From NCBI GenBank assembly GCA_964016885.1, contig OZ024749.1:31930001-31994000 (forward strand): 64,000 nt of DNA, given 5' to 3'. The stretch comes from Eledone cirrhosa. Lineage: Eukaryota. The notes beneath the pieces were generated by a model. The model saw nothing but the letters and a program-made list of their open reading frames with translations, was not told the DNA's origin and did not search any database. The translations under genes were made by a program, and so were the position numbers. This document shows positions 1-64,000 of the stretch, in pieces; the stretch's first letter is position 1; each line of letters begins with the position of its first letter.

Positions 1-299
1 ATTTTTAAAAAATTACCACACCAACTACATCAATAACAGCGACAACCAAAATACAGATAACAGAAAAAATGCAACAACGATATTAATACCACTAACAAGA
101 AAATAAACAACGACAACACCAACAGCAACAATACAAATTGCACCGAAAACAACAACAACGGTGGCACCAAAAACACAACCAACTACAACAGTGATAACAG
201 CAACAACACCAACAACACCGTTTGTAGCAGTAGCAACAGCAACAGCACCAACAACAAGACCAGTAGCAGCAGTAGCAGCAGCAATAATGGTGCCGCTGA

Positions 300-1050
300 A
301 AAAGGGGCCACTTCTTTCGCAGGTGTGGCCCGAAATATAGAGACAGTGCTAGTCACGGAGGAGGAGATGGCAGTCGCAAGAGCCATGGTGTCAAGAAACG
401 GCAATAGAGTTTCCTTGAAACCTCCACCCGATTTCTTCAAAGACCAGTAGCTGCGCACGGTGACTTTCCGCACCGTAAACAAAATGTCACATCGGGTGGA
501 GAAAGCCACGGAGGCTCAAATCCAAAAGGCCGCTCAAATCTGTCTGGGCGCGCAAAACCCACATTACCAGAGGCAAAAAGTATGCCACAGTAGACGTACT
601 TTTCGCCACCCGCCAAGAGCCGAAGTCTCACTCTTTGGAAACCCTCAAGAGTGAGGAGATAGTCTTGGTGCCCTCTACTGCTGGCAGAAGATTGTGAGGG
701 TCAAAGTGACCCAGGTCCCACCTGACGTGCCCATACCTTGGCTGGCCGGGTCTATACTGGCTGGAATCGAGAAGACCGCCATACTGCAAATACAGAGAAT
801 GAGAAGAGAGAACTGGTCAGGAATAGACATGCAAATGCTAATACAGACTGACCAGGAGTGCACCGAGGCCATCTCAGACATGATAGACCTTGAAGAAGGA
901 CTCCAACTCCCCATAAGCGTGGAAGGAAGGCGCCCAAAGTGCTATCTCTGTGGATAGAAGGGTCACCTCAGGGCCTTCTTCCCGCAAAAGACAGCCAAGA
1001 AGAGTGGCCCCTCCTTCCGACGCCTGACCTGCTGCTACCAAGAGCAGGGC
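300..1050 (+). pseudogene. Decayed ORF1 (gag-like, zinc knuckle) of a Tx1/L1-like non-LTR retrotransposon
   Basis: ORF 694-957 ends in EGRRPKCYLCG, then stop, then KGHL (CCHC-like knuckle). It lies upstream of the APE/RT remnants and has in-frame stops and frameshifts. Confidence 0.6.
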
Positions 1051-1799
1051 AGGCAACATAGGCAGAAGACCCTTCCATGGTGAGTAGGAGGGCAACGTCC
1101 GTGGCACCCATACCAACGCCACGGACAACTAAAGCAGCGGCAGCAGTGGCGGCAACATCAACAGTCGCAGTAGCTACACCAGCGGCAAAATCGCCGGAGC
1201 GGACTCCACTACTTCCACCAGCAGCAGTGGAGCTCATGCGCCTACCGGACGCAGAGGGGTCCGACATGGAGTGTGAGGTGGGAGGGAAGTGGCAAACGGT
1301 CTGCCACAAAAAAAGAAAAAAGAAAAAAACCCTTAGCTTCACCCTCCAAAAGCGAACACAGACAAAGAGGGCAAAAGGCTGCAAGGAGATTTTCAGCAAC
1401 ACCACCACCATCACCATCACCACCATCACCATCACCACCACAAGCATCACCACCAACAACAACCACACCACCACCAGCTTCACCAAAAACACCAACATCG
1501 CAAACACAACAAAACACACACATCCAACAGCAACAAGAAGAAAACAGCAACAAAATCACCCCTCCCCCAAAAAAGTACACAGCCATAGACATAATTGAAA
1601 TCAAAATAGAACATTACAAACTGTTAAAAGAAAAATTCCCCAACTCATTTGGAGACTTCAGAGGGTCGGTTCCCAAGAGAATATACACCGACATCCTCTT
1701 GGAAACACCCATGAGCAGCCAAAGGGACGGTTCTACTGTCCCTTCACCACACGATCAAGGTAAGTGATCCTTTCTCACTTACCCCGTTTCTCATCCAAC

Positions 1800-3688
1800 A
1801 TGGTCGTACTTAGAATAGGCAGTGTAAATGTACGTGGCCTCGGGTCATCTTGGAAGCAGGGTAACCTGCTCAACGACCTCAGGTCACTAAACATAGATAT
1901 GGTGGCCATCAGTGAGACCAGAATCTCCGAAGCACGTGCCTTCGTACCGATCTTTTTATTTAGATAGGGTATTCTGTAGGGAAACAGATAAGGCTAGTGT
2001 AGGTTGTCCACAATTTAAAGTATTCGACTACACGGACCACAAATTTGTGATCTGTGAAGTTGACCTTGTTCACGGGTGCGATCGTCAACAACAGGTGGTG
2101 GTTTACACTGAAAAGGGCTATTAGAGTAGAATCGATAAGGTTTAGCAAAGGAGTAGTGATAAAGGAAAGTAGAGTAGAGGGAGAGTTAGTTAGAAAGCTA
2201 GAAGAGGCGTTTAGGACAGGCATCACAACCGACGTGCTTGCGGCGAGATTGGCACTCGACCAATTCTTCAACGCAAAGCATGAAGGCTGCGTTGTCAGAG
2301 CTAGAGCGCGTGCTCTAAGACACGAGGGGACGAAAGCCGTTCAATGGGCCCGGGTGGTAGAGGCGCGACGTGGCAACAAGTCCACAATTCGGTCATTGCC
2401 TAATCAAAACGGGCGCATGTTGCTCGAACCCGAGCAGATGTGTGCGGCTTTTCAACAGCACTTTGCTCAATTGTTCGGGAGCGGCGGCGGGCCTGATCGG
2501 AGTATGGACTTCGGTGCATACTTCGACGGACTGTCGCGGCTGTCGACGACCGCAGTGCTGCGAAGAGCCGACAACAACAGGTGAAATACGGGATGGGATG
2601 TCTGACTGCACAAGGGGTAAATCGCCAGGTTTGGATGGTATGCCCTAGAGCTTTATGCGTATATGCCAGACTTGTTCGGCGACCGCTTGGCAGATGTCTA
2701 CTGCAACTGGCAGTAGAATCAGTTTTGTGAGCCGGGGATCGTGGCACTGCTGAGAAAAGACCCGAACAAGGTGGACGTTATAGACAACTTCAGGCCCATA
2801 ACTCTGCAAAAAGCAGAGTTTAAGATTTTGGCCAAGGTGTTAGCAAAGAGATTGGTGCTTGTCCTCGGTGATCTGGTGGGAGAGGCGCAGTTATGCGCCA
2901 TTTCGGACATATCCATTAACGTCAACCTCCATCTCATGCGATACATCATAGAGAGGGTTGTTAAGGAACCTGGCACAGGTGGGGCTCTGATCAACTTGGA
3001 TCAATCTAAAGCATTTGATAGGGTCAACCATCGGTACCTGGCTGCATTCCTCGAGGCGGCCGGCTTCTGGCCCGTTTTTAGGGGCTGGATCGCTGCGATG
3101 CACAACGACATCTGCTTGATTGTGAGGGTGAATGGTCCACTGTCGCAGCCTTTCAGCATCATCCGCTCGGTCTACCAGGTATTCCCCCTCTCGTCCCTCT
3201 TGTACGTACTGGCCCTCGAGCCATTACTGCACAAATTAGAGACGATGAGGGGGCTCCCACGCGAACTGAGATTTGGGAGATCCGTGTCAGCTTACGCCGA
3301 CGATGTCACCGTGGTCGTGTCGAGCACCAAACCCGTCCAGATGCTCGGCACGTCTCTCAAGGAATACGAAGCGGTGACAGGAGCAAAGATAAACCAGGAA
3401 AAGTCAGTGGGCTTGCAACTCGGCACCTGGAAAGGCAAGTTCATGCCGTCCGACAGCGTCGTGAGGCGCTGAACGGAAGGACCGGTTAAATTGCTCGAGG
3501 TCTGGTTCGGTCCGGACCTCCAGATGGAGAAAAACTGAATCGAGGTGACGAGCAGCTGTTCGCTCTCTTCAAGAGAACTTTCAGACCGGGGCCTATGGAC
3601 AATTTCCAGAAATCCCTGGCCTGGCAGTGCTACCGGGGAGCGTTGCCAGTTCGGGATAAGCTCTACAGGCACGGAGGTGCTGTCAGCC
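1800..3688 (+). pseudogene. Decayed ORF2 (APE endonuclease + reverse transcriptase) of a Tx1/L1-like LINE
   Basis: MVVLRIGSVNVRGL...DMVAISET (APE N-terminus), GKSPGLDG, NFRPITL...KILAKVLAKRL, LDQSKAFDRVNH, YADDVTV, GAKINQEKS. It has stops, frameshifts and an apparent deletion in the APE domain, and is cut off by a SINE at ~3689. Confidence 0.9.
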
Positions 3689-4850
3689 GTTACTGGTGCT
3701 GCTTTATTTTATCGAGCCCGTAAGGATGAAAGGCAAAGCTAACCTCGGCGGGATTCGAACTCAGAATGACAAGGGCTGTAACTCTTTGCGTCTAATCATA
3801 GCGTCAGACCCTCTACCGATACTGCCACTAATAATAACAATAACACTGTTACAAAAAATAGTTTTTTGTTTTGTGTTTTATTGTTTAAAAAATCATTTAA
3901 AATATAATCTTCGAAATTTACATATTTCTCATAAATAATCAGATTCTGATTAAATACATTGATTAAAAATCCATGTGCATTTGTTATCTTTTTATCACAA
4001 CTCCATCATTTGGAAATTTGAAAAGAAATCATGACAATATCAAAATCATACAGTTGGATAGATGTTCGGGTTATGCACTAATAGCAGTGTATTTATACCA
4101 GTATAATAATTGTTTCTACTTTGAGCACAAGGCCAGCAATTAACACAGTGCATTACTGTTACTTTATCTTATCGACCTCGTAAGGATGAAAGGCAAAGTT
4201 TACCTCGGCGAGATTAGAACTCAGACCGTAAAGGGCCATTATGATTGTTTCTACTTTAGACACAAGGCCAGCAATTTTAGGGAAGAGGAAAGTCGATTAA
4301 ATTGACACCAGTGCATTACTGGTGCTTTATTTTATCGACCCCCGTAAGGTTGAAAGGCAAAGCTAACCTCGGCGGGATTTGAACTCATAAAGGGCCATAA
4401 TAACTGTTTCTACTTTTGGTACAAGGCCAGCAAATTACCCAGTACATTACTGGTACTTTATTTTATCAACCCCGTAAGGATGAAAGGCAAAGTTAACCTC
4501 GACGGGATTTGAACTGAGACCGTAAAGGGACGTAACTATGCTAGAAAGCATGGCGTCCAACCCTCTACCGATACTGCCAATTCACCGCCATAATAATGCC
4601 AGAGTATTAATGCCAGTGTAATGTGACAGTGTACTTTAATACTTTTAGATAAAAAATAATAAATGTTTCTACTTCAGACACAAGGCTAGTAATATGGGTG
4701 GGAGGAGAAAGCCGGTTAAATCGACCTCGGTACTAGATTAGTACTTTATTTTGTAGGCCCCACGACGGTATTTGAATTGAGAAGGTAAAGCGCAGTTCCT
4801 AAATTCCATGAGATATGTTGTACGACGCTCTAACGATTCTGCTTATCCAC
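3689..4850 (-). mobile_element. Cluster of about 5 copies of SINE family A (tRNA-like head; core gcctttcatccttacggggtcgataaaataaagtaccag resembles the Nin/Deu domain)
   Basis: Repeated aaggatgaaaggcaaagttaacctcggcgggatttgaactcag at ~3722, 4182, 4346, 4477, plus a degenerate copy at ~4700-4850. The reverse complement has A-box-like TGGCAGTATCGG and B-box-like GAGTTCAAATCC. Confidence 0.85.
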
Positions 4851-5790
4851 AGCTCTCATAAAATAACAACTTTTTACATAAGCAATAGATTAATTTTCAT
4901 GTGGATAAAATAACCGATTAAATTGACCCTAGTACTTGATTAGTATATTTTTATATCGAATTCGGAAATATGAAAGCAAAGTTGACATTGATGGGATTTG
5001 GAATCAATACGCAAAAAGCTAGAGCAAAGACCAAATGGTATTTTATCCATCTTACGAACACTCTTGTCCAGCCCTTGCCCTTTCTATGGTTCTTTTTCAC
5101 AGGCACAAAATCAGAAATTGGGAGAGGTGAAAAGGGTGTTTATATTTCACTGTTACGCATTTTAGGTAATTCCAAAATCGACTTCGACGGGATTTATACA
5201 ATGAATTTTATTAAATACTACAAACTATTTCGTCCATTGCTTCATTTAATTTTGGCATCCACTGCAATGTTTATTAATCGCGACGATAAAATAAAATAAA
5301 ATAAAGAATTAGCGATGGAAAATTCTGCGATGATATAATCTATGCGACAGATTTCTATCCAAATCATTTAAATTAGCTACATTTATATTAATATCTCTTA
5401 CTAATGCTCGCCATTTTCATCGAGGATTTTCGTTCTCGATAAATTTATTATTATTCATTTGATTATTTCCATTAATTGAACCATTTAATTCTGCAGTAAA
5501 TGCAGATGTACTTAAAAATAGCTGTTATCGGTGTATGAATGCATAAAAAAGAACGGATGTAGTGAAACAGATCAATTATGGTGTCAAGAGCTATAATAAT
5601 ATTTTGTTCGTTTTTTCAGTAATTGTTGTTCATTTATTAAAAAGTTGTTTTGACCATCTTGTAGCGTGGATGCTCAGATAGAAATCGGCCATTTTATTTT
5701 TTACCATATTCCACATTCTTACAAAATATTTTGATTAATTTATGTCTTTCAAGATATCAGATAGTTTCTAGATATAGTTGTGTGTGAGTA

Positions 5791-5834
<44 letters not shown>

Positions 5835-5889
5835 TGTGTGTGAGTATATATGTGTGTATATATATATATATGCGTGTGTGTGTGTGTAG

Positions 5890-5968
<79 letters not shown>

Positions 5969-6589
5969 AAGAGAGTATATGGAAAAGCGTGAAAACGGCC
6001 AGCATGATTTAGTTATGAGCCATAACATTCTGAGTTCAAATTCATCCGGTTTGGCCAATGTATGCACCAGGCTGGCTAGTTTATTAAATCGATTGTAATA
6101 TAATCTATGGTCGGACAACATTCTCAGTGTAATTTGTTCCCGCTCTTTCCGTTCTTAGTTCAAATGTCTGCCGAATCAACTTCTCCTTTTCTCCTTACGG
6201 GGTCGATAAAATATAGTACCAGTAACGCAATAGGGTTGATTTAATCAACTCTCTCCTCCCCCTAACTTGCTGGCCTTGTGCCTAAATCAATCTTTTATTA
6301 TTTTTATTATTATTTGATTGTTTCTCACGACTATCTTTGATGTTGCTTTCGGCGGTTATGTTAGGGTTTACCGGACTGAAACCAGTAGACTAAGGTACCT
6401 CCATGCTTTTCATATCCTTCATTGTAATTTTGCTACTGCTGGTAATCTAGAACCTTTCTCGATAGTCGAACTGCGAAAGGATCAAATTATTGGAAACAGA
6501 CAAAGCATATTCATATCAGTGTGCTTCAAAGCCATAAAGTAAAAAGCAAAAAAAAAAAAAATGAATAATAAATAAATGAAAGAAATTGT

Positions 6590-6960
6590 CAGAAAAGAGT
6601 ACTTTCGAAGATTGAGGATGATCCTCAAGTCCAGTTTAAATGGTCGAAATAATCCCTAGATTTGTTTCAATAAGTAGGAACAGAGGGAATATAGTAGAAT
6701 GGACGAAAACAGAGTTGAAGGAAATTAATCGAAACACTAAGAAAATGCTCACTATCTATCGAAGAATGTCCCCCATAAGATGATGCAGAGATTGCGAGAA
6801 ATGAGTACTTTCGAAGATTGGGGGGCGACTCTCAAGCAATAATCTCTAGTTGTTTCAATAATTAGGTACAGTGCAGATATAGTAGAATAGACGAAAACAG
6901 AATTGAAATAAATTAATAGAAACACTACGAAAATGTTCACTAGCTATCGAACTGTGCACT
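6590..6960 (+). pseudogene. R4/Dong-like LINE post-RT fragment, tandemly duplicated
   Basis: Translates to KEYFRRLRMILKSSLNGRN and GNIVEWTKTELKEINRNTKKMLTIYR. A second diverged copy lies at ~6800-6960. Confidence 0.6.
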
Positions 6961-7496
6961 CATGATATTATGTAGAGAGAGACAGTATTGTTTTTTTTAT
7001 TGTCCGAAGATTTGATAGATACATAGTTAGATGGCTTTAGATAGCTATTGTTAAACTAATGACAATCTAGAGGATTGCTATAACATGTCAAGACTTTGTA
7101 TGAAAAAGAAAGGTATTGCTGAAGATATCAAATTACTACTTCTTAAACAAATCTAACAGATAGTGGTCTGACACATGATCTTGGGTTTTATTATAATGAC
7201 TTATGTAAAACTCCTACATGAAGATTTGTAGGAATTTAATTCTTTGTATAATTATTCCCCGGTTGCCAAAAAAAAAAAGACTTTAATTTGCAAAGAAATG
7301 GTATTGTTCTACCCAGTCTCCAACCCATGAAAACAAATATTTTTTTGCAGACAGTAAACAGAAAAAAATAGACAAATTTAATTTCGCAGTAGAATGAATT
7401 TATTTAACAACAATAGAACATTTTTGGACAGAAAACAACACAAAATAACATGTTTTAATGTACACACATGACACGATTAACAATAGCAAAAAAACG

Positions 7497-7551
7497 CTAC
7501 TACTACTACTACTACTACTACTACCACTACTACTACTACTACCACTACCAT

Positions 7552-7584
<33 letters not shown>

Positions 7585-7592
7585 CACTACCA

Positions 7593-7678
<86 letters not shown>
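7497..7678. repeat. (TAC)n microsatellite
   Basis: Direct reading. Confidence 0.95.
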
Positions 7679-7679
<1 letters not shown>

Positions 7680-8242
7680 AATTGTTCAATTGTTTTTAGT
7701 TTCTAAGTAGAAAGATTCAAGATATTTCAAGAGGTTTATGAAATTAGCTGACGGGAGCTGTCGAAGACGTTCAGTACTTATGTGGCTTTCTTAATTCCGG
7801 ATTAAAACAGGTTTACTTCCGACTTTCGGTTAGGAATGGAAATTGTAAAATATTTCCATACATTAATTGTTGCCTATTATGGCTTAGCCATTCCGCCGGA
7901 AGGCAGGAGTGAGGGTCGAATGGTTAAAGTAATGGAAGCACGATCATATAGCCGTGGGCTCAAATCTAGGATCAAGCGATGTGTTTTGTATTTCAGAAAG
8001 CCATTCAATTTGATGTTGGTTTTCATGGTGAGTGGTGGGGTTAGAGCCTCTAGCGTTAAAAAAACCCAGAAACTTATTATGGCATGGAATCTTATAGGGG
8101 ACTAGCTAAACCCGAATGTACGTAGGTGGCAGCTGGAAGAACAACACACACGTACATACTCTCATGTATATATATTCGGATCTAGCTGTCGAAACGGCCG
8201 GAGCTCAGCCGTCGGGGTCCTGAATCTTTCCATATATATATA

Positions 8243-8532
8243 TAGGGTGTCCCCAAAAATATTCGCACTTCAACAACATTCTAATAAATATTGTTTTCTA
8301 CTTTTGGTACAAGGCCGGCAATTACCCCCAGTACATTACTGGTACTTTATTTTATGGACCCCGTAGGGATGAAAGGCAAAGTTAACCTCGGAGGGATTTG
8401 ATCTCAGAACGCAAAGGAACGTAACTATATGCTGGACAGCATGGCGTCCGACCCTCTACCGATACTGCCAATCTAATAAATATTGCCTGTACAGGTAATC
8501 AAAGTGTGTACACATTTTGGGGGTTCACCCTG
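8243..8532. mobile_element. Tc1/mariner-type MITE interrupted by a SINE A insertion (8294-8471) with 14-bp TSD
   Basis: TIRs tagggtgtccccaaaa / ttttgggggttcaccctg are flanked by TA. TSD tctaataaatattg occurs at 8280-8293 and 8472-8485. An empty paralog is at 39682-39778. Confidence 0.8.
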
Positions 8533-8572
8533 TATATATATATATATATATATAATATATATATATATATAT

Positions 8573-9339
8573 AATCTAGCCCCACTCGCTTTTTTCGCTT
8601 TTTTCCATCCACTGAATTATTGTTATATAAGTTTCCAGTGTCCCCGCATTGCCTGGTAGCTTAGCTGAGAATCGACTCCCTGATGACGTAAGGCTTCTCT
8701 ACAGATATTACATAACTGTATTTATCCCCTTACAGAAACTAATTAGTTGGAGTGAAATTTTAGTAAGTAAGTCAATTTTCATAACTTTCTTATTTACGTC
8801 TTTCATATAATTGTTCTGCATTCCCCTACATAGAACCACAAAGTTACTAAGACAAAACATATATATCTGCTGGCATAGTTATGCATCTGTATACATATGT
8901 CGGTAGATATATTAATTCTTTATAATCATCTCCAAATTATTTGTAGAGCAAAATTTGCCAAATTACTACTGTGACTGATAGTAGTGGCTAGGCTCTGTCT
9001 TAATAGCACCCCCACTCCAAGCTGGTTAACCTCAATGTCACGTGATTGATTCTTTTGAATTTGCCACTTGACCAAGAAGGCAGTGCATTTTCAGTGGCTT
9101 GGAATCTAGCCCCACTCGCTTTTTTCGCTTTTTTCCATCCACTGAATTATTGTTATATAAGTTTCCAGTGTCCCCGCATTGCCTGGTAGCTTAGCTGAGA
9201 ATCGACTCCCTGATGACGTAAGGCTTCTCTACAGATATTACATAACTGTATTTATCCCCTTACAGAAACTAATTAGTTGGAGTGAAATTTTAGTAAGTAA
9301 GTCAATTTTCATAACTTTCTTATTTACGTCTTTCATATA
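8573..9339 (+). mobile_element. Retrozyme-like tandem element: 237-bp direct repeats 530 bp apart, each with a type I hammerhead ribozyme
   Basis: 8573-8809 matches 9103-9339. HHR: ACTCC-CTGATGA-cgtaagg...ccttaca-GAAAC-taatta-GTT-GGAGT at 8675-8753 and 9205-9283. Flanked by (TA)n. Confidence 0.8.
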
Positions 9340-9569
9340 TATATATATATGCGCGTGTGTATGTGTTTAGACACATACGTACATACACATATGCATACTC
9401 ATATGCATACATACATACATACATACATACATACATACATACATACATACATACGTGTGTTTGTCCCTGTTATCGGTTAGAAGCGTGTGATATTGTCGAT
9501 GTAGTTGTTGTTGCTGTTTTTAGCAAGTCGTACTTTTTTTACCTTAGTTGATGATAACTGCCGTCCTTG

Positions 9570-9728
9570 TAGCAGCAGTAGTAGTAGCAGTAATAGTAGT
9601 AGCAGCAGTAGTAGTAGTTGCAGTAGTATTAGTAGTAGTAGCAGCAGTAGTAGTAGTAGTAGTAGTTGCAGTAGTAGTAGTAGTAGTAGCAGCAGTAGTA
9701 TTAGTAGTAGTAGCAGCAGCAGTAGTAT

Positions 9729-9788
<60 letters not shown>

Positions 9789-9957
9789 CAGCAGCAGCAG
9801 TAGTAGTAGTAGCAGAAGTAGCAGCAGCAGCAGCAGTAGTAGTAGTAGCAGAAGTAGTAGTAGCAGCAGTAGTAGTAGCAGTAGTAGTAACAGTAATAGT
9901 AGTAGCAGCAGTAGTAGTAGCAGTAATAGTAGTAGCAGCAGTAGTAGTAGTAGTAGC

Positions 9958-10016
<59 letters not shown>

Positions 10017-10173
10017 CAGCAGTATTAGTAGTAGTAGTAGTAGCTGTAGTAGGTGTAGCAGCAGTAGTAGTAGTAGCAGCAGTAGTAGTAGTAGTAGCAG
10101 TAGTAGTAGCAGTAGTAGTAGCAGTAGTAGTAGTAGTAGTAGCAGCAGTAGTAGTGGCAATAGCAGTAGTAGC

Positions 10174-10207
<34 letters not shown>

Positions 10208-10230
10208 ATAGTAGTAGTAGCAGTAGTACT
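9570..10230. repeat. (AGT/AGC)n microsatellite
   Basis: Direct reading; source of the poly-S/V/L ORFs. Confidence 0.95.
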
Positions 10231-10789
10231 TGTCGTTGTTGTTGTAGTAGTGTTAGTTATTATTGTTCTTACGTTAATAGATGTTGCAATTGTTAAATCG
10301 TTGTTTATTTTTTTATTAGCTTCTATCTCTCTCTATAATATTTATTAGTTTATTTATTTAGCTGAGAAGACAAATGTTCAATATATAGTTAAGAAAAAGG
10401 AAGTAGTCTTCACATTCCACTTAAATCTTTTGTGGGGAAAAATGTCTACCATACTTAAATATGGAATGATACGCGATGCCCTACCCCCCACCCCCCTTTC
10501 CCTCCACAGACCCGGCGGTCAGAATGGAGAAGGTGTTTCGACGGAGGACGGCAAGGGAGACGTGCTGGAAAATCCACTCCAACCTGCGGCTGGCCACTGT
10601 TTGTATAGTTTTGATTTTGTGATGAAGTTTAAAGAGAGATTTAGAGAGAGGCCAGGAAAGAATCTTATTCTTACCTCAACGTTAAATAAATGACTGGCTT
10701 ATGTTGAGGAGATGTTCCTTAACTAAGCGTTAACTCCACTCTACTCCACACTAATTCTACTGTAAATTACTGTACTATAGTATACTGTA

Positions 10790-11200
10790 TTGGTTGTTGT
10801 TGGTGGTGGTGTTGTTGGTGGTGGTGTTGTTGGTGGAGGTGGTGGTGGTGGTGGTGGTGGTGGTGTTGTTGGTGTTGTTGTTGGTGGTGGTGGTGGTAGT
10901 GGTGTTGTTGTCATTGTTGTTGTTGGTGGTGGTGCTTTTGTTGTTGATGATGTTGTTGTTGTTGCCGTTGTTACCATTGATTTTGGTGTCGTTGTTGTTG
11001 TTGCTGCCGTTGCTGCTGCTGTTATTTATGTTGTTGTTATTGTTGTCGTTGTTATTGTTGTGTGTTTAGTGACGGGTTTTCAATGTATATTTTAGCTTGT
11101 TATGTGTTATTGTATCTATATGTGTTTTATCGTGTTTTATACGTGTTTTATACGTGTTTTATACGTATTTTATACGTGTTTTATACGTGTTTTATACGTG
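10790..11200. repeat. (GGT/GTT)n tract followed by 11-bp (TTTTATACGTG)n minisatellite
   Basis: Direct reading. Confidence 0.85.
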
Positions 11201-11658
11201 TTCAATGGTTATCTAATCTTCATTCAATGTTTATATTTGTTTAGTCACCAACAAAAGAGGATTTGTTGGGAATTACTGCTACAGGAAATGAAATGTCAAA
11301 CAGTTAACGAAAAGATTTTCTTTCTGTCGTCATTCTTCAGTTATTATGAAAAAGAATTAAATAAACAAAATAATTAGACTAAAATACAAACCATATATAT
11401 ATACGTACATATATATATATATATATATATAGGTACATATATATTTATATATACATACATATATATATATTCATATATGCATGTGTACAAACTTCCATAC
11501 GTGCATACTTAAGTACATACCTACATACATATATGCATACTTAAAAATAAATATATATTTATATATATATATATATATCTGTGTGTGTGTGTATAGAGAG
11601 AGAGATAATGTATATATATATATATATATACATATATAATGTATATATATATGTATAC

Positions 11659-11738
<80 letters not shown>

Positions 11739-11791
11739 TAATGTATATATATACATATATATATATATATATACATATATATACATACATA

Positions 11792-11829
<38 letters not shown>

Positions 11830-11967
11830 AATAGAAGGGATATTTAATTTGTTTGAAATTCAACAGATATAAATGTGTATAACTGATTCAGAGCACTCAA
11901 CAGTTTTCTGGAGTAAATATTCAATGATATTAAATAAATGGAAAGTATATTTATAAAACCATATTTA

Positions 11968-12025
11968 TTCTATTATATATATTTCAAGGGTACCAAAAAC
12001 TTTGGTACGCTTTCATCAGATAAAA
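11968..12025 (-). ncRNA. Type I hammerhead ribozyme (family B pLTR fragment, 11835-12060)
   Basis: Reverse complement: tttat-CTGATGA-aagcgtacc aaagttttt ggtaccctt-GAAA-tatata-TA-ataga. Confidence 0.75.
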
Positions 12026-12072
12026 TACAAAGTGTGTTTTATAAATTTTGACATAGCCATATATATATTATA

Positions 12073-13218
12073 TAGGGTGCGGACGGTATTTGGGGATACA
12101 TGCATTTTTAGTCATTATTTTATTTAATTAATTTTTATTGAACTTCTATTTGTGAAAGTTGCAAGATCTTTTGTCCACAAGATTCAGTGTGAGTTAGAGA
12201 AAGAAGATGGAAGCGTATTACCTGTATCAAAAACGTAAAAAACATTCCGAATGCTCTGATTCTATCAAGACACCTGAATTTATTCAGGAGGTTAAGCAAA
12301 ATATTGATAACAATCCAGGAAAATCAATGAGGTCAATTGCAAAGAATGTTGGTGTGTCAGAAAAAACAATCAGAAATGTTGTGCACGAAGACATCAGATA
12401 GAAATCTTACGTGATGAGGAGAGGTCAATTCATGTCAGAAAAAAACGAAAGAAAACCGTTTAATCAGATCCAAAAGACCTTTGAACAAACTTAAAAGTCC
12501 ATCAGAAGATGGTGTGATTTGTTTTTTCTAATATGAGAAAAACTTTGACCAGGACCAGAAAACTTACAGAACAAATGCAGGTGGCTAAGTGCTACCCTTC
12601 TAAGGTTCCAAGAATAATGCACACAAAATTTCCTGCAAGGGTCATGGTTTTTGGGTGTTGTTAGCAATGAAGGACATGTGATCCTCCTCACTTTTTTCAC
12701 AAGGCCTCAGGCTGAATGCTGCTGCGTATATTGAGGTTCTGGATAAAGTTGTTAAGCCTTGGATCAACAGTGTATGCAATGGAAGGCCTTATGTCTTTCA
12801 ACAAGGTTCTGCACCATCACACAAGGCTCAAAAGACACAAGAATGGATGGCCATAAAATTGCATGATCACATCATACCCAACATTTGGCCTCCTAATTCT
12901 CCAGATCTCAATCCACTGGACTACTATGTATGGAGCATCGTTCTGGAAAATGACAATGAACACCCCCATAGCACCAAAGATTCTTTGAAAACCGCAAAAG
13001 TTCAAGTCTGTCCGATACGAACAAGGACCACTTAATCCGAGCTTGCAAATGATTTCAACCATAGGTAGAAGCAGTTATTGATGCTTATTGTAGTTTTGTT
13101 GAATGAAATTATTAAATTAATAATTTAGCTTTATGTTTATGTTATTTTTATAAGAATACAGTTTTTTTCTGCTAATATTTAAGCGTTTTTTTTTTAAACC
13201 ATAAATCTCCGCACCCTG
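12073..13218 (+). mobile_element. Degenerate mariner-like (maT/DD37D-like) DNA transposon
   Basis: TIRs tagggtgcgga / tccgcaccctg with TA flanks. Remnants include the HTH NPGKSMRSIAKNVGVSEKTIRNVVHEDI and WPPNSPDLNPLDYYVWS. Confidence 0.85.
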
Positions 13219-13249
13219 TATATAGATACATTGATATATTTCTTTATTG

Positions 13250-13415
13250 CTTGCGTAGGAATGTATGTACGTGTATATATCTATACATTATATATATATA
13301 TATATCTATACATTATATCTATCTATCTATCTAGATAGATAGATAGATATAATGTATAGATATATATATATATATAATGTATAGATATATACACGTACAT
13401 ACATTCCTACGCAAG
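13250..13415. repeat. Near-perfect 166-bp palindrome of low-complexity DNA
   Basis: cttgcgtaggaatgtatgtacgtg ... cacgtacatacattcctacgcaag, centred on tctaga (~13332). Confidence 0.85.
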
Positions 13416-13510
13416 TACATAGACATAAATAAGTACATGCGTACAAATTTGAGCAAGAGTATTTATGTATGTATGCATACCCGGTGTTTATATATAATTA
13501 TAAACACACT

Positions 13511-13615
<105 letters not shown>

Positions 13616-14198
13616 ATATATATGTGTGTATATATATGTGTGTGTATTAGAGTGTGTGTGTTTATGTGCATATGGAATACGTTATCATACTCAGATACAA
13701 CAACTAAACATACACTCAATTATTTGCAAATGTGTATGAAAATATATAAACGGTGTCCCCTTCTTTATACATGTGTCATTGTGTATGCATGTTTGTATGT
13801 GTGTGTGTATGAACGTGTATACCTGAGTGTGGGTGTATATGTGTGACTATATGTGTGTTGGTATTTGTTTCTGCATTTATGTGTGTTGGTAGGTTTTCCA
13901 AACACCTTCGAAAATGTAGCTAGCCGTGAGCCAAAATGGCGAACAAATTTCGTCTCTCGTTTCAAATCATTTTATTTAGCTACCATTAATGATCACTTGA
14001 CATTCTAAGTGACAGGTGTTTCTTGCGGATTAATTCCTCCTACATGGGTAGTTCTACCCTATAGCAGAATTGGAAATAACTGTCAGATATCTCTCAAATT
14101 GCATCGCTATCTGAAACAAATGGAAGGAGAGATTGGATAATAGTTACTAAGCAAATACTATAGTTTAAGAAGGTGAGAACGGGATTATATATATATAG

Positions 14199-14370
14199 TA
14201 CATGAAAGAAAAATATTAGTTTAACGCTTGAAATAACAGGAAGAGAGTCTTAACCTTTTGTACACTAGTCCTTCATACATTACATGAAAGAAAAATATTA
14301 GTTTAACGCTTGAAATAACAGGAAGAGAGTCTTAACATTTTGGAAACAAGTCCTTCATCAGAAGATAGAG
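14199..14370 (-). mobile_element. Family F pLTR-like fragment with internal tandem duplication and degenerate HHR
   Basis: Reverse complement cttCTGATGAaggacttgtttccAAAAtgttaag (GAAA mutated). Homologous to 20840-20880, 32400-32553 and 33717-33865. Confidence 0.6.
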
Positions 14371-14772
14371 TTAGAAATAGAAGATAAATAGAAAGAAGAG
14401 GGGAGAAGGAGAAGGAATAGGGAAACATGAGCGGGGAAAGAGTTAAAAAGACACTCGCGCGTATTCAGTTAGCCATCTTAGACATTTATATATAATTATG
14501 AAAGTCTGAAATATTAATTGATATTTATAAACTTTTCTCTAATATGTTTTTAATTTTTTTTTGGAAATTTCATTATTAAGCCAAAACAACTCTCTCACTG
14601 GTATATTAAAACAACCAAGGTTAATTAATTTTGATTAACATTTAATTCTGATGAGCTAATCTTTCAGATATGAACTTTCTTTCATTCATATTTAGAATCG
14701 TGGAACTATCGTAAGCCTATCAAAATATATACTGTTGTATTCTCCACTCATTCGAATATATATACATGTATA

Positions 14773-14841
<69 letters not shown>

Positions 14842-15398
14842 GGATAGCACTAGCATAAGTAGTTAGACCATTACTCAACAAAGCACTCGATACTTGGTGG
14901 AGTAGTGTATGACTATATTTTAAAGAGTCGGGACTCGATGACTGAGCTCTTGCCGTTTCAAGCTAGTTCTGGAAATATCTGTTGAAAGGGCAAGAGCTCA
15001 GCCGTCGAGCCTCAATTCTTTATAATATATATATATATATATGGGTGTCTGTGTGTGTCCTGCGTGTCTTTCGACGATGTGTATTCAGTGATTTGCTCAG
15101 TTGAATGTCCAACACGTTAATTACTGTGGTAGTAGTTGTATATTCAACAGAAACGTATGTCATTGACGTAATACTCAAGTAAAAACCCTGTTGCCAAGTA
15201 TGGTGGTCTCTTCTCTTTATAAGTACATTCCATTTAACCAAAGAACTGTCATACTATTACAGCGTTTAAAAAAATCTTAACTTCAAATAAACATTTTTTT
15301 TTTTTAAAGAGAACAGGAGCTCCTAAATAAACGGGTGCAGCGTAAGAATTACAATCTATTAGATTTAATATATATGTACAATATATATATATATACAT

Positions 15399-15455
<57 letters not shown>

Positions 15456-15546
15456 GGATATATGTGTGTGTGTGTAAATGAATTCGGTTCAACAACCTAT
15501 TTAACAACGTTTAGACTTATACATATACATATATATAAAGATACAT

Positions 15547-15578
<32 letters not shown>

Positions 15579-15581
15579 CAT

Positions 15582-16446
15582 ATAAATGAAAGGTATAGAA
15601 AACACTGCATCGAAATGCGAACAGCATCCCATAATATATGAGTGACTATAGCGTCAAAATGGGAAAAATAGTTAACGTAAGATGTGGGAAAAATAATTCA
15701 AACTCATCTCAAAGAGAATCAGGATATAAATTCATCCACAAAATTTAGTGAAATCCAGGGAAAAATCAATAGAGCCTTAACTCATGATAAAATAAAGTCT
15801 AAAATACTTATCCTTCAATTTGGAAAAACTTCAAATGCTCTGTATAGTCTTAAAGACTATTTCATGAAAACTTTCAGTGGAGATGGTTACGGTCGAAATT
15901 CATCATCAGCAGAGCTCAACTCGATAACCAGGACTCTCACAGATTAATATGCCAAGAAGGGAATTTTAAAACTGGCCAGTTCAACATCATGCGTGATTAT
16001 GAAAAACGGACATGAGGAAATACATGGCTAGTGACGTCAGAATGAGACGAATGTTTGTTTACAAGAAACAGCAGTCAAAAACATTCCGAAAAAAACTCTA
16101 CAATAAGGAGTTCAGCAAAAAGCAATATTATCGCAGTTTTTTATTAAAAAAAACCGGGATTAGTCACAAATAATTTAAGCACTCGAGGAAAAAATCCGAG
16201 TATAAAATATATAAATGAAAGGTATAGAAAACACTGCAGCGAAAAGCGAACAGCATCCCATAATATATAAGTGACTATAGCGTCAAAATGGGAAAAATAG
16301 TTAACGTAAGATGTGGGAAAAATAATTCAAACTCATCTCAAAGAGAATCAGGATATAAATTCATCCACAGAATTTAGTGAAATCCAGGGAAAAATCAATA
16401 GAGCCTTAACTCATGATAAAATAAAGTTTAAAATACTTATCCTTCA

Positions 16447-16450
<4 letters not shown>
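15582..16450 (-). mobile_element. Retrozyme-like element: 240-bp direct repeats 629 bp apart, with a type I HHR at 15837-15915
   Basis: 15582-15821 is nearly identical to 16211-16450. Reverse complement: GCTCTG-CTGATGA-tgaatttc...gaaagttttcat-GAAA-tagtctt t aagacta-TA-CAGAGC. TA tracts on both sides; fragments at 26602-26783, 38110-38165 and 48850-48975. Confidence 0.8.
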
Positions 16451-16503
<53 letters not shown>

Positions 16504-16630
16504 TTGGAGCTCTATATATATATCCAGGGAGTGTAACTTGGAGTTACTGTAGGTTCACCCGGGTGAGCACTCGATGTTTAGGTTCACTTCAGTTCCGAGG
16601 TGTAGAGCTAGACAGAGTGTATTATAGTTA

Positions 16631-16782
16631 AATAAGATAACAAGGACGATTGGTTACTCCCTATTTTCGTTTATTGGTTTATTGGTCAGATCGACACAAA
16701 TCGAACCTTCAGCTGGTCAGTGGCGAAACGCGCGTCACCAACCAATAAACGTAATGAAGTAGTAACCAATCGTCCTTGTTAT

Positions 16783-16787
<5 letters not shown>
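16631..16787 (+). mobile_element. Foldback island with degenerate HHR
   Basis: Inverted arms ataagataacaaggacgattggttact / agtaaccaatcgtccttgttatctta. Interior: tggt-CAGATCGA...GAAACGCGCGTC-acca. Confidence 0.55.
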
Positions 16788-16853
<66 letters not shown>

Positions 16854-16878
16854 TATATATATATATATATATATATAA

Positions 16879-16935
<57 letters not shown>

Positions 16936-16960
16936 TATATATATATATATATATATATAA

Positions 16961-17229
<269 letters not shown>

Positions 17230-18531
17230 TATATATATATATATGGCTGTACGTGTGTATACAACAAAGCATAAAATAACATTGTACCTTGATACATGTT
17301 CTGCATATATCTTCAATGTCACTATTCAATTATACCCATTAAAACACACATACATACACCATCACATACATAAACATATATATATCTGTGTGTGTGTGTG
17401 TGTGTATTTATATGTGTATAGATGTATGTACTCATATCTGCATCTGTGTGGGTCTATGTTTAAATCAACCGTAAATTTGCTCAATTTCTTTCCTGTCAAA
17501 CGTTAAATTGGATATCTGACAAAACATTATTTTAAGCGGAATCTTCCGAATTCCATTCCTTCCTACACACAATTCCACCCAATACCACCTCATTCCGGTG
17601 TCCACTTCCCACCAACTAATTCACCCATTTCCTCGTCACACACACACACACATACACACACACATATGTATATATGCCTCTGTTGCAACCACATACATAC
17701 ATATACACTTCTATTGCGCCTTCGAATTTTAAAAAAATCAGCAACACCCATTTTATTTCGAACGCTAAAATGGAATCCGAATATAACCAATTCTCCTTTT
17801 GTTCGTAACCGAAAATCCACACAAAAAATATCAAAATTATAATAAAATGAAATGAATTAAAATGAATTAGAGATGAAAATGAAATAAAATAACGATGAAA
17901 ATGAAAGAAAGTATAGATGAAATTTGAAATAAAATAATGATGAAAACGAAATAATATAAAGTTGTGAATGAAATTGAATATAGATGAAAATAAAAAAAAT
18001 AATATACATGAAAATAAGATATACGATGAAAATTAAATATAAATGTTGCCGAAATAACTTGTTTAAACACCAAATACACTACCACTAAATTTAGAATAAA
18101 AGAATTATCTTCACTGAAACCTCAAAACCACAGAGGACGAGGATGTTAAACAAATATGATCAATGACAATAAAAGCTACAAAAAAAATTGGAGGCATAAA
18201 AGCGTATTTAATAGTGAAATGAAGACAAATGTAAAGAACAAAGATATGAAGGATAAGTGAGAAAGAAATACTTATTTCGTGTAATATTCAATCTTCTGTT
18301 GAACTTGTTATATAAGTAAATGTTGCCCTGAAGCAAAAAGATGTTATCTGTCTTTTAAAGGTCCTCTGAGTCAGTTAATATATAATTGGTTTCAGGCAAA
18401 TATAGATAGAAAAGCAAAAAAAGTTGATGACGATGATGATGATGACAAAAAAAAACTCAGAAAGAGAGAAAAACAGTCTTATGTAACAAAGCAAACGCTA
18501 GTATTCACACATCCACACACGTGCACACCCA

Positions 18532-18615
<84 letters not shown>

Positions 18616-18785
18616 ATAAATACGCAAATATGTATATATATTTCTAATGTATCAAGTGTAAAACTAGTAATATTTATTTTTCTTCATCGTACTGTTTTTT
18701 GCTTTGTTATTTCTGTTTGCCTTTTGCATATATATATATATATATATGTATGTGTATGTGTATGTGTGTATGTGTATATATATAT

Positions 18786-18859
<74 letters not shown>

Positions 18860-19460
18860 TTATATGTATACACATATATAGATACATACATATACACTAG
18901 TAATAGGTGCTGATCGATCGGTTTACGTACTATAAGTGTCAAGAAATATGAATGATGTCTGAAATCTTGTATAAACATTTCGTCTAAAGTCGCCTTTGAA
19001 TTTCCGAGTGTATTGTCTACGGGTTAGGAAAATCAACGTTCTTATATCGTGGAGAGATATGAGGTTATTCTAGATGTATTTAGGTTCAAGTTAAGGTATT
19101 TGACGGACTTATTTACGTGTATGTATGCCATTTCCTTGCTACAGTGTGGATTTAGACTCCTGTTGACAGGGTTCTTACCTATCGGTCCCTAAGTAGATTA
19201 GGCTAATACTGTGGTTAATCTTTTTCGGGAATGATTTATAGAGATTTTAGATGTATTTACGTTCAGGTTTGGGCAACTGACGGCCGTATTTACACACACA
19301 CGCATACACACACACACACACGCATATATATATATATTATATATATGAATATGTATGAATTTAATATATTTTTATCTCTCTCTCTATATATATATATATA
19401 TCTATATCTATATATACATCTATATATACATCTATATATACATCTATATAAATATACATA

Positions 19461-19547
<87 letters not shown>

Positions 19548-19746
19548 GTAAATACACAAGAATGATGAATAAGAATATAGCAAACATTTCGTTTTAAATA
19601 CATTTTAGTATATAGGAATAATTGCGTACACAGAACTCTTAATAAATTGCTTAATTTAACTTAACATGTAATTCCTCATCATTGGTACATCTTTGCACCT
19701 TGTAGTTTGCAAAGAGGACTTCTTTACCATACGGACATGCTCTCGC

Positions 19747-19796
<50 letters not shown>

Positions 19797-19899
19797 CCTT
19801 TAATATATATATATATATATATATATATTTATTAGTATGTATACGTACATACATATATGTGTACAGACGTACAGTAGTATGTATATATATACATACATG

Positions 19900-19970
<71 letters not shown>

Positions 19971-20090
19971 GTATGGGTTTATCGTATTTTTATTATAATG
20001 TTCGGTTTGTTTGTAAACAAACAGCCCGAATTACGCCGTACAGTGTTCGGCAACCATCGTCGCCTGTTTGTTCAACACTGACACAGGAAC

Positions 20091-20129
20091 GTTGTACTAG
20101 TTTCAAGCTTTTTTGATATCGTCAGCATC
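20091..20129 (-). ncRNA. Minimal type I HHR (family G)
   Basis: Reverse complement gatg-CTGACGA-tatcaaaaaagctt-GAAAC-ta-GTA-caac. The paralog at 27694-27732 has an intact stem II. Confidence 0.65.
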
Positions 20130-20414
20130 GTATACCTTCCTGTCAGATGATTGATATATGTACACATATATGTATGTAGGTATACATACTTATATTTAGG
20201 TATCAGCCGTACTAAGAGTGACAAATGAAATTTCGTTCATTCTTTTCCATTTATATATTTATTTATATATATATAGAGAGAGATATAGATATTTATATAG
20301 AATAGTATTAGGATTTAGCTTCATGCATAGCTGTATAGATATGTATTGGAATTTCGTATTTCTAAAGAAATACGGTATGTTTGTAGATAAACATTTAGAA
20401 AGCCGAAATTATGC

Positions 20415-20456
20415 ATTTCGATGCATTTCGAACTTAACTGGTTCTCATCAGGACAT
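20415..20456 (-). ncRNA. Minimal type I HHR (family H)
   Basis: Reverse complement atgtc-CTGATGA-gaac cagttaa gttc-GAAA-tgca-TC-gaaat. Confidence 0.75.
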
Positions 20457-20844
20457 CCCCTCCCAAACTTGCGACTGCTGGACTGGAAAACAGGCGACAA
20501 TATACACACACACACACACACACACACAGGCAGAGTTTATATATTAAGGAAAACTATGAAGTTTCGTTTACATGTATTTAGGTATTTATTTTGTATCAAT
20601 CTGTTACGCGCGTTTCGCAGAAGATTGATTCAAGGTTGCCAATAGAATTTCTGATGAGCAGAGTGTGTAGCATGTAAGGATTTTTATTTAACCATCCAAT
20701 TGTATTTTTTGTGACGATTTTTTTGGCTACTTTAATCTTGTATTTTATTGTTGGGTATGGTTGTTTATAGAAACAATATATATACACAGCAAAACGATAA
20801 ACTACATTGAATATATATATATATTAGCTTATAGTAGGAAAAAA

Positions 20845-20880
20845 GTCTTAAACTTTCGGACGTTAGTCCTTCATCAGTAG
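20845..20880 (-). ncRNA. Minimal type I HHR (family F)
   Basis: Reverse complement cta-CTGATGA-aggac taac gtcc-GAAA-gttt-aag. Confidence 0.65.
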
Positions 20881-21020
20881 ATATACAGACAAATACGTTT
20901 GTATTGCAAAATGGTAAACATGTTGCCTATATTTGAAGCTGGAACTTGACAGCAACCATCACTACTCTCACCATTGCCACTGCTTCCACCACAACTTCCA
21001 CCACCATTATTATTACTATT

Positions 21021-21315
21021 GGCGGTGGATTGGCAGTATCGGTAGAGGGTCGGACGCCATGCTTTCCAGCATAGTTACGTCCCTTTACGATCTGAGTTCA
21101 AATCCCGCCGAGGTTGACTTTGCCTTTCATCCTTACGGGGTCGATAAAATAAAGTACCAGTAATGCACTGGGTAATTGCTGGCCTTGTGCCTAAAGTAGA
21201 AACAATTATTATTACTATCAACTACGGCGGTGGATTGGCAGTATCGGTAGAGGGTCGGACGCCATGCCTTACGATCTGAGTTCAAATCCCGCCGAGGTTG
21301 ACTTTGCCTTTCATC
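21021..21315 (+). mobile_element. Two SINE A copies (one full, one truncated)
   Basis: ggcggtggattggcagtatcggtagagggtcggacgccatg...gagttcaaatcccgccgagg. Confidence 0.85.
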
Positions 21316-21654
21316 CACTATAACCAATATTGCCAACACCACTGCCACATCTACTACAACTACAACCATTAATAACACCTCAAACATTACCATCACTAGC
21401 GCCATTACCAATACAAACACCATTGTTACCACAATTATTTTTATTAACATCGTTAATATTATTGATATTATTATTATTGTTATAATTATAATGAATATTA
21501 TCATTATTATTATTTTGGTTGTTGTTGTTTTCGTTTTTAATGGTGTTGCGGTTATTTTCCACATTTAACGACCTGCGTGGCTTTACTATTATGTTATATT
21601 GTCAGGAAATCTCTCCTACTGTGTGAACAGAGCAAGGTTATAATGAGTGAAATA

Positions 21655-21735
<81 letters not shown>

Positions 21736-21794
21736 ATGTATGGATGTATATATATATGTGAGTGTATATATATATGTATAAATAAATATATATA

Positions 21795-21868
<74 letters not shown>

Positions 21869-22218
21869 CACCACCTCCACTAAATAAAAGTTGAAAGTTA
21901 AATTCTAACAATTATATTAGCAGGTGAAGTGAACATCTGCGATCATTTCTTCTAAAGCATTGGTGTAACTAATTTGACGGACGGTTTGATCGTTAATTAG
22001 TTGAAATTCAGGGAACGAACTCCTGTAATGTTATAAATGTTCGGAACAATTGAGTGACAGCATGAAAAAAATTTCTAACATTTGTTTACAAGGAAAACGA
22101 AAATAAGTCTTTATTTGTTTATTGTTTAGATTTTCCAATACACCATTTTAGAAAAGCTTATTAATCCTCACCAATGGAAAAGCAAAGAAAAAAAAATATA
22201 TATATATATATATTAGGA

Positions 22219-22432
22219 ACGATCGACTTTCGTCAAATCGGACCGAGGAAACAATGTTTCGGTTGGTCTTTCCAGTTGCTAATACTATCTATCGGTCGCA
22301 ACTCCAGGTAGAAGGAGCAACGTGAAATAAAGTGCCTTGCTCAAGGACATAACGCATTGCCCGGTCCAGGAATCGAACTCACAACCTCAAGATTGTGAAT
22401 CCAATTCTCTAACAACGCAGCCACACGCCTTC
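22219..22432 (-). mobile_element. tRNA-derived SINE family B
   Basis: Reverse complement ggcgtgtggctgcgttgttagag...gtgagttcgattcctgg (A/B boxes), then tgtccttgagcaaggcacttt core. Paralog at 26104-26317. Confidence 0.8.
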
Positions 22433-22447
22433 ATATATATATATATA

Positions 22448-22760
22448 AATGAAGTAATTCCGTCGGAAAGGTCCAGGAAAAAAGAGTGCTCTATGTAGGT
22501 TACAGAGCTTAATAGTTATGTAATGAACAACATAAGGCAATTATTTCATTTACCAGTGGTTTCTTAAAAGCAAACAAATTTTGCTTTCAATCATCAGAAT
22601 GAAAAAATCCTGGTGTATTTATTGACATTGGATTTTAAAACCAATGTCAATAAACACACCAGGATTTTTTCATTCTGATGATTGAAAGTAAAATTTGTTT
22701 GCTTTTAAGAAACCACTGGTAAATGAAATAATTGCCTTATGTTGTTTATTACATAACTAT
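22448..22760. mobile_element. Foldback element family A: palindrome 22512-22760 with HHR on each arm
   Basis: Plus-strand HHR 22668-22728: tttcatt-CTGATGA-ttgaaagtaaa atttg tttgcttttaa-GAAAC-cactg-GTA-aatgaaa. Antisense copy at 22544-22604; one-arm paralog at 37416-37570. Confidence 0.85.
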
Positions 22761-22766
22761 ATATAT

Positions 22767-23153
22767 ATACAATATATTAACAAATGGAAACTATATTTAT
22801 AAAACCATATTTATTTCATTATACATATTTCAAGGTCCACAAAGGCAAACTATGGTGCGCTTTCATCAGCTAAAATAAAATATAGGTTAGTTTTATAAAT
22901 AAATATTGACATACTCTAAAAAAATTCAATATTTATTTATAAAACTAACCTATATTATATTTTATCTGATGAAAGCGCACCATAATTTAACTTGGTGGCC
23001 CTTGAAATATGTATAATGAAATAAATATGGTTTTATAAATATAGTTTCCATTTGTTAATATATTGTATATTTACTCCAATAATTTGTTGAGTGTTTTATA
23101 TCAGATATAAAAATATTTTGCTTGTTGTATCCCAACAAATTAAATATAACCTC

Positions 23154-23155
<2 letters not shown>
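22767..23155. mobile_element. Foldback element family B: palindrome 22767-23068 with HHR on each arm
   Basis: Plus-strand HHR 22960-23021: ttttat-CTGATGA-aagcgcacca...tggtggccctt-GAAA-tatgta-TA-atgaaa. One-sided extension to 23155. Confidence 0.85.
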
Positions 23156-23200
<45 letters not shown>

Positions 23201-23276
23201 GCATAAAATATGTTAAACACACACATACGCATATCTATACACTCATACACTAAGCTAAGTAAATGTAATAAAAATA

Positions 23277-24040
23277 ATGGTTTCTTATATAGGCACAAGG
23301 CCAGTAATTTGGGGGGAGGGGAAAGTCGATTAAATCGACCCCAGTGCGTTACTGGTACTTTATTTTATCCATATATATATATGTATATATATCTATGCTG
23401 TAAAGCATGGTGTCCGACGCTCTACCGATACTGCTAATTGACCGTCCTTTAACATTAATAACACTTGTTTGTGATTTAGGCACAAGGCTAACAATTTGAG
23501 GGAAAGGAAAGTTGATGAAATCGACCCCAATGCATTACTGGTGCTTTATTTCATCGACTTTTCACTTCCCTAAAATTGTTGCCCTTGTGCCTAGATCAGA
23601 AACCATTATTATTTGGATTAGCAGTATCGGTAGAGGGTCGGACGCCATGCTTTGACTCATAGAGTTACGGCCCTTTCCATTCTGAGTTCAAATCCCGCCG
23701 AGGTTAACTTTGCCTTTCATTCTTACGGGGTCGATAAAATAAAGTACCAGTCACGCACTGGGTAGATTTTATCGACTTTCCCCTCTCCCCAAAATTACTG
23801 GCCTTGTGCCTATATAAGAAACCATTATTACATTTGTCAAAGGGCGGTGGATTGGCAGTATCAGTAGACCGTTGGGCGCCATGCTTTGTAGCATAGAGTT
23901 ACGCGCCTTTATGGTCTGCGTTCAAATCCCGCAAAGGTTAAATTTGCCTTCATCCTTAAGGGGGCAATAAAATAAAGTTGAATAAAGTACCAGTAATGCA
24001 CTGGGGTAATTGCTGGCCTTGTGCCAAAAGCAGAAATAAT
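23277..24040. mobile_element. Cluster of SINE A copies in both orientations
   Basis: Same A/B-box and core motifs as at 21021. Confidence 0.85.
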
Positions 24041-24395
24041 TATTATTACATTTGCCTAATTCTATGTTTGAAGAAAGAGATTGTATGGAAACAACTGTAA
24101 GAGTTAATCTATGTAAGAACTTCTTTCTGTCATCTTAATTTGTTTTATGCACTTTGTATTAAAATTACAATATTTCCTGTACCCTTTAAAGGTCTACTCA
24201 CAAAATTTCTATCTCTATAAACATTCAGCTTAAATCTTCTCAAGTAGCTCTATTTATTTCTCTTATATTATGATTAAAAATGTGTATGAAAGAATATGTA
24301 TACCCGTGTGTGTATATATATACTTATATATATGTATATATGTATATATATATATGTATATATATATATATGGTTATATATATGTATATATATAT

Positions 24396-24449
<54 letters not shown>

Positions 24450-24450
24450 C

Positions 24451-24497
<47 letters not shown>

Positions 24498-24510
24498 CAT
24501 ATATATATAC

Positions 24511-24553
<43 letters not shown>

Positions 24554-24570
24554 ATGTGTATATATATATG

Positions 24571-24603
<33 letters not shown>

Positions 24604-24946
24604 GTATATATATGAACAATTAAGTCCGTCAGTCATACAAAAGTGAGTTACAAACGAAACGAAATTTAATTTCGTTTCGTTATTTGTTTTTATATATATA
24701 TGTATATATATGTATATATGTATATATGTATATATGTATATATATATGTATATATGTATATATGTATATATGTATATATATATGTATATATGCATATATA
24801 TATATGTATATATATATGTATATATGCATATATATATATGTATATATATATGTATATATGCATATATATATATGTATATATATATGTATATATGCATATA
24901 TATATATATATGTATATATATATAGATATATGTATATATATATATG

Positions 24947-25300
24947 TATAAAGAAAAAGAGATGAAATTGAAAATGCAACTGGAGTCTTATTTTTTTTTA
25001 AATATATATATTTATTTGGTTCCTTTACCGGTTTCGCAGTTCTTCTGCTTTTCAAAAGGTGAGTTGAGATGGAGGGTCTGTGGTTTTTCTCACATCTGAG
25101 AAAAACCACAGACCCTACATCTCAACTCACCTTTTGAAAAGCAGAAGAACTGCGAAACCGGTAAAGGAACCAAATAAATATGTATATTTAAAAAAAAATA
25201 AGACTCCAGTTGCATTTTCGATTTCATCTCTTTTTCTTTATACTTTCACTCGTGTAGGACACCTCGGTTATTTTTCATTTTGTAAAAAAACCCTCACTTT
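24947..25300. mobile_element. Foldback element: palindrome 24947-25242 with U3-A8 variant HHR
   Basis: Plus-strand 25130-25167: CCTT-TTGAAAA-gcag aagaa ctgc-GAAAC-cg-GTA-AAGG. The palindrome has a 4-nt loop at 25093-25096. Confidence 0.8.
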
Positions 25301-25397
25301 CTAATATATATGTATATATATGGATATATGTATATATGTATATATATGCATATATGTATATATATATATGTGTGTGTATGTACATATATACGTATAA

Positions 25398-25454
<57 letters not shown>

Positions 25455-25557
25455 CATATATACATACATACGCGTATGTATGTCTGTATATGTTTGTGTG
25501 TCTGTATATGTGTATACAATGAAAGTACATTGCAGACAGCTTCGTTTTAAAAATATG

Positions 25558-26607
<1,050 letters not shown>

Positions 26608-26781
26608 GAAAGGTATAGAAATTGTTTTAGCGAGAAGCTAACAGTATTCTATAATATATATATGCGACTATGTCGTCAAGATGGGAAAAATAGTTAACGT
26701 AAGATGTAGGAAAAATAATTCAAACTCATCTCAAAGAGAATCAGGATACAAATTCATCCACAGAATTTAGTGAAATCCAGG

Positions 26782-26831
<50 letters not shown>

Positions 26832-26890
26832 CGGTATTTCTTCGTTTATATTGCACACAGGAAAGCTACTGAAGCTCGCACATATATACT

Positions 26891-26939
<49 letters not shown>

Positions 26940-26940
26940 T

Positions 26941-26980
26941 CCGAGCTGAGGATCCGCTAAGGGGAAACAATTGTTCTCGG
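26941..26980 (+). ncRNA. Canonical-core minimal type I HHR in a ~70-bp island between TA tracts
   Basis: CCGAG-CTGAGGA-tcc gctaa ggg-GAAAC-aatt-GTT-CTCGG. Confidence 0.8.
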
Positions 26981-27018
26981 TATGGTGAACTAACTGTTGT
27001 GTAATCACTTATATATAC

Positions 27019-27136
<118 letters not shown>

Positions 27137-27255
27137 AGACACAGAAATTGATACAGAGATAGATAGATAGAGCGAAAAATCGAAGCTTTAGCAAATTAAG
27201 TAATTCTATATAACTCTACTTAGGGAAAATAATGATGAAGACTTGAAGATAATCC

Positions 27256-27369
<114 letters not shown>

Positions 27370-27693
27370 TATACATATATAGATATGTAGATATATATAC
27401 ATATATTAATATATATATATATATAAACGGAAAAAATGAAACGAAATTTCATTTCTCACTCTTAGTACGGCTGTTACTTAAATATAAGTATGTATACGTA
27501 CATACATATATGTATACAGACGTACAGTTGTATGTATATATATATACATACATGCACACATATATATATGTACGTATGGATTCCCCGAACATTTATTATA
27601 ATGCTCGGTGTGTTTGTAAACAAACATCCAGAATTAAGCCGTACAGTGTCTAGCAACCATCGTTGCTCATTTGTTCAACACTGACAAAGGAAC

Positions 27694-27732
27694 GCTGTAC
27701 TAGTTTCAAGCTTATTAGCTATCGTCAGCAAC
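27694..27732 (-). ncRNA. Minimal type I HHR (family G)
   Basis: Reverse complement gttg-CTGACGA-t agct aata agct t-GAAAC-ta-GTA-cagc. Confidence 0.75.
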
Positions 27733-27741
27733 CTATACCTA

Positions 27742-27809
<68 letters not shown>

Positions 27810-28306
27810 TGTTTACAATACACAACAATTAAACATTAGTTCGTACATTATATTTTTTTAACATATCTAGGTTTTCAGAAATAGTACTGATTATTTAATT
27901 AGTATTTGCACTAACCGGTTTTGCTCTCGTTAGATTTTCAATGTTTCACTTGTATTCATGCTGGATATATATTTCCCCACGTGTCATTATATGCCGTGTT
28001 AATTTATATCCTCTTTTTTCTAAAACAAGTGATGCAACTCTTTGTATCTTCGTCGCTTATATTAAAACAATACAACCCATGAGAAGGAACGTAACTCTGG
28101 TTTCACTAGAAATTAGAGTTGAGCTTCGCTTTTCATTTGCTTGTAAACTTTTATTCTTTGTTTCTGTTGTTTTTGTTTCTTAGCGTTCCTGGTTGTTGTT
28201 TTGTCTTGCGTTTGAAAAAAGGAATTGTTGATTAAATTCTAGCGATATTTTCTCCTGATAATTATTTTTTTCACATTTTCTAACATGTTGATATCTCTGT
28301 CTCTAT

Positions 28307-28346
<40 letters not shown>

Positions 28347-28523
28347 ACACGCACACACACATATATATATATATATATATACATATATGCAGAAATCAAC
28401 ACAAAAACTTGTCCAGGAATCGAAACCACGACTTTATGATTTTAAGTCCAACATACTTACGACTAGGTCAATTTCCTACAATGTACTTAATGTATGTATA
28501 TATTATATACATATACACACATT

Positions 28524-28613
<90 letters not shown>

Positions 28614-29284
28614 TATAATTCCTTTTAAATAACCTTGTTTTGGTCGTCCGGCGCGAATTGACACATTGAAAATGTTGGCATATAAGAAAGTAACAAATAA
28701 AAATAAATACGAAAGCAACTATAATAAGAATGTAATATTGAATATATTATTATTTCCAATTCGATGCATATCGATGATATTGATGATAAACCATCACCAT
28801 GTCTATCAGTTCCAATAAAATATCCATATATAATTTATATATCACCAGTGTCAGCTATTCATTTTAATTTTTATGTTTTATTTTATTTTTATTACGATAA
28901 GTATGTGATACGGTGAGATCACATACGGTAAATATGAGTTACGGTGATATCGTATGTGATATTAAACTATTTACACATGTTTACTGATCCGAGAATGATA
29001 TAAATATCGGTATGTGTAAAAAAGAACTCTCTGTATATTTAAGTAATTATGTGTGTGTGTGTGTGTGTCGGATGTCGATCGGTTCCGTTGACTAGTTTTC
29101 CAGTTGTATGACCAACAGAACAAAGACATCATGAAAGTAACATACAAGTGGTTGAGTATTTCACTGACATGCGCAATGATAGCAGAATTCAGGGAGATTC
29201 AACGCGAAGTAGTCTCTAACAATGCTGATCATTTTAATAAACAGGTAGAACTTATTTTTTAGACTTGATCGATGAGAAATATAA

Positions 29285-29462
29285 TTGTTACTCTTATGGC
29301 ACAAGGCAAGCAATTACCTCAATGCATTACTGGTACTTTATTCTATCGACCCCGAAAGGATGAAAGGCAAAGTTAACCTCGGCGGGATTTGAACTCAGAC
29401 CGTAAAAGGGCCATAAATATATGCTGCAAAGCATGGTGTCCGATCCTCTACCGATACTGCCG
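29285..29462 (-). mobile_element. SINE A copy
   Basis: Core motif aaggatgaaaggcaaagttaacctcggcgggatttgaactcag. Confidence 0.85.
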
Positions 29463-29699
29463 AGAAATGTAATGTGATGCTCAATTACTCAATGGAAATT
29501 GAACTCATGCCCTTAAGATCGTGCACCGAACAGCCGAACCATTAAGCCACATGCCATCACCATAAAGCTTATGATTACAAAAATGAATATATTTATTAAA
29601 TGGTCTTTTACTATGAGAGCTCTCTAATGTGAAACGCAAACACAGAAGACCTATTATGATATTAAAGAGAGCCATTGAGGAAGATACATAACTATTACC

Positions 29700-29734
<35 letters not shown>

Positions 29735-29882
29735 TACTTTGTGAGGGCCATGTTGCCAATAAAAACACGCGCACCTGTTGGCTTTAACTTCAATTTATTA
29801 TAAATTTCCGGTTGGTTGGTTCGCAAAACAAATTCAAAAACAAATATATATATATATATACACGGTAATAGTTATGTATCTT

Positions 29883-29927
<45 letters not shown>

Positions 29928-30254
29928 CCCTCTATAATGAAACTCAAACGCTGAAGGCTTCTCAAGTCATTAAAGAGAGTCATTAAGTCATTGACGAAGA
30001 TATAGGAAGATGTATGGACGTAAGAGCCAAACATTGACAAAATAACTGTACTTGCACGATATAGTAGTTCGTGTCTTGTTAACGTCTTGGGGGTGTTTAA
30101 GTATTCAACAACAAAATCTCTGACAAACGACGAAGTTTCTACGTGGTTGCATGATCTCCAAGATATAGCAACCAAATCTCAATTCATCCTCATATATATT
30201 AAATGTATAATAACGGCAAAGTGTAGTTATCCATTTTCACATAGACACCGCACC

Positions 30255-30307
<53 letters not shown>

Positions 30308-30313
<6 letters not shown>

Positions 30314-30528
30314 GACAGGAGGGAAGAAAAAATGGCTTCACTTGTGCTTTCAACAAATTTATTTTCTTCACAAAATCCAAAAAGAATTTTTTTCCGGATT
30401 AGAAATAATTTTTTTTAAGAAAAAAATTTGTTCTAATCCGGAAAAAAATTCTTTTGGAATTTTGTGAAGAAAATAAATTTGTTGAAAGCACAAGTGAAGC
30501 CATTTTTTCTTCCCCCCCTGTCTTAATA
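30308..30528. mobile_element. Foldback element (~220-bp palindrome) next to a TA tract
   Basis: tattaagacaggagggaagaaaaaatggcttcacttgtg ... cacaagtgaagccattttttcttccccccctgtcttaata. Confidence 0.8.
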
Positions 30529-30732
30529 TACCTAACTGTACCAAGGATTACACACATTTTCCAATATATATATATATAGGAAAATGTTTGACCCTGACGG
30601 CAGAGCTCAAGCCGAAACGGCTTGAGCTCTGCAGTCGGGGTCAAGGATTTTCCGATTACCCACTCTACTACCGTAAGTATTGAGTACTCTGGTGCGTTAT
30701 GGTCCATCTGGTTCCTTACCACACCTCCTTCG

Positions 30733-30766
<34 letters not shown>

Positions 30767-30796
30767 TTGTATGTATGTATGTATGTATATATATGT

Positions 30797-31404
30797 CAGG
30801 TCACTAGTTGGTGCTACTGGTAACATGTATCCCAGTACAACCTGTCTCATGGTCGGGTCGTTGGCGACTAAACTGGCAACCCCACCAACGTTTCTTGGTG
30901 AGGAGGGTGACTTTGGACATCCTGCAGGACTAAAAACAAAACCTGTCAAAGGGCAAAGGAGCTCTTAAGAGTCAATGGCCATCCAAAATCACCGGGAGAG
31001 ATGACCCCTTGGCCTTTGTCAAGGCAGAATTCTAGGAGAAGGAAAACTCTGATATAACACCTGCAACCCTCATGGTATCCAATGATGTTGACTTGTTCTT
31101 CTTTTTGGTAAATATCATCTTGGTTAAGAGAGTGGAACTGGTTTTGTGCAGTGCCTTTGCTCACTATAAAAGCTTCACGGCACAGGCATTGCTTTATATC
31201 TGGAGATCTCTCTGCACTTGTCGTCACATGGTACTATGGGCCCAGCACTATGTGACAATAATTGTCACAAGTGTAGTGTTTGTACCAGAGTTTTCAAGTC
31301 GCTGGCTGGACTAAAAAGTGACACTCGTTCAGCGCATCGGTAGGGGTTCTCCTACATGGATATAAAGTAGTGGCCGTACTCGAAAACGAGTTGGCAGCCA
31401 CCAT
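30797..31404 (+). mobile_element. Non-coding repeat family C resembling an RTE-clade LINE 5' UTR (copy 1 of 3)
   Basis: Near-identical copies at 47589-48143 and 62809-63214. Motifs ggcgactaaactggcaacccc and ggagaaggaaaactctgat are recalled as typical of RTE 5' UTRs. Confidence 0.65.
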
Positions 31405-31418
31405 CTATATATATATAT

Positions 31419-31715
<297 letters not shown>

Positions 31716-32117
31716 AATACAAGGAAATATCTGATCGAAAGGCACTTTTTCTGCTAGTGTATATAACATTTACGTTAGATAGACTCACACAATATATGCA
31801 ACTTAAAAGTTAATGATTTATTTACAGAAATGAGAAAAGAAATCGATTGATATTTACTTTAACAAATCAATAATTACAACAACAACAAACACAACAAGAA
31901 AGAAAAGAAAATAGTATATAAAGACAATAAAATCGACAAGAAACATTTTAGTCTTATAAGTATCATCTGTGCTAATTGTGAACACCGATCCTTTAAACGT
32001 GTTTATTTTCGCATCGCTAATCCTCTTAACTTCAGCCAATAATTATGGTCTAATTATCTTTATTCCTTTTTATTCTTATTCTTAACGTTGTTTTTCGAGT
32101 TTAATAGTTCATTCTCC

Positions 32118-32160
<43 letters not shown>

Positions 32161-32352
32161 CACACACACACACAACAAACACACACACACACACACACAC
32201 ACATACATATATTACCGTTTGTCTTTCGACTCTTACTCCTTTAGACGGGATTGGGCTTATGTCAGACTCTGTGACTCCGGATTGACCAATCATACCGTTA
32301 GTAAGAGTCGAAACTGCCAAAGTCTATCCCAACGGCTGATGATCATGTGTAA

Positions 32353-32396
<44 letters not shown>

Positions 32397-32569
32397 CTGT
32401 ATGTATATGTATATGTATGTAAAAGGTGAACAGAAATAACAACACAATCGGTACAGTATATGGAAGGAATATATTAGGTTAACGCTTGAAATAGCAGGAA
32501 GTGAGTCTTAACGTGTCGGACACTAGTCCTTCACCAGAAGAAAGAATGAGAAATATATATATATATATA

Positions 32570-33020
32570 TACAATATTAAATAAATGGAAACTATATTTA
32601 TAAAACCATATTTATTTCATTATATATATTTCGGGGATATCATATTAATAATATGCTATGCCTTCCTCAGACAAAATACAATATAAACAGTTTTATAGAT
32701 AAATAGATTCGACATACCGTTATAACACCGACTTCCATTTGACGAGGTTTAAACTGGCAGTCTGAAATGGAAGTCGGTGTTATAACGGTATGTCGAATCT
32801 ATTTATCTATAAAACTGTTTATATTGTATTTTGTCTGAGGAAGGCATAGCATATTATTAATATGATATCCCCGAAATATATATAATGAAATAAATATGGT
32901 TTTATAAATATAGTTTCCATTTATTTAATATTGTAAATATACTCCAAATATTTGTCGAGTGCTTTTATATCAGTTATAAATATTTACTAGTTGTAACCCA
33001 ACAATTTTAAATATAACTTT

Positions 33021-33022
<2 letters not shown>
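32570..33022. mobile_element. Foldback family B: palindrome 32570-32935 with HHR on each arm
   Basis: Plus-strand ttttgt-CTGAGGA(32835)-aggcatagcatatt...aatatgatatcccc-GAAA-tatata-TA-atgaaa. Confidence 0.8.
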
Positions 33023-33072
<50 letters not shown>

Positions 33073-33078
<6 letters not shown>

Positions 33079-33395
33079 AATAAGATTTCGCTTCAAGCAT
33101 AGCTTTACACAAATATGTATAGAAATTTCGTATTTCTAAAGAAACACAGTTTTAGGAAGCCGTAGCTATGCAAACGCCGGGGCCGCAAGCGTTGGGAGCG
33201 ACCGTCCTGAAGTAGGCCAGTCAAGCCTGAAATGCATAGACGTTTGTCCCCCTTGCTTCTGCTTGACACCACCAGAGGACGTTAGCACCGGTGTTTGTAT
33301 CGTTACGGCTTTCTAAAACCGTGTTTCTTTAGAAATACGAAATTTCTATACATATTTGTATAAAGCTATGCTTGAAGCGAAATCTTATTTCTTTT
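33073..33395. mobile_element. Family H element with ~95-bp inverted termini and internal HHR-like motif (33203-33242)
   Basis: CGTC-CTGAAGT-aggc cagtcaa gcct-GAAA-tgca-TA-GACG. The termini are homologous to 20300-20410. Confidence 0.7.
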
Positions 33396-33414
33396 ATATA
33401 TATATATATATATA

Positions 33415-33700
33415 ATGGAAAAATTTGAACAGGGACAAAACAGAGAGGCAGTACAACAAATGTTTATTAATTTCACGCTCTGGAGAGTGGGGTGTTGGTG
33501 GGGGACGACGTTTCGGGCATAAGCCCTTCCTCAGGTGGGAAGTGTGTGGGAACAGAGTTCAAAAGGTGTGTAGGGGAGTGGTGGAGAGACATATAGCGAA
33601 AGGAAACGGTGCGAATGAAAAAATAAAGATAAAAATAAAAATAAAAATAAAGCATGATCAAAATACAAGGAATGAGATAAATTTAAAAATAAAGGCATGA
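33415..33700 (-). mobile_element. Family E pLTR-like fragment with minimal HHR (33505-33536)
   Basis: Reverse complement ac-CTGAGGA-agggc ttat gccc-GAAAC-GTC-gt. Paralog at 50890-51095. Confidence 0.75.
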
Positions 33701-33881
33701 TCAATATATATATATATTTCTCATTCTTTCTTCTTGTGAAGGACTAGCGTCCGAAACGTTACGACCCTCTTCCTGCTATTTCAAGCGTTAACCTAATATA
33801 TTCCTTCCATATACTGTAACGATTGTGTTGTTATTTCTGTTTACCTTTTACATACATATACATATACATACATACATATAC

Positions 33882-33922
<41 letters not shown>

Positions 33923-35145
33923 AAGTCCAGCATGAGTGTGTATGTATAGTCTTGTGTGTGCGTGTGTGTGTGTGTGTGTGTGTAAAGTGCAGCATGAGTG
34001 TGTATGTATAGTCTTGTGTGTGTGTGTGTGTGTGTGTGTAAAGTGCAGCATGAGTGTGTATGTATAGTCTTGTGTGAGTGTATGTATGTATTTGTAGGGC
34101 CAGGATGTCCGTGTATAACCGTGCTGTTGGATTGTGTGTGCGGTTGAGATGTTTCGTGTGAATGGGTCTCTCTTTTACGAGAGGGAGAGCGAGAGTGTGT
34201 GTGTGTGTGCGTGTGTATGTGTGCGTGTGTATGTGTGCATGTGTGCGTGCGTGTGTATGTATGTGTGTGTGTGTGAGTGTGTGCGTGTGTATGTGTGTAT
34301 GTGTGCGTGAGTGTGTATGTGTGCATGTGTGCGTGTGTGTGTATGTGTGTGTGTGTGTGTATGCGTGCTTGTGTATGTGTGCGTGTGCGTGCGTGTGTAT
34401 GTGTGAGCGTGTGCGTGTGTATGTGTGTATGTGTGCGTGCGTGTGTGTGTGTATGTGTGTGTATGGGTGCGTGCGTGCGTGTGTATGTGCGAGCGTGCGT
34501 GTGTGTGTGTCTGTGTGAAAGAAAAATAAAGATTGGTGATGAGACGAGGGTGATATATATATTTGGTATATATGCTTTTATTATACTTATTTGATATATA
34601 AGGAAGCAAATATTTCCGTTTGTAAATTCCATATACAGATGCTAACACTAACAACAAATAGACAAAGAAGAGTGTAACATTGGAGCTCCTTAAATCTACC
34701 CAAGAACGCAGTTGCTGCGAACAACTATTTGATGGACAAAGAAATCGATAATCGCCTTATCGATATATGACCACGACTGTTGAATTTATGATCCCCTAAG
34801 AAACAAAATACTGCTAACAGGGTCTATATATGTTCAGTCCACCAGAGACAATTTCTATAAGAACTGTGGAATCAATCATTCGGTGGTATTTCTAAAGCAA
34901 ACAACTCTATCGATCTGTTTATTGTTGCTGATATCGACTCCTCGCATTTGATTTAACAAACATATGGTCGAACGTTCTGTAGCTTAGAATATGCTGTCTT
35001 TTATTTAAGGATAGTGTAACTAGGAATATATTATATATACAATTCTTTTACTAGTTTCAGTCATTAGACAGCGGCCATGCTGGTGCACAGCTTCTGATTT
35101 TTACTTCTGTAAATAGACAGTGTTTATTTGGATTTGAGGAAGATA

Positions 35146-36098
35146 TTCTATCACACGTGTTCTCCCTATCACCCCTCTATCTAATACACTCTTCCTATCC
35201 CCTCTATCACATCTGTTCTCCCTATCACCCCTCTATCTAATACACTCTTCCTATCCCTTCTATCACATCTATTCTCCCTATCACCCCTCTATCTAATACA
35301 CTCTTCCTATACCCTCTATCGCATCTATTCTCCCTATCACCCCTCTATCTAATACACTCTTCCTATCCCCTCTATCACATCTGTTCTCCCTATCACCCCT
35401 CTATCTAATACACTCTTCCTATCCCCTCTATCACATCTGTTCTCCCTATCTCACCTTTCTCTAATACACTCTTCCTATCCCCTCTATCACATCTGTTCTC
35501 CCTATCACCCTTCTATCACATCTGTTCTCCCTATCACCCCTCTATCTAATACACTCTTCCTATCCCCTCTAATGCATCTGTTCTCCCTATCACCCCTCTA
35601 TCTAATACACTCTTCCTATCCCCTCTATCACATCTGTTCTCGCTATCACCCCTCTATCTAATACACTCTTCCTATCCCCTCTATCACATCTGTTCTCCCT
35701 ATCTCACCTTTCTCTAATACACTCTTCCTATCCCCTCTATCACATCTGTTCTCCCTATCAGCCCTCTATCTAATACACTCTTCCTATCCCCTCTATCACA
35801 TCTGTTCTCCCTATCACCCCTCTATCACATCTGTTCTCCCTATCACCCCTCTATCTAATACACTCTTCCTATCCCCTCTATCACATCTGTTCTCGCTATC
35901 ACCCCTCTATCTAATACACTCTTCCTATCCACTCTATCACATCTGTTCTCCCTATCTCACCTTTCTCTAATACACTCTTCCTATCCCCTCTATCACATCT
36001 GTTCTCGCTATCACCCCTCTATTTAATACACTCTTCCTATCCCCTCTATCGCATCTGTTCTCTCTATCACCCCTCTATCTAATACACTCTTCCTATCT
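35146..36098. repeat. 56-bp tandem minisatellite built from related 29- and 27-bp subunits (~17 units)
   Basis: tctatcacatctgttctccctatcacccc + tctatctaatacactcttcctatcccc; period measured 35161 to 35217. Confidence 0.9.
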
Positions 36099-36425
36099 AC
36101 TTAAGACGACAGTCAATAGTTTTAACTGGGTTTCTCTGACAACAAAATAATGCAATAAAACCTAACCGATGTCTACCATTACATATACACATACATACAT
36201 GCTGGCTGCCCCCTCGTTATCGAGTATGGCCATTGCACGATATACCATTATCATTAATTAGTAATACATTCTATCATGAAATGCCTGTACGTGAAGATGT
36301 TTATTAAAGTGAGGAAAGACTGTGCACTGAGCCAATCCCACTCTCTGACAGACAGTAGCTATAACCCGAAAAGAAGAAAAGATCATACAAACATACATAC
36401 ATACATACATACATACATACATACA

Positions 36426-36460
<35 letters not shown>

Positions 36461-36475
36461 TGTATATACATTATG

Positions 36476-37200
36476 ACATCACACCTTGAGGGATATCTCT
36501 ATGCAATACAGGAACAAGAACTCCCTACCAAATATCTGCTGCACAAAAGGGGAGGGCCAGCAGCTGACAATAAATGTAGGCTATGTAAAACAAAGATCGA
36601 GGATGTAAGCCACATTGTTGCCAGCTGCGAAAGAATGTCATCTCGCTACTACCTCCCATGAGACACGATGGGATAGCTAGAACCATCTGGAACACACTTC
36701 GGAAAACAAAATTACCAACAAACGAGGAAGAATATATTGAGACAGATGGCACTAAGGAATACTGGTGGAACCTGAAAATAAAAACTGCCACCAAATTAAA
36801 GCACAACCGGCCTGATATTGTTGTTTGGGACCACACATTGAAAACGTGTTCTGTTGTGGAGATCAGCTGCCCACTTGTAAACGTTGTCAGAAAAATACAG
36901 AAGAAGGAGGACATCTACGGACCATTGATGAGGAGTTTACAAATCCAGTATCCAAGATACACCTTTAGCTTCATACCCATCGTTATTGGTGCTACGGATT
37001 ATATACCAACCCGCTTGGACCAAAGTATGACTGAACTTGGATTTGCGGACAAAAAGCGCAGCTCCCTAATTCATAGTCTACAAATGGCTGCGATAGCTGG
37101 CACCTTCAAAATTTGCAAAATATTCTTGCGATTCAAGGGATGACAATTTCTTTTCTTTTACAACCTTTCCACCAGGAAGGTGGCCGGTCAAAAAAATATA
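36476..37200 (+). pseudogene. 3' end of R4/Dong-like non-LTR retrotransposon (CCHC finger + restriction-like endonuclease)
   Basis: EGYLYAIQEQ...CRLCKTKIEDVSHIVASC, a frameshift, then RHDGIAR...NRPDIVVWD...VVEISCP...FIPIVIGA. It is 5'-truncated and lies between (TACA)n and (TA)n. Confidence 0.8.
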
Positions 37201-37223
37201 CTCAAAATTAAGAGAAAGAGATA

Positions 37224-37296
<73 letters not shown>

Positions 37297-37347
37297 TATA
37301 AATACACATATATAAATATATATATAAATACACGTATATATATATAC

Positions 37348-37388
<41 letters not shown>

Positions 37389-37506
37389 TGTATATATACA
37401 TACATATATATATATAAATGAAGTGTTTCCGTGGTAAAGTAAAAGAGAGTGCTCTATGTAGGCTACAGAGATTTTTAGTTATGTAATAAACAACATAAGA
37501 TAATTA

Positions 37507-37568
37507 TTTCATTTACCAGTGGTTTCTTGACGGCAGATATTTATATATGTCTTCATTCATCAGAAAAA
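37507..37568 (-). ncRNA. Type I HHR (family A single arm)
   Basis: Reverse complement tttt-CTGATGA-atgaagacatatat...tctgccgtcaa-GAAAC-cactg-GTA-aatgaa. Confidence 0.65.
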
Positions 37569-37679
37569 TAATATGAAATCCATGAAAGCAGAGTATATAT
37601 CTTTAATATAGAAATGGCTTCTACAGGACTAGAAATGTTTCATTCTGGTGAAATCATCATATATATATATGTATAAATG

Positions 37680-37744
<65 letters not shown>

Positions 37745-37847
37745 TTATTTTCCTATGCTTTATTTTCCTATGCTTTGTTTGTACACTCCATATTCTTCTG
37801 AGTTTTTTGGCTTGTATTGGCCGATACTGCTTCTTATAGCTTTAATT

Positions 37848-37885
37848 GCCCTGATGAGTCCTTAATAGGACGAAACATTGTTGGC
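37848..37885 (+). ncRNA. Canonical-core minimal type I HHR in a ~290-bp island between TA tracts
   Basis: GCC-CTGATGA-gtcct taat aggac-GAAAC-att-GTT-GGC. Confidence 0.85.
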
Positions 37886-38032
37886 TAATAAAGACTTTTG
37901 ATGTATTGAAGGCTTCTTTGGTTTATTTTCATAATTCTTCGGCTCTGTTTAATTACATTGAGCTATACCTTTACTGCCATTTCTATAATACGAAGAGGGT
38001 GTTTAACTCCAACACACTCTAGTATTTTAATT

Positions 38033-38113
<81 letters not shown>

Positions 38114-38227
38114 GAAAAGTATAGAAATTGTTGTAGCGAGAAGCTAACAGTATTCCATAACATATATATATGTATATATATTTATGTGTGTTGGTGTGTG
38201 TGTGTGTGTATGTGTGTGTGTGTGTGT

Positions 38228-38305
<78 letters not shown>

Positions 38306-39019
38306 TATCTGTCTATGTGATAGGGAATGTAAATATTCCTGAAAATATATAATTTTCTCATATATTTAATTACATACAACTAGAGGCAGCTGTTTAGCTA
38401 TATCTTACCTCATCAGTGAAAAGTATGGCTAATTACATATAAACTATTATATTCAGATACTCCAAACCGAAATAAATACTCGATATTTTTTTCATTCATA
38501 ATAAATGGTACTGTGACGTTTTCAGAAATATTGAGAATGGTATAAAATGGTAAACTTGTAAATTAAATAAAACAGCTGTTTGATTATTTGATAGTAAACT
38601 TCAGGAAAATTTCTGTAGCAGCTTAATTAATTTCTTATGGTTCCAGTCAGTCTAGTCATAGATGAAGTTATGCGGGCATTTGTGTGCGTTGTTAATGTGA
38701 TCAGACTTTAAAATAAAGGGCTTCTAGGTTCATTCGCAAACCGCGACAGATTGTCCAAGTATCTTAAGCTTTTGGCCATTACTTTAACATTGGTTTGTCA
38801 GTGAAACCCACTGTAATCACATACACACACACACACAGTGATAAACATTGAATTAACTATAGAGATATAAAAGATGCAGAAGCGATAACCAACCTAACAG
38901 TGTGTGTGTTCTGTTATTATTTCTGGCAATATTATTACAACAATATGACCATGTAAGGATGAAAGGCAAAGTTAACCTCGGCAGGATTTGAACTCAGACC
39001 ATAAAGTGACGTAATTCTA

Positions 39020-39600
39020 TGCTGCTTAATTCTAGGCTTCTTAATATTCTCTACCAGATATTTTGTCTTAATCTCATTCATTCTTAGCCCCACTCTCATC
39101 AATACAGTCTCAACCTCCTGCATCAAATCCTCTGCCTCCTTTACTGTGCTTGTCATCAAAACTATGTCGTCGGCAAATTCAGCATCCGATATCTTTTTTG
39201 CCTTAAGACAGTGTTCAAACCGGCCAAAACCGGCCAGAATTCTCTACCTCTTTCTGTTGAAATTGGCTGTAACTGGTCGCTCACACTGATGTTAATGTAT
39301 TGTTTTCAAAATAAATGCTTTCAAAATCTCATAGATTCGATCTTATGTGAGATAATTATGCGAGGTAAAGCCTTTACCATGAAAATATAATAGTATATAT
39401 AGAGTAATGTGAATGCTAAAGGGTTAACTCTCCTGCTCTGAGCCGGTGTTACAGTAAATCCAGAGTGCTGGTGTTTCTCCAGTGCAAGGCGCATACAATG
39501 ACCCACTACGATGATAAAAAAGAAGGGAGCTAATGTATCACCCTGGAGCACTCCAGGCAGTATCTCAAAGAATTCTGTCATCCCATCAGGTATAATGACT
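39020..39600 (-). pseudogene. RTE-clade reverse transcriptase fragment
   Basis: GVLQGDTLAPFFFIIVV ... SRRV/KAKKISDAEFADDIVL ... VGLRMNEIKTKY, interrupted by a TTAA-flanked insert. Confidence 0.8.
39207..39423. mobile_element. TTAA-inserting (piggyBac-like) non-autonomous element
   Basis: TTAA occurs at 39203-39206 and 39424-39427. Removing the insert restores the RT frame. The right end reads gctaaaggg (CCC terminus on the minus strand); the left end is degenerate. Confidence 0.65.
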
Positions 39601-39619
39601 TTTCATTATTTGCCTACAG

Positions 39620-39681
<62 letters not shown>

Positions 39682-39683
<2 letters not shown>

Positions 39684-39778
39684 GAGGTGTCACAAAAATG
39701 TATACACAGTTCAACAGCATTCTAATAAATATTGCCTGTCCAGGTAATCAAAGTGTGTGTACATTTTGTGGGATTACA
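39682..39778. mobile_element. Empty paralog of the MITE at 8243-8532
   Basis: cattctaataaatattgcctgtccaggtaatcaaagtgtg, carrying a single copy of the TSD sequence. Confidence 0.75.
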
Positions 39779-39794
39779 CACACACACACACACA

Positions 39795-39839
<45 letters not shown>

Positions 39840-40067
39840 GTTTTTTCTATGTGTGAGCGCAAAGAAGCTCCATCAGTGAATTGGTATGAAAAAATACTTC
39901 TCTTGTAATGCAATTTTTATTTGAACTCTTTCAATAAAGCAAATGTTATGAAAACCTATACATATGCGTTACTACAAGATATCATATTTTTACCTTACAT
40001 CTTCCGATATACTCATTATGTGTGCATATATATATATATATGTGTGTGTATGTATGTATGTATGTAT

Positions 40068-40144
<77 letters not shown>

Positions 40145-40205
40145 ATATGTATGATATATATAATATACATATATATAATATATATATTATGTATATATGA
40201 TATAC

Positions 40206-40282
<77 letters not shown>

Positions 40283-40324
40283 AAGAAATAAAAAAAGCAA
40301 GGCCAACTCATGGTTCTTTCAATG

Positions 40325-40462
<138 letters not shown>

Positions 40463-40706
40463 CATTGAAAGAGTCGTGCAGTATCTAGAGTGTTGCCGGT
40501 CAAAAATGGAATAATTGCATTGATATGTATATTTAATATGTTAATATATATACATATATATATTCTTATGTTTAGCCTAGAAATTCACCCCCTCTTTTCT
40601 GTTATTTGCTATATTGCATACATAGAAAATGTTTTAATGTGCCCACCTTTATATACATATATATATATATTCAATAATATATATATATATATATATATAC
40701 ATATAA

Positions 40707-40737
<31 letters not shown>

Positions 40738-40760
40738 CGCATATACACATATATATGTAA

Positions 40761-40809
<49 letters not shown>

Positions 40810-40820
40810 TATATATATAC

Positions 40821-40865
<45 letters not shown>

Positions 40866-40871
40866 TATGTA

Positions 40872-40926
<55 letters not shown>

Positions 40927-40937
40927 TGTATATATGG

Positions 40938-40992
<55 letters not shown>

Positions 40993-41015
40993 TATGTAAA
41001 TGTATATACATATAT

Positions 41016-41094
<79 letters not shown>

Positions 41095-41117
41095 TATGTA
41101 AATGTATATACATATAT

Positions 41118-41181
<64 letters not shown>

Positions 41182-41198
41182 TATACATACATAAATAT

Positions 41199-41253
<55 letters not shown>

Positions 41254-41399
41254 ACCACCCACACACCTATATACACACATGTATAGACATACACATACAT
41301 ATGTAAATATATAAACAGGATAGAATTTTGAATTCACTGGGTTGATAACAACTTTAGAGAAAATGTATCACTACATTTACCAATACCGCCTACGACACA

Positions 41400-42680
41400 A
41401 ACATCACCACCAATAACAGCATCACCACCGACACCAACTACCACAACAGAAACATCACCACTGACAACTCCAACACCACCACCAACATCAACTACACCAT
41501 CACCACCACCAACAACAACAGCAGCAGCACCACCACCAACACCAACACCATCACCACCACCAACAACAACAACAGCAGGTACCACCACCAACACCAACAC
41601 CATCACCACCACCAACAACAACAACAACATCACCACCACCACCACCAACAGCAGCAGCACCACCAACACTAACACCATCACCACCAACAGCAGCACCACC
41701 AACACCACCACCAACATCAACAACACCATCACCGCCACCAACACCATCACCAACACCATCACCACCACACCAACACTATCACCAACACCATCACCACCAC
41801 CAACAACAACAACAACAGCAGCACCAACACCGACACCATCACCATCACCACCACCACCAACACCATCACCACCACCACCACCAACACCATCACCACCAAC
41901 ACCATCATCACCAACACCATCACCACCACCAACACCATCACCAACACCATCACCACCACCAACACCATCACCACCACCACCACTACGATCACCACCAACA
42001 CCATCACTACCAACACCAACAGCATCACCACCAAAACCAACACCATCACTAACACCATCACCACCATCACCACTACCATCACCACCACCATCACCACCAA
42101 CACCATCACTACCCACACCAACACCAACAATACCACACCACCACCAAACCAACAACACCATCACCACCACCACATCACCACCACCACACCAACACCATCA
42201 CCACCATCACCATCACCACTACCATCACCAACACCATCATCAACAACTGCACTCTCACAGCACCAACACCAACACCACACCACCACCACCAAACCAACAA
42301 CACCATCACCACCACCACATCCCCACCACCACACCAACACCATCACCACCAACACCATCACCAAACCAACAACACCATCACCACCACCACACCAACACCA
42401 TCACCACCATGACCACTACCATCACCACCACCATCACTACCAAGACCATCACCAACACCATCACCACCATCACCACTACCATCACCACCACCATCACTAC
42501 CAACACCATCACCACCATCACCACCACCATCACCACCACCATCACTACCAACACCTTCACCAACACCATCACCACCACCATCACTACCAACACCATCACC
42601 AACACCATCACCACCACCATCACTACCAACACCATCACCAACAACAGCACTCTCGCAGAACCACCAACACCAACACCGCC
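41400..42680. repeat. Degenerate (ACC/ATC/AAC)n tract
   Basis: Direct reading. Confidence 0.9.
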
Positions 42681-42985
42681 ACAACTTTTAAGCCTTTTTA
42701 ATCTAAACAACAACAAAAAACATCACCAATATTAAAATCCATGTTGAATTATTTCAATTCAAGACCGCCCTAGGCCTAGAACCCTTCGCCCTCCTGGTTT
42801 TCCCCGCCCATTCTTCTATGACCCTAGACCCCTTGTATTTTCCTTCCTTTGCGCTTTTTATAATGTAATTTGTACAGAATTCTTTAATTTTCTAATCTAT
42901 TATTTTATGTTTACTATATATAAAACAATTAATTTATATAGAAGGGGAAATTAAAAATTATACGCATTTTGTGTCTGTAATTTAT

Positions 42986-43865
42986 TGGTTTCTTATATAG
43001 GCACAAGGCCAGCAATTTTGGGGGAGAGGAAAGTCGATTAAATCGACTCCAGTGCGTCACTGGTGCTTTATTTTATCGACCCCGTAAGGATGAAAGGCAA
43101 AATTAACCTCGGCGGGATTTGAACTCAGATCATAAAGGGGCGTAACTCTATGCTTCAAAGCATGGTGTCCGAGCCTCTACCGATACTGCCAATCCACCGC
43201 CACTTTGTGTCTAATTTAGTAAAACAAAAGAAGTTATCTTAATTATTTTTTTATTATTGCTACTATTGTTGAACCTCCGACAATATGGGGCATACAATTA
43301 TGGTCCTTTACGATCTGAGTTCAAACCACGCCAAGGTTAGCTTTCACCTTTCATCTTTATGGGGTCGATAAAATAAAGTACCAGTAATGTACTGAGACGA
43401 TTTAATCGACTTTCCCCTCCCACCAAATTACTGGCCTTGTACCTCCTATACTAGAAATCAGTATTGTTACTGTTTTTGAGCCTCCGACAACATGCTTTGC
43501 GGCATACAATTATGGCCCTTTACGTTCTGAGTACAAATCCCTCCAAGGTTAGCTTTCCCTGTCATCCTTACGGGGTCGATAAAATAAAGCACCATTAACA
43601 TATTGATGCCGATTAAATCGACTTTCCACCTAACCCCCAAAATTGTTGGCTTTGTAGTACCTAAATCAGAAATCGTTATTATTAATATTATTAGTAATAA
43701 AAAATTCTTTATTGTTGTAATTATTATTATAATCCCACCGAGGTTATCTTTTCCTTTCATCCTTACGGGGCCGATAAAATAAAGTACCAGTCACGAACTG
43801 GGGTCGATTTAATCGACTTTCCCCTCCCCAAAAATTGCTAGCCTTGTGCCTAAATAAGAAACCAT
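42986..43865. mobile_element. Cluster of 4 SINE A copies (one minus, three plus)
   Basis: Same core motifs. Confidence 0.85.
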
Positions 43866-44029
43866 TTTTATTGATGTTTTTGTCGTTGTGGCTATTGTTC
43901 CCTTAAACAGAGACATTATTTATTTATTTATTTATTTACGTCTATGTCTTATAATGTGTTTTTGGGGGGTTTGTTTTCTTTTGTTTTTGCTTTGTTTTCA
44001 TTTATTAATATCTTTTGTTTTTGCTTGCC

Positions 44030-44060
44030 TTCTTCTTCTTCTTCTTCTTCTTCTTCTTCT

Positions 44061-44107
<47 letters not shown>

Positions 44108-44155
44108 TTCTTCTTCTTCTTCTTCTTCTTCTTCTTCTTCTTCTTCTTCTTCTTC
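44030..44155. repeat. (CTT)n microsatellite
   Basis: Direct reading. Confidence 0.95.
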
Positions 44156-44399
44156 AAGTTGAAAGCATTTCTGTGTTCAATATATTTCAGTTTGTGTGGC
44201 TTCGAATAAATAAGAGAGAGAGAGAATCTTATTTAAAATATTGCAATATTGCATTTTCAGTTGAAAACATCGACACTTAACACTTGCGGAACTAATGGCA
44301 TGTGCACCTGACAGCAAATACTAATGTTGTAGCGACCAAACAGCAGGAGTAACAGCATCGACTACAACAACAACAACACAACTACTACTGCCACCACCA

Positions 44400-47300
44400 A
44401 CACTACCAACACCACAACACCACCACAGCTGCCACCACCAATACTACCACAAATACTACCAACAGCAACAACACCACCACAGCTGCCACCACAAATGCTA
44501 CCACAAATACTACCACCACAGCTACCACCACAGCTACCACCACAGCTACCACCACAAATACTACCAACAACAACAACACCACCACAGCTACCACCACAAA
44601 TACTACCAACAGCAACAACACCACCACAGCTACCACCACAAATACTACCAACAGCAACAACACCACCACAGCTACCACCACAAATACTACCAACAGCAAC
44701 AACACCACCACAGCTACCACCACAGATACTACCAACACCACAACACCACCACAGCTACCACCACAAATACTACCAACAGCATCAACACCACCACAACTAC
44801 CACCACCAATACTACCAACAGCATCAACACCACCACAGCTACCACCACAAATACTACCAACAGCATCAACACCACCACAACTACCACCACCAATACTACC
44901 AACAGCATCAACACCACCACAGCTACCACCACAAATACTACCAACAGCATCAACACCACCACAACTACCACCACCAATACTACCAACAACAACAACACCA
45001 CCACAGCTACCACCACAGATACTACCAACACCACAACACCACCACAGCTACCACCACAAATACTACCAACAGCAACAACACCACCACAGCTACCACCACA
45101 GATACTACCAACACCACAACTCCACCACAGCTACCACCACCAATACTACCAACAGCAACAACACCACCACAGCTACCACCACAGATACTACCAACACCAC
45201 AACTCCACCACAGCTACCACCACCAATACTACCAACACCACAACACCACCACAGCTACCACCACAGATACTACCAACAGCAACAACTCCACCACAACTAC
45301 CACCACAAATACTACCAACAGCATCAACACCACCACAGCTACCACCACAGATACTACCAACACCACAACTCCACCACAGCTACCACCACCAATACTACCA
45401 ACAGCATCAACACCACCACAGCTACCACCACAGATACTACCAACACCACAACTCCACCACAGCTACCACCACCAATACTACCAACAGCAACAACACCACC
45501 ACAGCTACCACCACCAATACTACCAACAGCAACAACACCACCACAGCTACCACCACAGCTACCACCACCAATACTACCAACAGCAACAACACCACCACAG
45601 CCACCACCACAAATACTACCAACAGCATCAACACCACCACAGCTACCACCACAGATACTACCAACACCACAACTCCACCACAGCTACCACCACCAATACT
45701 ACCAACACCACAACTCCACCACAGCTACCACCACCAATACTACCAACAGCAACAACACCACCACAGCTACCACCACAGCTACCACCACCAATACTACCAA
45801 CAGCATCAACACCACCACAGCTACCACCACAGATACTACCAACACCACAACACCATCACAGCTACCACCACAAATACTACCAACAACAACAACACCACCA
45901 CAGCTACCACCACCAATACTACCAACAACAACAACACCACCACAGCTACCACCACCAATACTACCAACAGCAACAACACCACTACAGCTACCACCACAGC
46001 TACCACCACAGATACTACCAACACCACAACTCCACCACAGCTACCACCACCAATACTACCAACACCACAACACCACCACAGCTACCACCACAGATACTAC
46101 CAACAGCAACAACTCCACCACAGCTACCACCACCAATACTACCAACACCACAACACCACCACAGCTACCACCACAGATACTACCAACACCACAACTCCAC
46201 CACAGCTACCACCACCAATACTACCAACAGCATCAACACCACCACAGCTACCACCACAGATACTACCAACACCACAACTCCACCACAGCTACCACCACAG
46301 ATACTACCAACACCACAACTCCACCACAGCTACCACCACAGATACTACCAACACCACAACTCCACCACAGCTACCACCACCAATACTACCAACAGCAACA
46401 ACACCACCACAGCTACCACCACAGCTACCACCACCAATACTACCAACAGCAACAACACCACCACAGCTACCACCACAGATACTACCAACACCACAACACC
46501 ACCACAGCTACCACCACAAATACTACCAACACCACAACACCACCACAGTTACCACCACCAATACTACCAACAACAACAACACCACCACAGCTACCACCAC
46601 AGATACTACCAACACCACAACTCCACCACAACTACCACCACCAATACTACCAACAGCAACAACACCACCACAGCCACCACCACAAATAATACCAACAGCA
46701 ACAACACCACCACAGCTACCACCACCAATACTACCAACACCACAACACCACCACAGCTACCACCACCAATACTACCAACACCACAACACCACCACAGCTA
46801 CCACCACCAATACTACCAACGGCAACAACACCACCACAGCTACCACCACCAATACTACCAACAGCATCAACACCACCACAGCTACCACCACCAATACTAC
46901 CAACAGCAACAACACCACCACAGCTACCACCACCAATACTACCAACACCACAATACCACCACAGCTACCACCACCAATACTACCAACAGAATCAACACCA
47001 CCACAGCTACCACCACCAATACTACCAACAGCATCAACACCACCACAGCTACCACCACCAATACTACCAACAGCAACAACACCACCACAGCTACCACCAC
47101 AGCTACCACCACCAATACTACCAACAGCTTCAACACCACCACAGCTACCACCACCAATACTACCAACACCACAACACCACCACAGCTACTACCACCAATA
47201 CTACCAACACCACAACACCACCACAGCTACTACCACAAATACTACCAACAGCATCAACACCACCACAGCTACCACCACCAATACTACCAACAGCAACAAC

Positions 47301-47580
47301 ACCACTACAGCTACCACCACCAATAGTATCCAACACCACAACTCCACCACAGCCACCACCAATACTACCAACACCACAACACCACCACAGCTACCACCAC
47401 AAATACTACCAACAACAACAACACCACCACAGGTACCACCACCAATACTACCAACACCACAACACCACCACAGCTACCACCACCAATACTACCAACAACA
47501 ACAACACCACCACAGCTACCACCACAGATACTACCAACAACAACAACACCACCACAGCTACCACCACAAATACTACCAAC
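44400..47580. repeat. 3.2-kb minisatellite of ~42-bp units and shorter non-triplet variants
   Basis: accaccacagctaccaccacaaatactaccaacagcaacaac alternates with ...gatactaccaacaccacaac variants that shift frame. Confidence 0.9.
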
Positions 47581-47588
47581 ATATATAT

Positions 47589-48850
<1,262 letters not shown>

Positions 48851-48971
48851 GAGTTTGAATTATTTTTCCTAAATCTTACGTTAACTACTTTTCCCATCTT
48901 GACGTTATAGTCGCTTATATGTTATAGAATGTTGTTAGCTTCTTGCTAAAACAATCTCTATACCTCTCATT

Positions 48972-49004
<33 letters not shown>

Positions 49005-49440
49005 GAAAAGCGTAATTTTCTACACAAAACGAAGGTTATAGAGAAAATTGAGGTTGGTAATGGCACATGGAATATATAAGAGACAGAATACTTTTTTGTG
49101 AAAAAACATAATTTTATAAGGTAAGGAAATAATAAAGGGTATAAAAAATGACCGGTTTCGATGGGTCTGCAAAAGCCATCTTTTCAAATGTTGATTAATA
49201 TTAAGAAAAATTAATAATAATTTTAACTCTTCGTATTATTAATAATAATTTTAACTCTTCGTAATATTAATTTTTCTTAATATTAATCAACATTTGAAAA
49301 GATGGCTTTTGCAGACCCATCGAAACCGGTCATTTTTTATACCCTTTATTATTTCCTTACCTTATAAAATTATGTTTTTTCACAAAAAAGTATTCTGTCT
49401 CTTATATATTCCATGTGCCATTACCAACCTCAATTTTCTC
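49005..49440. mobile_element. Foldback element: ~400-bp palindrome 49041-49440 with U3-A8 variant HHR
   Basis: Plus-strand 49291-49334: cat-TTGAAAA-gatgg cttttgcagac ccatc-GAAAC-cg-GTC-att. The spacer contains a ~29-bp direct duplication. Confidence 0.75.
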
Positions 49441-49783
49441 TCTCTCTCTATATATATATAACGAAGGAAATGTGGTAAGGAACCAGGTGGACCATAACGC
49501 ACCAAAGTACTCAATACTTAGGGTAGTAGAGTGGGTAATAGGAACGAGTAGGACCCCGACGGCTGAGCTCAAGCCGTTTCGACGGCTAATTCTGGGCTAA
49601 TTTTAGTCCAGAATTTGCCGTCGAAACGGCTTGAGCTCAGCCGTCGGGGTCCTACTCGTTCCTATATATATATATATATATATGTGTAGGAGGTGAGTTT
49701 TATTGTAGTACAATAATGCAATGCAGATTGATTTAAAACTGTACTATTCACAAGTGTTTTTTAACCTTCATATCATGTCTTCC

Positions 49784-49854
49784 TATTTTATCTGATGAAA
49801 ACACAAATATTATTGCATGATGATATTTGTTTTTGAAATGCGCATAATAAAATA
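49784..49854 (+). ncRNA. Type I HHR with 8-bp stem I
   Basis: TATTTTAT-CTGATGA-aaacacaaatatta...tgatatttgttttt-GAAA-tgcgca-TA-ATAAAATA. Confidence 0.8.
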
Positions 49855-50334
49855 CATGGAACTCTTTTAACCATCTTTTGATCTTATATATTATATATAT
49901 ATATATATATTGTTATACTTTGGGAGGGTCATGTTGCCAATAAGAATCTTGCTAAACAAATTCAGAAACGAAATATATATATATATATATATAACAAAAT
50001 ATCGTTATAGGTAATCCAGTTAGAGGGTGTGAATACTCCGTATTGTGGATAGTTTAGGCGTACGGCGTTGTTTGACTCAACAAGAGGTTTCCGTAGGTGG
50101 CGAGTTTGTGAGTTCTCTTGAATTCCTATGTAAGTTTATCTTGGAGTAATAATATTGAATGAGTGAAGAATAACATTGGTCAACAGTACAAAAAACTGGC
50201 ACAGCTTCAAGTGTTCAGAAATTTTTAGACAACTTAATCAGTAAAACAATTGTTAATACTGTAAATAAAAACCCTTTTTTGTACTGTTGACCATGTTATT
50301 CTTGACTTTTTCAATATATATATATATATATATA

Positions 50335-50655
50335 ATTGTTTCTACTTTTGGCACAAGACCAGCAATCACCACAGTGCATTACTGGTACTTTATTTTATCG
50401 ACCCCGTAAGGATGAAAGGCAATGTTGACCTCGGCGGGATTTGAACTCAGAATGGAAAGGACCGTAACTCTATGCGTCAAAGCATGACGTCCGACCCTCT
50501 ACCGATACTGCCAATCCACTTGTATTATTATAGGTGAATTCTGAGTTCAAATCCCGCCGAGGTAAAATTTGCCTTTCATCCTTACGGGGTCGATAAAATA
50601 AAGTACCAGTAATGCACTGGGTGATTGCTGGTCTTGTGCCAAAAGTAGAAACAAT
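50335..50655. mobile_element. Head-to-head pair of SINE A copies
   Basis: 50335-50520 (minus) and 50540-50655 (plus) share the variant tail ggtcttgtgccaaaagtagaaac. Confidence 0.85.
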
Positions 50656-50974
50656 TATTATATTACACTCTGTCTAGCTCTACACCTCGATACTGAAGTG
50701 AACCTAAACATCGAGTGCTCACCCTGGTGAACCTACAGTAACTCCAAGTTAGACTCCCTGGATATATATATATATACATGTGTGTGTTTGTGTGTGTGTT
50801 AGAATGGCTTCTATTGAGTACCTTATTTACTGTAGTTACTCCCGATTAAACCCGGGAGGGACACACACCCATAAACATAAATATATATATATCGTTTCCT
50901 CTCACCCCTTTTTTCTATATGTCTCTCCACCACTCCCCTACACGTCCTTGGAACTTTCTTCCCACACACTTTTC

Positions 50975-51006
50975 ACCTGAAGAAGGGCTTATGCCCGAAA
51001 CGTCGT
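50975..51006 (+). ncRNA. Minimal type I HHR (family E)
   Basis: ac-CTGAAGA-agggc ttat gccc-GAAAC-GTC-gt. Confidence 0.75.
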
Positions 51007-51092
51007 TCCCCACCACCACCCCACTCTCAAGAGTGTGAAACTAATAAACCTTTGTTCGTACTGCCTCTCTGTTTTGTTGCCGTTCAATTTTT

Positions 51093-51127
<35 letters not shown>

Positions 51128-51216
51128 TATATATATATACATATATATACATATATATATATATATAAACACATATATACATATATATATATACATATAT
51201 ATACATATATATATAT

Positions 51217-51273
<57 letters not shown>

Positions 51274-51297
51274 TATACATATATATATATACATACG

Positions 51298-51337
<40 letters not shown>

Positions 51338-51380
51338 TATACATATATATATACATATATATACATCTATATATATATAC

Positions 51381-51465
<85 letters not shown>

Positions 51466-51571
51466 CATATATATATACATATATATATACATATATATAT
51501 ATACATATATATATGTATACATACATATATATATATGTATACATATATATATATATGATATACACACACAC

Positions 51572-51618
<47 letters not shown>

Positions 51619-51664
51619 ATATATAATGTGTTCTAAGTCAGATATGATTGATGAGATATTGTTT

Positions 51665-51698
<34 letters not shown>

Positions 51699-51806
51699 CG
51701 GCGTTCATCTGTTTAATTCTGCAGAAATGAGTTGTCAAACGAAACTGCAATAACATCAGGAATGATACAATGCAGCATTATATATATACATATATATATA
51801 TACAGT

Positions 51807-51882
<76 letters not shown>

Positions 51883-51908
51883 ATATCATATATATATATA
51901 TATATATA

Positions 51909-53769
51909 TAAAATACGTATTTAAGAAAGCCACAACAATGCAGAGGGAAATCTCGAGGTAGGAAGTGAAAGATAGATAGGAAAAACAGGTGAAAGTGAAA
52001 ATTGAGAGAGACAAAGATGAAAACAAAACAAAGGTAGAAGGGTTACCGTAGTAGAGATTTAATCCCAATATTTCGGGCTCACCCCCATCAACGGGGGAAA
52101 GTTCCAAAAGGGGGGGAACAGGCCAAGCGCTGAAAGTTGTGATGTCGTTAAGACAGGAATGCCGTTATGGGGAGAAAATTATTTAAAATTTAAACGAGGG
52201 AAAGAATGCGCGTGCGCGTGATAGGCTGTGGCAAAAGCTACTGACCAAATGGGTTAAATCAAGAGGGTGCGCTAGCGTGTGAAAGCCGTAAGATATGTGT
52301 GTAAATATATATGTGTGTGTAACTGTGTGTGTATAAGTGTAAGTGTGTATATGTGTGAGTGTGTGTGTGTGTGAAAGATAGTGGGCTGTAGAAGCTGGAA
52401 ATCAAAGGGTGTGAAAGGTGGTAGGTTGTAAAACATGTGTGCGTGTATAAATATAGATGTGTGTGTGTAAGCGTATGGGTATACATGTGTGTGTAACTGT
52501 GTGTGTATATGTGTGAGTGCGTTTGTGTGTGAAAGATAGTGGGCTGTAAAAGCTGGAAATCAAAGGGTGTGAAAGGTGGTAGGTTGTAAAAACATGTGTG
52601 CGTGTATAAATATAGATGTGTGTGTGTATGCGTATGGGTATGCATATACGTGCGTGTGTGTGGAGATAGCAGGCCGTAGGCTGTGAATGGTCACTATGGT
52701 TAAGTTAGCCATGTCAGCTCATTTCTCTCAGCCCGGTTGTTAAGTGGGGGTCTGAGGTTCTTAATAACAAGTGCTTCCTTTATTCTTAAGGATCCGATGC
52801 TGCGTTCAGTCGCTAGGACTGTGACCAAGGGTCTACCCTGTGGGTTTGCGCATTTAAGGATGTGTTTACGGAAGGAAGATGCGTTGGTGTTGATATGTTC
52901 CTTGATACGAACATGCAGGGGTCGGATGGTGCTACCTATGTAAAACTTGTTACATTTATCGCATTGAATCTTATATACGACATAGGTGCGTAGGCAATCT
53001 GCCCCCCGTATCGGGCAGTTGCTGAGGGAACACGTCCCATCTGAATCGTCGGGTTTGTTGGAGAGGCATCTTCGCAGCGAAGGTCCTGTGTGGGCCAAAT
53101 GTATGTCAAGTCCCTCCGTCCGTATGGCCCTGCGGATGGCGTTCGTGGTATATTCACTCAGGTGGGGGTTTTAAAGAAGCACCTGCTATTATTTAATTTT
53201 CTAGTGGGTGTCTGTCTATTGGGTCTGGGGTCTCTAATTCCGTTAATCAGTCGCTTGGGATAACCATTAGATCTGAGTAGATTACGGAATTGCGTGGTAT
53301 GGGTGAGACCACCCATCGGGTCGCTGCATCTGTTAGTGATCCGTGTCAGTTCATTTAGGACATAGCCTCTCTTAGCGTTGTTGGGGAGGGCTGAGTTATA
53401 ATGCACAAATAAGTCCTTGCACGCTGCTTTGCGGTAGAAGGTGGTGTTTAAATTTTAAATAATTTTCTCCCCATAACGGCATTCCTGTCTTAACGACATC
53501 ACAACTTTCTCCGCTTGGCCTGTTCCCCCCTTTTGGAACTTTCCCCCGTTGATGGGCGTGAGCCCGAAATATTGGGATTAAATCTCTACTACGGTAACCC
53601 TTCTACCTTTGTTTTGTTTTCATCTTTGTCTCTCTCAATTTTCACTTTCACCTGTTTTTCCTATCTATCTTTCACTTCCTACCTCGAGATTTCCCTCTGC
53701 ATTGTTGTGACTTTCTTAAATACGTATTTTACACATTTCACAATGCTTCAAGCAAACTTTAACACCCTC
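51909..53769 (-). mobile_element. 5'-truncated Penelope-like retroelement with inverted pLTRs
   Basis: 51909-52195 and 53446-53731 are inverted ~285-bp repeats enclosing the minus-strand RT-thumb/GIY-YIG coding remnant. Both sides are embedded in (TA)n. Confidence 0.9.
52700..53445 (-). pseudogene. Penelope-like RT C-terminus + Cys-rich linker + GIY-YIG endonuclease (frameshift near 53160)
   Basis: FYRKAACKDLFVHYNSALPNNAKRG...; VVYKIQCDKCNKFYIGSTIRPLHVRIKEH...LRIKEALVIKNLRPPLN. Confidence 0.9.
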
Positions 53770-53822
53770 ATATATATATATATATATATATGGATATAAA
53801 TATATTCAAGTTTGTATGTATG

Positions 53823-53923
<101 letters not shown>

Positions 53924-53926
53924 ATA

Positions 53927-53975
<49 letters not shown>

Positions 53976-54080
53976 ATATATATATGTATATATATGTATA
54001 TATATATATGTATATATATGTATATATATATATGTATATATATGTATATATATATATGTATATAGATGTATATATATATG

Positions 54081-54161
<81 letters not shown>

Positions 54162-54162
54162 G

Positions 54163-54196
<34 letters not shown>

Positions 54197-54237
54197 TAGT
54201 ATACATATATACGTATATATATATGTATATATATATG

Positions 54238-54284
<47 letters not shown>

Positions 54285-54366
54285 TACATATATATATATT
54301 ATAGAGAGTATACATATATATAGTATATATATATGTATATATAGTATATATATATATGTATATATC

Positions 54367-54417
<51 letters not shown>

Positions 54418-54430
54418 TATACAGTATATA

Positions 54431-55145
54431 CAGGGGTTGGACAAAATAATTGAAACACCTTAAAATTTCAAACAAATTTATTTTAATAAGGGGTAGGACC
54501 GCCTTTGGCAGTAATTACAGCTTGAAGTCTACGAGGTATGGACCCGTACTAGGTTTGAATTGTTTCCAAAGGAATTTGTGTCCATTCTTCAGCTAAAACA
54601 GTCTCTAGTTCTTGTAGTGATGATGGTGGAGGATATCGACTCCTTACTTGTTTTTCTAAAATGCATCATAAATGTTCAATAATATTGAGATCTGGGGATT
54701 GTGGTGGCCAGATAAGATGTTCAACTTCACTAGAATGTTCCTCGTGCCATTCAGTAACAACTTTAGCTGTGTGAATTGGTGCATTATCTTCCTGGAATAT
54801 TGCGTCTCCCTCCGGAAACAGTTCCGCAACCATAGGATGAATTTGATCAGATAAAATGCTTAAATAGTCTTGACTATTAATTCTGCCATGCAGGGAAACC
54901 ATTGGGTCGGCGGATTTGCAAGATATAGCCCCCCAGATCATCACAGATCCACCTCTCTGTTTAACAGTTGGAAGAGGGTAGTCTGGGTCAAATGCTAGTT
55001 TTGGCTGTCTCCACACGTATACTCGACCGGTGGTCATAAATAAGGTAAAGGATGACTCGTCCGAGAAAATAACATTCTTCCACTGCTCTAGGGACCAATT
55101 CTGTAGGTTTTTACTCCACTCTAAACGCTTTGCAACGTTTGTTGT
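54431..55145 (-). mobile_element. Truncated Tc1-like transposon (DD34E catalytic region and one TIR)
   Basis: TA-caggggttggacaaaataattgaaacacc terminus; FSDESSF, GGSVMIWGAIS, FQEDNAPIHTAK, WPPQSPDLNIIEHL. Confidence 0.9.
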
Positions 55146-55560
55146 AAATCTGTATTTATTAAACTCTCAAATCATGAGTCTGTTATACTTCTCGATATAT
55201 TTCAATGACATCATGAAAGTCAGTATTCGTTGGTTTCAAACATACCTCCTCCATAACACTTCTTTTAATTTACAGCAACAAAGTGGAAAATCTTAAAGTC
55301 TTAAATAAGATTCAGCACTTAAAACACGCCGCAGTTAAACAATGTTGCGAGTGATATAATCAGTTTAAAATTAAGATGGAGGATTTCATATAATGTGAAA
55401 TTAAAACATATCTACTTTCGAATGTCAGTGTTATTCCTGTAATTCTACATTGGATTCTTCGAAATAATTGCTATTCATTCTAACGCAGGTGATACTGCTG
55501 AAGATTTTCAGTATATAGAAAAGTTTCATATATTTATATATATTATTATTATATAATAAA

Positions 55561-55750
55561 GGGCAGTGGATTGGCAGTATCGGTAGAGGGTCGGACGCCA
55601 TGCTTTCCAGCATAGTTACCTCCCTTTACGATCTGAGTTCAAATTCCGCCTAGGTTGACTTTGCCTTTCATCCTTACGGGGTCGATAAAATAAAGTACCA
55701 GTAATGAACTGGTGAATTGCTGGCCTTGTGCCTAAAGTAGAAACAATTAT
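55561..55750 (+). mobile_element. Full-length SINE A copy
   Basis: Matches 21021-21205. Confidence 0.85.
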
Positions 55751-56111
55751 TATATAATAAATTAGATGCATATAATATAAATATATATATAGCGAGAGAT
55801 AATATATATTATATAGATATATATTATATATATAACATATAAAATATTAAATGTTTTAAAAAGTCTTTGATTTTCATTTACATTGTATATATATATATAT
55901 ATATATAGGGAAAAGTATGACCCCGACGGCAGAGCTTAAGCCGTTTCGACTGCCAGAAATAGCAGTCCAGAAATATCCGTCGAAACGGCTTGAGCTCTGC
56001 CATCGGAGTCATACTTTTTCCTATTTCCCACTCTACTACCCTAAGTATTGAGTACCCTGGTGCGTTATGGTCCATCTGATTCCTTGTCACAATTACTTTG
56101 TTATATATATA

Positions 56112-56149
<38 letters not shown>

Positions 56150-56521
56150 TTACGTATCTGTGTGCGTATCTTATTGTGTGTATCTTATTTTGTCCCAGCT
56201 TCCTTATGGTAGAGATAAATAGGCGTGTTGTGGCTGCTATTGCTAGCATATATGGTACTCACGGAACGTCTAGCCATTACTTCCCTTCTGTGACATATAC
56301 CACGTGATAATTTCTCCCTCCTGATAATTATTCACTTTGTAACGGTCAGGTCAGGAAATAGTCCACTAACTTGAGGGTTTCCTCTGAAAAGTTGACAGCC
56401 TCACAGCACTGGTGCACTTCTCTGGTGCAGGAATACTGCAGACCAGTCGACGAAACTGCTGTCTGGTCTTTGAAGAAAAAATAGGTATATCTTTGGCTAT
56501 CCTTTCCTCGTATTTATAATT

Positions 56522-56624
<103 letters not shown>

Positions 56625-57374
56625 CATACTTACATACATATAACCTATAAAACCACTCGTTATATAAATACATGTTACAAAGAACAGTTTTTTCTTTAAT
56701 GATTAGAAAGTTAAAATATCAGGAATTATCAAAGAGTCGTTAAAAGGAATCTCTGAAGTGGATTTCAATAGACTTTATAATTTCTTAGTTAATTCTTTAT
56801 ATTGTCCCTGAAGGTAAAAATAAATAAAGAGAATTAAAGAAAATGTCTGTAGGTATGTTGGTTTGTGTTTATTTGGGGTGTATATTTTTGTATACGTGTA
56901 TTTAGATGTGGCTGTTTGGAGTGTGTATGTGTGTATTTACGTGGGGGTTTGTGGTTGTTTGCAGTGTGTATGCGCGTATGCGTGTATGTGTATATAGATG
57001 TGGGAGTTTGTGACTGTTTTGTGTGTGCATGTGTGTATGTGTATGTGTATATAAATGCGTTTGTTGTTTACTGTTTTGTATATGTGTATATACATGTGGG
57101 AGTTTGTGGTTGTGTGATTGGGGGGGGGGGGGGGTTGTATGAGTATACATATGTGGGAGTTTGTGGGTGTTTGAGTGTATATTTCTGTATTTGTGTAGGT
57201 GTGTATGCGTATATAGATGTGGGAGTTTATGGCTGTTTGAGGTTTGTGTGTATGTATATATATAAATGTGGTTGTTTGTGACAGTTTGCGTGTACATTTG
57301 AGTATGTGTGTATATGTATATGCATGAAGAAGTTTATGGTTGTTTGTGTGTATATTTGTGAATGTGTATATGCG

Positions 57375-58078
57375 TATATAGATGTGGGAGTTTGTGTCTG
57401 TTTGGGGTGTGTATGTGTGTATGTGTATATATGTGTAGGGGTGTATATAGATGTGGGAGTTTGTGTCTGTTTGGGGTGTGTATGTGTGTATGTGTATATA
57501 TGTGTAGGGGTGTATATAGATGTGGGAGTTTGTGTCTGTTTGGGGTGTGTATATGTGTATGTGTATATATGTGTAGGGGTGTATATAGATGTGGGAGTTT
57601 GTGTCTGTTTGGGGTGTGTATGTGTGTATGTGTATATATGTGTAGGGGTGTATATAGATGTGGGAGTTTGTGTCTGTTTGGGGTGTGTATGTGTGTATGT
57701 GTATATATGTGTAGGGGCGTATATAGATGTGGGAGTTTGTGTCTGTTTGGGGTGTGTATGTGTGTATGTGTATATATGTGTAGGGGTGTATATAGATGTG
57801 GGAGTTTGTGTCTGTTTGGGGTGTGTATGTGTGTATGTGTATATATGTGTAGGGGTGTATATAGATGTGGGAGTTTGTGTCTGTTTGGGGTGTGTATGTG
57901 TGTATGTGTATATATGTGTAGGGGTGTATATAGATGTGGGAGTTTGTGTCTGTTTGGGGTGTGTATGTGTGTATGTGTATATATGTGTAGGGGTGTATAT
58001 AGATGTGGGAGTTTGTGTCTGTTTGGGGTGTGTATGTGTGTATGTGTATATATGTGTAGGGGTGTATATAGATGTGGT
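57375..58078. repeat. 69-bp tandem minisatellite, ~10 near-identical units
   Basis: gatgtgggagtttgtgtctgtttggggtgtgtatg... repeats at 57381, 57450 and onward. Degenerate precursors lie at 56860-57370. Confidence 0.95.
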
Positions 58079-58216
58079 TGTTTGTGACTGATTGGGTGTA
58101 TATTTGTGTATGTGTGTATGTGTATATAGATGTTGCGTATTTATCTATATATTCTCATGTGTGTCTATATATGTATTGTATATACACATGTATGTATGCA
58201 CACTTACATATATGTT

Positions 58217-58266
<50 letters not shown>

Positions 58267-59575
58267 TAGATATATATATTGTTATACTTTGGGAGGGTCA
58301 TGTTGCCGATAAGAAACACACGCACCAGTTGCTTTCACTTCAATTTATTATAATAAATTTATAAATTCAGGAATTTATAAATTTCCGGTTGGTTGGTTGG
58401 TTCCACAACCAGATGGTTGTTTATATATTGTCAAAGTTCTTTCGTCACACATTCTGTGACCTCTTCAGTGACTGGGGATTCTTTTCTTTGCTTTTGTGCC
58501 TCTCCTTTGTTCTGTCCTATGCCATCTTGTTTCTGTGTGTGTGTTGTGTGCTCAGTCTGCGCATGCGCCACATCCGGGTGTCTGTGTGTGTTTGTATTCG
58601 TTTATTTATTTGTTTATTTACATGTTACAGGCTGGTTGTTTGTTCTATGTGCGTGTGTGTTTTCATTTTGTCCTTAATTGTAAGTTGTGATGTTGCTGTT
58701 CCACTCATGTTTTTTATTTAATGTTGGTTGTAATTCTTTTATGTTTATTGCCTCTGTGATTTGTCTAAACATTGCGTCTTTTCTGTGTGTAGATTCTATT
58801 TTTATTTCTATGTTCTCTAATTTACCCTTATGTTCTATTTTATATATATATATATAACTAATTTATATATATATATATATAACTTATATAAGTTATATAT
58901 ATATATATATATAACTAATAATAATTTGAAAGGGGTTACCTTCTAAGTATAATATCTGACAGATCAAACTCATTAGTAAGCTAGTGTTCCAGCTTCTTGA
59001 GAGATAGAGAGGAGGAGGAGAGAAAGGAAGATAGAGAGAATGAGAGGGTGTAAGCTAACTAAACGACAGAGAGAGAGAGGGGGTGAAACGTAGGCTAAAT
59101 AAACGACAAAGGGGGAGTGAGAGGAGATGTAAGCTAAATAAAGGGCAGAGAGAGAGAGAAGGAGGGGGAGGAGAAGGAAGTGTAGACTAAATAAACAACA
59201 GAGAGAGAAAGAGAGTGAGAGATAGAGAGTGAAAGGGTTGGGAGATGGAGATATAGGCTAAATAAACGGCAGAGAGGGGGAGAAAGAGGGAGATAGGGAG
59301 ACAGAGGGGGGGGGGATAGAGAGAGAGAAAGAGTGAAAGAAAGGTAGGAGAGAGGGGGAGAGAGGGAGAGAACGGGAGAGAGGGAGACAGATTGAGGGAA
59401 GAGGATGTAGTCTAAATGAACGTCAGAAAGAGGGAGATGGAGAAAGAGAGAGATAGAGAGAGAAAGAGAGAGAGATAGGGAGAGGCGGAGAGAGGGAGAC
59501 ACGAGGAGAGAACGAGATGTAGTCTAAATCAACGGCAGAAAGAGGGAGAGAGGGAAACAAAGAGAGAGAAGGGGC

Positions 59576-59630
<55 letters not shown>

Positions 59631-59947
59631 TAGACGTCAGTATTGGACTGGTACTTTATTTATCGACCTCGAAAGCATGAAAGACAAAGGAGACCTCGAA
59701 GGGATCTGAACAAATACCTAGTGGTGTTTAATCCGACACTCAAAGGGCTCTTCTAATTCGTTGCCTTAATGGTCCCAGTATTTCATTGTTATATTTTCAT
59801 CTACATCCGAAGAATCGAAGGCAAATATTGATCTGATTAGAGTTTGAAATCAGAACCTAAAGAGCCATATCTAAATACCATCGGGCATTTTGTTTGTAGC
59901 TATAAAAAGTCTGACAAACAACAACAAAAACATCAATAACAATAAGG

Positions 59948-60165
59948 ATTTCTTATATAGGCACAAGGCCAGTAATTTGGGGGAGGGGGAAGTCGATTAA
60001 ATCGACCCCAATATATTACTGGTGCTTTATTTTATCGACCCCCGTAAGGATGAAAGGCAAAGTTAACCTCGGCCGGATTTGAACTCAAACCGTAGAGGGT
60101 CGTAACTCTATGCTGCAAAGCATGGTGTCCAACCGACCCTCTACTGATACTGCCAATCCACGGCC
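59948..60165 (-). mobile_element. Full-length SINE A copy
   Basis: Core motifs. Confidence 0.85.
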
Positions 60166-60304
60166 CTCATCAATAACAATAATAACAACTACAACAACTA
60201 CAACAGCAACAATAACAAAATTACGAAGACCAACAGTAGCTACGTCAGACACCAACATCAGCAGCAGCACCACAACAACAACAACAACAACTAAAATAGC
60301 AAAT

Positions 60305-61203
60305 ACACCAACCTCCACCACCTCCACTACCACCACCACCACAACCGCCACAACCACCAACCTCCACCACCACCACCTCCACCACTACCACCACCGCCAC
60401 AACCACCAACCCCCACCACCACAACCTCCACTACAACCGCCACAACCACCAACCTCCACCACAACCACCACCACCACCACCACCACCACTACCACCACCA
60501 CCACGACGACCACCACCACCACCACCTCCACCACCACCACAACCGCCACAACAACCAACCTCCACCACCACCACCATCACCACTACCACCACCATCACCA
60601 CCACCAACCACCACCACCACCACCACCACCTCAACCACCAACCTCCACCACCACCACCATCACCACTACCACCACCATCACCACCACCACCAACCACCAC
60701 CACCACCAATCTCCACCACCACCACCACCAACCACCACCACCACCATCACCACCACCACCAACCACCACCACCACCACCGCCACAACCACCAACCTCCAC
60801 CACCACCACCAACCACCACTACCACCACCATCACCACCACCACCAACCACCACCACCACCACCACCACCGCCACAACCACCAACCTCCACCACCACCACC
60901 ATCACCACTACCACCACCATCACCACCACCACCGCCACAACCACCAACCTCCACCACCACCACCAACCACCACTACCACCACCATCACCACCACCACCAA
61001 CCACCACCACCACCACCACCACCACCGCCACAACCACCAACCACCACCACCACCACCATCACCACTACCACCACCATCACCACCACCACCAACAACCACC
61101 ACCAACCTCCACCACCACCACCAACCACCACCACCACCCCCACCACCCCCACCACCACCGCCACAACCACCAACCACCACCACCACCACCACCACCCCCA
61201 CCA
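60305..61203. repeat. (ACC)n-rich degenerate microsatellite
   Basis: Direct reading. Confidence 0.9.
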
Positions 61204-61699
61204 TCTCCGTTGTTTACACACAATTTAATGATTAATGACGTCACGGTTTTATTTCTGCTTTACTATCGTGTATTTAGCCTACATCTCCCTCCCTCTCTCT
61301 CAGTGCCGTGTATTTAGCATACATCTCCCTCTCTCTCCCTCCCTCTCCCTCATTGCCGTGTATTTAGCCTACATCTCCCTCCCTCTCTCTCAGTGCCGTG
61401 TATTTAGCCTACATCTCCCTCTCTCTCCCTCCCTCTCCCTCATTGCCGTGTATTTAGCCTACATCTCACTCTCTACACTTGTCTCCCTCTCTCTGTCGTT
61501 TATTTAGCCTACATCTGCCTCTCCCTTTCTTTCTCTCACTCTCTCTCTCTCTGTCTCTTTCTCTCTCTCTCTCCCTCTTTCTCTCTTTCTCACTCTCTCT
61601 CTGGTAGTTATCACATGTTTGAAGAACGAGAAGGGGATGGACTCCGCCATGTTTAAAATGACCGGAGGACTTTACTTTATTTAAACCTGACTCTGCTAA

Positions 61700-62315
61700 G
61701 ATCTAAATGATTATATCACTGACGGCCTTCCATAACCTTACATGTAACATATACTGTTGAATTACATAAAATAGAATTGAATGAAGATTATAACACTGAC
61801 AACCTTTCATAATATTACTTCTAATATATACTCTAAAATTACACAGGTTGTAGATTATAGCACTGACAACCTTCCTTACTTCCAGCATACACTAGAATTA
61901 CACAGAATGTAGATTCTAGAAGTGACAACCTTCCATACTCTTACCTATAACATATACACAAGAATTACACAGACTGTAGATTATAGCACTGACAATCTTC
62001 CTCACTCTTACTTCCAACATATGCAGCAGAATTACACAGATTGTAATTTAGATTATAGCACTGACAGCCTTCCATACTCTAACTTCCAACATATACACTA
62101 GAATTACACAGGTTGTAGATATCACTAGCGACCTTCCATAATCTAACTTCCAACATATACACTAGAATTACACAGAATGTAGGTTATAACACTGACAACC
62201 TTCCATACTCTAACTTCCAACATATACAACTGAATCATACAGATTGTAGATTATAACACTGCCGATCTTCCATACACTTACTATTGTATACACTAGATTT
62301 ACACAGAATGTAGAT
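61700..62315. repeat. Diverged ~60-65-bp tandem repeat (~9 units)
   Basis: Recurrent tagattatagcactgacaaccttccatactctaacttccaacatatacactagaattacacag. Confidence 0.8.
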
Positions 62316-62470
62316 TTAATTCTGTTGAACAAAAGAGACTCTGTCGGTTGTTAAATTATTTCAGTTATCAATGCAGCATAACAATTAACTTTAAACTGAT
62401 GTACACTGGCTAAATATTTGAAGTGACATTTCACTGACTTGAAATGAATAAAGCAATCAAAGATGGTGTC

Positions 62471-62510
<40 letters not shown>

Positions 62511-62546
62511 CACATATATGTATATATGTATATATATATACATATA

Positions 62547-62621
<75 letters not shown>

Positions 62622-62808
62622 ATGTATGTATGTATGTATGTATATATATGTGTGTGTGTGTATATATATATAGAGAGAGAGATGTTGACACCTACAAACA
62701 CACATCTATGTATAAACATATACATACACATATACATATATATATATATATGTATGTATACATACACAGACACTTATATATACGTATGTATGTATACATA
62801 TATATATG

Positions 62809-63214
62809 AGAGATGACCCCTTAGACTTTGTCAAGGCAGAATTCTAGGAGAAGGAAATCTCTGATATAACACCTGCAACCCTGATGGTATCCAATGATGT
62901 TGACTTGTTCTTCTTTTTGGTAAATATCATCTTGGTTAAAAGAGTGGGACTGGCTTTGTGCAGTGCCTTTGCTCACTATAAAAGCTTCACAGCACAGGCA
63001 TTGCTTTATATCTGGAGATCTCTCTGCACTTGTCGTCACATGGTACCATGGGCCCAGCACTATGTGTCAATAATTGTCACAAGTGTAGTGTTTGTACCAG
63101 AGTTTTAAAATCGGTGGCTGGACTAAAAAGTCACACTCGTTCAGCGCATTGGTAGGGGTTCTCCTACATGGATATAAAGTAGTGGTCGTACTCGAAAACG
63201 AGTTGGCAGCCACC
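62809..63214 (+). mobile_element. Repeat family C copy 3 (5'-truncated)
   Basis: Matches 30997-31404 and has the same 3' end gagttggcagccacc followed by (TA)n. Confidence 0.85.
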
Positions 63215-63243
63215 ATATATATATATACATAAATATATATGTT

Positions 63244-63303
<60 letters not shown>

Positions 63304-63319
63304 AGTGTGTGTGTGTTTG

Positions 63320-63408
<89 letters not shown>

Positions 63409-64000
63409 CTATATATGTATGTATGTATCTATGTGTATGTACATTGTAGCTGCCGATAACTACCTTTCTATTAAAATATATCAACTCAACTATATGGTTC
63501 AGTGCGTGTTGAGTGTAGTGGTGGTATTGGTGGGGGAAGACAGGGGGCTCCTTGAGTGCAACGTTCCCTCAATACTAAATATACACACCTACACTTTCAC
63601 ACATCTATGATATAGGGAGTTGTTGAAAGTGTCCAGTTAAATGGGATTAGTCTCGTTATCATTATTTGAGCTGGTGTTCAAAATTTAGGAAGAAATCAAT
63701 TGCAAGGTAGATAACTCCTATAGGGGGATGTAAGCAGCAGCAACAACAGCAACAACTACAACAGGAACTGCAGCAGCAACAACTCCAACGCCATCAACAG
63801 CAACATCAACATCACCAAAAAAGCAACAACGCGAACAACACCAACAACAGCACCAACAACAACAACTACCAACAACCACAACGCCAACACCACCGCCAAC
63901 ATCAACAACAGCAACAGCATCAAAAACAACACCACCACCATCACCAAGAACAACAATACTAACGCTAACAACATCACCAACAACAACCATACCAACATCA

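What the first reader, a model, noticed from the sequence alone, without database searches (positions are those of the whole stretch)
15582..16450. Second tandem unit (629 bp) with a fully stemmed hammerhead
Seen: 240-bp direct repeats 629 bp apart. The unique part holds a minus-strand HHR with a 6-bp stem I (GCTCTG/CAGAGC), a long stem II, a palindromic stem III (tagtcttTaagacta) and an AUA site. Three further fragments (26602, 38110, 48850) share the same terminus next to TA tracts and differ in length at the other end. Inference: a fixed 3' end with variable 5' truncation fits target-primed reverse transcription of a tandem or circular template.
Basis: partly seen in the sequence, partly recalled or inferred. 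Interest (0 to 1): 0.7.

Follow-up and report, generated by a model that had tools for sequence, protein, structure and literature searches.

The report
Penelope-type hammerhead retrozyme, one fixed end
This is one copy of an abundant non-coding jumping repeat that carries a predicted self-cutting RNA motif; its copies stop at one fixed point and trail off at the other end, which suggests it is copied from RNA, likely a circle, by a Penelope-type enzyme, a known kind of element.

Summary
Window 15582-16450 is a 1.4-unit insertion of a ~629-bp non-coding repeat in a (TA)n tract, with a type I hammerhead on the minus strand (predicted cut 15843/15842). The family is abundant: 2,244 exact end-plus-(TA)n junctions and 2,068 exact ribozyme halves in the 3.0-Gb genome. 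Of 29 loci picked without regard to their 3' end, 28 stop at the same base; 5' ends scatter. An internal TA-like tract is the 5' end of 39 of 96 copies but a 3' end in 1 case against 1,021 read-throughs, so copying is polar. The fixed end lies 261 nt past the ribozyme cut and copies run through the cut with no pile-up (13 vs 11 and 15 at control sites): reverse transcription likely starts internally on a circle or an uncut multimer. Stem II shows one compensatory change between subfamilies; the window's subfamily has lost a base there, and stem II is short, not long. No autonomous partner and no RNA data were found. It is a new member of the known non-LTR retrozymes; this scan has already noted several other such families in this genome.

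The parts
15582..16450 (-). Whole insertion, 869 nt = 240-nt 5'-truncated unit (q390-629) + one full 629-nt unit (q1-629; q1 = 16210, q629 = 15582)
15582..15821 (-). 3' copy of the 240-nt repeat; its end at 15582 is the family's fixed 3' end (q629), followed by (TA)n
16211..16450 (-). 5'-truncated second unit (q390-629), 235/240 identical; 5' junction in (TA)n, 21 nt downstream of the ribozyme cut position
15837..15915 (-). Type I hammerhead: stem I 15915-15910/15842-15837, CUGAUGA 15909-15903, 4-bp stem II with ~30-nt loop and an unpaired U before G12, GAAA 15863-15860, 7-bp stem III, AUA site; predicted cut between 15843 and 15842
15831..15924 (-). Predicted extension of stem I: 6 more pairs (UCGAGU/AUUUGA) after a 3-nt UGA bulge
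   Evidence: arms as written in 37 of 54 parsed copies
15634..15645 (-). Internal TA-like tract (q566-577): commonest 5' truncation point (58-nt stubs), almost never a 3' end
16032..16039 (-). TGACGTCA (CRE-like motif, name recalled), possible promoter element; untested
   Evidence: intact in 46 of 50 copies covering it
15518..15581 (.). (TA)n-rich target tract on the 3' side
16451..16498 (.). (TA)n target tract on the 5' side
26602..26784 (-). Family fragment q449-629, 87% identical
38108..38165 (-). Family fragment q572-629 (58-nt stub), 78% identical
48848..48974 (+). Family fragment q503-629, 80% identical

Best explanation
It is a non-coding, hammerhead-bearing tandem repeat with one fixed end in (TA)n tracts, likely a non-LTR retrozyme that a Penelope-type reverse transcriptase/endonuclease copies from RNA, probably an RNA circle. 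Steps: (1, inferred) a donor with at least two ribozymes is transcribed on the ribozyme strand; (2, predicted) the hammerheads cut out a ~629-nt monomer that is ligated to a circle; (3, inferred) a Penelope-like protein made elsewhere nicks (TA)n DNA and starts reverse transcription at one internal site, q629, 261 nt 3' of the cut, where the RNA reads UUUAUAUA; (4, shown as pattern) synthesis runs 3' to 5', passes the cut site once or twice and ends at variable points; (5, inferred) the new strand is joined to the other side of the target by TA microhomology, most often at the internal TA-like tract 58 nt in; (6, partly shown) a few insertions later grow into arrays of up to ~50 units by local DNA duplication. 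The window copy has one ribozyme only and would be a dead end for circle formation. Odds: RNA-based Penelope-type insertion about 0.85; given that, circle about 0.55, uncut multimer about 0.45.
For: Fixed end: 28 of 29 loci selected on q1-389 end at q629; 2,244 exact end+(TA)n junctions, reversed-pattern control 0. Polarity: q572 is the 5' end of 39 of 96 unbiased copies, but the same tract is a 3' end once against 1,021 read-throughs. Read-through of the cut: 30 of 96 pass it once, 2 twice, 0 end at q361-376; genome-wide TA junctions at the cut 13, at control sites q359 11 and q390 15. 11 of 96 exceed one unit; 308 exact unit-to-unit junctions; no ORF, no tRNA head. Units within one insertion agree at 199 of 209 subfamily-diagnostic site comparisons, 121 expected if drawn independently. 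Ribozyme under selection: pair 10.2-11.2 is U-A in 18 and C-G in 16 of the 34 copies that keep it, never mixed (one change on the tree, not 34 events); N7 and loop III vary while core and stems stay. The genome holds many RT+GIY-YIG Penelope-like ORFs; one family has a sense hammerhead ~390 nt past the GIY-YIG and a TA tract ~150-220 nt further (5 loci), the same layout. Internal initiation on AT-rich targets is shown in vitro for a Penelope-like protein (PMC11167929).
Against: No autonomous element with this ribozyme or end was found among 47 GIY-YIG loci or upstream of 100 sampled ends. No RNA run was listed, so transcription, cleavage and circles are untested. The window's subfamily (28 of 62 ribozymes) lost the base at 10.1 yet went on spreading, and in the circular monomer fold stem I has a pairing probability of 0.00-0.07: cleavage may be weak or unnecessary, as for the anole element, which favours an uncut multimer. 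Multi-unit loci of 4.6 and 7.5 units show ABAB or ABBABBB variant patterns, not the star pattern of laps round one monomer. No A-to-G editing excess on the ribozyme strand (29/10,015 vs T>C 73/16,226, p 0.052 in the other direction). Target-site duplications cannot be read in (TA)n.
Confidence: 0.78

Rival explanations
1. Same Penelope-type insertion, but the template is an uncut linear multimer read from a short tandem donor; the hammerhead is slow, protein-gated or vestigial and no circle is needed.
For: Read-through of the cut fits equally. Youngest subfamily has an unpaired U before G12; hammerhead fold is not the lowest-energy one in the window copy. In the anole element ribozyme mutants still insert and unprocessed RNA is the main substrate (PMC11167929); 8 of 9 Xenopus retrozyme dimers did not cleave (bioRxiv 10.64898/2026.07.22.740005). 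Tandem loci of 2-8 units are common.
Against: Compensatory change and kept core across subfamilies show selection on the ribozyme. Linear copying can only shorten, yet each subfamily has copies longer than one unit. The two long arrays have units 3-7% apart, while units inside a dispersed insertion agree; nearby dispersed copies are closer to the array majority than to any unit in 14 of 14 rows, 6 of 8 and 8 of 8 rows with gap masking.
Confidence: 0.35
2. DNA-level spread: a rolling-circle DNA element (Helitron/Helentron-like) or extrachromosomal satellite circles that insert in (TA)n and form tandem arrays; the ribozyme is a passenger.
For: Helitron-type elements can give one fixed end, tandem copies and AT-rich targets (recalled). 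Long arrays with higher-order repeats exist.
Against: No TC...CTRR ends are seen in the sequence and no terminal or subterminal inverted repeat or end hairpin was found. Ribozyme orientation and distance to the fixed end match Penelope-like ORF elements in the same genome. Selection on the ribozyme implies an RNA stage.
Confidence: 0.07
3. The template is the opposite strand: q629 is a transcription start (fixed 5' end) and the variable ends are internal priming sites where target TA anneals.
For: Variable ends carry TA microhomology; rare variants show a slight T>C over A>G excess on the ribozyme strand, which would be A>G editing on the other strand.
Against: Needs near-complete copying to the 5' end in 28 of 29 loci; cannot explain selection on a ribozyme on the other strand; Penelope-like ORF elements here have the ribozyme in sense with the TA end downstream. 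The T>C excess also fits G:U misincorporation on a ribozyme-sense template (inference).
Confidence: 0.04
4. The copies are just 5'-truncated ends (pLTRs) of an autonomous Penelope element, not an element of their own.
For: pLTRs carry hammerheads and form partial tandems (PMC4209133, PMC8557442).
Against: The unit joins to itself without an ORF in 308 exact junctions; none of 100 sampled ends runs into Penelope coding sequence; no open frame with a Penelope match in the unit.
Confidence: 0.05

Closest known systems
Metazoan non-LTR retrozymes (coral, mussel, axolotl: PMC7229834, parts 3-4 of 6 and passages read; vertebrates: bioRxiv 10.64898/2026.07.22.740005, parts 1-3 of 5 read)
   Same: Non-coding, AT-rich (33% GC) tandem unit with one type I hammerhead per unit; monomers, dimers and long arrays; co-occurs with Penelope-like elements; U.U at the base of helix II in the older subfamilies as in axolotl HHR_Amex2; length within the 51-972 bp range of the preprint.
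   Different: 629 nt is longer than the 170-400 nt circles shown by experiment; helix III is 7 bp rather than 1-2 bp; circles and cleavage are not shown here; the parts read do not map ends, targets or read-through of the cut as done here.
Penelope-like elements, EN+ (Poseidon of Anolis, PMC11167929 parts 1-2 of 4; Neptune/Naiad/Chlamys, PMC8557442 passages; PMC4209133 parts 1-2 of 4)
   Same: Fixed 3' end downstream of a sense hammerhead, 5' truncation, partial tandems, AT-rich/(TA)n targets without readable duplications, rare head-to-head arms (L004, one arm ~29 nt short; L228).
   Different: No ORF. One dominant start site rather than two; inverted second arms are rare (1 insertion among 96 ends). 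Ribozyme has a stable helix III rather than the minimal dimer type.
Non-autonomous Chlamys PLEs such as MRC1 (PMC8557442, passage)
   Same: Non-coding, head-to-tail multi-copy insertions in microsatellites, mobilised in trans.
   Different: Those share 3' ends with autonomous families and mostly lack hammerheads; here a hammerhead is kept and no partner with the same end was found.

Membership tests
Non-LTR retrozyme | Type I hammerhead in each repeat unit | tested here: met
   (core intact in 56 of 62; one per unit in arrays)
Non-LTR retrozyme | Head-to-tail tandem organisation, short AT-rich unit | tested here: met
Non-LTR retrozyme | No protein-coding capacity, no LTR/PBS/tRNA head | tested here: met
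   six frames and tblastn; ARAGORN 0
Non-LTR retrozyme | At least two consecutive ribozymes (active-copy criterion of the 2026 preprint) | tested here: not met
   not met by the window copy (one ribozyme); met by other family loci
Non-LTR retrozyme | Self-cleavage and circular RNA | not testable with these tools
   no RNA holder listed; folding only
Penelope-like mobilisation | Fixed 3' end, 5' truncation, partial tandems | tested here: met
Penelope-like mobilisation | Microsatellite/AT-rich target bias | tested here: met
   3' flank TA-type in 27 of the 29 first loci (L011 and L016 differ); 5' flank with (TA)3 in 77 of 96
Penelope-like mobilisation | Sequence shared with the pLTR or 3' end of an autonomous PLE | tested here: inconclusive
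   no match downstream of 47 GIY-YIG hits out of 10,597 candidates
Penelope-like mobilisation | Two start sites / 30-40-nt tail, inverted 5' arm | tested here: inconclusive
   second site at q571 excluded (1 vs 1,021); one locus with an inverted arm ~29 nt short; inverted arms rare
Autonomous Penelope-like element | ORF with RT and GIY-YIG | tested here: not met
Helitron/Helentron-type rolling-circle DNA element | TC...CTRR ends with hairpin, or subterminal inverted repeats (features recalled) | tested here: not met
   ends read from sequence; inverted-repeat scan

The most novel reading that the evidence does not exclude
The copies are a genomic record of a Penelope enzyme starting at one internal site on a ribozyme-made RNA circle, running through the ligated cut, pausing inside the folded hammerhead (11 of 31 truncations in 16% of the exposure) and closing insertions by annealing new DNA to the (TA)n target; and the youngest subfamily runs on a hammerhead with an unpaired U before G12, either a tolerated new variant or proof that the ribozyme became dispensable.
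Probability: 0.35. Interest if true: 0.6.

Novelty: new member of a known kind. Interest (0 to 1): 0.36.

Why it matters
Retrozyme mobilisation by Penelope proteins from circles is proposed in the papers read, not shown. This family gives a mapped start site (q629), a counted read-through of the ribozyme cut, and three natural ribozyme versions (C-G, U-A, U-deleted), so a small in vitro test can separate circle from uncut multimer and ask whether cleavage matters. The element class itself is known, and this scan has noted many sister families in the same genome, so the added value is modest.

Tried and rejected
Rfam: whole window gave only microsatellite-driven miRNA hits among the 150 listed of 309; the unit alone gave no hammerhead match at E<=10. 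Repeat finder on the whole window was swamped by microsatellites. RNA evidence: no RNA holder listed; three runs of one sample and unknown type, contigs only, were laid on the element and show only high, uneven depth and the same variants, not used as evidence. Partner search: blastn, tblastn and an nhmmer profile against 47 GIY-YIG loci and 100 upstream flanks found nothing beyond a 23-nt antisense match (E 0.01-0.04) and separate inserted stubs. Second start site at q571: rejected. Pile-up of 5' ends at the ribozyme cut: rejected. An apparent cluster at q377-396 in the first, similarity-selected loci (7 of 47), which includes the window copy, was not borne out (q390 15 vs q359 11 and cut 13). 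ADAR-type scars: not seen. Star-like laps in 4.6- and 7.5-unit loci: not seen. Long arrays as donors: not supported but not excluded. One junction pattern matched only the window's own variant and was replaced. An 87-codon open stretch on the + strand had no Penelope match. Not in print, as far as searched: 'octopus + hammerhead ribozyme + Penelope' and 'cephalopod + retrozyme' each listed only PMC8557442; the octopus repeat paper PMC13282606 has 0 occurrences of ribozyme or retrozyme in its main text. Supplements (for example species tables of PMC7229834, PMC8557442 and the closed preprint supplements) were not seen and might list cephalopod families.

Full report
Numbering. The unit is read on the minus strand, the ribozyme strand: q1 = window 16210, q629 = 15582. 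The window lies at G000:C9:31,930,001 in a 3.0-Gb animal genome; from size and microsatellite load it is likely an octopus (inference; earlier scan notes say cephalopod).

Observation. The two 240-nt repeats (15582-15821, 16211-16450) are 235/240 identical and 629 nt apart. The insertion is one full unit preceded by q390-629, between TA tracts. A motif-plus-helix scan finds the hammerhead as described, with the predicted cut between 15843 and 15842, q368/369. Stem I extends by 6 pairs after a 3-nt bulge. Stem II is 4 bp with a ~30-nt loop; the window copy's lowest-energy fold lacks it (-19.9 vs -16.4 kcal/mol constrained), the family-majority fold keeps it. The three fragments end at q629 and start at q449, q572 and q503. 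Rfam gives no hammerhead hit.

Family size. The 5' part has 3,141 first-look candidates, 40 scored. Exact patterns: 2,244 end-plus-(TA)n junctions, 2,068 GAAA-stem III-cut halves, 308 unit-to-unit junctions; reversed controls were 0 in each. Sampled copies nearest to the window differ from their majority by 0.7-5%; older subfamilies are 80-90% identical. Two long arrays were read: ~50 units on C3 and ~47 on C2; both, and two short ones, end at q627-629 and start at a truncated unit (q67, q181, q276, q346).

Ends. Of 30 loci fetched with q1-389 as query, one was a duplicate; 28 of 29 end at q629 and one at q627. With 18 further loci chosen on the 3' part (30 fetched, 12 dropped as duplicates or array), 45 of 47 end at q629 and 5' ends run from q1 to q572. 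For an unbiased view of 5' ends I took the first 100 listed of the 2,244 anchored ends (all on C1) and dropped 4 rows (two duplicates or local repeats, one array longer than the fetch, one unchained): of 96, 18 are under 55 nt, 39 are 55-60-nt stubs starting at the internal TA-like tract (q572), 30 pass the ribozyme cut, 2 pass it twice, 11 exceed one unit, none ends at q361-376. The key control: that internal tract followed by (TA)n as a 3' end occurs once in the genome, against 1,021 read-throughs. Deletion between microsatellites after insertion would act on both sides; the asymmetry points to polar synthesis from q629 towards q1 with closure by TA microhomology (inference). Genome-wide, TA junctions at the cut number 13, against 11 at q359 and 15 at q390, so cleaved linear 3' fragments are not a favoured template. 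Eleven of 31 truncations fall within q281-360, 16% of the exposure (p 0.006); the interval was set after seeing the data, so this is a hint of pausing in the ribozyme only.

Ribozyme evolution. In 62 loci with a whole ribozyme (of 144 searched), CUGANGA is intact in 56, with N7 = U, G or C in 25, 22 and 9. Pair 10.2-11.2 is C-G in 16 and U-A in 18, never mixed; those 34 have U.U (one C.U) at the base of helix II, as reported for axolotl HHR_Amex2 (PMC7229834). The remaining 28, the window's subfamily, have lost one U, leaving an unpaired U before G12. Loop III varies in length while its stem stays. This is one compensatory event plus tolerated loop changes: modest but real evidence of selection on the fold in the master lineage. 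Whether the U-deleted form still cuts is unknown.

Template. Units inside one dispersed insertion agree at 199 of 209 diagnostic comparisons (121 expected), and their 2.3% difference is about twice the private mutation rate (196/8,514 sites vs about 1%), so they were likely identical when inserted. That fits a monomer circle, but also a homogeneous short donor. Against pure rolling on a monomer: loci of 4.6 and 7.5 units show periodic shared variants, and the long arrays have higher-order repeats, which means local duplication or multimeric templates. Long arrays look like poor donors: their units differ by 3-7%, and related dispersed copies sit closer to the array majority than to single units in 14 of 14 rows and, with gap masking, 6 of 8 and 8 of 8. 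There is no A>G editing excess; T>C is slightly higher than A>G (p 0.052). No RNA run was listed. I put circle at 0.55 and uncut multimer at 0.45.

Partner. The genome is rich in Penelope-like elements: 10,597 GIY-YIG candidates, RT in 7 of 8 ORFs tested and GIY-YIG with it in 5. One family has a sense hammerhead ~390 nt past the nuclease and a TA tract ~150-220 nt beyond, the same layout as here. No sequence match to this unit was found downstream of 47 GIY-YIG hits or upstream of 100 ends. The unit has no ORF with a Penelope match and no tRNA head. Head-to-head arms occur but are rare: L004 has a second arm q396-600, L228 two arms from q390, and 1 insertion among the 96 unbiased ends.

Comparison. 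It works like a non-autonomous Penelope passenger and meets the sequence criteria of non-LTR retrozymes at family level; the window copy itself has one ribozyme and fails the two-ribozyme criterion for an active copy. Cervera and de la Pena 2020 (PMC7229834; passages and parts 3-4 of 6) show circles in coral, mussel and axolotl and propose Penelope mobilisation; Li et al. 2026 (bioRxiv, parts 1-3 of 5) link retrozymes to pLTRs; Frangieh et al. 2024 (PMC11167929, parts 1-2 of 4) show internal initiation, AT-rich nicking and a dispensable ribozyme in vitro; Craig et al. 2021 (PMC8557442, passages) describe partial tandems, tails and (TA)n bias; Cervera and de la Pena 2014 (PMC4209133, parts 1-2 of 4) propose circles as templates of more-than-unit copies; PMC6765202 and PMC13282606 were seen as passages. 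Earlier scan notes describe other retrozyme families in this genome (349 notes fit the look-up), mostly two-armed with two fixed ends; none matched this sequence. Two leads from them were tested here and not met: a second fixed site ~58 nt away and editing scars.

Verdict. Real feature, first reading supported, new member of a known kind. Interest 0.36.

Noticed in passing
window 8575-9340 (+): A different tandem element, 530-nt period, hammerheads at 8680 and 9210, 1.4 units between TA tracts, ending ~85 nt past the cut in a pyrimidine-rich ...CTTTCA(TA)n like this family's end.
   Followed up: partly
window 22445-22765 and 32570-32950: Two back-to-back (mirror-image) hammerhead pairs, 22597-22551/22675-22721 and 32670-32621/32835-32884, in TA tracts: two-armed Penelope-type remnants.
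   Followed up: no
window 12019-11974, 22966, 26946, 27728-27698, 49792, 58468-58434: Six more single hammerhead motifs of other families; 14 scan rows in 64 kb in all.
   Followed up: no
window 51909-53770 (-): 5'-truncated Penelope-like element: GIY-YIG frame 52703-53170, a ~287-nt inverted copy of its 3' end at the 5' side, 98% identical, with ~40 extra nt on one arm. No match to this family; only a non-canonical hammerhead-like core is visible.
   Followed up: partly
window 2717-3469 (+) and 54669-55166 (-): LINE-type RT fragment (RVT_1, E 6e-20) and a Tc1/mariner-type DDE_3 fragment (E 3e-15).
   Followed up: no
G000:C3:161,512,232-161,543,860 and C2:378,112,535-378,142,133: Arrays of about 50 and 47 units of this family with higher-order repeats; each still has the fixed 3' end and a truncated 5' unit.
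   Followed up: yes
L096:6050-6900: Another hammerhead tandem (459-nt period) with the same layout, ending in ...CACTTTTA(TA)n, next to an 844-aa Penelope-like ORF.
   Followed up: no
L170; L130: The last 58 nt are duplicated in tandem through the shared TATAT, as expected if the enzyme jumps from q572 back to q629.
   Followed up: no
window 44361-47581: Tandem array of 38 copies of an 83-nt CCA/ACA-rich unit.
   Followed up: no
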